Positions 1 through 64,000 of a stretch of DNA of 64,000 nt are shown in pieces. Position numbers and translations under genes: made by a program. Under the pieces are notes generated by a model. The model was not told the DNA's origin and did not search any database. It worked only from the letters and a program-made list of their open reading frames with translations. How positions within the stretch are numbered: the stretch's first letter is position 1; each line of letters begins with the position of its first letter. The stretch lies in contig CM075996.1 in NCBI GenBank assembly GCA_038087875.1, forward strand, positions 5,768,001-5,832,000, given 5' to 3'. This DNA is from Malacoraja senta (Eukaryota).

Positions 1-3000
1 CTCTCAGATAGCGATCTTGCTGTGTGTCTTAGAATTGTTACAACAGGATTCACTGAGGCTTCCGAACAGGAGGAAACCTTGCAGAATGTTCTCCTACCCA
101 ATCAACACTGCATCCTTCATTCTGCTCAAATGTTACAATACAATGACACACCATGGCTTGTTGTAGGAGATGATGTCAATCTCTGCCATAATCAGATAGC
201 TAGAGAAACAGCTGTCCGCTTCCTTGTTCAAACAACTAAAGACAAGGCAATGAAAAATCTGCAAGTCAAAGATTTGTCCTTATGGGCACAGGAATTTGGC
301 CAACAGGAAAAATTAACAGTTCGTTTAAAAAATATCATAAAAGCTTATCCATCCAAGAAAGATATACTAAAGGAATTAATTCAGAATGCAGATGATGCTG
401 AAGCCTCGGAAATCCATTTTATTTGGGATCCCAGAAAACATGGCAGCACAAAAACTTTTGGTGAGGAATGGAATACACTTCAGGGACCAGCATTGTGTGT
501 TTACAATAACAAAAAATTCACAGATAAGGACGTTGAAGGTATACAACAACTTGGGGAAGGAGGCAAACGCAATAGTCCAGAGAAAACTGGAAAGTATGGG
601 CTTGGTTTTAATTCAGTGTATCATTTGACAGACTGCCCCTCCTTTCTGTCAGGTGACAGAATGCTGTGCATCTTTGATCCTCATTTAGCTGTGCTTGCCA
701 CAGCAAAGCCACATTCTCCAGGAGGAATGTTTACAGTCAACCAGAAATTTAAAACTACTTTTGAGGATGTTTATACTACTTTTCTTCCTACCTTCTTCAA
801 GCTTGAATTGGGTACCATGTTCCGATTGCCATTGAGAACAGTAGAAATGGCTGAAAAATCAGATATCTCAAAGCAAGCAGTCACAAAGGATGTAATTCTC
901 GAATTGCTGGAATTGTTGAAAGCCGATTGTGATAGTCTCCTTTTGTTTTTAAATAATATCAAGAAAATTAGTTTCCACAAAGTGGACAAAAAAACAAGTG
1001 AAATACATGAAATATTTACTGCAGTAATAGAAATATCACAAGAAAGCATTAACAAACAGGAGCAACTGAAGAATTATATACAGAAGTATTCAAATTCAAA
1101 AGCTATAGTATCTAAAGAAGAATTTCCTCAAGTAACATATGAAATGGAGATTCGTTCTTCTATCAAAAATCCGACCAGATGGATTTTGGCAAATAAAGTG
1201 GGTGTTCATGAAGCAGAAGTTACTGAGACAGTGCAGAACCTTTATTCCAACCTGGGTCAGACATTTTTGCCTCGGGGTTCTGTTGCTGCCTGTATTAACT
1301 GCAGCAGTTTTCAAGGTAAAGCCTTTTGCTTCTTGCCTTTGCCAATAGAAACTGGGCTGCCTGTACACATCAATGGAAACTTTGCTGTTGACTTTGCCAG
1401 GCGAGACCTTTGGAAACAGGATGGCCAGAGCGGAAAGATGAAATGGAACAACTTTTTAAAATTACATCTGATTGCACCTTTGTATGCAGATTTACTTGAT
1501 TACATTCGGACACATTTACCTGGTAATAAAGCAGGTCCACTAAAATTTAACAGTTTGGAATTATGCAGAAACATTGTTGAACCCAGTTATCTCTGGTTCT
1601 TTCCTCATGTCTCTGAAGAAGTTCCTCAGGAATGGCAATTAATGATAAATCAAGTTTACAAATGCATATATCAAAAGGGCCTGTGTCTGATCCCTGTGGT
1701 CAAACATGAAAGTAGTATATTGTGCAATGAGAAGAAAGTTATTCATATTTCTTGGTCCAGTTTGAACAAGGAGAAAAAAGACGAAGTTCCTCACTTTGTA
1801 ACTACTCACATAACAGGAAAACTGACTGAAATTTTAGAAGATATTGGTATGAATTTAGTCTTACAGTCTATCTATATGTCCAAAGTTTTGAAAGCTTTAG
1901 AAAGAGCTTGTTTGGATATCTCTGTTTTGAACCCTGGGACAGTCAGGAAGTTTCTTCTAATCCATCCACTGAACAACACAGAGTCAACAAATAGCAACTA
2001 TCCCCTCCCACTCAGTGAATCCTTGATTAAAGACGGTACCAGATGCATGGCTCTTTTAGACTACTGTCTCTCTGATGTCAAGGAAGGAAATTATAATGCT
2101 CTAAATCATTTACCTCTGTTAGTCACGCAAGACAATATGCTGGGAAAATTTAAACGAGCCTCTCCAAAATATATCACTAAATTCTACGATTTATTTCCAG
2201 AATCCCTGGCACATTTTGCAAACTACGATGTCAACAAAAAATATAAAGATCTTCTCATGGCTGCTCTTATTTTAGAAGATTTCACAATTTCAAGGTCAGA
2301 ACAATTCATCCGAAACAAACTTGGATGTAGATTTCAAATTAAGTCTACTGATCCACACTTATGGATAAACGTCACTGAAAATGAACAATATACAGAATGG
2401 CTGAAGAAACTGTGGAGGTATTTTGAGGGCCATGTAAAATGTGATAATGACAATGAGAACACATTTGATAATCTCAAATTAATATTCTCAGATCTTGCTA
2501 TATTGCCGGTAGTATGTCCAATTTATCAAGGCCAGTGTCTACTCGCACCCATGGGATCGTTAAATAGTGTTATCTGTGAAATGACTCAAACCACCATAGC
2601 ACAAATTCTGCTAAAGCTTGGTTTTGCTAAAATTTCTGCAGATTACTTTTCCATGAAAGTACTATTTAATTGCATTAGACCTCATTCTTTAAGAACCGAT
2701 GACAAAGCCTCCATTTTACAACATCTGCGATTGACAAAATTAAGCTGGAATAATTTAAGTGAGTGGGAAATTGAAACTATATTGAGGTTCCTTCACTCTG
2801 GAATGGAAACAAGTGATGATAGACATAAATACCAGGATCAGCTAAAAACTCTTCCACTTTATGAAACAATGGAAGGGAGTTTTGAAACTATTGAGATGTA
2901 CAATATGATTTACATTCTAAATACTCAATTCATCAATACATTTCCACATTTATATAAATTGGACAGCTCGTCTGTATTTTTGAAAAAAACAAGGATAAAT

Positions 3001-6000
3001 ACTGAGGTGTCAGAAGATTTGGGAATTCATATAATTGACGATTTACAATTTTTTATGGATTACATCATTCCTAACATTGAACAAATATTTAATGATCAAA
3101 AGCTGGATGTCTTACGTTTCTTGTATAATATAATCTGCTGTTATAATACAGATTATGAAATGAAAAAAGAAAAAATTGTGTCTAATCTCAAAAGCATAAA
3201 ACTGATCAAAGCCAAGAATGGAATATTTCAAAAAGTGTCATATTTCTATGAGAAGAAAGAACCCTTATTTAAAATTATGATTACAGCAGAAAAGTTTGTT
3301 CCTGAGAGTTTTTTTAAAAGTATGGGTTGCTATTATGATGATTCCAATTTAATCAAATTGCTGAAGGATCTGGGAATTAAGCGCTCTGTTTCTTCAGATG
3401 ATTTTATCGCTTTTGCATTGCAAGTTTCAGAAGAGGTGAACATGCATGCTCCTTTGAAAGAACTAATTGAAAAAAGTGATGCTTTGCTCACATACTTCTG
3501 TAATGTAGAAGAGGAGAACCTTCAAAAGGATTTTTATGAAAAAGTGGCAGATATTAAATTTGTTTATCCACACAAAGTTCGAGAGTTTCTACGTAGCTTA
3601 CATCCACCTTATGCAGAAGGGAGGAGTTTTGTTCCATTGAAGAGCTCATTGGTGAAACAGCGGGAGGAAGACGAGGACTTGGTTTGGACTTCCATGCCTA
3701 TTTTACCATCAAAATGTGCACTGTCAAGAAATATGAGTAGGTTAAAAGCTGTTGGTGCTCTTTTTGTTCCTCCAGAAACAACAGTCATAGCAAACCTTAG
3801 GAAAATTTGCTTTGCTGCCTGTAAAAATCACAGTGCCTTAAAAACCAGATCCAAAGTGCTTCAGACTGCGTATAGCTTCCTTCAAAATCATTCATTTGAT
3901 GTGCTGTCTCTTGCTGATCTTCCAATTGTTCTTGTAGAAGAGGACACTCTGCTGATAAAAATCAGCCAGGTGGTGTTCTCATTACAAAATTATGATGAGT
4001 TTCATCCTTATTTATATCGGCTCCCTCCAGTGCTAGCTCCATACCATGAGTTCTTCCAGAAGTTGGGTGTTGCTCTGGAGCCATCAGCTTCTCATCTTGT
4101 TCAGATACTCATATCTCTTTATGAAGATTCCAGCAAAGTGATTAGCTTAAATCCAAACCAAATGATAACTGTGAAACGAACCTTGTATCATCTGTTTACA
4201 CTTTTGGAATCTAGAACAGAGGAACGGACAGTTGAAAAATTAAAGCCACTGCATCTCCCAGCAAGTGATGGTATTATGTACCCATCCAATACATTATGTT
4301 TCAATGATAGAATTAGTACAGGTTCCAGAATAGATGTCAGTGTGTTAAAAGGAAAGTTTAATTTTCTTCTCGATCTGGGTGAATGTCATTTGAGTTCTGA
4401 TCCTTACAAGCAGATAAATCTTTTACAATTTCTACCTGAAGAAATTCGTCCAAAGATGCTTTCACAGTTAACAGAGGAAATTCTCAATGAATCGGTTCTG
4501 TGTCTTTGTCCATATGGAAATGATTGCATGTTCAGGAATGATTTCTACAAGCTTCTTGTGTCCTCTAATTTTAGAGGTGGGTTAGTGAGCTTGTTAAAGG
4601 CTCAGTGCTGCGGAGAGCTGCCTGTGAGTGACATTCAGCGCGATTGTGAAAATGTATTTTCTAAAATACAAATTATTTGCTGCGAAAAACTGGAAACAAT
4701 TCTTTGCTTAGGGTCAGAACAGCTGATTAACACCAGCATCGAGAAACAAGTCTACACCAAGATAAGCAATACAGGTACTGGTGTGGTGTACCTAGAACAC
4801 AGAGATAATGTACCATTCAGTATGAGAACTGTCATCATACATTCTTTGGCGACTGAGCTCAATTCACTGTTGAAGAATGCCTTAAACAAAGATTCACTGT
4901 TAATTCTGGTGCTGATGCTCAGCTGTGAAAATCCACATGACATACAGAAAGTGTTGGAAGACAAAGGCATCCTCACTCGTAAGTTAAAAGTCCAGATGCC
5001 AACGAACCAGCCTAGTCCTGGAGATCCCATTCCAGAAGAACTGATTCACACATTGGAAATGGATATTGCACATAATTTCAAACCTGGTGAATATATAGCT
5101 TATAAGGACCCATCTGCAAATGATTATGTATATGCCATTTTTATTGAGTGTTTCAACACAGATAAGTTTACCAAAGATATAAGGATAGAAAAGTGTAAGA
5201 TAAAGATAGCTACAGATATCTTCATTACCGTCAACCATCTGGATTTGTACAAATTTGGTCAACATAAGATGCCCGAGGAAATATGCCAGAAAGCTGTTGT
5301 ATTGGATACATCAAAAGATAAACTGCAAACATCCAGCCAGAAATATGAGTCATTGGACAGCATTAAGAAAGAAATTCAGGAATATCTAAAGGAAGTTAGA
5401 AATCTCCCTAAGGATGAGAGACAGAAAGCAATTCGTCGCCTGTATCTGAAGTGGCATCCAGACAAAAACCCAAGCAATGTGGAAGTAACGACAAAGTTGT
5501 GTCACTTTATTCAAGAGAAAGTGAAGCAGCTGGACATAATCGGAGCGGAGAGTGGAAGCACCTCATCAAATTACAAAAGCTCCTTTTCCAGAAAAGAGGA
5601 AGATTTTTCTTCATTTTTCAATCAATGGAATAGTGAGGCGTCAAGACATAAGCAGAGACCACCACAGCAGAAAAAAAGTCAATCTGCCAGTGAATTCTGG
5701 TCATTCCCAAACAAAAATCAGCCTAATCCAGAAGAGGCTGAAAGATGGCTTAGACAAGCAAAATGTGATCTCCGAGCAGCTTTCAATGACCTGGGCTCTG
5801 CCGGCCAAGACTGTACTGCCACCGAATGGTTGTATTTTAAAATTCATCAAGCTGTTGAAAAAGCTTTAATTGCTGCAGAGTACAAGAAAAGCGGAAAATG
5901 TGTTAGTGACCAGAGCATCACCTTCCTTGCCAAACAGGTATCAAAGTATGGTGCAAAACTATCAGAGCTGGGGAGCTTGGTGAATAAACTCAAAGAACAT

Positions 6001-6153
6001 GGAGTAGATAGCAAGAAGACTCAATATCCCAACTATCACATACAGCCCCTTGTCCCGAATGATCATTTCAAGCCGGGTCATGAGCAAGAGGTTCTAAGTT
6101 TAGCGCAAACAATTCTGGACAGTATTGAAGATTTCATCGGAAGTAACACATAG
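1..6153 (+). CDS. Sacsin-like protein, 3' part of a giant single exon (5'-truncated by the window edge)
   Basis: Intronless ORF of more than 2040 codons, open from base 1. It contains a sacsin repeat/Hsp90-like ATPase module (FGQQEKLTVRLKNII..Y..ILKELIQNADDA; GKYGLGFNSVYHLTDCP; GKAFCFLPLP..TGLPVHING), a DnaJ motif (RRLYLKWHPDKN) and a C-terminal HEPN region (EAERWLRQAKCDL...). It looks too diverged to be the SACS orthologue. Confidence 0.93.
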   Translation, partial: LSDSDLAVCLRIVTTGFTEASEQEETLQNVLLPNQHCILHSAQMLQYNDTPWLVVGDDVNLCHNQIARETAVRFLVQTTKDKAMKNLQVKDLSLWAQEFGQQEKLTVRLKNIIKAYPSKKDILKELIQNADDAEASEIHFIWDPRKHGSTKTFGEEWNTLQGPALCVYNNKKFTDKDVEGIQQLGEGGKRNSPEKTGKYGLGFNSVYHLTDCPSFLSGDRMLCIFDPHLAVLATAKPHSPGGMFTVNQKFKTTFEDVYTTFLPTFFKLELGTMFRLPLRTVEMAEKSDISKQAVTKDVILELLELLKADCDSLLLFLNNIKKISFHKVDKKTSEIHEIFTAVIEISQESINKQEQLKNYIQKYSNSKAIVSKEEFPQVTYEMEIRSSIKNPTRWILANKVGVHEAEVTETVQNLYSNLGQTFLPRGSVAACINCSSFQGKAFCFLPLPIETGLPVHINGNFAVDFARRDLWKQDGQSGKMKWNNFLKLHLIAPLYADLLDYIRTHLPGNKAGPLKFNSLELCRNIVEPSYLWFFPHVSEEVPQEWQLMINQVYKCIYQKGLCLIPVVKHESSILCNEKKVIHISWSSLNKEKKDEVPHFVTTHITGKLTEILEDIGMNLVLQSIYMSKVLKALERACLDISVLNPGTVRKFLLIHPLNNTESTNSNYPLPLSESLIKDGTRCMALLDYCLSDVKEGNYNALNHLPLLVTQDNMLGKFKRASPKYITKFYDLFPESLAHFANYDVNKKYKDLLMAALILEDFTISRSEQFIRNKLGCRFQIKSTDPHLWINVTENEQYTEWLKKLWRYFEGHVKCDNDNENTFDNLKLIFSDLAILPVVCPIYQGQCLLAPMGSLNSVICEMTQTTIAQILLKLGFAKISADYFSMKVLFNCIRPHSLRTDDKASILQHLRLTKLSWNNLSEWEIETILRFLHSGMETSDDRHKYQDQLKTLPLYETMEGSFETIEMYNMIYILNTQFINTFPHLYKLDSSSVFLKKTRINTEVSEDLGIHIIDDLQFFMDYIIPNIEQIFNDQKLDVLRFLYNIICCYNTDYEMKKEKIVSNLKSIKLIKAKNGIFQKVSYFYEKKEPLFKIMITAEKFVPESFFKSMGCYYDDSNLIKLLKDLGIKRSVSSDDFIAFALQVSEEVNMHAPLKELIEKSDALLTYFCNVEEENLQKDFYEKVADIKFVYPHKVREFLRSLHPPYAEGRSFVPLKSSLVKQREEDEDLVWTSMPILPSKCALSRNMSRLKAVGALFVPPETTVIANLRKICFAACKNHSALKTRSKVLQTAYSFLQNHSFDVLSLADLPIVLVEEDTLLIKISQVVFSLQNYDEFHPYLYRLPPVLAPYHEFFQKLGVALEPSASHLVQILISLYEDSSKVISLNPNQMITVKRTLYHLFTLLESRTEERTVEKLKPLHLPASDGIMYPSNTLCFNDRISTGSRIDVSVLKGKFNFLLDLGECHLSSDPYKQINLLQFLPEEIRPKMLSQLTEEILNESVLCLCPYGNDCMFRNDFYKLLVSSNFRGGLVSLLKAQCCGELPVSDIQRDCENVFSKIQIICCEKLETILCLGSEQLINTSIEKQVYTKISNTGTGVVYLEHRDNVPFSMRTVIIHSLATELNSLLKNALNKDSLLILVLMLSCENPHDIQKVLEDKGILTRKLKVQMPTNQPSPGDPIPEELIHTLEMDIAHNFKPGEYIAYKDPSANDYVYAIFIECFNTDKFTKDIRIEKCKIKIATDIFITVNHLDLYKFGQHKMPEEICQKAVVLDTSKDKLQTSSQKYESLDSIKKEIQEYLKEVRNLPKDERQKAIRRLYLKWHPDKNPSNVEVTTKLCHFIQEKVKQLDIIGAESGSTSSNYKSSFSRKEEDFSSFFNQWNSEASRHKQRPPQQKKSQSASEFWSFPNKNQPNPEEAERWLRQAKCDLRAAFNDLGSAGQDCTATEWLYFKIHQAVEKALIAAEYKKSGKCVSDQSITFLAKQVSKYGAKLSELGSLVNKLKEHGVDSKKTQYPNYHIQPLVPNDHFKPGHEQEVLSLAQTILDSIEDFIGSNT

Positions 6154-6406
6154 GCAGAATCCTTTACCATGATCAGTAGTGTTACAGCATAATTAAAAAT
6201 CAATATCTGACTTTAGGCTGGAAATATTTTTTATGTAATGTCATTGCAGTATTCAAGCTTCTCTTAACAAAGTCAAGTCAAATCGGATGCCTATATGTAC
6301 TGATAACCTTTGTTTACTTTGTGGCAGCTGGCTTTCAAACAATTTACTGGAAAGAAAATGTCAATGACTGATTAATTGTAAATTGTTCTCGTGTAAATAC
6401 CTGTTA

Positions 6407-6630
6407 AATAAACGTTTTTGCTCCGTGAATGCAAAATGTGAATCCAAACCCATTTTCTACCTACATTCATTATATTCAGTTTTGTAAACAGGAATAAAAT
6501 AACTTGAAGTTGATGGTTATGTCTGAACAAAACATTTCTGTATGATTCAGATAATATAATTGTGACCCACTACTGACAGACTTTCTAATTAAAAAATAGT
6601 AAAGCAAAGTGCTCTCAGGAATCTAATAAA
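6407..6630 (+). terminator. Candidate polyadenylation signals of the sacsin-like gene
   Basis: AATAAA at 6407, 6493 and 6625 in AT-rich sequence after the stop codon. Confidence 0.5.
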
Positions 6631-7639
6631 TGTTTTATCATATAATCTGTCTGACTTTATGCAGTAGAAAACAGCTAATAATTCCCAAAGGTTTGAACAA
6701 ATATTGGGGGAAACATGATCGCCTCTTTACAGGAGCTATGATTAATTAGAAAAAAAGGTGCTTTTATGTATTTTATGTAAAGTACAGAATTAAACAGCAT
6801 TTGATTCGAACGTTGTGATTAACTCATAAAGCTGTAATTTTATCCCATATAATATCTTTCTAGCCACACATCTATGCTGAGTTATCTGACCTCAACCTAG
6901 CTCTTATTAAGGATTTTGAGAGCAAGGGATTATCCATAATGACAGTTTGCAAGATGGATGACAACAATTTTTTTTAACGCGATTAAATCAAGGCTCCCCC
7001 ACCTCCCCTTATAGAGTTCACAAATCACTACTAAAGTATTTGAGATAGGAATAAAAATTCACTCTTACAGAGGTTATGTGAGAAACTAAGTAAACCAAGT
7101 GTGAAAGAAACAACAAATGTCGTCAATTTGTGTCAAGGGTTCACATACGGCAAATTTAATGCAGATGATTTACTAGGAATACATCATCGCCCTAAAGCAT
7201 GGGTGAACTTCATGACCGTTTGCGTGACATATGATCACGGAAGCAGATACAACAGCAAGCAAAATGGAGGAATATAGACCATGTGCAAGCAGATGGGATT
7301 AGTTTGGCATCATGGTCAACACATACCTATTCCTGTGCTCTAATGTTCAAGCTTCAGATATGTATTCAACAATAGATGCTCCGCCTCCTTAAAACTGAGG
7401 CTGTAATTCACTGTACAGTTTTACAGCATCTAGGTTGCTTCTTGGTTACTAAATTCTAAATCGGAACGATAGTTAAATACATTTGTCACAGATAATTGTA
7501 TTACAGATAGATTTTCATTGCATATAGAAACCTTACCCTATATAATAGCATCTGCACACAAGGTTACAATTCATCTTGCAGCAGAATGAAATGTTTATTA
7601 TATTAGACTCACCCAGTGAGCAATGGCCAGTAACAACAC

Positions 7640-8085
7640 TTGTCGTGGCTATCCCTCGAGGTCGAAGATGATGGTCTACGTTCTGTTGTTTTTATGGACT
7701 CTCAGGTGACTTCCTGGCTTTGCAGCTCACAGAACGAAGATGCCTGTGCGTGTGTGTGTTTAACGTGTACTTGATGTTGTACTCCAAGAAGCACACGGTC
7801 CTTCACAAATCAATCAACTTATTCCAATGGCAAGAGAACCAAGACGATTGGAGCTGATAGATCTGTTGCAGCCTTCATCCGCCTTCACAGCCGTTGAGTT
7901 CAAGATAACTTCGTCCTCCTGGTCCGCCGTTGAGGTCTTGTAGGTTGGATCGTTCTTGGTCTGGACCCTCATCCTCGACCTTACCGCCATGGGTGGCCCT
8001 ACCAGAAGCTGGTGCTTCCGACGGCATCGCTCTCGGAATCATGGGGTCACGCAAGCCTCTTCCCCCAGACAAGGTAAACGATCCA
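7640..8085 (-). mobile_element. Non-autonomous bipartite RTE-derived retroposon (RTE 5' UTR + 3' tail)
   Basis: The minus strand starts ACCTTGTCTGGGGGAAGAGGCTTGCGTGACCCCATGA..GGTAGGGCCACCCATGGCGGTAAGGTC (RTE/Expander-type 5' UTR) and ends CATCATCTTCGACCTCGAGGGATAGCCACGAC (RTE-type tail). No ORF lies between them. Confidence 0.55.
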
Positions 8086-8341
8086 AAGACTACAACACTA
8101 CATAGGAATGGAAAGAATGGCTTCCTGATATCCCAACCCCTGACATATCAGACTCTGAGCATTTTGAGAGGCAACTAATCAGAAATGAGATTTAGGTCAA
8201 TTCATGAAACAAAATCTCTGGGAAATTCTCCCCAATTTCCCATGGCAATTAAGCAGGATCCAGGGAACTGGAGACAGCAGGACACAAGATCCACAACCCC
8301 CAAATGAGTGCAGATACTTACTCCTTTTGAATTGTTTAAGA

Positions 8342-8546
8342 AGGAACTGCAGATACTGGAAAATCGAAGGTAGACAAAAATGCTGGAGAAACTCAGCGGG
8401 TGCAGCAGCATCTATCGAGCGAAGGAAATAGGCAACGTTTCGGGCAACGTTTCTGAAGAAGGGTTTCGGCCCGAAACATTGCCTATTTCCTTCGCTCCAT
8501 AGATGCTGCTGCATCCGCTGAGTTTCTCCAGCATTTTTGTGTACCT
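8342..8546. repeat. Inverted pair of Penelope-derived terminal repeats
   Basis: GTAGACAAAAATGCTGGAGAAACTCAGCGG... is followed by its reverse complement. The flanking CTTACTCCTTTTGAAT is duplicated on both sides. Confidence 0.6.
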
Positions 8547-10381
8547 TACTCCTTTTGAATGCTGTACTGAATAATTACTGCAGGTTCCAGCAATGTGTCA
8601 CCCCCTGGGCATTTATCCCTCATCTGGGTAATAATCCAGCCCTTGATACACGTATTTATCCCAGTTATGAATGATTATCTCTGATTTGTGTGGTAGTCCT
8701 GCTCAGAATATTTTTCTCACCTATGGATGATCAGACCTGCAAAAAAAGTGACTTACTATAATAAGTTCATAAGTGATAGGAGCAGAATTTGCCCTTTCGG
8801 CCCATCAAGTCTACTCTGCCATTCAATCAGGGCTGATCTATCTCTCCCTCCTAACTCCTGCCTTCAAGAATCTCATCTAACCTATTTAATCTTAGGCCAC
8901 TATTCTACCCATTTTAAATATCCAGACCTTTCATTGTATATAAACCACTACTCTAACCCATCCGTTACCTCTAAATCTCTAAATCTTCAGTTCTGCAGAA
9001 TCCTAGTAAGTATGGATTTTGAGTATTTATCCTCTACAACTCAACTACAAAACAAGCAAGCAAGAATGTCATTGTCCTATCTGGGACACATGACAATAAA
9101 CTCTCTTGACTTGACTTAACATCCTGCTCAGTTATCCAAAAAAATCTTGCAAAGTAACACATAAAAGACCCACATTCCAAAATCAATCAGTTCTTAAATA
9201 TTACTGCTGTATGAAAACATAACAAAATTTAAATCTTGAAGTTCATAAACCCATGGTGTATGATTATAAACCCAGAGCTAAATGGAAATATATCACACAT
9301 GATCCCTGCTCTGGATAGTAATCCCAGCTGCAGATGAAAATCCCTTCTCTGGGTGCTAATTCCCACTGCCTGATTATCCCTATGCTGGGCATTTGTCCCT
9401 ATTGCTGCTTGGGGGAATGGTGAGGTGAACTGTGAGCCCAATATGGGCCCTGAGGAGGGATGGGAGGGAAAAGAAATTGGCAGTGGGGGAAGAACGGGGG
9501 TGGGGGAGATGTTGCAGTAACCTTAAATTGGAGGATTCAATATCCATACCGTTGGATTGTAAGCTACCCGAGCAGAATATGAGCTCTCAGGAATATGTAC
9601 TGTATAACCTCCACCAATGTAAAGCACTTTGGCCAACGAGAGTTGTTTTTTAAATGTGCTATAGAAATAAAAGTGACTTGACTTGATAACCTATCCATGC
9701 CCTCTGGCAATGGAGGAGGCCCAGGACAGAAAGGTCAGTGTGGAAATGGGAAGGGGAGTTAAAATGGTTAGCAACTGGGAGTTTCAGGTACTCTTTGGCA
9801 GGCCAAGCGCAAGTGTTCAGCGAAACGGTTACCTCAACTCTGGTCACCGGTCCAGATAATTATACCTGCTCCCGGTGGTTATCTCCCATAGAGTCATACA
9901 GCACAGAAACAGGCCCTTCAGCCCACCATGTTCATGCCGACCATTAGGTTCCTATCCATATGAATCACATTTGCTCGCACTGCACCGTGGCACAGTAGTA
10001 ATGTTACTGCCTTACAGCGCCAGAGACCCGGGTTCGATCCTGACTGCGGGTGCTGTCTATGAGTTTGTACATTCTCCCTGTGACCGCATGCGTTTACCAT
10101 GGGTGCTCCGGTTTCCTCCCCTGTTCCAAAGACATACAGGTTTGTAGGTTAATTTGGCCTTGGTCAAAAATTGGAAATTGGCCCTTGTGTGCGGAATGGT
10201 GCTAGTGTACGGGAATCACTGGTCGGTGTGGACTCAATGGGCTGAAGGGCCTGTTTCATGTGGTATCTTGGCCTGTAGCCATCTGTGCCTTTGTAATTCA
10301 AGTGCACAGCTACAAATGTAGGAGGGTCAAGAAGAGCCAAAACGTCACCCATTCCTTCCCTCCAGAGATGCTGCCTGTCCC

Positions 10382-11097
10382 CAGGGCCGGATTTAGATGA
10401 AGAGAGGCCCTAAGCTATTTCACTTGTGAGCCCCCCCTCCCAATCCCCCACCCCCACGACTAGAGGACCATGACTACCCGACAGTGACAGTGTGACACTT
10501 TTAGATCCTACTGTATGTTGTCATTAAACAGTTGGTTTTAAAATACATATTGGATTCACCGCGGAGCGGGCGATGCCTTACCTGGATCGCCGTCTGAAGC
10601 TCTGGAGTGTTGGGCCTGCGGCAGGGATGGGGGTTGGGGCCGGAGGAAGGCAGATAAGTGGACTGAGGCCGAGGCAATGTCTGGTAGGGGGGTGGTGGGT
10701 GGTCAGGGGGAAGGGGGTATGAGGACTGTAGTGTGGGTAGGGAAGAGCTGGGGTCACATAGTTTGAGGGGGATGGGGAAGACCCAGTGGAACAGCCACTG
10801 AGGTTACCAGGGTTAGGGTGACTAGCACTAGGACCCAGCGCATTCAAACCCAGGGGAGTGGGAATCTGCAGCGTGGAAACTTCAGGCCCGGTGCTGAGTC
10901 CATGCTGCAGGTAAGGCGACGGCTGCAGGCTGCTGGAGGGCGGTGGAGTGGCCAGGGTCAGCGGGCAAAGAGTAGGAGGTCCCGGTGGGCGGATGGCGGT
11001 GGGCGGATGGTCGGTGAGGCAGCGAGGTGAGTAGGCCCCCCTAGATCTCGAGGCCCTAAGGTTAAGCTTGTCTAGCTTATACGTAAATCCGGCCCTG
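10382..11097. mobile_element. Non-autonomous hAT DNA transposon
   Basis: TIRs CAGGGCCGGATTTA / TAAATCCGGCCCTG with a perfect 8-bp TSD CCTGTCCC (10374-10381 and 11098-11105). Inserted within a Penelope-derived repeat. Confidence 0.88.
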
Positions 11098-11654
11098 CCT
11101 GTCCCGCTGAGTTACTCCAGCATTTTGCGTCAATCTTTGGTACATCTGCAGTTCCTTCTTACACATTTCGTCTGGAAATGTAGTAAACGTTTGAGAGTTT
11201 CTGCCTCCACCGCCCTCTCAGCTTCTGCATCCAGATTCCAACCTTAATCTGGGTTAAAACAAATCTTCCTCAGATTCTAAACCATTTACTGGTTTTCCCT
11301 AGACCTAGACCTTCCAGATTTAGATATCACTGCTATAAGAAAACTTTTCTAACATCTAACCTATCCTATGCCCCTCATAATTTTGCACAACTCTATCAGA
11401 TCCCATCTCAGCCCGCCTTGCTCCAAGGAAAATATAGCCAGCCTATTCCATCACTCTTTATAACTGAAACACTCCATCCCAGACCACATCCTGGTGAATC
11501 TCCTCTGCATCCTTTCCATCAAGATCATGTTCTTCTGAGAGTGTGGTGACCAAAACTATATTCAGTAATTTATATATAAATAAAATATAATATACGTGTT
11601 TACGTGAGGTGTATTTGTTATATACGTGTCTATATTACTGGGTGTAGTATACTG

Positions 11655-12090
11655 GGAATCCAGGAGCGGAAAAGGCTGCAAAAAGTTGTAGTCCATCATC
11701 GGCTCTGACCTCCCTACCATCGAGGGGATCTCTCACAGTCGCTGCCTCAAAAAGGCTGGCAGCATCATCAAGGACCCACACCATCCTGGCCACACACTCA
11801 TCTCTCCGCTGCCATCAGGTAGAAGGTACAGGAGCCTGAAATCTGCAACATCCAGGTTCAGGAATAGCTACTTCACCACAGCCATCAGGCTATTAAACAC
11901 AACTTCAAGCAAACTCTGAACTATAACAGCCTATTGCACTTTATCTGTTTATTTATGTGTGTATATATATATATTTATGGTATATGGACACACTGATCTG
12001 TTGGGTATTTATGCCTACAATATTCTGTTGTGCTGCAGCAAGCAAGAATTTCATTATCCTCTCTGGGTCACACGACAATAAACTCTCTTG
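11655..12090 (+). mobile_element. Rex1/Babar LINE 3' fragment
   Basis: Translates to IIKDPHHPGHTLISPLPSGRRYRSLKSATSRFRNSYFTTAIRLLN, the typical Rex1 ORF C-terminus, followed by a 3' UTR ending ACAATAAACTCTCTTGAA. Confidence 0.75.
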
Positions 12091-12336
12091 AAGTCTTGAA
12101 GTATATATATATTACTGGGTATCTATCTACCCTACTAATATTTACACACACACATATATATACTGTATGTGTTGACAGTGTACAATGTTTACATATCTGT
12201 TGAGCTGCTGCAAGAACGAATTACATTGTTGCGTTTCAAGACATATGACAAATAAATCAACTCTGGACTCTTTAATGTTTGTGGTTGACCCAGATAAATG
12301 CCACCGTTTATCCACTTTAGGTGTCATATCCTTGTC

Positions 12337-12372
<36 letters not shown>

Positions 12373-12617
12373 CCTCACCCAGGGGGATCAGTCCGCCCTG
12401 GGTTGTACTTCCCAAGCTGGCGAGTGTGAGTGCCCGCGTTGAGCGTTGGTATCCCCGCCTCTGGCTTGGTTGCGACAGAACTCCTGCAAACGCCGAGCCT
12501 TTGTGCGCGAACAGACGCCAGTCGACTCACCGCTGACCTCAGCCGCGGCCAGAAAGTTTGCCCAAGAATGAGGCGCTCCAGTCGAAGGTTTCCCGGTTAC
12601 ATCCAACCATTACTTTA

Positions 12618-12664
12618 ATGCCCGAGCAGTCAGCCGAGTCCAGACTCACCGAGCCACGGATCTG
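12618..12664 (+). CDS. GARIN/FAM71-like gene, putative coding exon 1
   Basis: ATG..MPEQSAESRLTEPRI TG|GTGAGA. The phase-2 donor joins in frame to the acceptor at 14003. CpG-rich, repeat-free context. Confidence 0.45.
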
Positions 12665-14003
12665 GTGAGAGTGGGGGGGGGGGGGACCACTGGGAGATTT
12701 GCTCGCTTCCCCGGGAGGTTCTGTTATCTGTGGAAGGACCAAACCCACTGGCGATACATTGATGAGCAAATTCCTCAATGTCCTTGAGAAGGTGGCGGCG
12801 AGGCCTCTTTTGCTGACAACACTCCTATGGTCTTGTTGGGTAGAGGGTCCAGGATTTAGACCCAGCCAACAGGCAATAGCCACAAACTGGAGGCACAAGA
12901 GGCTGCAGATGCTGACATCTTGTGAGGAAAACAAACAGTTGTAGGATCTAGGTGGGTCAGGCAGCATCTGTGGAGAGAAATGGACAACCATATTTTGGGT
13001 GTGGACCATACTTCACACTGATGATTAGGAAGGGTCGCCACCCGAAACATCGCCTGTCCATTCCTCACCCCTCCCCCCCAAAGATACTACCCTACCTGTT
13101 GAGTTTCTTCAACTCATTCTTTTTTTCTTCAATAGTCAGATATTTCCAAGTCAGCAAAACACAAAGAGCTGGAGGAACTCAGCGGGTCAGGCGGCATCTC
13201 GGTTTACTTTCGTTTAGAGATTCAGCGTGGAAACAGGCCCTTTAGGCTTAGCCAACAGAGTCCATGCCGACCAGCGACCATCCCATACACTAACACTGCC
13301 CTACACACTAGGGACAATTTACAATTTTATCAAGCTAATTAACCTACAAACCTGAACGTCTTTGGAGTGTGGGAGAAAACCCGAGCACCCGGAGAAAACC
13401 CACGCGGTCACAGGGAGAACGTAAAACTCCGTACAGACAGCACCCGTAGTTAGGATCGAACCCGAGTTTCTGGCGCTGCAAGGCAGCAACTCTGGAGGGA
13501 ATGGTCAGACAACCTAAAATGTCGTGACTCTCTGAGTTGCTCCAGCATTTTGTGTCTTTCTTCGGTATAAACCAGCATCTGTAGTTCCTTCCTACACATG
13601 CTGTCCCCTTCACAGATATTGCCTGACCCGCTGCGTCCCTCCAGGACTTTGTGCTTCGCTCCAGGTTCCAGCATCTGCAGTTCCTTGTGCCTCTATTTCC
13701 GGGTCGGAACAGTGAATGACTTGTAGGGGAACCTGCAGATGCTGATGCTGATGCTGCCCTCAGACTTCTCGCTAATTGTAGGGTTAAGATAAGAGAAGTA
13801 ATCTCTGCAGAGCAGATAATTATCATGGAGAGAAACAGTGGAAAGATTGGGGTCAATGGCCTTTTACCAGAACGTCCAGGAGCTTTGATCAGATACTTGT
13901 GAACAAAGATGTGGGTTTAGAAAGCTCTAAACCTTTGAATAACATTGGTTAAGAATTATTCATTGCGTGTCCTATTTGTATTAATTGCCAACATCTTGTC
14001 AAG

Positions 14004-14169
14004 TTCTGAAAAGGTCACACTTGATATCAGATCCTACTTGTTTTACAAACTTCTTGAAGACATTGGAGCTGTGCCGACCTCGTTTGCAGGAGAAATGCAG
14101 CAATATCTGTACAACGGCGATTTTGCCCTCTTTAAGACTGCACCTGTTTTTGAAAGCAATTTTATCCAG
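14004..14169 (+). CDS. GARIN/FAM71-like (DUF3699) gene, exon 2
   Basis: GEMQQYLYNGDFALFKTAPVFESNFIQ resembles the FAM71/GARIN motif (G.LQ..L..GEY..F..AP.FESDFIQ). Donor CAG|GTGAGG. The 5' boundary is less certain. Confidence 0.82.
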
Positions 14170-14214
14170 GTGAGGTGAAAACAACATCTTCCAACTTAGT
14201 TGTCTTAGATTTTT

Positions 14215-14526
14215 AGCTTAGTTTAGAGATACGGCGTGGAACCAGGCCCTTCGGCCCACCGAGTCCGCACCGACCAGTGATGCCTGCACATTTAACACTA
14301 TCCCCCACACACTAGGGACAATGTTTACATATATAGCAAGTCAATTAACCTACAAACCTGTACGTCTTTGGAGTGTGGGAGGAAACCAAAGTTCCCGGAG
14401 AAAACCCACGCAGGTCACGGGGAGAACGTACAAACTCCGTACAGACAAGTACCCGTAGCCAGGATCGAACCCGGGTCTCTGGCGCTGTAAGCGTTGTAAT
14501 GCAGCAACTCTACCGCTGTGCCACCC
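14215..14526 (-). mobile_element. HE1-like tRNA-derived V-SINE
   Basis: The minus strand reads GGGTGGCACAGCGGTAGAGTTGCTGC..CCCGGGTTCGATCC (A/B boxes), then the V-domain and a CTCTAAACTAA tail. Related copies lie at about 9982-10268, 13203-13490, 15260-15568, 20696-20990, 23115-23677, 27916-28225, 36718-37005, 43443-43852 and 50253-50842. Confidence 0.8.
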
Positions 14527-15656
14527 TTGAACTTAATCAAAACCTGGCGACTTGTGTGTATATTGTCACAGTGGCCTATTCCTATACACTTTGGGCTTAA
14601 TCCAGAATTTTGCTTGCATATGGCTATTATTTTAGTTAATTTATGGTCATGTGTACTGAGGTACGGTGAAAAGCTTTTTGTTGCGTGCTAACCGGTCATC
14701 GGAAAGACTGTACATAATTACAATGGAGCCATCCACAGTTTACAGATACAGGATACAGGGAATAATGTTTAGTCCGATTAAAGATAATCCAAGGTCTCCA
14801 ATGAGGTGGATATCAGGTCAGGACCGCTCTCTAGTCTTTGATAGGATGGTTCAGTTGCCTGTTAGCAGTTGGGAAGAAACAGCATAGTTTAGTAATACTT
14901 TGCTGAACTGTATATAATAAAGCTCCTGTTGGTTTTCTCCCACACTCCAAAGGTTAATTGGTTAAAAAGAATTGTCCCTAGTGTGTAGGATAGTGCTAGT
15001 GTACGGGGTGATCGCTGGTCGGTGCAGAGTCGGTGGGCCGAATGGACTGTTTCCTCGCTGTATCTCTAAACTAAACAAAAAGAAGGTATTTACTAAAAAA
15101 GCTTCTGTTGGAAAGACAATACACGATTACAATGAGCCATTCACAGTGTACAGATACATGATAAGGGAATTACATTTAGTACCAGGAAAAGCCAGTAAAG
15201 TCCGATCAATGATAGTCCGAAGGTCACCAATGAGGTAGATGGTAATTCATGAGTGCGCTCTAGTTTAGATTAGTTTAGAGATACAGCGCGGAAACAGGCC
15301 CTTCGGCCCACCGAGTCCGCACTGACCAGAAATCCCCGCACATTAACACTAAACTACACACATCAGGAACAATTTTACATTTATACCAAGCCAATTAACC
15401 TACAAAGCTGCATGTCTTTGGAGTGTGGGAGGAAACTGAAGATCTCGGAGGAAACCCACGCGGGTCACGGGGAGAACGTGAAACTCCGTACAGACAGCTA
15501 CCCGTAGTCGGGATTGGACCCGGGTCTCTGGTGCTGTAAGGCAGCAGCTCTACCCGCTGCGTTGCCCGTTGTCCTAGTTGTGGTCGGATGGGCCCGTTGC
15601 CTGAGAACGGCTGGGAAGAAACTGTCCCTGAATAAATCCCAAACTTGTGATTGTAG

Positions 15657-15886
15657 GTCAGTAAGAAGGGCCACGTGAGTGACATCCATCACCGAGTGAC
15701 CATGGTGACTTTAGGAGTCTCCTCCACAGACCCCACGCTCTATACCCCTGATGTTCTGCTCATCGCCCAGCCCAGTGACCGACAGAGACAGCTCCAGCTC
15801 CAGATATTCAACAGGAAGCCGGGGGAAATCTTGAGTCCAGAGTCGCAGCTCCCTGGGGATGCCTACACCCCTCTTCAACTGCTGAG
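15657..15886 (+). CDS. GARIN/FAM71-like gene, exon 3
   Basis: TTGTAG|VSKKGHVSDIHHRVTMVTLGVSSTDPTLYTPDVLLIAQP...LQLL AG|GTGAGG. Matches the family motif (ISKRGEVIDVHNRVRMVTVGI.STSP.LPLPDVMLLARP). Confidence 0.88.
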
Positions 15887-15936
15887 GTGAGGCATTTGGT
15901 TTAGAGTCATAGTGATACAGTTTGGAAACAGGCCCA

Positions 15937-16163
15937 ACTTGCCCACACCAGCCAACATGTCCCAGCTACATGAGACTTGCCCACACCGGGCAACATGTCC
16001 CAGCTACACGAGATTTGCCCACACCGGCCAACATGTCCCAGCTACACGAGATTTGCCCACACCAGCCAACATGTCCCAGCTACACGAGATTTGCCCACAC
16101 CGGCCAACATGTCCCAGCTACACGAGACTTGCCCACACCGGCCAACATGTCCCAGCTACACGA
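15937..16163. repeat. 39-bp tandem repeat (~6 copies) derived from a LINE 3' UTR
   Basis: Unit approximately TTGCCCACACCGGCCAACATGTCCCAGCTACACGAGA(C/T). It is contiguous with the LINE at 16165-16880. Confidence 0.9.
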
Positions 16164-16164
16164 G

Positions 16165-16880
16165 CCCCACCTGCCCACGTTTGGCCCATATCCCTCCAAA
16201 CCAGTCCAATCCATGTACCTGTCTAACGGTTTCTTAAATGTTGGGATAGTCCCTACCTCAACCACCTCCTCTGGCAGTTTGTTCCAGATGCCCACCACCC
16301 CTTGTGTGAAAAAGTTACCCTTCAGATTCCTATTAAATTTTTTCCCCTTCACCTTAATTCACCTACTCTGGGCAAGAGATTCTGTGCATCTACCCAATAT
16401 ATTCCTCATGATTTTATGCACCTCTATATGATCACCCCTCGTGCGCTCCAAGGAATAGAGACCCAGCCTACTCAACCTCTCCCTATAGCTCAGACCCTCT
16501 AATCCTGGCAACATCCTCATATATCTTCGCTGTACCCTTTCCAGCTTGACAATATCTTTCCTATAACATGGTGCCCAGAACTGAACACAATATTCTAAAT
16601 GCGGCCTCGCCAACGTCTTATACAACTGCAACACGACCTCCCAACTTCTGCACTCAATACTCTGACTGATGAAAGCCAATGTGCCAAAACCGTTTTTGAC
16701 CACCCTATCTACCTGCGACTCCACCTTCAACGAACCATGCACCTGCACTCCTAGATCCCTCTGCTCTATAACACTACCCAGAGCCCTAACATTTACTGTG
16801 CAGGTCCCTGCCAAAATGTAACACCTCACGTTTCTCTGTATTAAATTCCATCAACCATTCCTCAGCCCACCTGGCCAATC
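16165..16880 (-). mobile_element. CR1/HER1-like LINE 3' fragment
   Basis: ORF 16359-16829 contains [33 protein letters not shown], the CR1 ORF2 C-terminus. Confidence 0.88.
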
Positions 16881-18102
16881 GATCAAGATCTTCATATCTG
16901 TGAAGATGGTCCACTCACTCAGTCATCCTCTCCACTGACTACCCTTCTATGCTGCTTTGGCATATCCATCACATTGGTCATGTCTTTTGCAGTCCCTTGA
17001 ATTTGGGATAGGTATAGTTTGGTATTTTCTTTTCAAAAACAAAAGTCGGGGATTGTAGGTGAGTTCATGTAGATGATCGGGAACCTGGCCAGTCCACATC
17101 GGCACTGACTGGGGAGCGCAACTCTGCCAGGTAGTCTGGTAAATGGATTGGATCGATTGGAAAACCTTTGTCCATTGGGAGGGACAAACCAGCCAGAGTT
17201 CCTGGGCCTCACCCAACCTGGCGGTACGGTGGCGCAGTCAGTAGAGCTGCTCCAACACAGCGCCAGAGACCCGGCTTCCATCCTGACCTCGGGTGCTGTC
17301 CGTGTGGAGTTTGCCCATTCTCCCTGTGACCCCGAGGGTTTCCTCTGGTTTTCTCCCACAAACGTGTAGGTTTATAGGTTAGAAGGCACAAAGTGCTGGA
17401 GTAACTGAGCTGTTCAGGCAACATCTCTGGAGAACATGGACAGGTGACGTTTCAGATTGGGACAAAGAGTTAGTTATTAATTGATTGTTGTCATATTTAA
17501 GGTTTCCTGTAGTAAAAAGCCAATTGTATTGCATGATGGGATTGGAAAAAAATCATCATGACAAGGTTTTCTTTTACGTAAGTTGAGTAGTTCACAGCTC
17601 TCTTACAAGTTTTTAAATATAAGTTGAAGAGGTTAATCAGATAAGAAGGGGCCAGAGGATGCCATTGGGATGACTGGCTTTTGGCAAAGAGTGAAAAACA
17701 ACTCCATATTTGGAGGTGGCTGAACGTATATTAACCCCGGTTTTCTGGTATTTCTTTGTGTGTGTGCTGCTGGAGATTTGGAGGTAAAACTGTTGCCGCT
17801 GGGTCTCTAGGTCCACACCCGTCAGACGTTAAATTAAAGCTTTGTATGGTCTTAAGAATTTGTACTTTGTCTATATCTTTTTAAGTGAACTTTTACAGGA
17901 CCCTTCTTCAGACCAGCATCTGCAGATCCTTGTTTCCAAAGTGTAGGGAGTTAATGCAAGGTGGGACAACATAGAACTAGTGTGAACGGGTGATCGATGG
18001 TCAGTGTGGCCAGAAGGGCCTGTTTCCATGTTGGTCCACTGTTTTGTTGATCAAGAGTTTTGAAGTCCCAGGCTCATGCGTTTTCTCCTGTTGACTCCCC
18101 AG

Positions 18103-18304
18103 ACTTTTCCCCCTGAAGCTGACGAAGATCTCCGTCTACGACGAGAAGAACCACCGCCTGCGGCTGAGGCTAGCCACCCACCAGTCTTTCTACCTGCAGC
18201 TGGTGGGGGCGGACACCCGGTACGAGGACGAGATGTTCCAGCACTGGGTGAAGCTGATGAAGCACATCTACCCCCACAGAGGGTCCGCGGCCAGCCCGCC
18301 CTGA
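18103..18304 (+). CDS. GARIN/FAM71-like gene, last coding exon
   Basis: CCCCAG|(R)LFPLKLTKISVYDEKNHRLRLRLATHQSFYLQLVG...EDEMFQHWVKLM...TGA. Matches the family motif LLPLKFV.IS.....LRLKLATGRSFYLQL. AATAAA at 18466. Confidence 0.88.
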
Positions 18305-18519
18305 GCGAACCCCCCCCCCACCTCACCCCTCTGCCCGGATAGACCTCCCAACGCCTCTGCTTATTGCTTCACCCAGGAGCAACACTTCCTCCCTCTCTGC
18401 TCCCACCCTTGCCGGCGTGGAGAGTCAGACCCTAACTGGAAGTCAAAGATAATGAAACAAAAAAAAATAAAATATATAAATGATTTATAACTCCAGGCGT
18501 GTGACCCTTTGGGAAATCT

Positions 18520-18915
18520 CGTTTTAGAAGGATGAGAAGCATCTCACTGAAACATATGTTTAAGGGTTTGGACACGCTAGAGGCAGGAAACATGTTCCCG
18601 ATGTTGGGGGAGTCCAGAACCAGGGGCCACAGTTTAAGAATAAAGGGTAAGCCATTTAGAACGGAGACGAGGAAACACTTTTTCTCACAGAGAGTGGTGA
18701 GTCTGTGGAATTCTCTGCCTCAGAGGGCGGTGGAGGCAGGTTCTCCGGATGCTTTCAAGAGAGAGCTAAACAGGGTTCTTAAAAATAGCGGAGTCAGAGG
18801 ATATGGGGAGAAGGCAGGAACGGGGTAGTGATTGGGGATGATCAGCCATGATCACATTGAATGGTGGTGCTGGCTCGAAAGGCCAAATGGCCTACTCCTG
18901 CACCTATTGTCTATT
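18520..18915 (+). mobile_element. CR1-like LINE 3' end (young subfamily, CTATTGT tail)
   Basis: ESRTRGHSLRI..FFSQRVVSLWNSLP. Near-identical copies at about 25292-25700, 47805-48290, 51653-52217 and 52965-53330. Confidence 0.85.
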
Positions 18916-19627
18916 GGGTCGCGGGTCGGGGGAGGGGGGAGGGGGGGGAGGAGTTGTGGTTACTGTCAGGCATCATTTCATTCACGGTTTACAAGTCCAC
19001 CATGCCACGGTGGAGAAGCTTGCCGGTGCCAATGAGCCTGAGAGCTGTGCTCTTGGCAGGGTCACCCACGGTGGGCAGGTCGAGGGGAGGGGGTACGTTC
19101 CTGACAAAGCGTGGCCCAAAAAGACCTCAATGGTGGAACGGGCTGAGGACGGTGGGTGGAGCACCACAGCGACTTGGGTTTCTGTTTAGTTCATTGTCGC
19201 GTGTACCGAGGAACCGAGGTACAGTGAAGAGGCAGAGAGTGGATGTGGAAAGGTTGCTTCCACTGGTGGGAGATACTAGGACCAGAGGTCATAGCCTCAG
19301 AATTAAAGGGCGCTCTTTTAAAAAGGAGGTGAGGAGGAACTTCTTGTCAGAGGGTGGTTAATCTGTGGAACTCATTGTCACAGAGGGCTGTGGAGTCCAT
19401 GGATATTTCGTCAAGGTAGAGATAGACAGGTTCTTGATTAGAATGAGTGCCAAGGGTTATGGGGAGAAGGCAGGAAAATGGGATTAGGTGGCAGACATCA
19501 GCCATGATGTCACCTCTCCATGGAGGTGTCTGTAGCTCCAGCTATCCGGATTCTGGCATTCCCTCCCTACACGTCCCCACTTCCCGCTCCTCCTCCTAGC
19601 TGCTGCCTTATACTCACACTGCCTTTA

Positions 19628-20065
19628 CTGTCCTGGGCCTCCTCCACTGTCAGAGTGAGGCCCAGCGCAAATTGGAGGAACAGCACCTCATATTTTGCTT
19701 GAGTGGCGTACACATTGATTTCTCTAACTTCAAGTAACCTTTGCTTTCCCCCTCTTCATCCTTCCCTGTTCTCCAACCAGTCTGTCTCCGACTACATTTT
19801 GTCTGTTTGCCTTGTCATTTACTTCTCCCAGCTAACAATGATCTATTTGACATTTTCCTTCGTCTCCATCCCCTTTGTCCCATTTTTTACACCTTACACT
19901 TCCTTATCTACGTATCTCCCTCTCCCCCGACATCAATCTGAAGAAGAGTCTCGGCCCGAAACGTCACCCATTCCTTCTCTCCAGAGATGCTGCCAGTCCC
20001 GCTGAGTTACTCCAGCATTTTGTGTCTATCTTCGGTTTAAACCAGCGTCTGCAGTTCCTTCCTAC
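19628..20065 (+). mobile_element. Penelope-like element 3' end with terminal repeat
   Basis: GIY-YIG C-terminal remnant (LGLLHCQSEAQRKLEEQHLIFCL) followed by the CTGAAGA..GAAACGTC terminal repeat. Confidence 0.7.
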
Positions 20066-21798
20066 AGCCACCCGAAAACGTTACCCAACTTTAGATTGTT
20101 TTGCAATGTGGAGCCTCTTGCAGGCTGTTGAAGCAAACAGTAGGTGCAGTGGGCTGAGGCCCAGACTCATGGTCAGACACAGGCTCAGACCCAGGGTCAG
20201 GCTTAGGCCCAGGCTTAGGCCCAGGCCCAGGCACAGGGTCAGGCCCAAACTCACATAAAGGACCAGTATCTGCAGACCCAGCTGTAGACTGAGGGCCTCA
20301 GCCCACGTGAAGGTTCAGGCCCACGTCACCTCCTCAGCAATGTCCACATGGAAAGGGGGCAGTGGGAAGAAATAGGAGGCAGCACAGTGGCGCAGCGGGT
20401 AGAGCTGTTGCCTCACGGTGACAAGAGACCCTGACAGGTTTGATCCTGACCGCGGGTGCTGTCTTGTGTGGGGTTTGCACGTTCTTGTGTGGGGTTTGCA
20501 CGTTCTTCTGCTGGTGCACTGGTTTCCTCCCACATCGTACAGAAAATAGGAACTAGTTTATCAGCCTCTGCAAATTGCCCCTTTCGCCTGCTGCAAAACT
20601 GCGGAGAGTTGACGGGGAGAGGAAGGGGAAAGAATAAAAACTGGGATTAAAGCTGGTTCAGTGTAAAGGGGTGGTTAGTGCTCAGCAGAGGATCTTTAGC
20701 CTTTAGAGATACAGCGTGGAAACAGGCCCTTCGGCCCACCGAGACTGTGCTGAGCAGCAATCACACCCCGTACACTAGCCCTATTCTACACACAAGGGGC
20801 AATTTACAGAAGCCAATTAACCAACAAACCTGCATGGCTTTGGAGTGCGGGAGGAAACCGGAGCACCCGGAGAAAACCCACGCGGTCACAGGGAGAACGT
20901 ACAAACTCCGTACAGACAGCGCCCGTAGTCAGGATCGAACCGGCATCTCTACCGCTGTAAGGCAGCAGCTCTACTGCTGCACCGCCGTCCCCCGCCTCAG
21001 TGGGAGCCACAGGGCCTGTTTCCCCATCTCTCCGTGAACATGAGAAATGGGAGGAAGAGATGGAAAAGTTGGGATTGGGGGAGGCAGTGGACTGGAGATG
21101 CAAGGAATCTCCCGGATGATCAGGAAGTCCAGGAAGCAGAGAGGAAAACATACTGTCCGGGTCAAACATGTGACCAACACGTCGTTGAAAGTGGCGTCAC
21201 GGGTATACAGGGTGGTCAAAAAGGCTTTTGGCACCTTGGCCTTCATCAGTCTGAGCATTGAATATAGAAGTTGGGAGGTCATGTTGCAGTTGGAAAAGAG
21301 GTTGGTGAGGCCGCATTTATAGTATTGCGTTCAGTCAGGGGCTCCACGTTATAGGAAAGATGTTGTCAAGCTGGGAAGGGGTGCAGAGAAGATTTACGAG
21401 CATGTTGCCAGGACTCGAGGGCCTAAGCTGCAGGGAGAGGTTGGACAGGCTTGGACTCTATTCCTTGGAGCGTAGGAGGATGAGGGGTGATCTTATAAGA
21501 GGTGCATAAAATCATGAGAGGAATAGATCAGGTAGATGCCCAGAGTAGGGGAATTGAGAATCATAGTTTTAAGGTGAGGGAGGAAAGATTTAATAAGAAT
21601 GTGAGGGTTAACTCTTTCACGCAAAGGGTGGTTGGTGTATGGAACGGGCTGCCAAACGCAGGTTGGCGGGACTAGTGTAGATGGGACATGTTGGCCGGTG
21701 TGGCCAAGTTGGGCCGAAGGGCCTGTTTCCACGCTGTGAGGCTCTGGAACACCACATTATACAGGGGTGAGTGAATCCATAAGAACAATGGGCAGTAG

Positions 21799-21836
21799 CA
21801 CACACACACACACACACACACAGACATACACAGACA

Positions 21837-21878
<42 letters not shown>

Positions 21879-21896
21879 GACACAGACAGACAGACA

Positions 21897-21959
<63 letters not shown>

Positions 21960-21962
21960 ACA

Positions 21963-22010
<48 letters not shown>

Positions 22011-22096
22011 GACAGACACACACACACACACAGACACACACACACACACACATACACACAGACAGACGCAGACACACACACACACACACACAGACA

Positions 22097-22194
<98 letters not shown>

Positions 22195-22246
22195 AACACA
22201 GACAGACACACAGACACACACACACACACACACAGACATACACACA

Positions 22247-22278
<32 letters not shown>

Positions 22279-22349
22279 GACAGACGCAGATACACACAGA
22301 CACGCACACACACAGACACGCACACACACACACACACACACACGACACA
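21799..22349. repeat. Compound (CA)n/(CAGA)n microsatellite
   Basis: Directly visible. Confidence 0.97.
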
Positions 22350-22580
22350 CGGGTTGTGCAGTACAAACATTTATCATGATCATCATTAAACTTTTCCCGG
22401 ACTCTGGCAGTATTCCTTAGAAACAATGTCCCAGGATCAAAGTCAGATAACCCAGTAAATTGACAGAAGTTCTGTGGATTTCTACATCGATCAGCTGGTG
22501 TCACTTCTATCTTCTCCAGCTTTGCGGATGATTTGGGAGTCGGATGCCCTTCTGTGCAGCGCCAGGGAGGCCTCGGTTCT

Positions 22581-22714
22581 CTACTCGCAAGCCAGCTTGC
22601 TGTCAAAACTAGAAAGGGCGACTGCAAAGGCCTGAAGAGGGCACATGGGATAGTTGTAGTCCATGGTGAATACGTCGTCTGCCACCCGGCCAAACTGCAT
22701 GATGATATAATCAG
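22581..22714 (-). CDS. TULP2: Tubby-family protein, last coding exon (14)
   Basis: TTCCAG|(P)[43 protein letters not shown], the canonical tubby C-terminus. Confidence 0.95.
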
Positions 22715-23221
22715 CTGGAACCAAGAGAGAGAGAGAGACAGAATTAATGTGTAGGAAGGAAGTGCAGATGCTGGTTTAAATCGAAGATAGACACAAAATG
22801 GTGGAGTAACTCAGCGGGCCAGGCAGCATCTCTGGGGAGAAGGAATGGGTGGCCTTTCGGGTAGAGACCCTTCTTCTGAAGAAGAGAGAGAATTAGTTGG
22901 CTCATTCCAATTCATTCTGTTGAAGTCACCCCCATCCATTTCCAGGTTGTCCTCTGAACCTTCCTCCAGTCAATCCCCATCTCGACCCTCAGCCTTGTCC
23001 CGTACTTTTCTCCTGTGTCTTCTCTCCAGAGAGGCTGCCTCATGCGCTGCGTTAATCCAGTATTTAATGTCTACCTTCTGTCCCAAGTCTTTCTATGGCT
23101 CATTCAACTTGACTTTGGTCTTTAGAGATACAGCGCAGAAACAGGCCCTTTGGCCCACCAAGCCCGTGCCGACCAGCGATCCCTGCACTCTAACGCTATC
23201 CTACAACTTAGGGACAACTTA

Positions 23222-23476
23222 AGCCCCTGTCCCACTTTCCTGAGTTACTCACGAATTCTCCCGGGTTTTCCCCTTGATTCAAACTCGGAGATGCCAGCCG
23301 TAGGCACTCGGGGCTATTTTTTTTTTACTTCAACATGCTGAAAAAGCTTCCCGACTTACCTGATGCCCCGCGTGCCTACGGTTGGCATTACGAGCCGCTA
23401 CGATATTCCCTGAGTTTGAATCAAGGGGAAAACTCGTGGGAATTTGTGAGTAACTCGGGAAAGTGGGACAGGGGCT
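23222..23476. mobile_element. PIF/Harbinger MITE inserted in an HE1-like SINE
   Basis: Long imperfect TIRs AGCCCCTGTCCCACTTTCC / GGAAAGTGGGACAGGGGCT with a TTA TSD on both sides. Confidence 0.85.
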
Positions 23477-23779
23477 TTACAATTACACTGAGCCAATTTA
23501 ACCTACAAGCCTGTACGTCTTTGGAGAGTGGGAGGAAACCGGAGCCCCCCGGAGAAAACCCACGTGGTCACAGGGGGAACGTACAAACTCCGTACAGACA
23601 AGCACCCGTAGTCGGGTTCGAACCCGGGTCTCGGGCTCTGTGAGGCAGCAACTATACTGCCGCACCACCGTGCCGCCCTGGTCCTGTACTATCTGGAGCC
23701 TTTCCCTTCATCCCTCCGCTACGGGGACCGCAGGCGTCGCCACGAAGCTTTCCGTCGGGCCCGGCGACGTGCTACTCAC

Positions 23780-23951
23780 GGTCATTGCCGTGGATTATCT
23801 GGAAGTTCTTCACAGAGGCCTGGGTGACTCGTCCGTGGAAGTTTAGCACGTAGGACTGAGTGTCGTCATTCCAGACCGGGGCCTTGTTGTGCAGCTCGAT
23901 GATGTTCTCCATGTTCTTGTTTTGCCAACGTGTCAGCAGCGTCTCATGGTC
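23780..23951 (-). CDS. TULP2: Tubby-family protein, exon 13
   Basis: [61 protein letters not shown] boundaries; 172 bp. Confidence 0.95.
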
Positions 23952-25927
23952 CTGGCGTGGAAAAGCACTGGTCAATACTCAGCCCAAAGCAGGCAACAGC
24001 TCTTGACCCCAAAAAACTGGAGTAACTCGGCCAGTCCGACTGCATCTGTGGAGAAAAGGAATAGGTGACGTTTCGGGTCGAGACCCTTCGTCAGACTGAG
24101 GAAATGTCTCGAGCCGAATCGTCACCAATTCCTCCTCTCCAGAGATGCTGCCAGTCCCGCTGAGTTACTCCAGCTTTTTGTGTCTACCTTCGGTTTAAAA
24201 CAGCATCTGCAGTTGCTTCCTACACAGCCCATGACCCAGGTTCCAGACACACAGCAGATCTGACGGGCGACTGCTCACTGCTCCGAAACACCATCACTGG
24301 TACCCATGGATCAAGAGATGCACAGCTTCTCACTGCCCACTGCCCAACAACCAATGGCATCTAGTGTCGATGGGACATGTTGGTCGGCGTGGGCAGGTTG
24401 GGCCGATGGGCCTGTTTCCACACTTGCATGACTCTAACCAAGTTCCCTGGGGGGAACTGGAATCAATTAATGGCTGCAATTAAAATAGACGCCGGAAACA
24501 CCCAGTAGGTCAGGCAGCATCTGTGGAGACTGAGACCAATGTTTCCAGTCATTGACTCTTGTAGACTCAAAGGTAGACACAAATTGCTGGAGTACATCAG
24601 AGGATCAAGGCAGAATCTCTGGAGAAAAAGGATGGGTAACATTTCAGGTTGGGACCCTTCTTCAGACCCGAAACGTCACCCATCCCATTTCCCCAGAGAT
24701 GCTGCCTGACCTGCTGAGTTACTCCAGCACTTTGTGTCTAGCTTTGGGTATAAACCAGCATCTGCAGTTCTTTGTTTCCATTAAGAAATAGTTCATTTGT
24801 TTTTGTAGACAAAAATGCTGGAGAAACTCAGCGGGTGAGACAGCATCTATGGAGCAAAGGAAATAGGCAACGTTTCGGGCCGAAACCCTTCATTTGTTTT
24901 GTGTGTTTTTGAAGCTTTCCTTGAGATTTTTCTCAGCTCTGATGCTGCCTGTCCTGCTGAGTGTTTCTGATTCATTTAGCTATTTTTTTGCTTCGTTTTG
25001 TCACTGAAAGAAAATCCTGAGCATCAATGTTTCCACTGGTGGGAAAGTCTCGGACCAGAGGTCAGAGCCTCAGGATTAGTAGGCACTCATTTAAAAAGGT
25101 GAGGAGGAACTTCTTTAGTCAGAGGGTAGTTAAGCTACAGAGGGTGGAACTCATTGCCACAGAGGGCTGCGGAGGCCAAGTCAGTGGATATTTTTAAGGC
25201 AGTGGTAGACACATTCTTGATTAAAACGGGTGTCAAGAGTCATGGAGAGAAAGCAGGAAACTGGGATCAGGAGGCAGAGATCAGCCACGATTGTTTAGAA
25301 GGATGAGAAGGGATCTCATTGAAACATACAAGATTGTTAAAGACTTGGACACGCTAGAGGCAGGAAACATGTTCCCGATGTTGGGGGAGTCCAGAACCAG
25401 GGGCCACAGTTTAAGAATAAGGAGTAAGCCATTTAGAACGGAGACGAGGAAACACTTTTTCTCACAGAGAGTTGTGAGTCTGTGGAATTCTCCGCCCCAG
25501 AGGGCGGTGGAGGCAGGTTCTCTGGATGCTTTCAAGAGAGAGCTAGATAGGGCTCTTAAAAATAGCGGAGTCAGGGGATATGGGGAGAAGGCAGGAACGC
25601 GGTACTGATTGGGGATGATCAGCCATGATCACAGTGAATGGCGGTGCTGGCTCGAAGGGCCAAATGGCCTACTCCTGCACCTGTTGTCTATTGGTCTATT
25701 GATTGAATGGCGGTGTAGATTTGATGGGCTGAATGGCCTAATTCTACTCCTATCACATGTGAACTTGTGAAAGTGTGAATGGACAGGGAGTGTGGGCTAG
25801 AGTAACTCAGCAGGTCAGGCAGCATCTCTAGGGATTAAGGAATGGGTGACGTTTCGGGTCGGGACCTGGAATGACTTCGGAGTTAGTGAAAGGGAAATGC
25901 TGCAGTTACCCAAAGGCTGGGACTCAC

Positions 25928-26026
25928 GTTCTTTGGTCGAATGGAAATCCTCTCGCTCTCCATGTTCATTCCTGGAATAATCACTGTCATCTTCCGAGGT
26001 CCTTTAAACCCGAGAATGTTGGTTTC
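25928..26026 (-). CDS. TULP2: Tubby-family protein, exon 12
   Basis: [37 protein letters not shown] boundaries; 99 bp. Confidence 0.95.
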
Positions 26027-26233
26027 CTGCATTGTAGAAGGAGCTCTGGGTTAGTCTGGGTTGTGCTCTGATCGCCATCTTCAACCTCCAATCCTTGCTC
26101 CTCTTCTGCAAGCTTACTTTAGTTAGGAGTTAGCATGGAGACAGGCCCTTCGACCCATCGATTGCCGGTACACACTAGTTCTATGTTTGCCCACTTGTTT
26201 GCATCCACTCCCTACACACTAGGGCCAATTAAT

Positions 26234-26287
26234 GGGGTGGGAGATTGCAACCTTCACGTGGTCCGCCCTGTTTCGACGAATGCAATC
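26234..26287 (+). ncRNA. Minimal HDV/CPEB3-like self-cleaving ribozyme (predicted)
   Basis: P1 GGGGUGG/CCGCCCU, P2 GAUUGCA/UGCAAUC, P3 ACC/GGU, L3 UUCACGU, J1/4 GU, J4/2 C-GAA with the candidate catalytic C at 26277. Confidence 0.8.
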
Positions 26288-26375
26288 AACCTGGCGTGCA
26301 CGATCAAATAAGATCAAATAGAACAAGTTGTCCTACAACTTTAGGCTGTGCACGCCATACGCAAGAAGAAGATGA
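26234..26375 (+). mobile_element. ~140-bp ribozyme-headed retroposon (Ingi/Vingi-like non-autonomous SINE), copy 1
   Basis: 13-bp TSD AGGGCCAATTAAT / AGGGCCAACTAAT, GCCATACGCAAGAAGAAG tail, and a second copy at 40435 with the same 5' end. Confidence 0.85.
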
Positions 26376-28630
26376 AGGGCCAACTAATGTGCAAACCCGC
26401 AAGTCATTGGGATGTGGGAGGAAACCGTGAGCACCCGGTGGATACCCACGCGGTCACAGGGAGAAGGTGCAAACTCCACATAGACAGCACCCGAGATCAG
26501 GATCGGACCTGGGTCTGCGAGGAAGCAGCTCGACCCGCTGCGCCACTGTTCCGTGCTGAGCATCCACACCTTGGCCTCCGTCTGCCTGTTCCTCTGGGTT
26601 TCTGAAGCCGTCGCTCCCTCTCCCTGCAAGCCCTGCTCTCTGGTAAAGCTGGTTAGCACGCAACAAAAGCTTTTCACTGTACCTCGGTAGAGGTGACGAT
26701 AAACGATCCTGAAACTGAGCAACGCCCTTCTCCTCAACGGGCAGGGCCCTGTCACGTTCAGCCTCCCTGTACTCTGCTGCCTCCTGCAACCAGGTTCAGG
26801 GCCAGGTCCCGACCAGGAACAAGTTCACAAGTTTTAGGGGTAGAATTAGGCCATTCGGCCCATCGAGTCTACGCCAGTCAATCATGGCTGATCTCCGCCT
26901 CCTAATCCCAGTTTCCCGCCTTCTCTCCATAACTCGACACCCATTCTAATCAAGAATTTGTCTATCTCTGCTTTAAAAATATCCACAGACTTGGCCTCCG
27001 CAGCCCCCCTGTGGCAAAGAGTTCCACAGATTCACCACCCTCTGACTAAAGAAGTTCCTTCTCACCTCTTTTCTAAAAATGCGTCCTTTAATTCTGAGGC
27101 TCTGACCTCTGGTCCGAGACTCTCCCACCAGTGGAAACATCCTTTCCACATCCACTCTATCTATGCCTTTCATTATTCTGTAAGTTTCAATGATGTCCCC
27201 CCCTCAACCATCTAAACTCCAGTGAGTTGAGGCCCAGTGCTGTCAAACGCTCACCATCTGCTAACCCACTCATTCCTGGAATCATTCGTAAACCTCCTCT
27301 GGACCCTCTCCAGAGCCAGCACATCCTTCCTCAGATATGGGCATCAAATTTGCTCACAGTACTCCACATGCAGCCTGACCAGGTATAACTGCTAGCATTG
27401 AATTTGCCTTCATTACTACCGATTCGGCTTGCAGATGAACTTTGTGGGATCCAAGCGCCCATCTCAAGGGCAAAGCCTTACCGAATTACTGTTGGACAGT
27501 GGTGCCTTTTGGCCATATCCATCAGGCGAGAATGAAATGCTCGTAGAAGGAGAAAGAGGTGCAGCGCACGCATAGGTCTTGAACCTGGTGAGACGCAGGA
27601 GGAGCCCGGCCTGGACTCACCCCACAGAGCCCAGTCCCTCCACGCACTAGAGTCTCCCAACCCCTGCAGTGTGGTTACTAAGATGGCTGATCCGTGGGCG
27701 GTTGCTGCTGGGACGTAAGTCGGGGCCTGATCAACCCCGGCTGGGTCGCCTGGCGAGGGTGTCTGATGTTGTGAGACCCGAAACACCCGATGACCCCCCA
27801 GGTCACATCACTGAGGATGCGTCCCAGCCCATCTAGAAGTTTTATCTTTTCACACACGACACCCGGGAAAGTCCAACCGACAATCGGCAGATATAACTAA
27901 ATCTGTCCACACAATGGGTGGCATGGTTGAGCAGCTGGTAGAGCTGCTGCCTCACAGTGCCAGAGACCCGGGTTTCATCCGACTTCAGGTGCGGTCTGTG
28001 TGGAGTTTGCACGCTCTCCTTGTGACTGCGTGGCTTTCCTCCAGGCGCTCCGGTTTCCTCCCACACTCCAAACCCGCGCAGGCTTGTAGGTTAATTGGCT
28101 TCTGTACATTGCCCATAATGTGTAGGGTGCAAGACTGGGATAACAGAACTAATGCGCGGGTCATCGATGGTCGGTGCCGAATCGATTGGCCGAAGGGCCT
28201 GTTTCCACGCTGAATCTCTAAAGTAAAACATATATCCTGAAACGGAGCAATGAAATGTTACATTCCAAAGATGTGCGGGATTGTCGGTTACTTGACCCTG
28301 GTCTGTAGACAGCGGATGCGAGAGTGAGATAGTGTAGTGTGATCGGGTGATCAATGGTCGGCATGGACTCAGTGGGCTGAAGGGCCTGTTTCCATGCTGT
28401 ATCTCCAAACTTGGTATTGCCAGTCTGCGCGCTACGCAACTTTTTTTCCCCATCCCTGGTTTCTCTTCCACTGTGTCTCCCTCTTCCAGTCCTCCTCCCT
28501 CCCACCCCTGGCTCCTCTGCAATGGACGTGACACTGTCTGTAGTCCTTGCCATCTCCACGGCACCTTGGACGCTCGAGCGACCGTGTCCTTGCCCTCGTT
28601 AGATTTTCCTGGCATGGTGTTTATACTCAC

Positions 28631-28745
28631 ATAGTAGACCGCCACGATCTCCTCACGGATGGCCGCGCTCTCAGACACCATGGGAGTCTTCTCTGGATTA
28701 ACGCCGTTATCAAATACCGTGAACTTGGTCCCAAACACATTGGAC
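28631..28745 (-). CDS. TULP2: Tubby-family protein, exon 11
   Basis: (R)SNVFGTKFTVFDNGVNPEKTPMVSESAAIREEIVAVYY; AG/GT boundaries. Confidence 0.95.
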
Positions 28746-28861
28746 CTGTGTCAAGAGGAAACATACGTCTGGTTATATCGGGACATCCCCCACCGTGCAG
28801 TCAGTGAAATGTAACCCCTGAACTAACTTCCCTACTACCACTACTGTACTAACTATACTTA

Positions 28862-29660
28862 AGCCCCTGTCCCACTTTCACGACCTTATTCGCGACCTCT
28901 GACGACCTTAAACGACCTAAAAAAAATCAAGGTCACGGTAACCTACGACCTCCTACGACTATGTTGAGGACCTCCCACGACTATGAAGAAGACCTCCTTC
29001 GACCTCCTTCGACTATGTTGAAGATTGGCTTCGACCAGTCTTTCAAGAGAGAGCTAGATAGGGCTCTTAAATATAGCGGAGTCAGGGGATATGGGGAGAA
29101 GGCAGGAACGGGGTACTGATTGGGAATGATCAGCCATGATCACATTGAATGGCGGTGCTGGCTCAAGGGGCCAAATGGCCTACTCCTGCACCTATTGTCT
29201 ATTGTCTATTGACCATGTACGTTTTACTGCTGTTTGCAGTAGCCCTTTTGCATCAGCAGCCTTTTAAGAAAGGCAGACGGTGTGAAAGAGCAAGGGTGAA
29301 GAGGAAGCACAAGAAGAGGTCTCAATGGGTGACTGGAGATGATGTGGTGGACTGTCCCAGTACACCAGATGACTGGAAGAGAGTGGCGCTGGGCTTTGAC
29401 AAAAGATGGAACTTTAAGCACACATGTGGGACAGTGGATGGCAAGCATGCCATTCTTGTCCCTGTCCCTGTACCCCTCATTTTCCTTTTCGTACAGGATG
29501 GCATTCTGCTGGAACCATTCCTCAAGGCCCCCCTCCTGCTGCCTGGCGAGGGTGTAGGGCCAAACCCAGGCGACTATCTGCGTGCTGGCCACTGAAGCAG
29601 ATCTACAGTTACATATTACAATCGCTCCACACTCTGAAATCCCTATCCACACACTGCGAA
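28862..29660 (+). mobile_element. Internally deleted PIF/Harbinger transposon remnant (left TIR, transposase and Myb/MADF-like fragments), interrupted by a CR1 tail
   Basis: TTA|AGCCCCTGTCCCAC TIR. The + strand encodes CPSTPDDWKRVALGFDKRWNFKHTCGTVDGKH (DDE_Tnp_4/HARBI1-like, 29350-29457). The - strand encodes LEEWFQQNAILYEKENEGYRDRDK (MADF-like). Confidence 0.65.
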
Positions 29661-29850
29661 TGGTTCGACTGTCGTCATGTATCGTCTTTCCGCTGACTGG
29701 TTAGCGAGCAACAAAAGGCTTTTCACTGTACCTCGGTGCACGTGTCAATAAACCAAACGGAGACTGCAACCTCCCAGCTGATGGACACTGAGGCGTGATG
29801 TTATGGCAGCTTTCACCCCAAAGAACATTGGCAGCAAATTAAACAAATTC

Positions 29851-30440
29851 ATAGAAACATAGAAAATAGGTGCAGGAGGAGGCCATTCGGCCATTCGAGC
29901 CTGCACCACCATTCAATATGATCATGGCTGATCATCCAACTCAGTATCCCGTACCTGCCTTCTCTCCATACCCCCTGATACCTTTAGCCACAAGGGCCAC
30001 ATCTAACTCCCTCTTAAATATAGCCAATGAACCGGCCTCAACTACCTTCTGTGGCAGAGAGTTCCAGAGATTCACCACTCTCTGTGTGAAAAATGTTTTT
30101 CTCATCTCGGTCCGAAAAGACTTCTCCCTTAACCTTAAACTGTGACCCCTTGTTCTGGACTTCCCCAACATCAGGAACAATCTTCCTGCATCTAGCCTGT
30201 CCAACCACTTAAGAATTTTGTAAGTTTCTATAAGATCCCCCCTCAATCTTCTAAATTCTAGCGAGTACAAGCCGAGTCTATCCAGTCTTTCTTCGTATGA
30301 AAGTCCTGCCATCCCAGGTATCAGTCTGGTGAACCTTCTCTGTACTCCCTCTGTGGCAGGAATGTCTTTCCTCAGATTAGGAGACCAAAATTGTACACAA
30401 TACTCCAGGTGTGGCCTCACCAAGACCCTGTACAACTCGG
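29851..30440 (-). mobile_element. CR1-like LINE 3' fragment
   Basis: ORF 29941-30504 contains LYRVLVRPHLEYCVQFWSP..RGDLIETYKIL..; tail TTTCTATG. Confidence 0.88.
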
Positions 30441-31590
30441 TCCTGTCTTGTTCTGGCCGTCTCCGTCTTTCAGACTGACGAACGGTTCTGACCCAAAATG
30501 TCACCTGTTCCTTTACTTCAGAGGGGCTGCCTAGTTACTCCAGTATTTTGTGTCCATCTTCGGTATAAACCAGCATCTGCAGTTCCTTTCTACCCAAGCC
30601 CGCTACAACATGCAGGGGTGTCCATTATTGCCGATTGTCTGAAATAATCGAGCAAGGGGGATTATCATTGTATAAGTGTTCAAGAAGGAACTGCAGATGC
30701 TGGAAAATCGAAGGTAGACAAAAATGCTGGAGAAACTCAGCGGGTGAGGCAGCATCTATGGAGCAAAGGAAATAGGCAACGTTTCGGCCCGAAACTTTGT
30801 CTATTTCCTTCGCTCCATAGATGCTGCCTCACCCGCTGAGTTTCTCCAGCATTTTTGTCTACCATCGTCTAAGTAGTAGATACAAGCAACTGCAGATGCT
30901 GGTTAATGCACGAAAGGACACAAAGTGCTGGAGTAACTCAGCAGGTCAGGCAGCTTCTGTGGAGAAGTGACGCTTTGAGTCAGGACCCATCTTCGGACTC
31001 TCGGTCCATATCTGGGGCTAGAATCCAGGTGAGTTGACAGTCCCAGCCTGCGGGCGGGCGGGCGGGCGGTCGGGGGAGGGGCGAGGATCGGCGGAGTCGA
31101 TGGTGGCCGGGCATGCAGGTCGGCGGTGGCGGTGGAAGCAGGAGGCGTGAGCTGGTCGTGGGTGAGGAAGCGGTGTGGGCTGGGGGTGGCGTCGCCAGCC
31201 CAGCTTGCCGGTGAAGGTTAGTCCGTTATAACCAAAATCGTTTTCCTCTCCCCCGAATCACAGTCTGAAAGATCTCGACCCGAACCGTCACCCATCCCTT
31301 CTCTCCAGAGATGCTGCCTGTCCCGCCGAGTTACTCCAGCATTCTGTGTCTACCTCCTTTATAAAGAGATCCATAATGACGAGGGTTGATTGTATTCTAC
31401 CATATTCCTGACCTGTGCATCATCGATAGGAACATAGAAACATAGAAAATAAGTGCAGGATTGGGCCATTCGGCCCTTCGAGCCAGCACCGCCATTCAAT
31501 ACGATCATGGCAGATCACCCAAAATCAGTACCCCATTCCTACTTTCTCCCCATGTCCCTTGATTCCGTTAGCCCTAAGAGCTATATCTAA

Positions 31591-31904
31591 AAGCCCTGTC
31601 CCATTCAAGAGTTCACCCCGAGTTTGCCCTGATTCGAACTCAGAGATCTACGGTAATGGCCGCTCGTAAGTACTCGGGGCTCTTGTGGACATTTTTCAAC
31701 ATGTAAAATCTTCACGAGTCTTCCCGAGCTTACCTGCCGTTAACGAGTCTTCCCGAGTACCTGCCATTAGCGTTACGAACCGCTAAGAGACGTCCCCGAG
31801 CTCCGACGTACCCGCTGTGTACATTCTCCGTGCTTACCACGAGTTTGATTTTTTTTTAAACTCGGTAGAGCACTTGAATGAACTCGTACAGTGGGACAGG
31901 GCCA
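31591..31904. mobile_element. PIF/Harbinger MITE inserted in a CR1 tail
   Basis: TIRs GCCCTGTCCCA / TGGGACAGGGC, flanked by TAA (left) and TTA (right). The host CR1 sequence resumes on both sides. Confidence 0.78.
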
Positions 31905-32594
31905 TTACTCTCTCTTGAAACCATCCAGTGAATTGGCCTCCACTGCCTTCTGTGGCAGAGAATTCCACAGATTCACAACTCTCTGGGTGAAAAAGTTTTT
32001 CCTCATCTCAGTCCTAAATGGCCTCCCCCTTATTCTTAAACTGTGACCCCTGGTTCTGGACACCCCCAACATGGGTAACATTTTTCCTGCATTTAGCCTG
32101 TAAGAATAAGGTTTATATATGTTTCTATGTTGGTGGGAAAGCTTTGGAGAACCAGGTGGTGAACCACTCGTCACGGGGGTCTCGGCCTCTGACTAGCGTT
32201 AATGGCCACGCGGTTCACGTGGAGGCTTCCTTTGACAATAGACAATAGGTGCAGGAGTAGGCCATTCGGCCCTTCGAGCCAGCACCGCCATTCAATGTGA
32301 TCATGGCTGATCATCCCCAATCAGTACCACTGTTCCTGCCTTCTCCCCATATCCCCTGACTCCGCTATCTTTAAGAGCCCTATCTAGCTCTCTCTTGAAA
32401 GCATCCAGAGAACCGGCCTCCACCGCCCTCTGAGGCCGAGAATTCCAGGTCAATGAGCTTCAGGTCAATGCTGATCCCCCCACCCAGGCCATTGGTATCG
32501 GGGGAGAGGGGGAGTAGGGCGATTGGAAGGGCAGAATCGATGTAGGGGCGTGCCAGCTTTGCCATCCGGATCCGATCTGTTGCCTTCGTCTCAC

Positions 32595-32708
32595 CTCAAC
32601 TTGCCGATGAAACTCTCGCCGGCGCGGGACAGGTTTGTTGGGTCGGTCGAGATGAGGTAGTTGGACGTTTTGCTCTTCTTGCGTTTCCCGTCCGGCCATC
32701 AAGAAAAC
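32595..32708 (-). CDS. TULP2: Tubby-family protein, exon 10 (contains a +1 frameshift as assembled)
   Basis: [38 protein letters not shown]. The exon is 114 bp, but 113 bp is needed for phase; there is an extra base in the C run at 32687-32689. Confidence 0.9.
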
Positions 32709-33981
32709 CTGTGGACGTGACCACACGACAGGCATTTACTCTTCCTGGCTGGGGACGTCCATCATGTCCACGGACAGAGAACAGATCACCCCCACCTCAC
32801 TCCCCACCTCCTCCCCAACCCCCACCCCTCACTCACTCCACCCACCTCCACCCCTCCCTCCCCCCCACCCCCCACCCCTCAGAGACCCTCAGACTATCTT
32901 TGATCGGACTTTACCTTGCATGAAACGTTATACACGTTGTTCCCTTTATCATGTACACTGTCAATGGCCCTGTCGTAATCATGTATTGTCTTCCCGCTGG
33001 CTGGTTAGCGAGCAACAAAAGCTTTTCACTGTACCTCGGTACACGTGACAATAAACTAAACTGTCCCAATGTTTAAGGAACATTCAGATAGGTCCATGGA
33101 TAGGACAGGTTTGGAGGGATATGGGCCAAATGCAGGCAGGTGTGGCTAGTGCCGATGGGGCATGTTGGTTGGCATGGGCAAGTTGGGCCGAAGGGCCTGT
33201 TTCCATGCTGTACGAGTCCCCTCACCTCCAAAGGGAGGATGCAATAGAGATCTAAGATGGCTCGTGATAATTTATCCAGTGAAGTAAGCTCTGAAAAGGG
33301 CTAAGGGGAAGTTTAGTGCCAGCATGGAGTCAAAGTTCAGGAACCCCGACTTGCTGGACTCACACTGATCCCCAGGCTGTGGACCCCAGCTTCCCCCAGA
33401 AGATATATATGATGAAAGAATGGGTCCACTGGGCTTATACTCACTGGAATTTAGAAGGATGAGAGGATATCATAGAAACATATACAATTCTTAGATGATT
33501 GTACAGGCTAGATGCAGGAAAAATGTTCCCCATGTTGGGGGAGTCCAGAACCAGGGGTCACAGTTTAAAAATAAGGAGTAGGCCATTTAGGACTGAGATG
33601 AGGTGAAACCTTTTTACCCAGAGAGTTGTGAATCTGTGGAATTCTTAGCCTCAGATGGCAGTGGAGGCCAATTCACTGGATTTTTCCAAGAGAGAGTTGG
33701 ATATAGCTCTTAGGGCTAACGGAATCAAGGGATATGGGGAAAAAGCAGGAACGGGGTACTGATCTAGGATGATCAGCCATGATCATATTGAATGGCGGTG
33801 CTGGCACAATGGGTCGAATGGCCTACTCCTGCACTTATGTTTCTATGATAGTCCATTTCTCAGAATAAACAAGGAATGCAGTTAGACCAGTAGGCAAGGA
33901 TTCTCCAGGATTGGGAATGCCATGATTCCTGATCCATATGGATTCCTGCCCGAGATATCGGACTGATTGATGAACCTGTAC

Positions 33982-34158
33982 CTTTTTCCCATCATCCCTC
34001 TCCAAGTGTAGGTAGTAGGTCGGGAACATTCCCTTATCCATTCCCTTCTTGTCCCGTGTGATCCGACATTTAACAACGGTTCCTTGGGGCGCAGGCTTGA
34101 AGGCAAATTCTTCCACGTTTCCCACTTTAATTGGGACACCCTCAGTTCTGGATTCATC
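33982..34158 (-). CDS. TULP2: Tubby-family protein, exon 9 (start of the tubby domain)
   Basis: [63 protein letters not shown] boundaries. Confidence 0.93.
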
Positions 34159-34517
34159 CTGGATAATAAGACAGGGCGTCACCGATGCAGTAGGCAGCGA
34201 AATGTAGTGAGTAAAATACTTCAACTCAGTGAAAGAAGGTGGAAGAAAGAAAACATCTCATTGGCATCTTTTACAAGCCAATGAAGAATTGTGTTCAATA
34301 AAAATGAACTGCAGATGCCGAGTTATTCCGAAGATAGACACAAAGTGCTGGAGTAAAACTCAGCGGGTCAGGTGGCATCTATGGAGAAAATAGAACCACC
34401 TTTTTCTCCAGAGATCTTTTGGTGCATCTTTTTTCTCGGGAGATGCTGCCCGACCCGCTGAGTTATTCCAGCACTTTGAGCCTATCAAAAGATAGAATGT
34501 GCTGGAGTAACTCCATA

Positions 34518-34832
34518 GGGCGGCCACAGTGTCACAGCGGTAGAGTTGCTGCCTTACAGCACTTGCAGCGCCGGAGACCCGGGTTCCATCCCAACTACGG
34601 TTGCTGTCTGTACGGAGTTTGCACGTTCTCCCTGTGACCGCGTGGGTTCTCTCCGAGATTTTCGGTTTCCTCCCACACTCCAAAGACGTGCAGGTTTGTA
34701 GGTTCATCAGCTGGTGTATGTGTAAATTGTCCCGAGTGCGTGTAGGATAGTGTTAATGTGCGGGGATCGCTGGTCGGTGCGGACTCGGTGGGCCGAAGGG
34801 CCTGTTTCCGTGCTGTATCTCTAAACTAAACT
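34518..34832 (+). mobile_element. HE1-like V-SINE, full length
   Basis: tRNA-like head, V-domain (GGTTTCCTCCCACACTCCAAAGAC) and CTGTATCTCTAAACTAAA tail. Confidence 0.82.
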
Positions 34833-35962
34833 CAACGTGTCAAGCAGCATCTCTGGAGAACATGGAGCGGTGACATTTCTGATCGGGACCCTTCTTCAGA
34901 CTGAAGGAGGTCCCAACCCGAAATGTCACCGATCCATGTGCTCCAGAGATGCTGCCTGACCCACTGAGTTACTCCTTGTGTCTAAGGATTGTGTTGAGTT
35001 TGTCTCGCTACATCACCTCCGGCAGCAGGGTCTTGCATTCAGTTTGCTCCCCCCTCCCTGCACTCTTTGTTCAAATACACATCCGGAACACACGTCCTAA
35101 ACCTACAGGTCAAAGTCCCGGCCACAGCCTGCCAAAGCCAGGCTCAGGCTCAGGTTGGACGATCTAATGTCACACTCGCTCTGGGCTGGGGCTCACGCTT
35201 CCTCTTTACACCCCCCCCCCCCCTCCCTTTCCACCCCCCACCTCCCATCCTCAGCCAGTCTACCTTCTACCCACACCCTAACCTCACCCACACCACACAC
35301 CAGCAACCTCTCAGTTTCCAGGCTGCCACTGTCACCTGTGGTCATGTCATAAATGATAGGAGCAGAATTAGGCCATTCGGCCCATCAAGTCTACTCCGCC
35401 ATTCAAAGTTCAAAGGACAAAGGACATTTATTGTCACATACACCAATTGGTGCAGTGAAATTTGAGACAATCGCGGCTGATCTATCTCTCCCTCCTCACC
35501 CCATTCTCCTGCCTTCTCCCCATAACCTCTGACACCCGTACTGATCAAGAATCTTACCTATCTCTGCATTAACAATATCCACTGACTTTGCCTCCACAGC
35601 CCTCTGTGGCAAAGAATTCCACAGATTCAACACCTTCTGACGAAATAAATGTCTCCTCATCTCCTTCCTAAAGGGACGTCCTTTAATTCTGAAGCTATGA
35701 CCTCTGGTCCCACTAGTGGAAACATCCTCTCCACATCCACTCTTTCCAGGCCTTTCACTATTCGGTAAGTTTCAACGAGGTTCCCCCCTCATCCTTCTAA
35801 ACTCCAGCGAGTACAGGCCGGGTTCCGTCAAACGCTCATCATATGTTAACCCGTCTGTTAACATGGTCAGTGTGCAGTGAGTAACAATAGGCCAAAGAGG
35901 GGGTGGGGGGGGGGGTCGCAGAGGGGAAGGACTAAGGGACGCAAGATAAAGTTGTGTCTTAC

Positions 35963-36198
35963 GTCGCAGGTGATGATGGGTGGGATGGAGTCTGACTGCT
36001 CGCTGTTGTGGATCTGAGGGGAGATGCTCTGCCCCTCTTCTCTCTCCTCCTCCTCCTCATCCTCATCATCATCATCATCATCCTCCTCATCCTCCTCGTC
36101 CTCATCCTCCTCATCCTCCTCTTCCTCTCCTGCCTCCGTCTCTTCCATCGCCTTCTCCTCATCCAACTCCTTGTCGATGAGCTTCTTCTGTGCTGGAG
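35963..36198 (-). CDS. TULP2: Tubby-family protein, exon 8 (acidic D/E tract)
   Basis: CTGCAG|..PAQKKLIDKELDEEKAMEETEAGEEEEDEE...PPIITCD|GTAAGA; phases fit both neighbours. Confidence 0.8.
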
Positions 36199-37152
36199 CT
36201 GCAGAGGAGAGTGAACAGTGTTGACACTTTAGACCGATATTGTCACAGGGAACAACCTAAAATTTACATTGGAATTTAAGGCAGTAGTAAGGATAACAAG
36301 CAAATGCTGAATTGTATTAAAATAAGGCATTGAAAAATGCCCATATAAAAAATGCCCATTTAACAAATACGCATTTAAAAAATTCTCATTATAAAAATGT
36401 CCACTTAAAAAAGGCCTTTTAAAAATTGCCTATTTCAAAAATGCCTTTTAAAATAACACTAAAAAAAAGGCATTAGTAAGGATCACAAACAAATGATGAA
36501 TTGTATTAAAATCCATCCATCAGGGGAGGAAATTTGTCATGACTGCAACCGCTGGAACCTCGAGTAAAAAACACAAAGTGCTGGAGGAACTCAGCAGGTC
36601 AGGCAGCATCTGTAAAAGGAATCGGACAGAAGAGGTTTCAGGTCGGGAGACTTCTTCAGGTTGAAGATTGCCGCCCTGGTCTAGTCTCCAGTCCCAGACC
36701 CATCCACCTTTGCTCATTAGACTTTAGAGATACAAAGTGGAAACAGGCCCTTCGGCCCACCGAGTCCACGCTGACCAGCGATCACCCCGTACACTATGTG
36801 ACAATTTTATAGCTTACCAAAGCCAATTAACCTAAAAACCTGTACGTCTTTGGAGTGTGGGAGGAAACCGGAGCACCCGGAGAAAACCCACAAGGTCACG
36901 GGGAGGACGTACAATCTCCGTACAGACAACACCTGTGGTTAGGATCAAACCCAGGTCTCTGGCGCTGTGCGGCAGGCAGCACTCCACCGCTGCGCCATCG
37001 TGCCGCTCTTTAACTTGGCACCTGGTTGACTTTTAAATGCGGTCTGAAACGGTCGAGTAGGCCAAGAAATATATAAACCACTGAGGTGAATGGGGACTCA
37101 ACAGGGTGTGAGAAGGTTGTTGGATTCTGGGTAGCATCTTAACAGGTAAAAC

Positions 37153-37547
37153 CAAAGATCCTATAGCAGAGCAAGATCGATCACTCGCCGAAAAAGACGT
37201 ACTACGGTCATGGGCAGATTCATGGGTAATTTTCGGCCCCATTTCCGTAACCGGCTTCCGTCTCCGCACCAAAGATCCCATCACAGCGGAGCAAAGATAA
37301 CTAGTGCGGAGACGGAAGCCGGTTACGGAAACATCCTCGTAAAAATAAAAGTTATTTGGTAAAAATCTTCTCCTCATTTTCAGAATCATAATTTATTAAC
37401 ACAGACGTTGATTACACTGCGGGTCGGGTCGGGTCGGGTTACTGAAATGGATGAAAAAAAGGCCCACGTTCTGCTCCGTTGCGTACTACACGTCAGCCCA
37501 TTGCATTTAGAAGGAGTGGTCTATCTTGCTCAGCTATAGGATCTTTG
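37153..37547. mobile_element. Non-autonomous hAT-type element
   Basis: TIRs CAAAGATCCTATAGCAGAGCAAGAT / ATCTTGCTCAGCTATAGGATCTTTG with a perfect 8-bp TSD GGTAAAAC. Confidence 0.85.
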
Positions 37548-38437
37548 GGTAAAACTGGGGAGGGATTTGCGGGTGTGATTGATTGTTTGACTGATGGAGT
37601 AATACTTTATTTATCACATGTGACATGTCACCGTGAAATTATTTGTTCTGCACACCCTATGCAAAGAGTCACCGACAAAGTTACAAAGTAGTCCCCCAAT
37701 AGTCCCTGTGTAGGTTGGAACTGCCGATGCTGGTTTAAACCAAAGATGGACACAGAATGCTGGAGTAACTCAGCGGGACAGGCAGCATCTCTGGAGGGAA
37801 GGAATGGGCGACGTTTCGGGTGAAGACCCTTCTTCAGTCTTCAGACTTCACCTATTCTTGGAATAAAGGGGAGGTCATTTAAGACTGAGGTGAGAAAAAA
37901 ACTTTTTCACCCAGAGAGTTGTGAATTTGTGGAATTCCCTGCCACAGAGGGCAGTGGAGGCCAAGTCACTGGATGGATTTATGAGAGAGTTAGATAGAGC
38001 TCTAGGGGCTAGTGGAGTCAAGGGATATGGGGAGAAGGCAGGCACGGGTTATTGATAGGGGACGATCAGCCATGATCACAATGAATGGCGGTGCTGGTTT
38101 GAAGGGCCGAATGGCCTCCTCCTGCACCTATTTTCTATGTTTCTATGTTTGTATATTCCTTCTCTCCAGAGATGCTGCCTGTCCTGCTGAGTTACTCCAG
38201 CAATCTGTGCCTATCCCCAATAGTCCCTCTTTGTTCTCTCGCCGCCCCCCCTGCCCCACCCCTGCCCCCGCCCACCCACATTGATTCCCTCTGTGTTCTC
38301 CCTGACCCCCCCCCCCCCTCCCCAGGCCGGGTCCCTCGTTGAGCGGGCAGGTGAACAGAGTGTTGACCAAGTCCAGGTGATGGGAAGGGTTGGGGCACCC
38401 AAAGCATCAGAGACTCCTGAATTGGTGCACAGCTCAC

Positions 38438-38587
38438 CTCTCATCTTCCTTCGCCTGTTCCTCTTCGTCGAGGCTGGCGCAGTGACAACTTCCTCCAGGT
38501 CTTCGCTCGAGTCGTCCACCGTGAAGATTTCAACCTTCCGGTCAGTCTCCTCCACCTCTTCCCGAAACGCCACAATCTCATCGCCCG
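38438..38587 (-). CDS. TULP2: Tubby-family protein, exon 7
   Basis: TTCCAG|GDEIVAFREEVEETDRKVEIFTVDDSSEDLEEVVTAPASTKRNRRRKMR G|GTGAGC; phase 1/1. Confidence 0.7.
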
Positions 38588-38956
38588 CTGGAAGCACAGA
38601 GGGAGGCGTTCGCGGTGAGCGCAGAAGGGAACAGGTCAAAATCCCCTTCCACACAGTCACTCTGCAACCCAATGTTGTTCAGAAGGAGGGGGACTGAGAC
38701 AGAGGCACCTCCTGAAGGCTTTCTCCACCCACAGTGGACTTTGCCAAATTCCCAGTTTACCTCTCTCTCCTCTCACATTTCAATTCTTTCCCTCTCTTCA
38801 GTCATTCCACAAGGCAGCTTCCAAATATGTACCCTGTGCCATTCTCCCATCTGCCTGCCACCCCTTCCCCTCAACTATCTTCCACCACTCTCTTTCCCCT
38901 ATCTTCACCCCTCGTCCTCCATTATCCTCCTCCCCTTGCCCTCCCGCTAAAAAAAA

Positions 38957-39500
38957 CACAGATGCAGACAGATACAGAGATACAGAGATACAGAGAGACA
39001 GAGAGAGAGACACAGAGAGACACAGGGAGATACAGAGAGAGACACAGAGAGAGACACAGAGACAGAGACAGAGACAGAGACAGAGACAGAGACAGACACA
39101 GAGACAGACACAGACACAGACACAGAGACACAGAGACAGACACAGACACAGAGACACACACACAGAGACAGAGACACAGAGACACAGAGACAGACACAGA
39201 GACACAGACACAGACACACACACAGACACAGAGACAGAGACAGAGACAGAGACAGACACAGACACAGAGACAGACACAGAGATAGAGACAGAGTCAGAGA
39301 CAGACGCAGACACAGACACAGAGACACACACAGAGACAGACACAGACACAGAGACAGAGACAGACACAGAGACAGACACAGACACAGACACAGAGACACA
39401 GAGACAGACACAGACACAGAGACACACACACAGAGACAGAGACACAGAGACACAGAGACAGACACAGAGACACAGACACAGACACAGACACAGAGCCACA
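38957..39500. repeat. (GAGACA/CAGACA)n compound microsatellite
   Basis: Directly visible. Confidence 0.95.
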
Positions 39501-39786
39501 GACTTTCACATTGCACATATCACACTGTGCAGCTGGGAAGGACATTGCAAGAGACTGAAAATGCTGGAATCCTGAGCAAAACAAAAAAATAACAGCTGGA
39601 GGAACAGCAACTGAGGAGGGAAATGGACGCACAATGTTTTGACCCGAGATCCTTCTTCAGTCTGTGCCGTCAGTCCATTTCCCTCCTCTGACACTGCCTG
39701 ACCCGCCGAGTGCCTCCAGCACTCTTTCCTTCGCAACCGGGAAGGACGTGGTGGGTGTTGAGGGCAGGTGCTGGGATCTCTCTCAC

Positions 39787-39900
39787 CTTCCTTCCACCAC
39801 TGCCTCTTCTCGCCGTTTGCTCCCGTCCGGGATATCACCTTCAGGGGGGTTTGGAGCTTGTGCCCGGTGTCGGTCACTTTCAAGTCGTCGGCTAACGATT
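39787..39900 (-). CDS. TULP2: Tubby-family protein, putative exon 6
   Basis: CCGCAG|..SLADDLKVTDTGHKLQTPLKVISRTGANGEKRQWWKE G|GTGAGA; 114 bp, open in phase 1/1. Confidence 0.55.
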
Positions 39901-40434
39901 CTGCGGAGAGCGGAGGGAGACGTCAGCGGCTGGGTCAGGGTTAGGGCAAGGGACTCTCATTGTATTCAAGTGGTGGAGGCAGGGGCGGGGAGACGCTAAG
40001 TGGCTCGGGTGGAGGAAGAGACGCACATGGGCGGCGAGCGAGGGAGCGAGGGACAGAGGACTTGGAATTGGAGAGTAAAGGGCCTGTCCCACTTACGCAA
40101 CCTTTACAGGCGACTGCCGGCACCCGTGATAGGTCGCCAAAATTTTCAACATGTTGAAAATTCAGCGGCGACCAGAAAGACGCTACGACTCTTTGGAGAC
40201 CTCTCACGACCATAGGAGACCTCTCACGACCATACAGGCGACCCCTGACGACATGTTGCGGGCGACCTCTCACGACCTTAGGAGACCTCTCACGACCATA
40301 CAGGCGACCCCTGACGACATGTTGCGGGCGACCTCTCACGACCTTAGGAGACCTCTCACGACCATACAGGCGACCCCTGACGACATGTTGCGGGCGACCT
40401 CTCACGACGTTAGGAGACCTCTCACGACCATACA

Positions 40435-40488
40435 GGGGTGGAAGATTGCAACCTTCACGTGGTCCACCCTGTTTCGACTAATGCAATC
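40435..40488 (+). ncRNA. Minimal HDV/CPEB3-like self-cleaving ribozyme (predicted), copy 2
   Basis: Same fold as copy 1, with P1 3' strand CCACCCU and J4/2 C-UAA (C at 40478). Confidence 0.8.
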
Positions 40489-40573
40489 AACTCGACGTGC
40501 ACAAACGCAAGATGAAATAGAACAAGTTGTCCTACAACTTTAGGCTGTGCACGCCACACGAAAGAAGAAGAAG
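40435..40573 (+). mobile_element. ~140-bp ribozyme-headed retroposon, copy 2
   Basis: 11-bp TSD ACGACCATACA (40424-40434 and 40574-40584); (GAA)n tail. Confidence 0.85.
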
Positions 40574-42550
40574 ACGACCATACAGCCGATGGTCGTGAGA
40601 GGTCTCCAAAGAGTCGTGGCGCCTTTCTGGTCGCCGCTGAATTTTCAACACGTTGAAAATTTCGGTGACCTGTGACGTGTGCCGGCAGTCGCCTATAAAG
40701 GTCGCGTAAGTGGGACAGGCCCTTTAGAATCATGGCAATGCGTGGCGTCGTGTGTCTATGCGAGGGTCAGCCAGAGTACTCCCCCCCCCACCCTCCAGCG
40801 GGATCGATTGAGGACCAGCCTGTCCAAGCTTACCATCAATGACCTATCTATACTAAGGGAGTCAAAGGGAAGTCCAGAACTAGGGGTCACAGTTTAAGGA
40901 TAAGAGGGAAGACTTTTAGGACCGAGATGAGGAAATCATTTTTTTACACAGAGAGTGGTGAATCTGTGGAATTCTCTGCCACAGAAGGTAGTTGAGGCCA
41001 GTTCATTGGCTATATTTAAGAGGGAGTTAGATGTGGCCCTTGTGGCTAAAGGGATCAGGGGGTATGGAGAGAAGGCAGGGATGGGATACTGAGTTGGATG
41101 ATCAGCCATGATCATATCACCATGATCATATCAAATGGCGGTGCAGGCTCGAAGGGCCGAATGGCCTACTCCTGCACCTATTTTCTATGTTTCTATGTTA
41201 CGGGGAGAAGGCAGGAGAATGGGGTGAAGAGAGGGAACACCGATCAGCCACGATAGTAACATAGAAAATAGGTGCAGGAGTAGGCCATTCGGCCCTTCAA
41301 GCCAGCACCGCCATTCAATATGATCATGGCCCATCATCCAAAATCAATACCCCGTTCCTGCTTTCTCCCCATATCCCTTGATTCCGTTAACCCTAAGAGC
41401 TAAATCTAACTCTCTCTTGAATACATCAATGATCGAATGGCAAAGCAGACTCGATGGGCTGAATGGCCTAATTCTGCTCCCTTGTCTTGTGGTCTGGGAA
41501 AGCACTTGGACCCTGGTCTTCTCTGCCCTGCTGATTCACGTGCTTGTCTAAACAACGAGAGTCCCTGCCTCCACCGACCACGCAGGCTGCGTTCCAGATT
41601 CCAACTACCTTCAGGTTAAACGTCCCTCGGATGCCCTCTAAACCCCTTCTAACCTTATCCTGAACCCATGGCCCCCTAGTGTTAGGGTGGAGGCACAGCA
41701 CCAGGATCCGGGTTCGTTCTTGGCGACTGGTGCTCTCCGTGTGGAGTTTGCACGTTCTCCCCGTGACCGAGTGGGTTTTCTCCGGCTGCTCCGGGTTTCC
41801 TTCCCACATCCCAAAGGCGTGCAGCTTTGTAAGTTAATCGGCTTCTGCAAAATTGCCCCCAGTTTGTAGGGAGTGGATGGGACATTGTGATAACATAGAA
41901 CTAGTGTACTATGATCACTGGGAGGTGACAATGAGACACCACGGGCACCGAGCTACATTCAGTTGGGATTAATGGAACTGCCTTGAGCTCTCTTATGTCT
42001 CAGTGATCTTGGGTTCCAACTTTTGGAACTCAAACTGATGACGCTGAAGGCTTTGCAGCATAGATTGAATGATTCAGCTCACCAGTTAATTCTATGCAGG
42101 AAGGAACTGCAGATGCTGGTTTAAACCGAAGATGGACACAACAAGCTGAAGCAACTCGGCGGGTCAGACAGCATCTCCGGAGAAACGGTCATAAGTGACA
42201 GCAGCAGAATTAGGCCATTCGGCCCATCAAGTCTACTCCGCCATTCAATCATGGCTGATCTATCTCTCCCTCCTAACCCCATTCTCCTTCCTTCTTCTCA
42301 TAACCCCCGACACCCGTACTAATCATAAGGAATAGGTCTTGACCTAAAATGTCACCTATTCCTCTCCTGAGATGCTGTCTGACCCGCTGAGTTACTGCAG
42401 CGTTTTGTGTCTATCTCAGGTTTAAACCAGCATCTGCAGCTCCTTCCTACATAGAATTAACTGGTTGGCTGAATCATTCAATCTATGCTACATGCTGCTA
42501 TCATTCTGCTTTGCTATTTAGTAGATGCCAATATTTGATGTACTGTACAG

Positions 42551-43193
42551 GTGGTGAGTGAGTGGGTGAGTGAGTGTGTGGGTGTGTGGGTGTGTGAGTG
42601 TGTGGGTGTGTGAGTGTGTGAGTGTGTGAGTGTGTGGGTGTGTGAGTGTGTGAGTGTGTGAGTGTGTGGGTGTGTGAGTGTGTGAGTGTGTGGGTGTGTG
42701 AGTGGGTGAGTGGGTGGGTGGGTGAGTGGGTGGGTGTGTGGGTGGGTGTGTGAGTGGGTGTGAGTGGGTGAGTGGGTGGGTGTGTGAGTGGGTGAGTGGG
42801 TGGGTGGGTGGGTGGGTGAGTGAGTGTGTGAGTGAGTGAGTGAGTGTGTGAGTGTGTGAGTGAGTGTGTGAGTGAGTGTGTGAGTGTGTGAGTGAGTGTG
42901 TGAGTGAGTGAGTGAGTGTGTGAGTGAGTGTGTGAGTGTGTGTGTGAGTGTGTGAGTGAGTGAGTGAGTGTGTGAGTGTGTGAGTGAGTGTGTGAGTGTG
43001 TGTGTGAGTGTGTGAGTGAGTGAGTGAGTGAGTGTGTGAGTGAGTGAGTGAGTGTGTGAGTGAGTGAGTGAGTGTGTGAGTGTGTGTGTGAGTGTGTGAG
43101 TGAGTGAGTGAGTGAGTGTGTGAGTGAGTGTGTGAGTGTGTGTGTGAGTGTGTGAGTGTGTGAGTGAGTGTGAGTGAGTGAGTGAGTGAGTGT
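42551..43193. repeat. (GT)/(GAGT)/(GGGT) compound microsatellite
   Basis: Directly visible. Confidence 0.96.
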
Positions 43194-43219
43194 CTATGCC
43201 CTGTGCTGTGGAGAGTTAC

Positions 43220-43381
43220 CAGGTGGAACGGCTGAGCTCCTGTGTTTGGATGGACTTGGACCTTTCTTTACTCTCGGGCCTCTCTCAGCCATTCCCGCCG
43301 GGTGTTCACAAAGCTTGAATAGATTTTGTGGGCTCCCCACTACGTTCTCCTGCAGCTCCTCCACGGACACCTCCAGGACAT
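43220..43381 (-). CDS. TULP2: Tubby-family protein, putative exon 5
   Basis: CCGCAG|..VLEVSVEELQENVVGSPQNLF...SAVPP G|GTAACT; phase 1/1. Confidence 0.6.
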
Positions 43382-44212
43382 CTGCGGTATCAGGAAACAG
43401 CAACACACATCAGCATACAAGGACCGCGTGGGTCGGCATTAAGGGTGGCACGGTGGCGCAGCGGTAGACCTGCTGCCTCCCAGCGCCAGAGACCCGGGTT
43501 TGATCCTGACTACAGGTGCTGTCTGTACGGAGTTTGTACGTTCTCCTTCGTGACCTGTGTGGGTTTTCTCCGGGTGCTCCGGTTTCCTCCCACCCTCCAA
43601 AGACGTACAGGTTTGTAGGTTGACAAAAATGCTGGAGAAACTCAGCGGGTGAGGCAGCATCTATGGAGCGAAGGAAATAGGCCACGTTTCGGGCCGAAAC
43701 CCTTCTTCAGACTTATAGGTTAATTGGCTTGGCATAATTGTAAATTGTCCCTAGTGTGTGAAGGATGGCGTTAGTGTGCGGGGTTGGCTGGTCGGCACGG
43801 ACTCGGTGGGCTGAAGGGCCTGTTACTGCGCTGTATCTCTAAACTAAACTAAAAGATGGGAGAGAGAGGGATGAGCCAGATGTGTAACAGTCAGTGGAAG
43901 TCGAGCAAACCACTGTTCATTCACCTGTCCTTGTTCCTCAGTGGGATGGATTGCTTCCTCTACTAATAGAGACCCCTAGACTGTTCCAGCTCCTGAGCAG
44001 AGATATGGACTACATCTGTATTTTCCATCTACCTACAGACTACATCCATTGGCTTTGCTCTGGATACTCAACCGTTAAAGTTGACCACCCCCAAGAGTCT
44101 AATACGCCCCGTCTGAAGAAGGGTTTCGGCCCGAAACGTTGCCTATTTCCTTCGCTCCATAGATGCTGCAGCACCCGCTGAGTTTCTCCAGCAATTTTGT
44201 CTACCGTCTAAT

Positions 44213-44508
44213 AGGATTGCAACCTTGTCGTGGTCGGGGAGCTTGTGTGTCTCAGTGACCCCTAGAGCTACACCAGCGGGAGATTCCTCTCCTGTTAGGG
44301 TCTCCCATGCTGGACAGGTGGAAGGGTAGAGGCGAGATGAAGAGCGATCCACTGGTTCCTCCAGGTTGGAGGTTGAGCACAGGGCTAACAACCTTGTCTC
44401 GTAAAACACATATGTTACGGAAACAGCAACTGAAGGAATCAACACTACTGAGTGGAGGGCCTTCGCTGCTGCCCACATGCCAGGAGGCTTCATAGGCAGT
44501 AAGTAAGT
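44213..44508 (+). mobile_element. RTE-derived non-autonomous retroposon
   Basis: ACCTTGTCGTGGTCGGGGAGCTTGTGTGTCTCAGTGACCCTAGAGC..AGGGTCTCCCATGC (RTE 5' UTR-like) with a (TAAG)n tail. Confidence 0.6.
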
Positions 44509-45515
44509 TAGAGTTTAATGATAAGGAACTGCAGATGCTGGGTTACACCAAAGATAGACACAAAATGCCAGAGTAACTCAGCGGGTCTGGAGAAAATGGA
44601 TGTTTTGGGTTGAGACCTGTAGGATCTTCGTGAAACATACATGATTGCCCGGGGGTTTTGGCCGGATATTTCCCCTTTTGGGATAATATAGAACAAGGGA
44701 TGGTAGTTTCATGATAACCCACTCGAGATGGAGATGAAGTTTTCATCTCGCTGTGATTTTTGAATCTGTGAATGGAAGAGTCGAGGATTATTATCAACAG
44801 GCAGAAAAGGACTCAAAGTGCTGGAATAACTCAGCGGGTCAGGCAGCATCTCTGGAGAACATGGAAGGGTGATGTTTCAGATTGGGACCCTTCGATCAGA
44901 CCAGCATCTGCAGTTCCTTGTTTCTGTGGGTTTGTAGGTTAATTGGCCTCTGTAAATCGCCCCTGATGTGTAGGGAGTTAATGAGAAAGTGGAGAAGTTG
45001 GTGCGAGTCCAGGTGGATGTGGGGGAGAAAGGGGAGCAGAGAGGAGGGGAGGGAGGGGGTTAAAGGTTGCCTAAAATTTGAGAATTCAATGTTCATACCA
45101 TTGGGTTTTAAACTGTGCCCATGCGGAATATGAGGTGCTGTTCCTCCATTTTGTATGTGGCCTAATTCTGGCAATGGAGGAGGCCCAGGACAGAAAGGCC
45201 AGTGCGGGAAGGAAAGGTTATGGAGAAGTCAGATGGTCACATTGAACAGCGGGGCTAGCTCCCACTTCTGCGTTCTTCGATAATCCGATTTTATCTCATC
45301 CAGCCCCGACTAAAAAAAACCCAAACTATTTCTAAATCCGGTTCCAAGACAACTGCTAGGAGGGTAAAATGTTCAGAATTCTTTAAAGTACAGATTGACA
45401 CATCTTAACAGCCCCAATTGTCATTAAAGCCCAGACAACCAGTTCCTGATTCTGATCCCAAGCACCTCATCATTGCCTCTGGATCTGAAAGTATCTATCA
45501 GGCCCTCATCCATAC

Positions 45516-45662
45516 CTTCTTCCAGACTCCATGCCTGCTCCTTGGTGATCTTAGCCTTGTTGTGAATCTCTCGGTCCAGAAGCAAGCTGTCCCCATTATC
45601 CAGAGACTCTAAGCGGAGCTGGGCGCTGGATATCTCCTCCACAGGGATCTTGCAGGAGAAGT
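45516..45662 (-). CDS. TULP2: Tubby-family protein, putative exon 4
   Basis: CCCAAG|..FSCKIPVEEISSAQLRLESLDNGDSLLLDREIHNKAKITKEQAWSLEE G|GTATGG; phase 1/1. Confidence 0.55.
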
Positions 45663-47224
45663 CTTGGGAAGGTGCGACAGAGAGAGAAAGAGGAGATGAT
45701 TAGAGAAGATCGACACATCCATTACCCTAGTCAGTCTAGGGACCTGCTAACTGTTCCCAGTTCAGTCCCACCCACCAACATCTCAATCCGAATCCTCCCC
45801 CTTCTCTGCCAAATGTATCTTCAGTTGCTCTTTACTGAGGTCTCCACTGCACACAAGGGCACAGACAGACAGCCGTGCGAAAACACACACCTCCAGATTC
45901 AGGGCAGTTTTTTCTCAGCTGTTATCAGGCAACTGAACCATCTACTCACCAGCTAGACTGTCCCTGACCTCCCATCTACCTCATTGGAGCCCCTCGGACT
46001 ATCTTTAATCAGACTTCACCTTGCACTAAACATTATTCCTGTTATCCTGTACACTGTGGACAGCTCGATTGTAATCGTGCATGTACTGTCTTTCCGCTGA
46101 CTGGATAGCACGCAACAAAACAGCTTTTCACTGTACCTCGGTACACGTGACAATTAACTAAAGAGCTCAAGAGCTCCACTCTCTTCACATGATGTCTGGA
46201 TTCTTCACATGTTGATTTAAGGACACAGTGCCTGCTCTCAGATAGGTTTCCAAGTCAAATATCCTCAGGAGTTACAAGGACTTGCCACCGCCCGATTCTC
46301 CCCATCCTAATCTGATCAATTCCCTCTTTCAGCTCGGTCTATTACGACCCTCCTTGAGTCAGACCTTTTCTCTTCCAATAGAAGCCCCTCCATTTTTGCT
46401 ATTTCTCCCCTTCCACCCACAAGTAAAGGCCAAAGGGATATTATATCACATAATATAATCCCCAATGTGCTACTGGGTAGAAGGTTCCAAACCCATGATG
46501 GATTTATTGAATTGAATTCTTTATTGTCACGTGACATGTCACAGTGAAATTCTTTGCTTGCATACCTTGCCAAGGTATGCAAACAGTCGCCCATAAAGGG
46601 TGCATACAAAGTCACAAACTCCCCCCCCCTTGTCCCCTACACAGTGTCCCCCTTTATTCTTCCACCCTCTCTCACGGCAGTCCCCCCACGTCGGGTCCTC
46701 CATTGTCCATTGTTCCTCACGGCGCCCCCCCCCCACGCCGGAGATGAAGGGCCAAAGCGGGACGAAGGAGCCTGTGACGATGGGAGAGCATTGGAGAGGG
46801 AACCGGGGTCTGGCCAACAAGGGAGACTGCGGGAAGCACACCCCCGAAGCACAAAGGTGGACGGGCAAGGAGAGGGATGTCGCGTTCAAGGAAGGCGATG
46901 GCTGGAGGCCCAGCAGAAGCCTGGGGCTCGCCTAGATCGGGCACCGCTCATAAGGCCTAGACTGGAGTTTGAAAATGGCGCCAAATCCTGGCACCTTTGG
47001 CATGCGGGATCAGCAGACTATTTCCGCACACTTGCTAATCGAGGATGGGCTTAGGTATGGGAATACTGGACTGGACTGTATGTAAGAAAATAATTTCACT
47101 CTGCGGTTGCACACGTGACAGTAAAACCACCATTCAATCTCTCTGATAATAGGTTGTCCAACAGTGACCAAGAATTAATTTTATGTCCAAGAGTCCCACT
47201 GCGGCACAAGAATAGATGTAGTAC

Positions 47225-47375
47225 CTGCAAGCATGTTGATACTATGAGTTTCAAATGCCGAGGACTGCCCTTCAGCCTTTTTGAGCTGCCTGGGCTTCAC
47301 CTTGGCATCTGGGTTTGCCTGAACCATTAGAATATCCTGCCGTTTCCGTCTCTGTTTCTGCTTCAAGAGATTCCA
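47225..47375 (-). CDS. TULP2: Tubby-family protein, exon 3
   Basis: WNLLKQKQRRKRQDILMVQANPDAK..., homologous to TUB [23 protein letters not shown]/GT boundaries. Confidence 0.9.
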
Positions 47376-48929
47376 CTGAGAAAGCAGAGACAATGAAGCA
47401 TTAGACCCAGTGCAGCATAGAAATCACCCCCCACACAGCCCCAGAGAGGACTGCTGCCTCACAGCGCCAGAGATCAATAGACAACAATGGGTGCAGTAGG
47501 CCATTCGGCCCTTTGAGCCAGCATGGCTGATCATCCACAATCAGCACCCCGTTCCTGCCTCCTCCCCATATCCCCCGACTCCGCTATCCCATGACTCCGC
47601 TATCTGAGATCCTGACCTCGGGTGCTGTCTGTGGGGAGTTTGCACATTCCCTCTGCGGCCGTGTGGGTCTCCTCCCAAATCCCAGATATGTGCAGGTTTA
47701 CAAGCTAATTGGCCCTCTGTAACTTGCCCCAAGAGTGAGTTAACATAGAACTAGTATGAAGGGGCGATCAATGGCTGGCGTGGACTCGTTGTGCCAAAGT
47801 GCCTGTTACAAGGTTAATTCCCAGGATGGCGGGACTGTCATATGCTGAGAGAATGGAGCGGCTGGGCTTGTACACTCTGGAGTTTAGAAGGATGAGAGGA
47901 TATCTCATTGAAACATATAAGATTGTTAAGGGTTTGGACACACTAGAGGCAGGAAACATGGTCCTGATGTTGGGGGAGTCCAGAACCAGGGGCCACAGTT
48001 TAAGAATAAGGAGTAAGCCATTTAGAACAGAGACGAGGAAACACTTTTTCTCACAGAGAGTTGTGAGTCTGTGGAATTCTCTGCCTCAGAGGGCAGTGGA
48101 GGCCGGTTCTCTGGATGCTTTCAAGAGAGAGCTAGATAGGGCTCTTAAAGATAGCGGAGTCAGGGGATATGGGGAGAAGGCAGGAACGGGGTACTGATTG
48201 GGGATGATCAGCCATGATCATATTGAATGGCGGTGCTGGCTCGAAGGGCCGAATGGCCTACTCCTGCACCTATTGTCTATTGTCTATTGTCATGCTGAAT
48301 CTCTAAACTAAACGTGCAAGCGGCTAGGTTAATTGGCCCTCTGTAAATTGCCCCAAGTGTGTAGGACTGGATGGGAAAGTGGCGTGACATAGAATTAGTG
48401 TGAACGGGTGATTGATGGTTGGCGTGAGTGGGCCGAAGGGCCTGTTTCCATGACGAATCTCCAAATTTATCTTAACACTCATTCTTAAATAATCCCAGAG
48501 CAAATTACAGAGTAAACAATATTACAGAGTAAAGCTCCTCTACATTGTCCTATTACTCCAAAGGACGGGTGTATAGTAGATTAGATAAAGTGTAAAGCTG
48601 CATTTATATTATTTAATCAAATGATCCCAAAGTAGGAAGAGCACAGCTTCAATACAGAGCAATAGTGACTGTCTATATTGCACTCCAAGGAAGGGGTGAC
48701 AAGATTAGATACATGAAGCTTATTATATGCTCCTTTTCCCAGTCCTGCACCAAATATCCAGTGGTGTGGACACTGGTAGGGTATCTCAATAGTCACAGGC
48801 CCACCATTACAGTGAAGGTAGACGCCAAATGCTGGAGTAACTCAGCGGGACAGGAAGCATCTCTGGAGAGAAGTTTCTGGGTGACGTTTCGGGTCCCCCC
48901 CCATTACCGGGGTCTGCCAGTCCTCCTAC

Positions 48930-48981
48930 CTGATTGTCAAGCCGCTGCCGACGCAATCTCTGACCATCCTCGTCCAAAGCA
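48930..48981 (-). CDS. TULP2: Tubby-family protein, exon 2
   Basis: ACGCAG|(S)ALDEDGQRLRRQRLDNQ|GTAGGA, homologous to TUB SVLDDEGRNLRQQKLDRQ; 52 bp. Confidence 0.9.
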
Positions 48982-49304
48982 CTGCGTGGAGAGCAGAGAC
49001 ACAAGGATGTCAACGTATGCAGTACAGGCAGTGAACGGGGGTGGGGGGGGAGGGGGTGGTGTGAAGTTAGGGGCACAGTATAGTACGGGGGAGCGAAGTG
49101 GGGGGGGGGGGGAGGGTGGAGATAAGCCAAGAGTCAAAAGTATTTTAGTGTCATATGTCCCGAAACGGATCAATGAAATTCCTACTTGCAGCAGTACAAC
49201 AGATATGTAAACAGTATACTCCATAAACACCATAATAAAGAACTAAAAACATTTGTTCCTCTAAATATATATTTATGTGCATCTAAATATAAAATGTGTG
49301 TGTG

Positions 49305-49335
<31 letters not shown>

Positions 49336-51652
49336 CATACATATTTTGGAGGTCATAGTGTTTAATAGCCTGATGGCTTGTAGGGAAGAAGCTGTTCCTC
49401 AACATGAACTTTATGGTTTTCAGGCTCCTGTACCTTCTCCCTGATGGAGATGGGACTGAATTGATAGTGGGAGTGGGAGTTTATGAGTGATGGGAGCAGA
49501 ATTAGGCCATTCGGCCCATCAAGTCTACTCCGCCATTCAATCACGGCTGATCTATCTTTCCCTCTCAACCCCATTCTCCTGCCTTCTCACCGTAACCCCA
49601 AGTGCTGGGTGGAGTAGAGTGATGGGTCTGAACCGGTGGGATGGGGAAGGGAAAGGGAGGTGGTTGACGAGTGGGTGGGGGAGAGGAGGAAGTCAGACTG
49701 GGTTGGCGTCAGAGTGGATGGAACTGCATGGGGATGGGAAGAGAGGGGCAAGGGATGTGGGTGCAGACCAGAAATGTCGAGGAGGGGAGCTTGCAGTGGA
49801 TGATGTGTGAGGTACATCGTGGGACTGTGGATCAGTAGTGGCAGGCAAGGGTGGACTATATCAAGCGGAGGGGTTATTGCTTTGGGGAGCAAGTGTGACA
49901 CGAGGCAGAATTCAGACTGGGTGCAGAACGAGAGGTGAGAGCAGAGCTGGAGAAAGCAAAGTAACACCTCCCATATAACCACTTGGCACATGGCACTAAG
50001 CAAACTGTATACTATAATACTTCCAGAATTAAAAATAGCAGAAAGAATATTCAACTCTACCTTCCTGGGAGCATTGTGGAATACATTGAAGAATTCTCAG
50101 TCCTGGGATCGTTCGTAGCGAGGGAAAGATGCAGACAAATAAAGAGACAGAATTACTACTAATGAATTTAGACTTATCTAGTTACCGTGACTATGCTGCC
50201 TGCGTCGAAGGGATTCTCCCAGTACGGAAATGAGGGGGCAAGTTGATCACACTGGCGGCACAGTGGCGCAGCGGTAGAGTTGCTGTCTCACAGCGCCAGA
50301 GATCTGGCTTTCAACCTGACTACGGGTGCTGTCTGTACGGAGTTTGTACGTTCTCACAGAGAGTCGTGGAGAACACTTTTTCTCACAGAGAGTGGTGAGT
50401 CTGTGGAATTCTCTGCCTCAGAGGGCGGTGGAGGCCGCTTCTCTGGATGCTTTCAAGAGAGAGCTAGATAGGGCTCTTAAAAATAGCGGAGTCAGGGGAG
50501 ATGGGGAGAAGGCAGGAATGGGGTACTGATTGGGGATGATCAGCCATGATCACATTGAATGGCGGTGCTGGCTCGAAGGGCCGAATGGCCTACTCCTGCA
50601 CCTATTGTCTATTGTCTATTGTTCTCCCTGTGACCACGCGGGTTTCCTCCGGGTGCTCCGGTTTCCTCCGGGTGCTCCGGTTTCCTCCCACATCCCAAAG
50701 ACGTGCAGGTTTGTAGGTTAATTAGCTTCTGTAAATTGTCCTTAGTGTATGGGATAGAACTAGTGTACGGGTGATCGTTGGTTGGCATAGACCCGGTGGG
50801 CCGAAGGGCCATTTTTCCATGCTCTATCTCTAAACTAAACCAAACTGAATACAGAATATTTAAATGCTTCCAAACATCCCAAGGTGTTCCTCAGGGATGT
50901 TGTCAGAGATAAAACTGATGCTGAGCCACATAAGGAGATATTGAGACAGGATTAAAAGGTTTGTTAAACAAGCAGCTTTCAAAGAGCATCTTGGAAGGAG
51001 AAAGTGAGTTGGACAGATTTGGATGGGGGTGGGGAATCCCATGTTTAGGATTCAAACAGCTGAAGTAATATTCAGGAATGTACAAAAGACCAGCATTTGA
51101 TAATGGTTGTAGGTATACTATTGTTACATGTACCGACATATAGTAAAAAGCTTTTGTTCGCTGCTATGTAATTAAATCAGATGATACTGTACAAGAGTAC
51201 AATCAAGCCCACACACGTCCAAAGAGATAAAATACCAGAGTGTCGAATTTGAGGAGTGAGAGACGTTGAAGGATTATCGGGAAAGCGGAGGGTTAGGTAA
51301 CGTTACACAATTGGATGGGTTTAGCCATGTTTGAGTTTGAGTTTAGTTTAATGTCACGTGTACCGAGGTTCGGTGAAAAGCTTTTGTTGCGTGCTAACCA
51401 GTCAGGATTATGACAACAGCATTGTGACAGGTCTGGATCTTTAGTCAGAGGGTGGTGAATCTGTGGAATTTTTTGCCACAGAAGGCGGTAGAGGCTAAGT
51501 CAGTGGATAATTTTGAGGCAGAGATAGATAGATTTTTGATTAGTACAGTTGTCAGAGGTTATGGGGAGAAGGCATCAGAATAGGGTTAGGAGGGACCGAT
51601 AGATCAGCCATGATTGAATGACAGTTGTACAGAGCCCTAGTGAGACCAGACG

Positions 51653-52217
51653 TCTGGAGTATTGTGTGCAGTTTTGGTCCCCTAATTTGAGGAAGGACAT
51701 TCTTGCTATTGAGGGAGTGCAGCGTAGGTTTACAAGGTTAATTCCCGGGATGGCGGGACTGTCATATGTTGAGAGAATGGAACAGCTGGGCTTGTACACT
51801 CTGGCGTTTAGAAGGATGAGAGAATATCTCATTGAAACATATAAGATTGTTAAGGGTTTGGACACGCTAGAGGCAGGAAACATGTTCAAGATGTTGGGGG
51901 AGTCCAGAACCAGGGGCCACAGTTTAAGAATAAGGAGTAAGCCATTTAGAAAGGAGACGAGGAAACACTTTTTCTCACAGAGAGTGGTGAGTCTGTGGAA
52001 TTCTCTGCCTCAGAGGGTGGTGGAGGCAGGTTCTCTGGATGCTTTCAAGAGAGAGCTAGATAGGGCTCTTAAAGATAGCGGAGTCAGGGGATATGGGAAG
52101 AAGGCAGGAACGGGGTACTGATTGGGGATGATCAGCCATGACCACATTGAATGGACCACATTGCTGGCTCGCAGGGCCGAATGGCCTACACCTGCACCTA
52201 TTGTCTATTGCCTATTG
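51653..52217 (+). mobile_element. CR1-like LINE 3' fragment
   Basis: ORF 51618-52121 contains [32 protein letters not shown]... Confidence 0.88.
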
Positions 52218-55200
52218 ACGGAGTAGACTTGATGGGCCGAATGGCCTAATTCTATTCCTATCACTTATGACCTTATGATTGGTTTCTGGGCAAAGGGAGC
52301 CGATGCAGGGTAACAAGGTTTACCTATTGAAACTGAAAATAACGGCTTGGTTCTTTTAAATACTGTTAGAAATATTTTCAGTTTAGTCTAGTTTTTATTG
52401 TCACTTGTAGCAAGGTACAGTGAAAAGCTTTTTTGTTGTGTGATATCCAGTCGGTGGGAAGTCTATACATGATTACAATCAAACAATCAAGCCGTCCACA
52501 GTGTACAGATACAGGATAAAGGGAATAAAGTTTAATGCAAGATAAAGTCCATTAAAGTCTGATTAAAGATAGTATGGGAGTCTCCAAATGGGGTAGATGG
52601 TAGGTCAGGACCGCTCTCTTATTGGTGATCCTGACCTACCATCTATCTCTAAGATAGACACAAAAAGGTGGAGTAACTTAGCGGGTCAGGCAGCATCTCT
52701 GGAGAAAAGGAATAGGTGACATTTCGGTTCGTAACCTGAAGGGTCTCGACCCGAAATGTCACCTATTCCTTTTCTCCAGAGATGTTGCCTGACCCGCTGC
52801 ATTAATCAAGCATTATGTGTCTATCTTTGGTGTAAACCAGCATCTGCAGTTCCTTCCTACCATCTACCTCATGAGAATGTCTCCAATGAGGTAGATACCA
52901 TGCAGCATAGGACAGTTCTGGAGCAACTGCAGGGTCAGTGACGGAGTGGGTCTAGGAGTTGTCATAAGATTGTTAAGGGTTTGGACACGCTAGAGGCAGG
53001 AAACATGTTCCCGATGTTGGGGGAGTCCAGAACCAGGGGCCACAGTTTAAGAATAAGAGGTAGGCCATTTCGAACGGAGACGAGGAAACACTTTTTCTCA
53101 CAGAGAGTTGTGAGTCTGCGTAATTCTCTGCCTCAGAGGGCGGTGGAGGCCGGTTCTCTGGATACTTTCAAGAGAGAGCTAGATAGGGCTCTTAAAGATA
53201 GCGGAGTCAGGGGATATGGGGAGAAGGCAGGAACGGGGTACTGATTGGGGATGATCAGTCATGATCACATTGAATGGCGGTGCTAGCTCGAAGGGCCGAA
53301 TGACCTACTCCTGCACCTATTGTCTATTGTGAGGGCAAAGTTAGATGTAAAATCCAGGATTTACTGTGCAGAACAGTGCACTTGCTCCTCCTGCAACGAT
53401 CCTGATCGTGAAGCACAAGAATCTGAGCTTACATCGTCATTGCATTGTTGGCACGTGGCATCGCCATGATAGCAAGAGCACAGGATGTCCTTTCAGCAGG
53501 GTCAGTGCCCTTTAAACGCAGTCACTGCAGCGTGAGGAGGCAAGAACTCCCGGGTTCTCCCCAGGGAGCTGATAGGTTAGAGCTGGCAATTTGAGGCAGG
53601 TCACAACATGACCCCCTGGCCACCAGGAGATTCCAGTCCCCAGCAGTGAATCCAACCTACTGGGATTCTGTCAAAGCAACTAGATGCGTGTAGGAAGGAA
53701 CTGCAGATGCTGGCTTATGCTGATGATAGACACAAAATGAAGATATGAAGATAGACACATTTCCTCCAACTCTCCCCACAAACATCCCCTCACCGGCCCT
53801 CTCCTCGCCTCCACTCTCCCTCACTCACACGCTATAAATTCCCTCTCCCTTTCAACCCATGCTCGCACCCAGCATTAACATCGCTCTGGTCCCTGAGACC
53901 GACTGGTTATCCCTTCCCCTGAAATCAACAACTCAAAAGCCGAAAGCCCAATCATTGCTACTTCATTGGCTTCATCTTCTCTTGACCTTTTGCCCTTCGC
54001 CTCTTCAGTGAACGTAGCCAAAAGCGGACGTCATTGAGGCATGTTGGTGTAGGCAGGGTGGACTCCACACTTCCATTCACATACCACAATACTCACAAAG
54101 CACGTTAACACCCCCTCCCATTCCCATTCTGACCTTTCTGTCCTGGACCTCCTCCATTGTCAGAGTGAGGCCCAGCGCAAATTGAAGGAACAGCACCTCA
54201 TATTTCGCTTGGGCAATTTACACCCCAGCGGTATGAACATTGACTTCTCCAACTTCAAGTAACCCTTGCATTCCCTCTCTCTCCGTACCCTCCCCCTTCC
54301 CAGTTCTCCAACCAGTCTTACTGTCTCCGATTACATTCTATCTCTCACCCCTGACATCAGTCTGAAGGGTCTCAACCCGAAACGTCGCCCATTCCTTCTC
54401 TCCAGAGTTGCTGCCTGTCCCGCTGAGTTACTCCAGCATTTTGTGTCTACTCACAGATCAGTGCTGGACTCCATTTGCAAACCAGAATGTGTGCAAGGAT
54501 TGAAGAGAGGGCTGCGTGTTCGCACGAGCAGCTGACAGTGAGGGATTGAGCCTTGAGATGGCTAATCCCTCAAATGCTGACGCCCAAATTAGAGGGTAAT
54601 CCGATTGACAAGGGTTTACTGCAGAACAGCTGAGCTTCGGTAACTGGTTCAAAGTGACTGGTGAAAGACGCCCAGGAAATAGAGTGGGCAGTGGGAGAAG
54701 AGGGCGCTGGTCCCACTGTAAACCCTGGTACCAATCACCAGATTAAGAACTGGAGGGCATAGGTTCAATATGAGAGGGGATAGTTTTAATGGGAACCTGA
54801 GGAACAGCATTTTCACAGAGAACATGGTTGTCATGTGAAACATGCTATCAAAGGAAGTAGTTGAGGCAGGTAGAATAACAACATGTAGAGGGCATTTGGA
54901 CAAGTACATGGGTAGGAAAAGTTTAGAGGACATTGGGTCAAACGGGAATAAATGGGAGTATTTTAGATGGGGCATCTTGGTAGGCATGGACAAAAGGACC
55001 TGTTTCCTTGCTGTAGGACCCATTTATGCTTAAGCTAGTATATTATAGCCATGTCAAGATATTTCCAGTTTTATCTTCTAGCATGCTTGGGGGTGGGATT
55101 TGACACGTAGAGGGATGTGTCAACATCTGAGGAGGCTAGCGCAGACTCATAGATTGGTTTCGTTTTTGCCTGGACTTGAAGATTCGTTTTTGCTATCTGC

Positions 55201-55651
55201 TGTCTTGTGCGTAAGCTATATCTCCACCACATCCCCGGGTAGTAATGGCTATCAAAGTTGGACATTGAGAAAGTTAAGGAATTGGCATTACACTTGCGGT
55301 ATTGGCTGTCCGACTCAGATGCCATCACTTCTCGTGGTGCCTGCCACTGGATCTCATGACAGCTCCCTCTGGCACCACTGACACAGAGACTCGCCACTGT
55401 GGTGTATGTGCCACTGGGTTTCAACCCCACTCACTCTGGAGCCGTGTCTTGGTCCAACCCTCCCTGAGCCAGGGAGTAGGAGGAGGAGGAGGGGTGGAGG
55501 GAGGGAGGGGAAGGAAGGGATGGAGAGGGGATGGGAGGGGAGGGGAGAGGATGGGAGGGAATGGGAGGGGAGGAAGGGTCCCACACAGCTGCTGTCAAGC
55601 GCCAGTCTCCCTCCCTCCCTGCTGGAGCGGCTGCAGCCTGGGCTACCCTAC

Positions 55652-55680
55652 CTGGCCATGTCCACTAGCATGGAACTCAT
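55652..55680 (-). CDS. TULP2: Tubby-family protein, putative first coding exon
   Basis: ATG AGT TCC ATG CTA GTG GAC ATG GCC AG|GTAGGG. Phase 2 matches exon 2, and it adjoins a CpG-rich promoter. The spliced model is 616 aa after frameshift correction. Confidence 0.7.
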
Positions 55681-55744
55681 CCTAGTTCACAAGCCGCCTC
55701 CCCGCCGCTACTTCCGCAGTCCCCTCGCGTCCCAGCCGCGGCGC

Positions 55745-55845
55745 CCCGTCTTAAACAGATGCCGACACTGCCATTGGCCGCCGGTTGCCACGGCTACCTG
55801 ACGTCACCTTCAGACTGGAACGCCCCCCTTTGTCGCGTCACATCT
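55745..55845 (-). promoter_or_regulatory. Putative TULP2 promoter: CCAAT, RFX X-box, CRE
   Basis: ATTGG (CCAAT on minus) at 55773-55777, GTTGCCACGGCTAC at 55784-55797 (X-box-like) and TGACGTCA at 55799-55806, all in a CpG-rich patch about 100 bp upstream of the ATG. Confidence 0.65.
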
Positions 55846-56486
55846 CCGCCTGCCTTGGCCCTTAAAGGGACAGGCCCACCCCCTGTCCATGAGTTCACGA
55901 GAGACCAAGGGACCCTTATCGTCGTATGTCCCAGATGGAACACAATGACATTCTTACTTGCAGCCACACAACTGAATATGTAAACATAGTAGACTGTAAA
56001 CAATAAAGAGCGGAATTAGGCCATAGGATTTAAGAGACAGTTAGATAGAGCTCTAGGGGCTAGTGGAGTCAAGGGATATGGGGAGAAGGCAGGCACGGGT
56101 TATTGATTGGGGACGATCAGCCATGATCTCAATGAATGGCGGTGCTGGCTCGAAGGGCCGAATGGCCTCCTCCTGCACCTATTTTCTATGTATCTATGTA
56201 TTCGGCCCATCAAGTCTACTCCGCCATTCAATCATGGCTAATCTATCTTCGGTAGACAAAAGTGCTGGAGAAACTCAGCGGGTGCAGCAGCATCTATGAC
56301 GAAGGAAATAGGAAATGTTTTGGGCCGAAACCCTTCTTCTATCTTCCCCTCTTAACCCCATTCTCCTGCCTTCTCCCCATAACCATAAGGGTGGTGAATC
56401 TGTGGAATTCATTGCCACAGAAGGATATGGAGGGCAAGTCAATGGATAATTTTAAGGCAGAAATAGATAGATTCTTAATTAGTGCA

Positions 56487-57302
56487 AGATGCTGTATATT
56501 GTGGATAAACGTGAGGTTATCCACTTTGGTGGCAAGAACAAGAAGGCAGATTACTATCTGAATAGTGTCAGATTAGGAAAAGGGGAAGTGCAATGAGACC
56601 TGGATGTCCTTGTACATCAGTCACTAAAAGTAAGCATGCAGGTACAGCAGGCAGTGAAGAAAGTTAATGCTATATTGGCCTTCATAACGAGAGGATTTGA
56701 ATGAGGTCCTTCTGCAGTTCTACAGGGCCCTGGTGAGACCACACCTGGAGTATTGTGTGCAGTTTTGGGCTCATAATTTGAGGAAGTACATTCTTGCTAT
56801 TGAGGGAGTGCAGCGTAGGTTCACGAAGTTAATTCCCAGGATGGCGGGACTGTCATATGATGAAAAAATGGAGCGGCTGGGCTTGCATTCACTGGAATTT
56901 AGGATGAGAGGAGATCTTATAGAAGCATATAAAATTCTTAAGGGATTGGACAAGCTAGATGCAGGAAACATGCTCCTGATGTTGGGGGAGTCCAGAACCA
57001 GGGACCACATTTTAAGAATAAGGGGTGAGCCATTTTGAACTGAGATGAGGAAAAACTTTTTCATCCAGAGAGTTGTGAATGTGTGGAATTCTCTGCCTCA
57101 GAAGGCAGTGGAGGCCGATTCACTGGATGCATTCAAAAGAGAGTTAAATAGAGCTCTTAGAGCTAGAGGAATCAAGGGATATGGAGAGAAGGCAGGACTG
57201 GGGTACTGATTGTGGATGATTAGCCATGATCACATTGAGTGGTGGTGCTGGCTTGAAGGGCCGAATGGCCTACTCCTGAACCTATTTTCTATGTATCTAT
57301 GT
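56487..57302 (+). mobile_element. CR1-like LINE 3' fragment
   Basis: ORF 56697-57038 contains YRALVRPHLEYCVQFW..; tail TCTATG. Confidence 0.88.
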
Positions 57303-58123
57303 AAGTGTCAAGGGTGATGGGGTGAATGCATCAGGGGTTATGCCAGTAATTCCCAGATCCCTGAACGAATAAATAAAAATTATCCCATACAGTAGAAACT
57401 ACCTTCCATTGTAATAGGTCCTCAATTTTACATGAGCAAATGTGAGCGCTTCTTAGTTAGTTGTTCGTTGATTCGTACGGATGTCAGGGGCTATGGGGAG
57501 AAGGTAAGAGAATGGGATTAGGAGGGAGAAATTGATCAGCCATGATTGAATGGTGGAGTAGACTTGATGAGCCAAATGGCCTAATTCTGCTCCTATAACT
57601 TATGAACTTATGAATACAGATCCATCAAGATAGAGGCTGAAGAAGGGTCTCGACACGAAACGTCACCTATTCCCTTTCTCCAGAAATGCTGTCTGACCTG
57701 TTGAGTCACTTCAGCTTTTTGTGTCTATCTTCCATCAATCGGAGTAGACTTGATAGGCCGAATGGCCTAATTCTGCTCCTATCACTTATGTCCTTATGAC
57801 CACAGTGCTCTCTAAAAACTGCCAGTGCTCCCTCAGTACAATCTCTCTTTTGACAATCTATCAGAACTTCGTCTCTAACCTTGCAGTATTTCCTTAGCAT
57901 CGTCCGTCCAAAAGGATGATGTTCTCTCAGTACTGCTCCTCTGGCATTGCAGCAGTCCCTCAATACGGTCCCTTTGAAATTTGGCACAGCCTCGCCAATA
58001 GTGCAACAATTTCCTAGTACAGTATTCCAACAGCGCAGTACTCCCACAAGAGCTGCCCCTCTCACAGTACATCACTGTGTGATGCTGCCTACTGCAAGGC
58101 AGCAAGCACTTGCCCAGTTCGGC

Positions 58124-58450
58124 ATCTATCTACTGTATCTGTTGTTCAAGGTGTGGACTCTTGTACATCGGCGAGATCAAATGTAGACTGGGCAGTCGTT
58201 TCGCTGAACACCTTCTCTCAGTCCACCTGGACCTACCTGATCTCCCGGTTGCCAAACACTTTAATTCCCATTCCCATTCCCATTCCCACACTGATCTTTC
58301 TTTCCTGGGCCTCCTCCATTGTCAGAGTGAGGCCAAATGCAAATTGGAGGAGCAGCATCTCATATTCTGCTTGGGCAGCTTACAACCCAGCGGTATGAAT
58401 ATTGATTTCTCTAACTTCAAGTAACCCTTGCATCCCCTCTCTCTCCATCC
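58124..58450 (+). mobile_element. Penelope-like element GIY-YIG endonuclease remnant
   Basis: IYCICCSRCGLLYIGEIKCRLGSRFAEHL..PVAKHFNS..EQHLIFCLGSLQPSGMN. Confidence 0.85.
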
Positions 58451-58481
58451 CAAGTTATTTATGAACCTGAAGTATCTCCAG

Positions 58482-59240
58482 TTGTCAGCAGCTGACTCCA
58501 TCCTTGGTCTATCTCATGAGACAGCAGGGTTGTCCATTGGGTGAGATCTCCATGGTATTCCAGCCCTGTCAGCTGCTGGTTCCATTCTTGGTCTATCCCT
58601 TTGGGGCAGAAGGGTTGTCCATTGGGTGACATCTCCATGGTATCCTAGCACTGTCAGCTGCTGGTTCCATTCTTGGTCTATCCCTTTGGGGCAGAAGGGT
58701 TGTCCATTGGGTGAGATCTCCATGGTATCCCAGCACTGTCAGCTGCTGCTTCCATTCTTGGTCTATCCCTTTGGGGCAGAAGGGTTGTCCATTGGGTGAG
58801 ATCTCCATGGTATCCCAGCACTGTCAGCTGCTGCTTCCATTCTTGGTCTATCCCTTTGGGGCAGAAGGGTTGTCCATTGGGTGAGATCTCCATGGTATCC
58901 CAGCACTGTCAGTTGCTGGTTCCATTCTTGGTCTATCCCTTTGGGGCAGAAGGGTTGTCCATTGGGTGAGATCTCCATAATATCCCAGCACTGTCAGCTA
59001 CTGGTTCCATTCTTGGTCTATCCCTTTGGGGTAGAAGGGTTGTCCATTGGGTGAGATCTCCATAATATCCCAGCACTGTCAGCTGCTGCTTCCATTCTTG
59101 GTCTATCCCTTTGGGGCAGAAGGGTTGTCCATTGAGTGACATCTCCATGGTATCCCAGCACTGTCAGCTGCTGGTTCCATTCTTGGTCTATCCCTTTGGG
59201 GTAGAAGGGTTGTCCATTGGGTGAGATCTCCATGGTATCC
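58482..59240. repeat. 85-bp minisatellite (~9 copies)
   Basis: Unit CCATTGGGTGAGATCTCCATGGTATCCCAGCACTGTCAGCTGCTGGTTCCATTCTTGGTCTATCCCTTTGGGGCAGAAGGGTTGT; the ORF track repeats every 85 bp. Confidence 0.95.
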
Positions 59241-59276
59241 CCCAGCATCAGACCCTCCTCCCCGCTGACGTCAGGA

Positions 59277-59450
59277 CGTCCGACGCGCTGAGGTCATGGC
59301 GCCGGCAGCGTCCGACGAGCTGAGGTCATGGCGCCAGCAGCGTCCGACGCGCTGAGGTCATGGCGCCGGCAGCGTCCGACGCGCTGAGGTCATGGCGCCG
59401 GCAGCGTCCGACGCGCTGAGGTCATGGCGCCGGCTGCGTCAGACGCTGAG
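59277..59450. repeat. 32-bp CpG-rich tandem repeat (~5.4 copies) in the NUCB1 promoter region
   Basis: Unit CGTCCGACGCGCTGAGGTCATGGCGCCGGCAG starting at 59277, 59309, 59341, 59373 and 59405; preceded by TGACGTCA at 59266. Confidence 0.93.
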
Positions 59451-59577
59451 GCCGGTTGTCAGGGCCGCAGGCGGAGAGCAGCCATTCCGTCCGGAGCGTG
59501 GGCGGAGGCGCGGCCAGGTCAGGCCGGAAGACAGCAGCACAGACAGCGGCAGCAGCAGCAGCAGCAGCAGCAGCAGG
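59450..59577 (+). other. NUCB1: Putative non-coding first exon of NUCB1 in a CpG island
   Basis: CpG-rich, with an ETS-like CCGGAAG and a (CAG)n tract ending in a strong donor CAGG|GTAAGC. The 5' boundary is a guess. Confidence 0.55.
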
Positions 59578-59765
59578 GTAAGCCGGAGCCCAGGGCAGAT
59601 CCGCGGACTGGCCGCTCCCCCCCCCCCCCCTTTGGCGGGAGGGCTTGGGGTAACCCGGGTGCGACGGGCCGAGTGGTCCAGCGGCCTCCCATAGACTGAG
59701 CTGGGGCAGATCAGGGCCGACTGTTGGCCCAGGGCAGCGGGGAGGGGCACTTCCACTTTCATTTT

Positions 59766-60443
59766 CATTGCTCCCCTCTCCTGGCGGCCACTTGCTCCCC
59801 TGTCTGGTGGCCACTTGCTCCCCTGTCTGGTGGCCACTTGCTCCCCTGTCTGGTGGCCACTTGCTCCCCTGTCTGGTGGCCACTTGCTCCCCTATCCTGG
59901 CGGCCACTTGCTCCCCTGTCTGGTGGCCACTTGCTCCCCTCTCCTGGCGGCCACTTGCTCCCCTGTCTGGTGGCCACTTGCTCCCCTGTCTGGTGGCCAC
60001 TTGCTCCCCTGTCTGGTGGCCACTTGCTCCCCTATCCTGGCGGCCACTTGCTCCCCTGTCTGGTGGCCACTTGCTCCCCTGTCTGGTAGCCACTTGCTCC
60101 CCTATCTGGTGGCCACTTGCTCCCCTGTCTGGTGGCCACTTGCTCCCCTGTCTGGTGGCCACTTGCTCCCCTATCCTGGCGGCCACTTGCTCCCCTGTCT
60201 GGTGGCCACTTGCTCCCCTGTCTGGTGGCCACTTGCTCCCCTGTCTGGTAGCCACTTGCTCCCCTGTCTGGTGGCCACTTGCTCCCCTGTCTGGTAGCCA
60301 CTTGCTCCCCTGTCTGGCGACCACTTGCTCCCCTGTCTGGTGGCCACTTGCTCCCCTGTCTGGTGGCCACAGCTCCCCTGTCTAGTGGCCACAGCTCCCC
60401 TGTTTGGTGGCCACTTGCTCCCCTGTCCTGGAGGCCACAGCTC
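59766..60443. repeat. 23-bp minisatellite (~29 copies) in the putative NUCB1 intron 1
   Basis: Unit CCACTTGCTCCCCTGTCTGGTGG, with variants such as ..CCTATCCTGGCGG. Confidence 0.95.
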
Positions 60444-60732
60444 CCGACAAGGGGACTATCCTGTTGCCACTCCTCAAATCTGACAACTCAGAATAAGCTG
60501 CTGTGTGTCCCAACCTGCAGAATTTGGTTAAATAATTGTTGCATTTGACTATCTGTAGAGGGGGGGAGGAGGAGGCGGAGGAGGAGGAGGGGGGGGGGGT
60601 TATTAGTTGAAATTGGGATAACAGGAAACTAGTGTGAATGGGAAGTAGTCAGAGTGAACTTGTGGGCTGCTGTATGCTTAAATTAAACTAAATCCATTCA
60701 TCTTTTATACTAGGTAACCATTTGCAGAACTA

Positions 60733-60837
60733 ATGGAGCTTTGGTATCTTGTTGCTGGCGTCCTAGCGTCGGTAGTGGCAGTGCCCATCGACAGGTCAAA
60801 GAAGAAAGATGAGAAGCAGATCAAACCCGAGTCACCG
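60733..60837 (+). CDS. NUCB1: Nucleobindin-1, first coding exon (signal peptide)
   Basis: MELWYLVAGVLASVVAVPIDRSKKKDEKQIKPESP|GTGGGT. A hydrophobic signal peptide, the AVP(I/L) cleavage motif and an exon ending in ESP match NUCB1 (..AVPLER..TESP|DTGLYY). The gene continues beyond the window. Confidence 0.8.
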
Positions 60838-63329
60838 GTGGGTGTGTAATCGCGTGTTGCTGTGTGCTTCTTCACTGACTGTCAGTGGGAATCTTGGCTC
60901 TAAATGTTTTCCTATTCAGCAAGCTAACATAATGCCGATCAGCTTAGTTGGAGATGTTTCTGTATTTGGAATAATGCAGAAGGAGGTTATTTGACTCTTT
61001 GGGTCCATGCTGTCTTATTAACCCTTTCCTCGTTCCTTGTACCGCCACCAACTTATTTTCTTGCATATGTCCCCATAAGTTCTCCTTTGATTCATTTTGC
61101 CACTAACTTACACTAAGGGGTAATTTACAATAAACAGTTGGCGTACCAGCAGGTCTGTGGGATATGGGGGAAGGCGGGACACCCACAAGAAACTAGGAAC
61201 TGCTGGTGCTGGTTAACAAAAAAAAAAGCACAAAGTGCTGTAGTAAGTCAGCAGATCAGGCAGCATCTTAGGAGCATATGGATATGTGACGTTTTGGGTC
61301 ACCCATCCACGTTCTCCAGAGATGCACTATGGCCTGCTGTGTTACTCCAGCTCTTTGTGTCTTTTCCTGGAAAAAGCTATCGTGATCACAGAAACATTCA
61401 AACTTCACGAAACATTCAAACTTCACATAGATGGTTCCCAAGATCAGATTCAAACCCGGGCTTTGAGCAGTTAGGCAGTCTACCATCTGCTGTGCCATTC
61501 TGTCAATAGGCAGTATGCACCAACTTCATCTCCTGCATTCAGTTTTCTCAATGTGGCCATCTTTACATTAGCAAGACTAAGCGTAGATGAGGAATGGTTT
61601 CATCCAATTCTAACGCTCGGTCTGACAAAGCCTGCTGGATCACCCAGTTGCTAACCATTTTAACTCCCCTATCTATTCTTACACTGACCTATCTGTCCAT
61701 TGCCAGAGCAAGGCCACACATAAACTGGAGGAACAGCACCTCGTTTTCTGCCTGGGTAGCTAACAACCTAACAGTTTGAACATTGAATTCTACAATTTAA
61801 GGGAACCAACCCAATCAGTGTGAATAAATGTCCTGACCCGAAACATTGCCTATCCACGTTTTCCAGACCCGCTGAGTTTTACTGCAACACTATGCTTTTG
61901 TAAACCAGCAACTGCAGTTCTTTGTATCCATGAGTTCCTCCAGCAGTTTGATTTATGCACCAGGTAACAGCATCTGCTGTTATTGTATCCTTAGTTCTTA
62001 TACTTTGACCTATTTCTGTGCTGTGATTAATTATTTAATCAATTTTATCTCCGCTGTACTAGTTATTTTCGGGTGCAAACCTGTGAACTCCAGTCCTCTG
62101 CCCTTTTCCCCATTGTTGTGCTTTTTATGTGTTTGGTTGTGATCGAATTCGCTTCTAAAAACCATGATTGAATCTATCCCAGTTTCCATCGGCCAGTGCA
62201 TTCCAGATGCGAACTGCTGCTCGCATAAAGTTATTTTTATTTTACGAATTATCTTTAAATCAGCAAAGAATTACTGTGAGAGTGAAGGCAAGGCTGGTGA
62301 AGATATTAAAATGGAAAATGACAGACTGTGACGGGAAGGGACAGAAAGTACAAATCAAAGGGTAGATCAGTTGATAAAACTCGCAGTTTAAATAAACATG
62401 ACAAAGATAAGGGTTCTGTTTCTGAGGAGATGTAACCTTTGAAACAAAACAGATGAACTCCGAGTGCAATTAAAAATAAATATGATCTCATAAAGCCTAA
62501 TACAGAGAAGTGGTTGCATAATGTACATTAGGATCTAGAACATTGACATATAAGGATAAGAAACGAGGATAAGATAGAGAAATGCGTCATAACAACTCAT
62601 GATGGTCATAGTGCAATAGAGAGCAATGATGTAAGTTCAGGACAGCAGCTGTAGAAGTAATTTGTCCCTGTTTTGCCATATTGTTGTTTAACATTAATAA
62701 TTTCTGAAGCCAACTTTCTAAAGGACTAGAATTAAAGATGTATAAAATTTCATATTTCGGACCACCTTTATTTCCTGCTTGAAGTTTTACTTTTTTTTCG
62801 TCTTTTATTGTTTTCTGCCGTTTTTTATTCTCTTCTCTTCTGACCGGTCACCTGCCTTTTCACAAATGTTTTAGCATTTTCAGATAACAAGTGGTTGGTA
62901 CTTCCCTTGACATTTTACGTTGGCAAATGAACATATAGGTATTTCGCACCAGTCTTCACGATAGAGAAGTTTGGGTAAAAACTTCTCCCAAAGTTTGAAG
63001 AAGGGTCTGAAGAAGGGTTTCGGCCCGAAACGTTGCCTATTTCCTTCGCTCCATCGATGCTGCTGCACCCGCTGAGTTTCTCCAGCATTTTTGTGTACCT
63101 TCACGATAGAGAATGTGGGTAACATCCTAAAAATAGCTGTCATGAAGAATTGGAAGGGAAAGAGGAACGCTGAACAAATACTGTCATTAAGCAAGTGATT
63201 GTGAGTCGAGTTGTGGGCAGACAAGTCTCTGGGTCCAGATGAACTTCATCTTATGAATTCTTTTTTTTTTAAAGCTGGTTTTCCTAGATTCAGGGAAGAT
63301 TCTATTAAATTGGAAAATAGCAAACGGAA

Positions 63330-64000
63330 CTTCCCATCTCCAACCCTTTCTGCTTTCCGCAGAGACCGTTCCCTCCGTAACTCCCTGGTCAATTCAGCCC
63401 TTCCCACCCAAACCACCCCCTCCCCGGGTACTTTCCCTTGCAACCGCAGGAAATGCAACACTTGTTCCCCCTCCCACCTCGACTCCATTCAAGGACCCAA
63501 TCAGTCTTTCCAGGTGAGGCAGAGGTTCACCTGCACCTCCTCCAACCTCATCTACTGCATCCGCTGTTCTAGGTGTCAACCTCTCTACATCGGTGAGACC
63601 AAGGGCAGGCTCGGCGTCGCTTCGCTGAACACCTCCGCTCAGTCCCTGTTAACCAACCTGATCGCCCGGTTGCTCAACACTTCAACTCCCCCTCCCATTC
63701 CCAATCTGACCTTTCTGTCCTGGGCCTCCTCCATTGCCAGAGTGAGGCCCAGCGCAAATTGGAGGAACAGCATCTCGTATTTCGTTTGGGTAATTTGCAC
63801 CCCAGCGGTATGAACGCTGAATTCTCTAATTTTAGATAGCCCTTGCTTTCTCCCTCCTTCCCCTCCCCTTCCCAGTTCTCCCACAAGTCCTACTGTCTCC
63901 GCCTACTTCCTTTCTCTCTCTCCCCCCCCTCCCCCGACATCAGTCTGACCCAAAACGTCGCTTATCCCTTCTCTCGATAGATGCTGCCTCTCCCGCTGAG
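63330..64000 (+). mobile_element. Penelope-like element fragment (GIY-YIG domain + 3' end)
   Basis: AFRRDRSLRNSLV..PGTFPCNRRKCNTC..FTCTSSNLIYCIRCSRCQPLYIGETKGRL. Confidence 0.88.

Follow-up and report, generated by a model that had tools for sequence, protein, structure and literature searches.

Short non-autonomous retroelements with a ribozyme at their 5' end have been described in trypanosomes, where NARTc and RIME are short derivatives of L1Tc and ingi that keep the ends of a LINE from the clade sister to the one considered here, carry an HDV-like ribozyme at nt 1 and are mobilized in trans (PMC4035085; PMC5786205). The HDV-like heads of R2, L1Tc and RTE are reported to free the element from a longer transcript (PMC6765202). 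The heads of NARTc and SIDER are described as cleaving in vitro, and trypanosome heads that are well folded as being sometimes inactive, with the suggestion that downstream sequence could be inhibitory (PMC4035085). HDV-like ribozymes that lack helix P4 also cleave in vitro; these minimal forms were recovered from metagenomes with their origin and function left open, nearly 99% of them were later placed in Caudoviricetes phages, many beside tRNA genes, and the eukaryotes searched for them were human, mouse and protists (PMC10879173).

Here we describe two copies of a short element whose first 54 nt can be drawn as a P4-less HDV-like ribozyme. Both lie in the window, by which we mean the whole 64-kb stretch of DNA that was analysed. 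We think it quite probable that a Vingi-like LINE gave rise to this non-autonomous element by internal deletion, and that the element would be released by its own ribozyme and inserted by the LINE protein. Its parts and surroundings are as follows.

26111..26560, no strand assigned: host repeat carrying the insertion, with an empty (uninterrupted) paralogue at 41729-41907; we take it to resemble V-SINE/HE1 on the minus strand
26221..26233, plus strand: left target-site duplication (TSD), 13 bp (14 counting the following G)
26234..26375, plus strand: whole non-autonomous element, 142 nt, the best 40 copies being 97-100% identical
26234..26287, plus strand: P4-less HDV-like fold, with a predicted cut 5' of G26234 and a presumed catalytic C26277
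26280..26282, plus strand: AUG within J4/2-P2, in frame with the ORF in LINE copy L101 (281 codons open); putative start codon
26288..26314, plus strand: remainder of the LINE-derived 5' segment (ending near nt 81), from comparison with the LINE
26292..26357, plus strand: predicted 3' domain, a 10-bp stem (26292-301/26348-357) around a 7-bp hairpin (26325-31/26335-41)
26315..26327, plus strand: 13-nt filler at the deletion joint, which partly repeats the preceding bases and is absent from the LINE
26328..26362, plus strand: part derived from the LINE 3' end, with the last ORF codons, the stop (26342-44) and a short 3' UTR
26363..26375, plus strand: (AAG)n tail, read from the sequence
26376..26388, plus strand: right TSD, one mismatch to the left TSD
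40435..40573, plus strand: second copy, of an older subfamily, with an 11-bp TSD (40424-34/40574-84) and with A8, A32 and U45 as in the LINE or LINE variants

The head (26234-26287) has the nested double pseudoknot of HDV-like ribozymes, with P1, P2 and P3 in order and 17 of 17 pairs. P1 joins 26234-40 to 26263-69, with wobbles at G1.U36 and U5.G32; P2 joins 26243-49 to 26281-87 and is separated from P1 by a J1/2 of GA; P3 is ACC/GGU and L3 is UUCACGU. The partners of P1.1 are C26255 and G26270 (a single pair), UUUCGA lies between G26270 and C26277, and J4/2 is CGAA. All core bases of the HDV-like class are present (U..C..G in L3, a G after P1, a C first in J4/2 and then N-A-A), and the C and the AA of J4/2 are invariant in 11 related heads. 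P1 and C44 are 7 nt apart without a P4 helix, at most one U-A pair being possible around UUCG, which places the head among the minimal HDV-like forms. A scan for this fold in fixed register along both strands of the window returned two places only, 26234 and 40435, and none on the minus strand. The preliminary description had assigned the helices and core bases by position, and every one of them was verified where it had been put.

Covariance models for described ribozymes recognize the head faintly. With a 1.5-kb query around the element, Rfam returned two unrelated weak matches and nothing relevant; with a 77-nt query it returned two HDV-type matches far under threshold, one of them exactly at 26234-26287. 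The head scores 14.4 bits on HDV-F-prausnitzii (RF02682; threshold 44) and 12.4 bits on the CPEB3 ribozyme (RF00622; threshold 35). The Rfam comparison that had been suggested as a check thus returns HDV and CPEB3 models below threshold, and the likeness to the CPEB3 core that had been pointed out holds for L3, J1/4 and CGAA, but does not make the head a member of the Rfam CPEB3 family. Minimum-free-energy folding of the 54-mer gives no support (z +0.92) by a method that cannot form pseudoknots, and its structure is the nested P1+P3 part of the fold.

The element is dispersed. A 22-nt core pattern matched 7,551 times in the 1.94-Gb assembly, whose repeats resemble those of a cartilaginous fish, and its reversed control 0 times. 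To avoid selecting full-length copies by construction, 60 loci were picked by a pattern in the 3' end; 49 of these extend to nt 1-8 (43 of them to nt 1), four are LINE 3' ends (three by score and L232 by eye) and seven are truncated. The prediction of a family with a uniform 5' end is therefore borne out, both by the number of core matches and by the 43 of 60 loci that start at nt 1. This uniformity should not be given much weight, however, since copies of an element of only 142 nt would be full length by whatever means the 5' end arose. Among 122 distinct full-length copies, 110 have a TSD, most often of 11-12 bp, and in 12 none was found. The end of the TSD falls at nt 1 in 50 copies, at the next base in 27, at the base before in 12 and elsewhere in 21, so that it lies within one base of G1 in 89 of the 122. 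In the window copy the predicted cut was said to coincide exactly with the TSD boundary; the TSD does abut G26234, but a G follows both TSD copies and the coincidence is exact only within one base. TSDs together with a tail of short repeats, (AAG)n, are hallmarks of target-primed reverse transcription. The same 122 copies show a weak preference for T at -1, -13 and -14 (70, 59 and 61 copies).

The element also occurs in 24 public runs from 10 studies and 7 organisms, one run being on record as RNA. In the four of these 24 runs that were examined, as contigs, 40, 25, 1 and 219 contigs depart from the reference at the head boundary and continue into unrelated flanks. One contig of 276 nt (public run X11, record 1) has two tandem heads before one tail.

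No A or B box was matched in the element by four regular expressions, and it contains no TTTT. Rfam matched no small-RNA-derived head and the head is LINE-derived, which sets the element apart from tRNA-, 5S- and 7SL-headed SINEs and agrees with the earlier observation that a tRNA head and Pol III boxes are missing.

The source of both ends was found in the same genome. A search for the element tail preceded by other bases gave 25 places, five of them closing an ORF that has a Cys/His C-terminus. Among 20 LINE copies compared, L101 and L116 have both the P4-less head and the tail of the element, with the head lying 3.08 and 2.8 kb upstream of the tail, L115 is a deletion form of 1.6 kb, and three copies have an inverted head. 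An inverted 5' part, as in twin priming, was noted in LINE copies L099, L102, L105, L107 and L114. Aligned with the LINE, the element consists of LINE nt 1-81, the 13-nt filler and the last ~45 nt of the LINE. It is a short, internally deleted, non-autonomous LINE, with ends common to the coding LINE and the middle missing. It had been proposed as a free-standing SINE; it instead joins the two ends of a Vingi-like LINE that begins with this head. Its proposed mobilization in trans gains a candidate partner, since a LINE with this head and tail has been identified; insertion by the protein of that LINE would follow from the common tail. The filler was considered as a coding remnant and rejected, the LINE having different bases there.

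The partner LINE is ~3.08 kb long and has a single ORF with APE and then RT; RNase H is absent from four ORF pieces. An intact relative of 1,019 aa, 71% identical over a 442-aa query, has the same make-up of APE and RT without RNase H. This single-ORF architecture without RNase H is the one given for Vingi (PMC13708176), and in order of domains and length (about 3 kb) the partner LINE agrees with it. RTE was considered as the partner and rejected, the relatives being APE+RT proteins of ~1,000 aa with HDV heads like the printed Vingi 5' ends. In an RT tree that held no named Vingi proteins and an unnamed outgroup not typable as Ingi, the partner LINE lies in a 100/100 clade with L167, a relative from a metagenome; the CR1-like RTs of the window proved too divergent for use as an outgroup, and L182 was left out for low coverage. 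None of the 55 partner-family matches listed is stop-free, and because every longer one among them carries stops, the driver LINE may be extinct or missing from the assembly.

The LINE-type head pattern had 215 matches, and of 30 such loci that were examined, 12 are short elements with other joints, two run into the ORF and 16 were untypable. Because other joints occur in loci picked by their head and in public contigs, internal deletion must have taken place more than once. At least three other short deletion derivatives were seen (L283, L284, L290, L292-L295, L299, L302, L303, L309 and L311). A short ATACG motif just before the tail is present in the element and in the distant relatives L122, L142, L149, L178 and L179, and is a candidate recognition signal. 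The predicted 3' domain is strong in the window copy (z about -4.3) and weak in two older-type copies (z -1.25 and 0.29). In the commonest young subfamily, changes at nt 59, 61 and 98 give a longer 5'-3' stem (10 bp) and a longer inner hairpin (7 bp).

HDV-like heads are clade-wide among these LINE relatives. In metagenomes, 74 loci encode relatives, and the test was confined to the 28 in which the match begins among the first ~100 residues; L167 and L168, both included, have identical sequences, and three loci have little flank. Just upstream of the ORF, an HDV descriptor was found in 8 of these 28 foreign relatives in its strict form and in 11 in its relaxed form, and in 0 of 28 for each of the reverse-complement, reversed and ORF-internal controls. 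When T was required instead of the catalytic C, the relaxed descriptor matched three of the 28, all of them folds already counted and now read one base further on; neither A nor G gave any match. Two-sided changes occur in 14 of 17 pairs across eight foreign heads, a count that is partly circular because the rows were chosen for pairing. A covariance model made from those eight foreign heads only returned the two window copies as the top two of 36 matches, with exact boundaries (40435-40488, 30.7 bits; 26234-26287, 25.0 bits); the next match (21.5 bits) is a tandem repeat lacking P3, a small margin, and the E-values are rough. Tandem arrays in the window lie at 59735-60453, 58432-59326, 15901-16202, 21677-22300 and 42466-43000, with units of 23, 85, 38 and 8-14 nt, and the 23-nt-unit array supplies the best false matches of the ribozyme model.

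Ribozyme model R1 missed three heads found by the descriptor (L118, L121 and L130) and added two (L134 and L174). Three other Vingi-like families in the same genome also begin with HDV-like heads, all with P4. Copies L313, L314, L323 and L325 belong to two Vingi-like families that have P4-containing heads and different tails; L313 and L314 were matched by model R1, yet Rfam gave no ribozyme in L312-L315. In the stretches examined, no head was found in L312, L315 or L320, the last of which (G000:C4794) represents yet another family, with 986 stop-free codons and an AAG-like tail. All relatives that have a head keep P4, which is missing only in the partner family; no independent second P4-less lineage was seen among them.

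Variation within the family bears on whether the head acts as RNA. The four common head variants are all unpaired or pair-preserving (nt 8 in J1/2, nt 32 changing U.G to U-A, nt 42 in a loop, and nt 45). At C44-N45, CG is found in 3,229 copies, CT in 1,789, CA in 538 and TG in 275. C44T is thus seen 275 times vs 538 for G45A, whereas a control CpG in the 3' end gives 610 vs 579 (Fisher p 8e-15), and three CpGs outside the head give 20 TG vs 20 CA in 83 sampled copies. The deficit of TG is unexpected, because CpG decay should yield both products about equally. The simplest reading would be that G45A copies were recopied and C44T copies were not; one amplified G45A subfamily or sequence context could contribute to the skew. 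All pairs and core bases are retained in 18 of 50 sampled copies, as expected under decay after insertion.

We propose that a copy of the element would be transcribed as part of a longer, host read-through RNA, that its head would fold as the P4-less nested double pseudoknot and cut 5' of G1 with C44 as the catalytic base, and that the LINE protein, with its APE endonuclease and RT, would bind the 3' end and insert the RNA by target-primed reverse transcription. As no part of the ribozyme lies 5' of the cut, it would be passed on to each daughter copy, and many genomic copies could therefore be sources without a promoter. HDV-like ribozymes have a reported link to translation start. The head of the LINE would probably frame its translation start as well, L101 having an in-frame AUG there.

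Some of this evidence can be read otherwise. It is possible, though in our judgment rather unlikely, that the head is both a ribozyme and an internal promoter, contained in these 54-80 nt like Pr77 of L1Tc, with cleavage only trimming the transcript start and host read-through unneeded. Pr77 of the sister clade does both (PMC3383444; PMC8256844), Kojima argues that Pol II transcribes bipartite LINEs, driven by the 5' end of the LINE (PMC5786205), and 7,551 copies are many for an element without a promoter; the common variants, however, follow the RNA fold, for which a DNA promoter has no need, and such a constraint is compatible with a second role. We consider it improbable that the ribozyme became inactive or very slow when P4 was lost, in which case the fold would be a relic, or a compact module at the 5' end that protects the RNA or binds protein, and transcription start, either by Pol II or by Pol III from degenerate boxes, would set the 5' end. 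No relative with a head has lost P4; the R2 ribozyme fold has been described as protective against 5' exonucleases (PMC13708176), and Pol III could read through an element that contains no TTTT. Neither an A nor a B box was matched, though, and the LINE with the same head does have TTTT at about nt 87. Moreover, C44 is kept while its neighbour is G, T or A in thousands of copies, and C44T is under-represented.

That the fold arose by chance, or is a CPEB3-related ribozyme with a regulatory role in the host at this one locus, we regard as barely credible. The bases of L3 and J1/4 match the CPEB3 consensus, but 0 of 2,000,000 base shuffles of the 54-mer gave all 17 pairs in register, there are thousands of dispersed copies with TSDs, and the window copy interrupts another repeat whose paralogue is empty. 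Release of a deleted Vingi-like LINE by its own head remains the reading that we prefer.

The survey of related heads also gave a lead on the CPEB3 ribozyme itself. The head of the Vingi-like LINE at L167:3617-3690 (identical to L168:2199-2272) scores 55.6 bits on the Rfam model of the mammalian CPEB3 ribozyme (threshold 35); this LINE has a 14-bp TSD at 3602 and 6779, which ends at the G run of P1, and an (ATC)n tail. A second Vingi-like family of the same genome as the window (L318, L319, L321, L322 and L324, which are five of the eight copies examined from its other families) has CPEB3-like heads of 40.7-64.2 bits. Two copies with such heads have stop-free frames of about 1,010 codons, and the elements with CPEB3-like heads group on a single supported branch (98/97), to which the partner LINE does not belong. 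In L318:3316-3500 and L319:3369-3503 (minus strand), tandem units of ~26 nt cover P2, P3 and L3, perhaps through recurrent template jumping at the 5' end. For Vingi-2_Gav, Vingi-4_Crp and Vingi-1_BF, the 5' ends as printed read by eye like the CPEB3 consensus and the L167 head, P4 stem included, as do a stretch of Vingi-2_SPur and the alligator SINE body with respect to the CPEB3 consensus (PMC5786205, supplement); CPEB3 is not named in that paper.

Since stem sequences vary freely among related heads, such close identity to CPEB3 suggests descent. A Vingi relic is present in the human genome (PMC5753468), and the domestication of conserved vertebrate ribozymes from mobile elements is in print as a general idea (PMC7761336). 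The ancestry of the CPEB3 ribozyme has been traced to the placental-marsupial split, in a report that makes no mention of transposons (PMC8233481), and the literature searched held neither Vingi as a source of CPEB3 nor a Vingi sub-lineage with heads passing the Rfam CPEB3 threshold. Our hypothesis, from sequence comparison, is that the mammalian CPEB3 ribozyme may have a Vingi origin. More broadly, we lean, if only slightly, toward a scheme in which the Vingi clade begins with an HDV-like ribozyme, one lineage independently lost P4 and spread an active 54-nt ribozyme to thousands of animal sites, and another, with stop-free ORFs in this genome, was the source of the domesticated CPEB3 ribozyme.

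If this holds, minimal HDV-like ribozymes gain a eukaryotic home and a clear job, and the element would be the smallest ribozyme-headed retroposon found described in the literature searched. Its copies, several thousand in number, would amount to a natural mutational library of minimal HDV-like ribozymes, in which the read-out is which variants were recopied. Self-cleavage at the 5' end would be extended to Vingi, which is now used for RNA-only gene insertion with native UTRs (PMC13708176), and a self-cutting 5' end would affect template design. The CPEB3 ribozyme, in turn, is given a specific and testable origin.

It remains to set the element beside the systems already described. In the full-text literature searched, with Repbase, Dfam and patents outside that scope, we found no P4-less head in an animal retroposon and no tie between Vingi and a ribozyme or between Vingi and CPEB3. 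Mammalian CPEB3 (RF00622) is alike in L3, in the single-pair P1.1 and in CGAA, and differs in the sequences of P1, P2 and P3 and in having the P4 that is missing here. Minimal HDV-like and theta ribozymes have the same HDV fold without P4 and a catalytic C first in J4/2 (PMC10879173); theta ribozymes, however, belong to phage genomes and cut at the 3' end of a tRNA, whereas the present head belongs to a dispersed animal retroposon with varied flanks and no tRNA, and is not one of them. Among retroposons, the family Vingi-1_EE and the Vingi parts of SINE2-1_ACar and SINE2-1_AMi likewise arose by internal deletion of a ~3.1-kb single-ORF LINE without RNase H (PMC5786205; PMC13708176). An R2 SIDE also combines a ribozyme head with the 3' end of its parent (PMC3414825), but it is specific for the rDNA site, with a long ribozyme and another class of endonuclease, in contrast to the dispersed insertions with a weak T preference found here. 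NARTc and RIME are close in plan; their 77-nt head contains P4 and a promoter and their parent has RNase H, whereas here the head is 54 nt long, P4-less and in an animal host. Ribozyme-headed deletion derivatives are thus already known from NARTc and R2 SIDE, and it is the P4-less head and the copy number that are unusual in this element.

Follow-up and report, generated by a model that had tools for sequence, protein, structure and literature searches.

What is the short sequence that lies twice in the introns of a tubby-family gene of the skate Malacoraja senta, how does it spread, and what does the ribozyme fold predicted at its 5′ end contribute? The window analysed here is a 64,000-nucleotide stretch of contig CM075996.1 (assembly GCA_038087875.1, positions 5,768,001 to 5,832,000, forward strand), and window coordinates count from its first letter. 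We consider it very probable that the sequence is a 139-nt non-autonomous retrotransposon derived from a Vingi-like LINE, with a predicted P4-less ribozyme that likely frees its RNA from read-through transcripts.

Two insertions in a TULP3-like gene

Copy 2, the 139-nt element (40435-40573, plus strand), is flanked by its TSD, an 11-nt sequence (ACGACCATACA) present at 40424-40434 and again at 40574-40584 (both plus strand). Copy 1 (26234-26375, plus strand) belongs to an older subfamily with G8, G32 and G45, and is bounded by a 13-nt TSD with one mismatch (26221-26233 and 26376-26388) that differs from the TSD of copy 2. The two copies are 88.7% identical over 142 columns and both start with G1. 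Positions 1-54 show exactly three differences (copy 1/copy 2): G/A at position 8 in J1/2, U•G versus U-A at position 32 in P1, and CGAA/CUAA at position 45 in J4/2. The last two motifs are the genomic and antigenomic variants of HDV. The 3′ part differs in 13 columns, including one 2-nt indel. The preliminary description had claimed a second insertion with its own TSD and the same 5′ nucleotide, three core differences all tolerated by the fold, and a more diverged downstream half; all three points hold, the HDV-like descriptor introduced below matching both copies.

The host is a TULP3-like (tubby family) gene on the minus strand, with 14 tblastn exon matches between 22584 and 50104. Most exons are about 95% identical to a skate TULP3-like protein, and the best named full-length match is TULP3-like rather than TUB. 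Copy 2 lies between the exon matches 43382-43221 and 39901-39785, and copy 1 between 28813-28631 and 26026-25913. Since minus-strand exons flank both copies, both are intronic and antisense, as had been proposed. Copy 2 inserted into a MITE-like palindrome (40076-40726, read directly from the sequence) whose interior contains tandem repeats of 66 bp; the TSD of copy 2 sits in the 66-bp unit and is also present at 40226, 40292 and 40358. Elements resembling this MITE host or interrupt other copies as well (L113, L216).

The predicted ribozyme fold

The first 54 nt of the element (40435-40488 in copy 2, plus strand) are predicted to fold into a P4-less HDV-like ribozyme that would cleave itself before G1, i.e. 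5′ of 40435; the prediction combines a descriptor match, a sub-threshold Rfam match and compensatory changes between families. In core numbering, the predicted helices are P1 (1-7/30-36, with G1•U36), P2 (10-16/48-54, separated from P1 by J1/2 at 8-9), P3 (17-19/27-29, closed by L3 at 20-26) and P1.1 (C22-G37 plus U21•U38). J4/2 reads CUAA, with the putative catalytic C44 at window position 40478, and a short loop is predicted in place of P4.

A structure descriptor for the HDV double pseudoknot was scanned on both strands of the window and of 350 kb of other loci. On the two strands of the window it matches exactly twice, at copy 1 and copy 2, and in the controls from the 350 kb neither the minus strands nor any of three shuffles gave a match. 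The helices of the outer pseudoknot, P1 (with G1•Y) and P2, have seven pairs each in both window copies. The 3-bp P3 and an L3 with U20, C24 and G25 are present as in the descriptor given in the available text of PMC6326823. The predicted P1.1 has one C-G pair and a U•U pair, where that descriptor has two C-G pairs; fast ribozymes with a non-Watson-Crick second P1.1 pair are described in the accessible part of bioRxiv 10.64898/2026.02.27.708514. C44 is followed by N-R-A in both copies; CUAA departs from the stricter CRRA in the same excerpt of PMC6326823, and it occurs in the RF02682 consensus and in the Vingi-like locus L245 discussed below. The P4 helix is absent, only 7 nt (2 of them J1/4) leading from P1 to C44.

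In Rfam, no match reaches the gathering threshold of the HDV-like models, which are family-specific and include P4; the sub-threshold match to RF02682 covers exactly 40435-40488 (17.5 bits versus a gathering score of 44, E 0.42). Minimum-free-energy folds contain P1 or P2 only (z-scores 0.69 and 1.80), the folding tool being unable to model pseudoknots. The position of the fold at the 5′ end of a LINE (see below), together with the null descriptor controls, makes a chance match unlikely. A change of the catalytic C to U abolishes activity in relatives, according to the available portions of PMC10879173 and bioRxiv 10.64898/2026.02.27.708514; C44>U is seen at 2-4% of depth among aligned contigs of related organisms.

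Bipartite origin from a Vingi-like LINE

A LINE search with a pattern derived from a C-terminal motif of Vingi gave 120 matches, 30 of which were inspected. The 3′ ends of these 30 share their last 40-45 nt with the element, at 95-100% identity in most, and the ORF ends within this segment. At the other end, 5′-inverted and full-length LINE copies carry the same ribozyme and about 80 nt in common with the short element, followed by the 5′ UTR and an APE endonuclease. L215 is a full-length copy of 2.8 kb (275-3066) with a TSD. As the element shares both ends with one LINE, it is a bipartite internal-deletion derivative (about 80 nt of 5′ and about 45 nt of 3′ sequence), and it shows all the features of bipartite LINE derivatives: shared 5′ and 3′ ends, no ORF, no Pol III head, and TSDs. 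Its origin from a Vingi-like LINE of about 3 kb in the same genome is thereby shown; such derivatives as a kind are described in the consulted part of PMC5786205. In copy 2 the ribozyme is followed by the remainder of the 5′ UTR segment taken from the LINE (40489-40515, plus strand; common to the LINE up to about position 80), the deletion junction with short duplicated or unassigned letters (40516-40528, plus strand, its approximate boundaries set by comparison of LINE ends), and the LINE-derived 3′ end with the last ORF codons and stop, a short 3′ UTR and a GAA-repeat tail (40529-40573, plus strand).

The LINE itself was assigned by its domains. APE endonuclease, RVT_1 and a C-terminal Cys/His motif are found on the LINE fragments and on P0121, and an RNase H domain has no match on either. 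P0121 is an intact homolog of 1,019 aa that shares 72% identity with the skate LINE. It is far closer than any other listed homolog, nearly all of which are 39-50% identical, and either a related host or horizontal transfer could explain this closeness. In the available text of PMC13708176, Vingi elements are about 3 kb long, with one ORF for an APE endonuclease and a reverse transcriptase (RT) and no RNase H. The partner LINE fits this architecture, its single ORF being deduced from broken copies together with intact P0121. We therefore call it Vingi-like, a name that is based on architecture and 5′ likeness rather than on a tree with reference elements; no named Vingi protein is among the 120 homology matches listed. 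The LINE core has the state G8/A32/U45, with A32 in 14 of 14 and U45 in 13 of 14 distinct readable 5′ ends, and G8 in six of six. All inspected LINE copies are broken, at about 88-92% identity to each other, and no current RT source for the young subfamily of the short element was found among them. Many have inverted 5′ portions (L168, L170, L187 and others). Such inversions resemble the twin priming of L1.

Negation patterns for a partner gave 84 matches, and the 8 regions inspected contained nothing but segmental duplicates, interrupted copies and variants with deletions; another such pattern gave 3 matches. A search by double negation for a sister family whose P3 closes with a different pair gave 2 matches and no family, and a metagenome DNA pattern scan gave 0 matches. 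About 10 nt of the LINE 5′ UTR segment are complementary to the LINE 3′ end, which allows the ends of the short element to pair in the fold (40489-40560); in the subfamily of copy 2 the joining stem contains mismatches.

Family size, boundaries and age

Exact patterns found 2,772 matches for a 5′ 35-mer and 3,135 for a 3′ 33-mer (0 for reversed controls), and the copy number is about 9,000 (Lincoln-Petersen estimate, with an overlap on C1 of 29 between 85 and 100). When 30 copies were chosen by the 3′ pattern alone, 28 reached the 5′ end, one was truncated and one interrupted. TSDs were detected in 95 of 110 copies, 72 of the 95 being 10-13 nt long, and in 74 of the 95 the 5′ end lies at offset 0 or +1. 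Upstream of their 5′ end, the copies with a TSD show an excess of T at 13-15 nt and an A at -11. ARAGORN found no tRNA in the element. Near-identical sequence occurs in runs of seven organisms. The 5′ boundary is sharp, with an accumulation of loose ends at 26233/26234 in three DNA runs from related organisms.

The family comprises several subfamilies distinguished by diagnostic sites. In L120 an element of the copy 2 type is nested in one of the copy 1 type, and one insertion of the copy 2 type is missing at the orthologous site in run X20 (empty site). The subfamily of copy 2 is therefore younger than that of copy 1, and recent insertions are shown for the family. In a second short subfamily (L068, L073) a longer part of the LINE 5′ UTR is left beside the junction, which points to an internal deletion that probably occurred more than once or stepwise.

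Selection on the fold

The preliminary description took the pattern in two copies as a sign of selection on the fold in the source elements. By our classification, 33-34% of the possible core substitutions are tolerated, or 45-50% if weighted for CpG sites and transitions, and three tolerated changes out of three then arise by chance with P 0.04-0.13. One of the three is also doubtful as a source-level change: in the subfamily of copy 2 (exact 72-mer), A32 is found in 19 copies versus 235 with G32 (7.5%), a level also reached by other CpG G>A changes (about 5-16% in aligned contigs of related organisms), so the A32 of copy 2 is probably decay after insertion. In older subfamilies A32 is a true source-level state. 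The direction implied earlier, from copy 1 to copy 2, is reversed, since the parent LINE carries G8/A32/U45 and the U•G pair and CGAA of copy 1 are thus derived. Subfamily-diagnostic sites, counted by eye, number three of 54 in the core versus about 12 of 75 outside it (Fisher p=0.095).

Among inserted copies (n=29, chosen by the 3′ end) we counted 23 tolerated and 25 disruptive core substitutions, with a neutral expectation of 45-50% tolerated, and 16 of the 29 carry a disruptive core change; genomic copies drift neutrally after insertion. The argument for selection comes instead from other families. In the Vingi-like locus L245 (with L246), where the fold lies upstream of the ORF, 10 of 17 pairs are changed on both sides and none is broken, a count that is partly circular, the match having been found by requiring pairing. 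In L250, found by eye and segmented by hand, seven of 17 pairs are changed on both sides and one is broken. These are the only two families with the fold among 80 metagenome Vingi-like loci, most of which lack the 5′ end. Repbase Vingi 5′ ends, as given in the available part of the PMC5786205 supplement, have the same L3, P1 end and J4/2 but other stems. The compensatory changes between Vingi-like families thus strongly support selection on the predicted fold in the source elements; the argument from the two window copies is weak.

Orientation of intronic copies

We sampled 100 loci of 10 kb, favouring small chromosomes, scaffolds and near-consensus copies and counting each of two duplicate pairs once. 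Exon prediction, controlled on the host gene, yielded 269 candidates for a Pfam scan, which gave 12 loci a supported orientation: ten antisense (L313, L326, L339, L349, L351, L355, L370, L378, L385, L398) and two sense (L343, L387; p=0.039). Where an exon was found on one side only, we counted the case because we judged that exon to be internal; for copies flanked by exons on either side, the ratio is 6:1 (p=0.125). Pfam matches to transposon domains (L321, L357, L366, L375, L392) and a weak match (L335) were not counted. Two further loci were oriented by protein likeness to what we take to be eIF4B and BAG6, which gives 12:2. The CR1/L2-type 3′ ends in the 14 loci are 44 antisense and 39 sense (Fisher p=0.063 versus 10:2, and p=0.038 versus 12:2). 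Unverified candidates lean both ways (antisense L311, L335, L336, L328, L386; sense L316, L340, L394). Strand skew, tried as a proxy for gene orientation, was dropped because it was not consistent along the host gene.

The cores of the two sense copies are intact, and the copies lie in or adjoining NELFCD-like and TOP3A-like exons. The one at L343:4954-5090 is young, stands in a NELFCD/TH1-like gene and is missing in a related organism; spliced RNA contigs from related organisms confirm that it stands in an intron. Among 20 loci with LINE 3′ fragments, the two ribozyme-less ones that could be oriented with Pfam are antisense (L422, L417). A third fragment (L414) is antisense by what is presumably an ADAM-like exon, and L416, unverified, is likewise antisense. 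On C1 (171 positions, two duplicated pairs included), neighbouring copies within 100 kb show no strand concordance (18 same, 21 opposite).

The antisense bias of intronic copies is thus probably real but moderate. The earlier suggestion that sense copies would cut the pre-mRNA gains modest independent support from the 10:2 ratio; the intact sense copies and the antisense ribozyme-less fragments speak against the ribozyme as cause of the bias. That cleavage contributes to the lean is conceivable, and on balance we lean against it.

Proposed mechanism and its alternatives

A source copy would be transcribed by read-through or from an internal promoter, and the ribozyme would cut before G1 and free the element RNA from the read-through transcript. 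The LINE protein would then bind the shared 3′ end and reverse-transcribe the freed RNA in trans, recognition of this end by the LINE reverse transcriptase being likely, and priming at a nick would leave the TSD of 10-13 nt. These steps are modelled on HDV-like ribozymes in R2, L1Tc and RTE elements, as described in the available part of PMC6765202. Selection would act on source elements only, because only sources with a working ribozyme would yield full-length daughters, and inserted copies would decay neutrally.

Alternatively, what preserves the 5′ 54 nt might mainly be a role as internal promoter or as a site for protein binding, comparable to Pr77 in L1Tc; the ribozyme of the short element would then be slow or dead, and its fold an inheritance from the LINE that needs no catalysis. 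The same 77 nt of L1Tc/NARTc indeed serve as promoter and ribozyme in the consulted text of PMC3383444, and the two intact-core copies in sense orientation, in or adjoining NELFCD-like and TOP3A-like exons, speak for it as well. The head is also nearly the same as that of the LINE, with three diagnostic sites only (p=0.095), so there are few changes on which selection could be tested. We nevertheless judge this account improbable: the stem compensations across Vingi-like families keep the pairing and the catalytic C rather than the sequence, which a DNA promoter does not need, and the predicted cut site is where the 5′ ends fall. To an RTE-dependent or tRNA-derived SINE with a coincidental HDV-like fold we give almost no credence. 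The genome does contain a family of RTE-like LINEs (L124-L153; 772 candidates at first look) that carry DUF6451 and end in an AAG tail, and the upstream T excess with A at -11 resembles the RTE insertion signature in the accessible part of PMC6007223; an RTE partner was however rejected, since 30 RTE-like loci have no common 3′ sequence with the element beyond the tail, there is no tRNA by ARAGORN, and the match of both element ends to the Vingi-like LINE refutes this origin.

For the antisense excess, a cause other than the ribozyme is in our view slightly more probable than not: the whole family may prefer such insertions, the shared 3′ end may play a part, or the sample may simply be too small. 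The antisense ribozyme-less fragments, the intact sense copies, one of them in a confirmed intron, and the lack of strand concordance on C1 all favour it. The 10:2 ratio set against 44:39 for CR1/L2-type ends counts against it, and the fragment control set is far too small to match that comparison.

Relation to known elements

With its predicted ribozyme at the head, the skate element belongs with the bipartite non-autonomous LINEs and would work like NARTc/RIME and the R2 SIDEs. RIME/NARTc (Ingi clade), the Vingi-1_EE derivatives, RTESINE1/2 and the R2 SIDEs likewise consist of LINE 5′ and 3′ ends only, as the available portions of PMC5786205 and PMC3414825 describe them, and share with it short TSDs and the lack of a small-RNA head; NARTc and SIDEs also have an HDV-like ribozyme at the 5′ end. 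The skate family differs in its about 9,000 copies of only 139 nt. Among Vingi 5′ ends, Vingi-2_Gav, Vingi-4_Crp, Vingi-2_SPur and Vingi-1_BF (PMC5786205 supplement, in the part consulted) have a G-rich start, the same or a near-identical 7-nt L3, the P1 3′ strand followed by GU, and a J4/2 of the C-G-A-A type, like the skate element, but their P1, P2 and P3 are other and a P4 stem is present where the skate element has a 5-nt connector. That part of the supplement does not describe them as ribozymes, and the available text of PMC5786205 does not have Vingi among the ribozyme-bearing clades. Minimal HDV-like and theta ribozymes, in the accessible part of PMC10879173, lack P4, are about 55 nt long, have the catalytic C in J4/2 and cut at G1, as predicted here; they were first detected only in gut bacteriophage genomes (searches of viral databases), often near tRNAs, unlike the skate fold, which heads a vertebrate retrotransposon.

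The CPEB3 ribozyme is single-copy. The 5′ ends of Vingi-2_Gav and of L245 (3117-3190) look nearly identical to it in P1, P2, P3 and L3, which suggests that it may be a domesticated Vingi 5′ end; no Vingi-CPEB3 link was found in the accessible literature. Like the skate element, the CPEB3 ribozyme is intronic and has a P1.1 of one G-C pair plus U-U, with the same numbering of U20, C22, A23 and G25; it differs in having a P4, tested activity and a position on the transcribed strand of the intron (PMC4836649, in the part available). The literature searched, with Repbase reports, patents and subscription papers outside its scope, gave no prior description of the skate family or of a Vingi ribozyme. 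Ribozyme-headed bipartite elements were already known; in that literature, none was found for a vertebrate family in which thousands of young, dated copies begin with a predicted HDV-like fold that lacks P4.

A broader reading, in which an HDV-like 5′ module is common to the whole Vingi clade, a P4-less version copied about 9,000 times in skates is active enough for sense intronic insertions to be purged, and the same module may be the source of the CPEB3 ribozyme, seems to us rather unlikely as a whole. With the skate fold, minimal HDV-like ribozymes would reach beyond gut phages into vertebrate genomes, and Vingi would join the LINE clades that carry a ribozyme at the 5′ end. Vingi UTRs serve gene-insertion platforms (PMC13708176, available part), which gives minimal cis ends a practical interest. 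Intronic copies in sense and antisense, intact and dead, would offer many natural cases for a test of how far cleavage of introns is tolerated by a gene, the open question around CPEB3; L343, with a young intact sense copy in a confirmed intron, is a ready natural test locus. If the broader reading is true, the skate copies would be a genome-wide natural test of the harm that co-transcriptional cleavage does to pre-mRNA.
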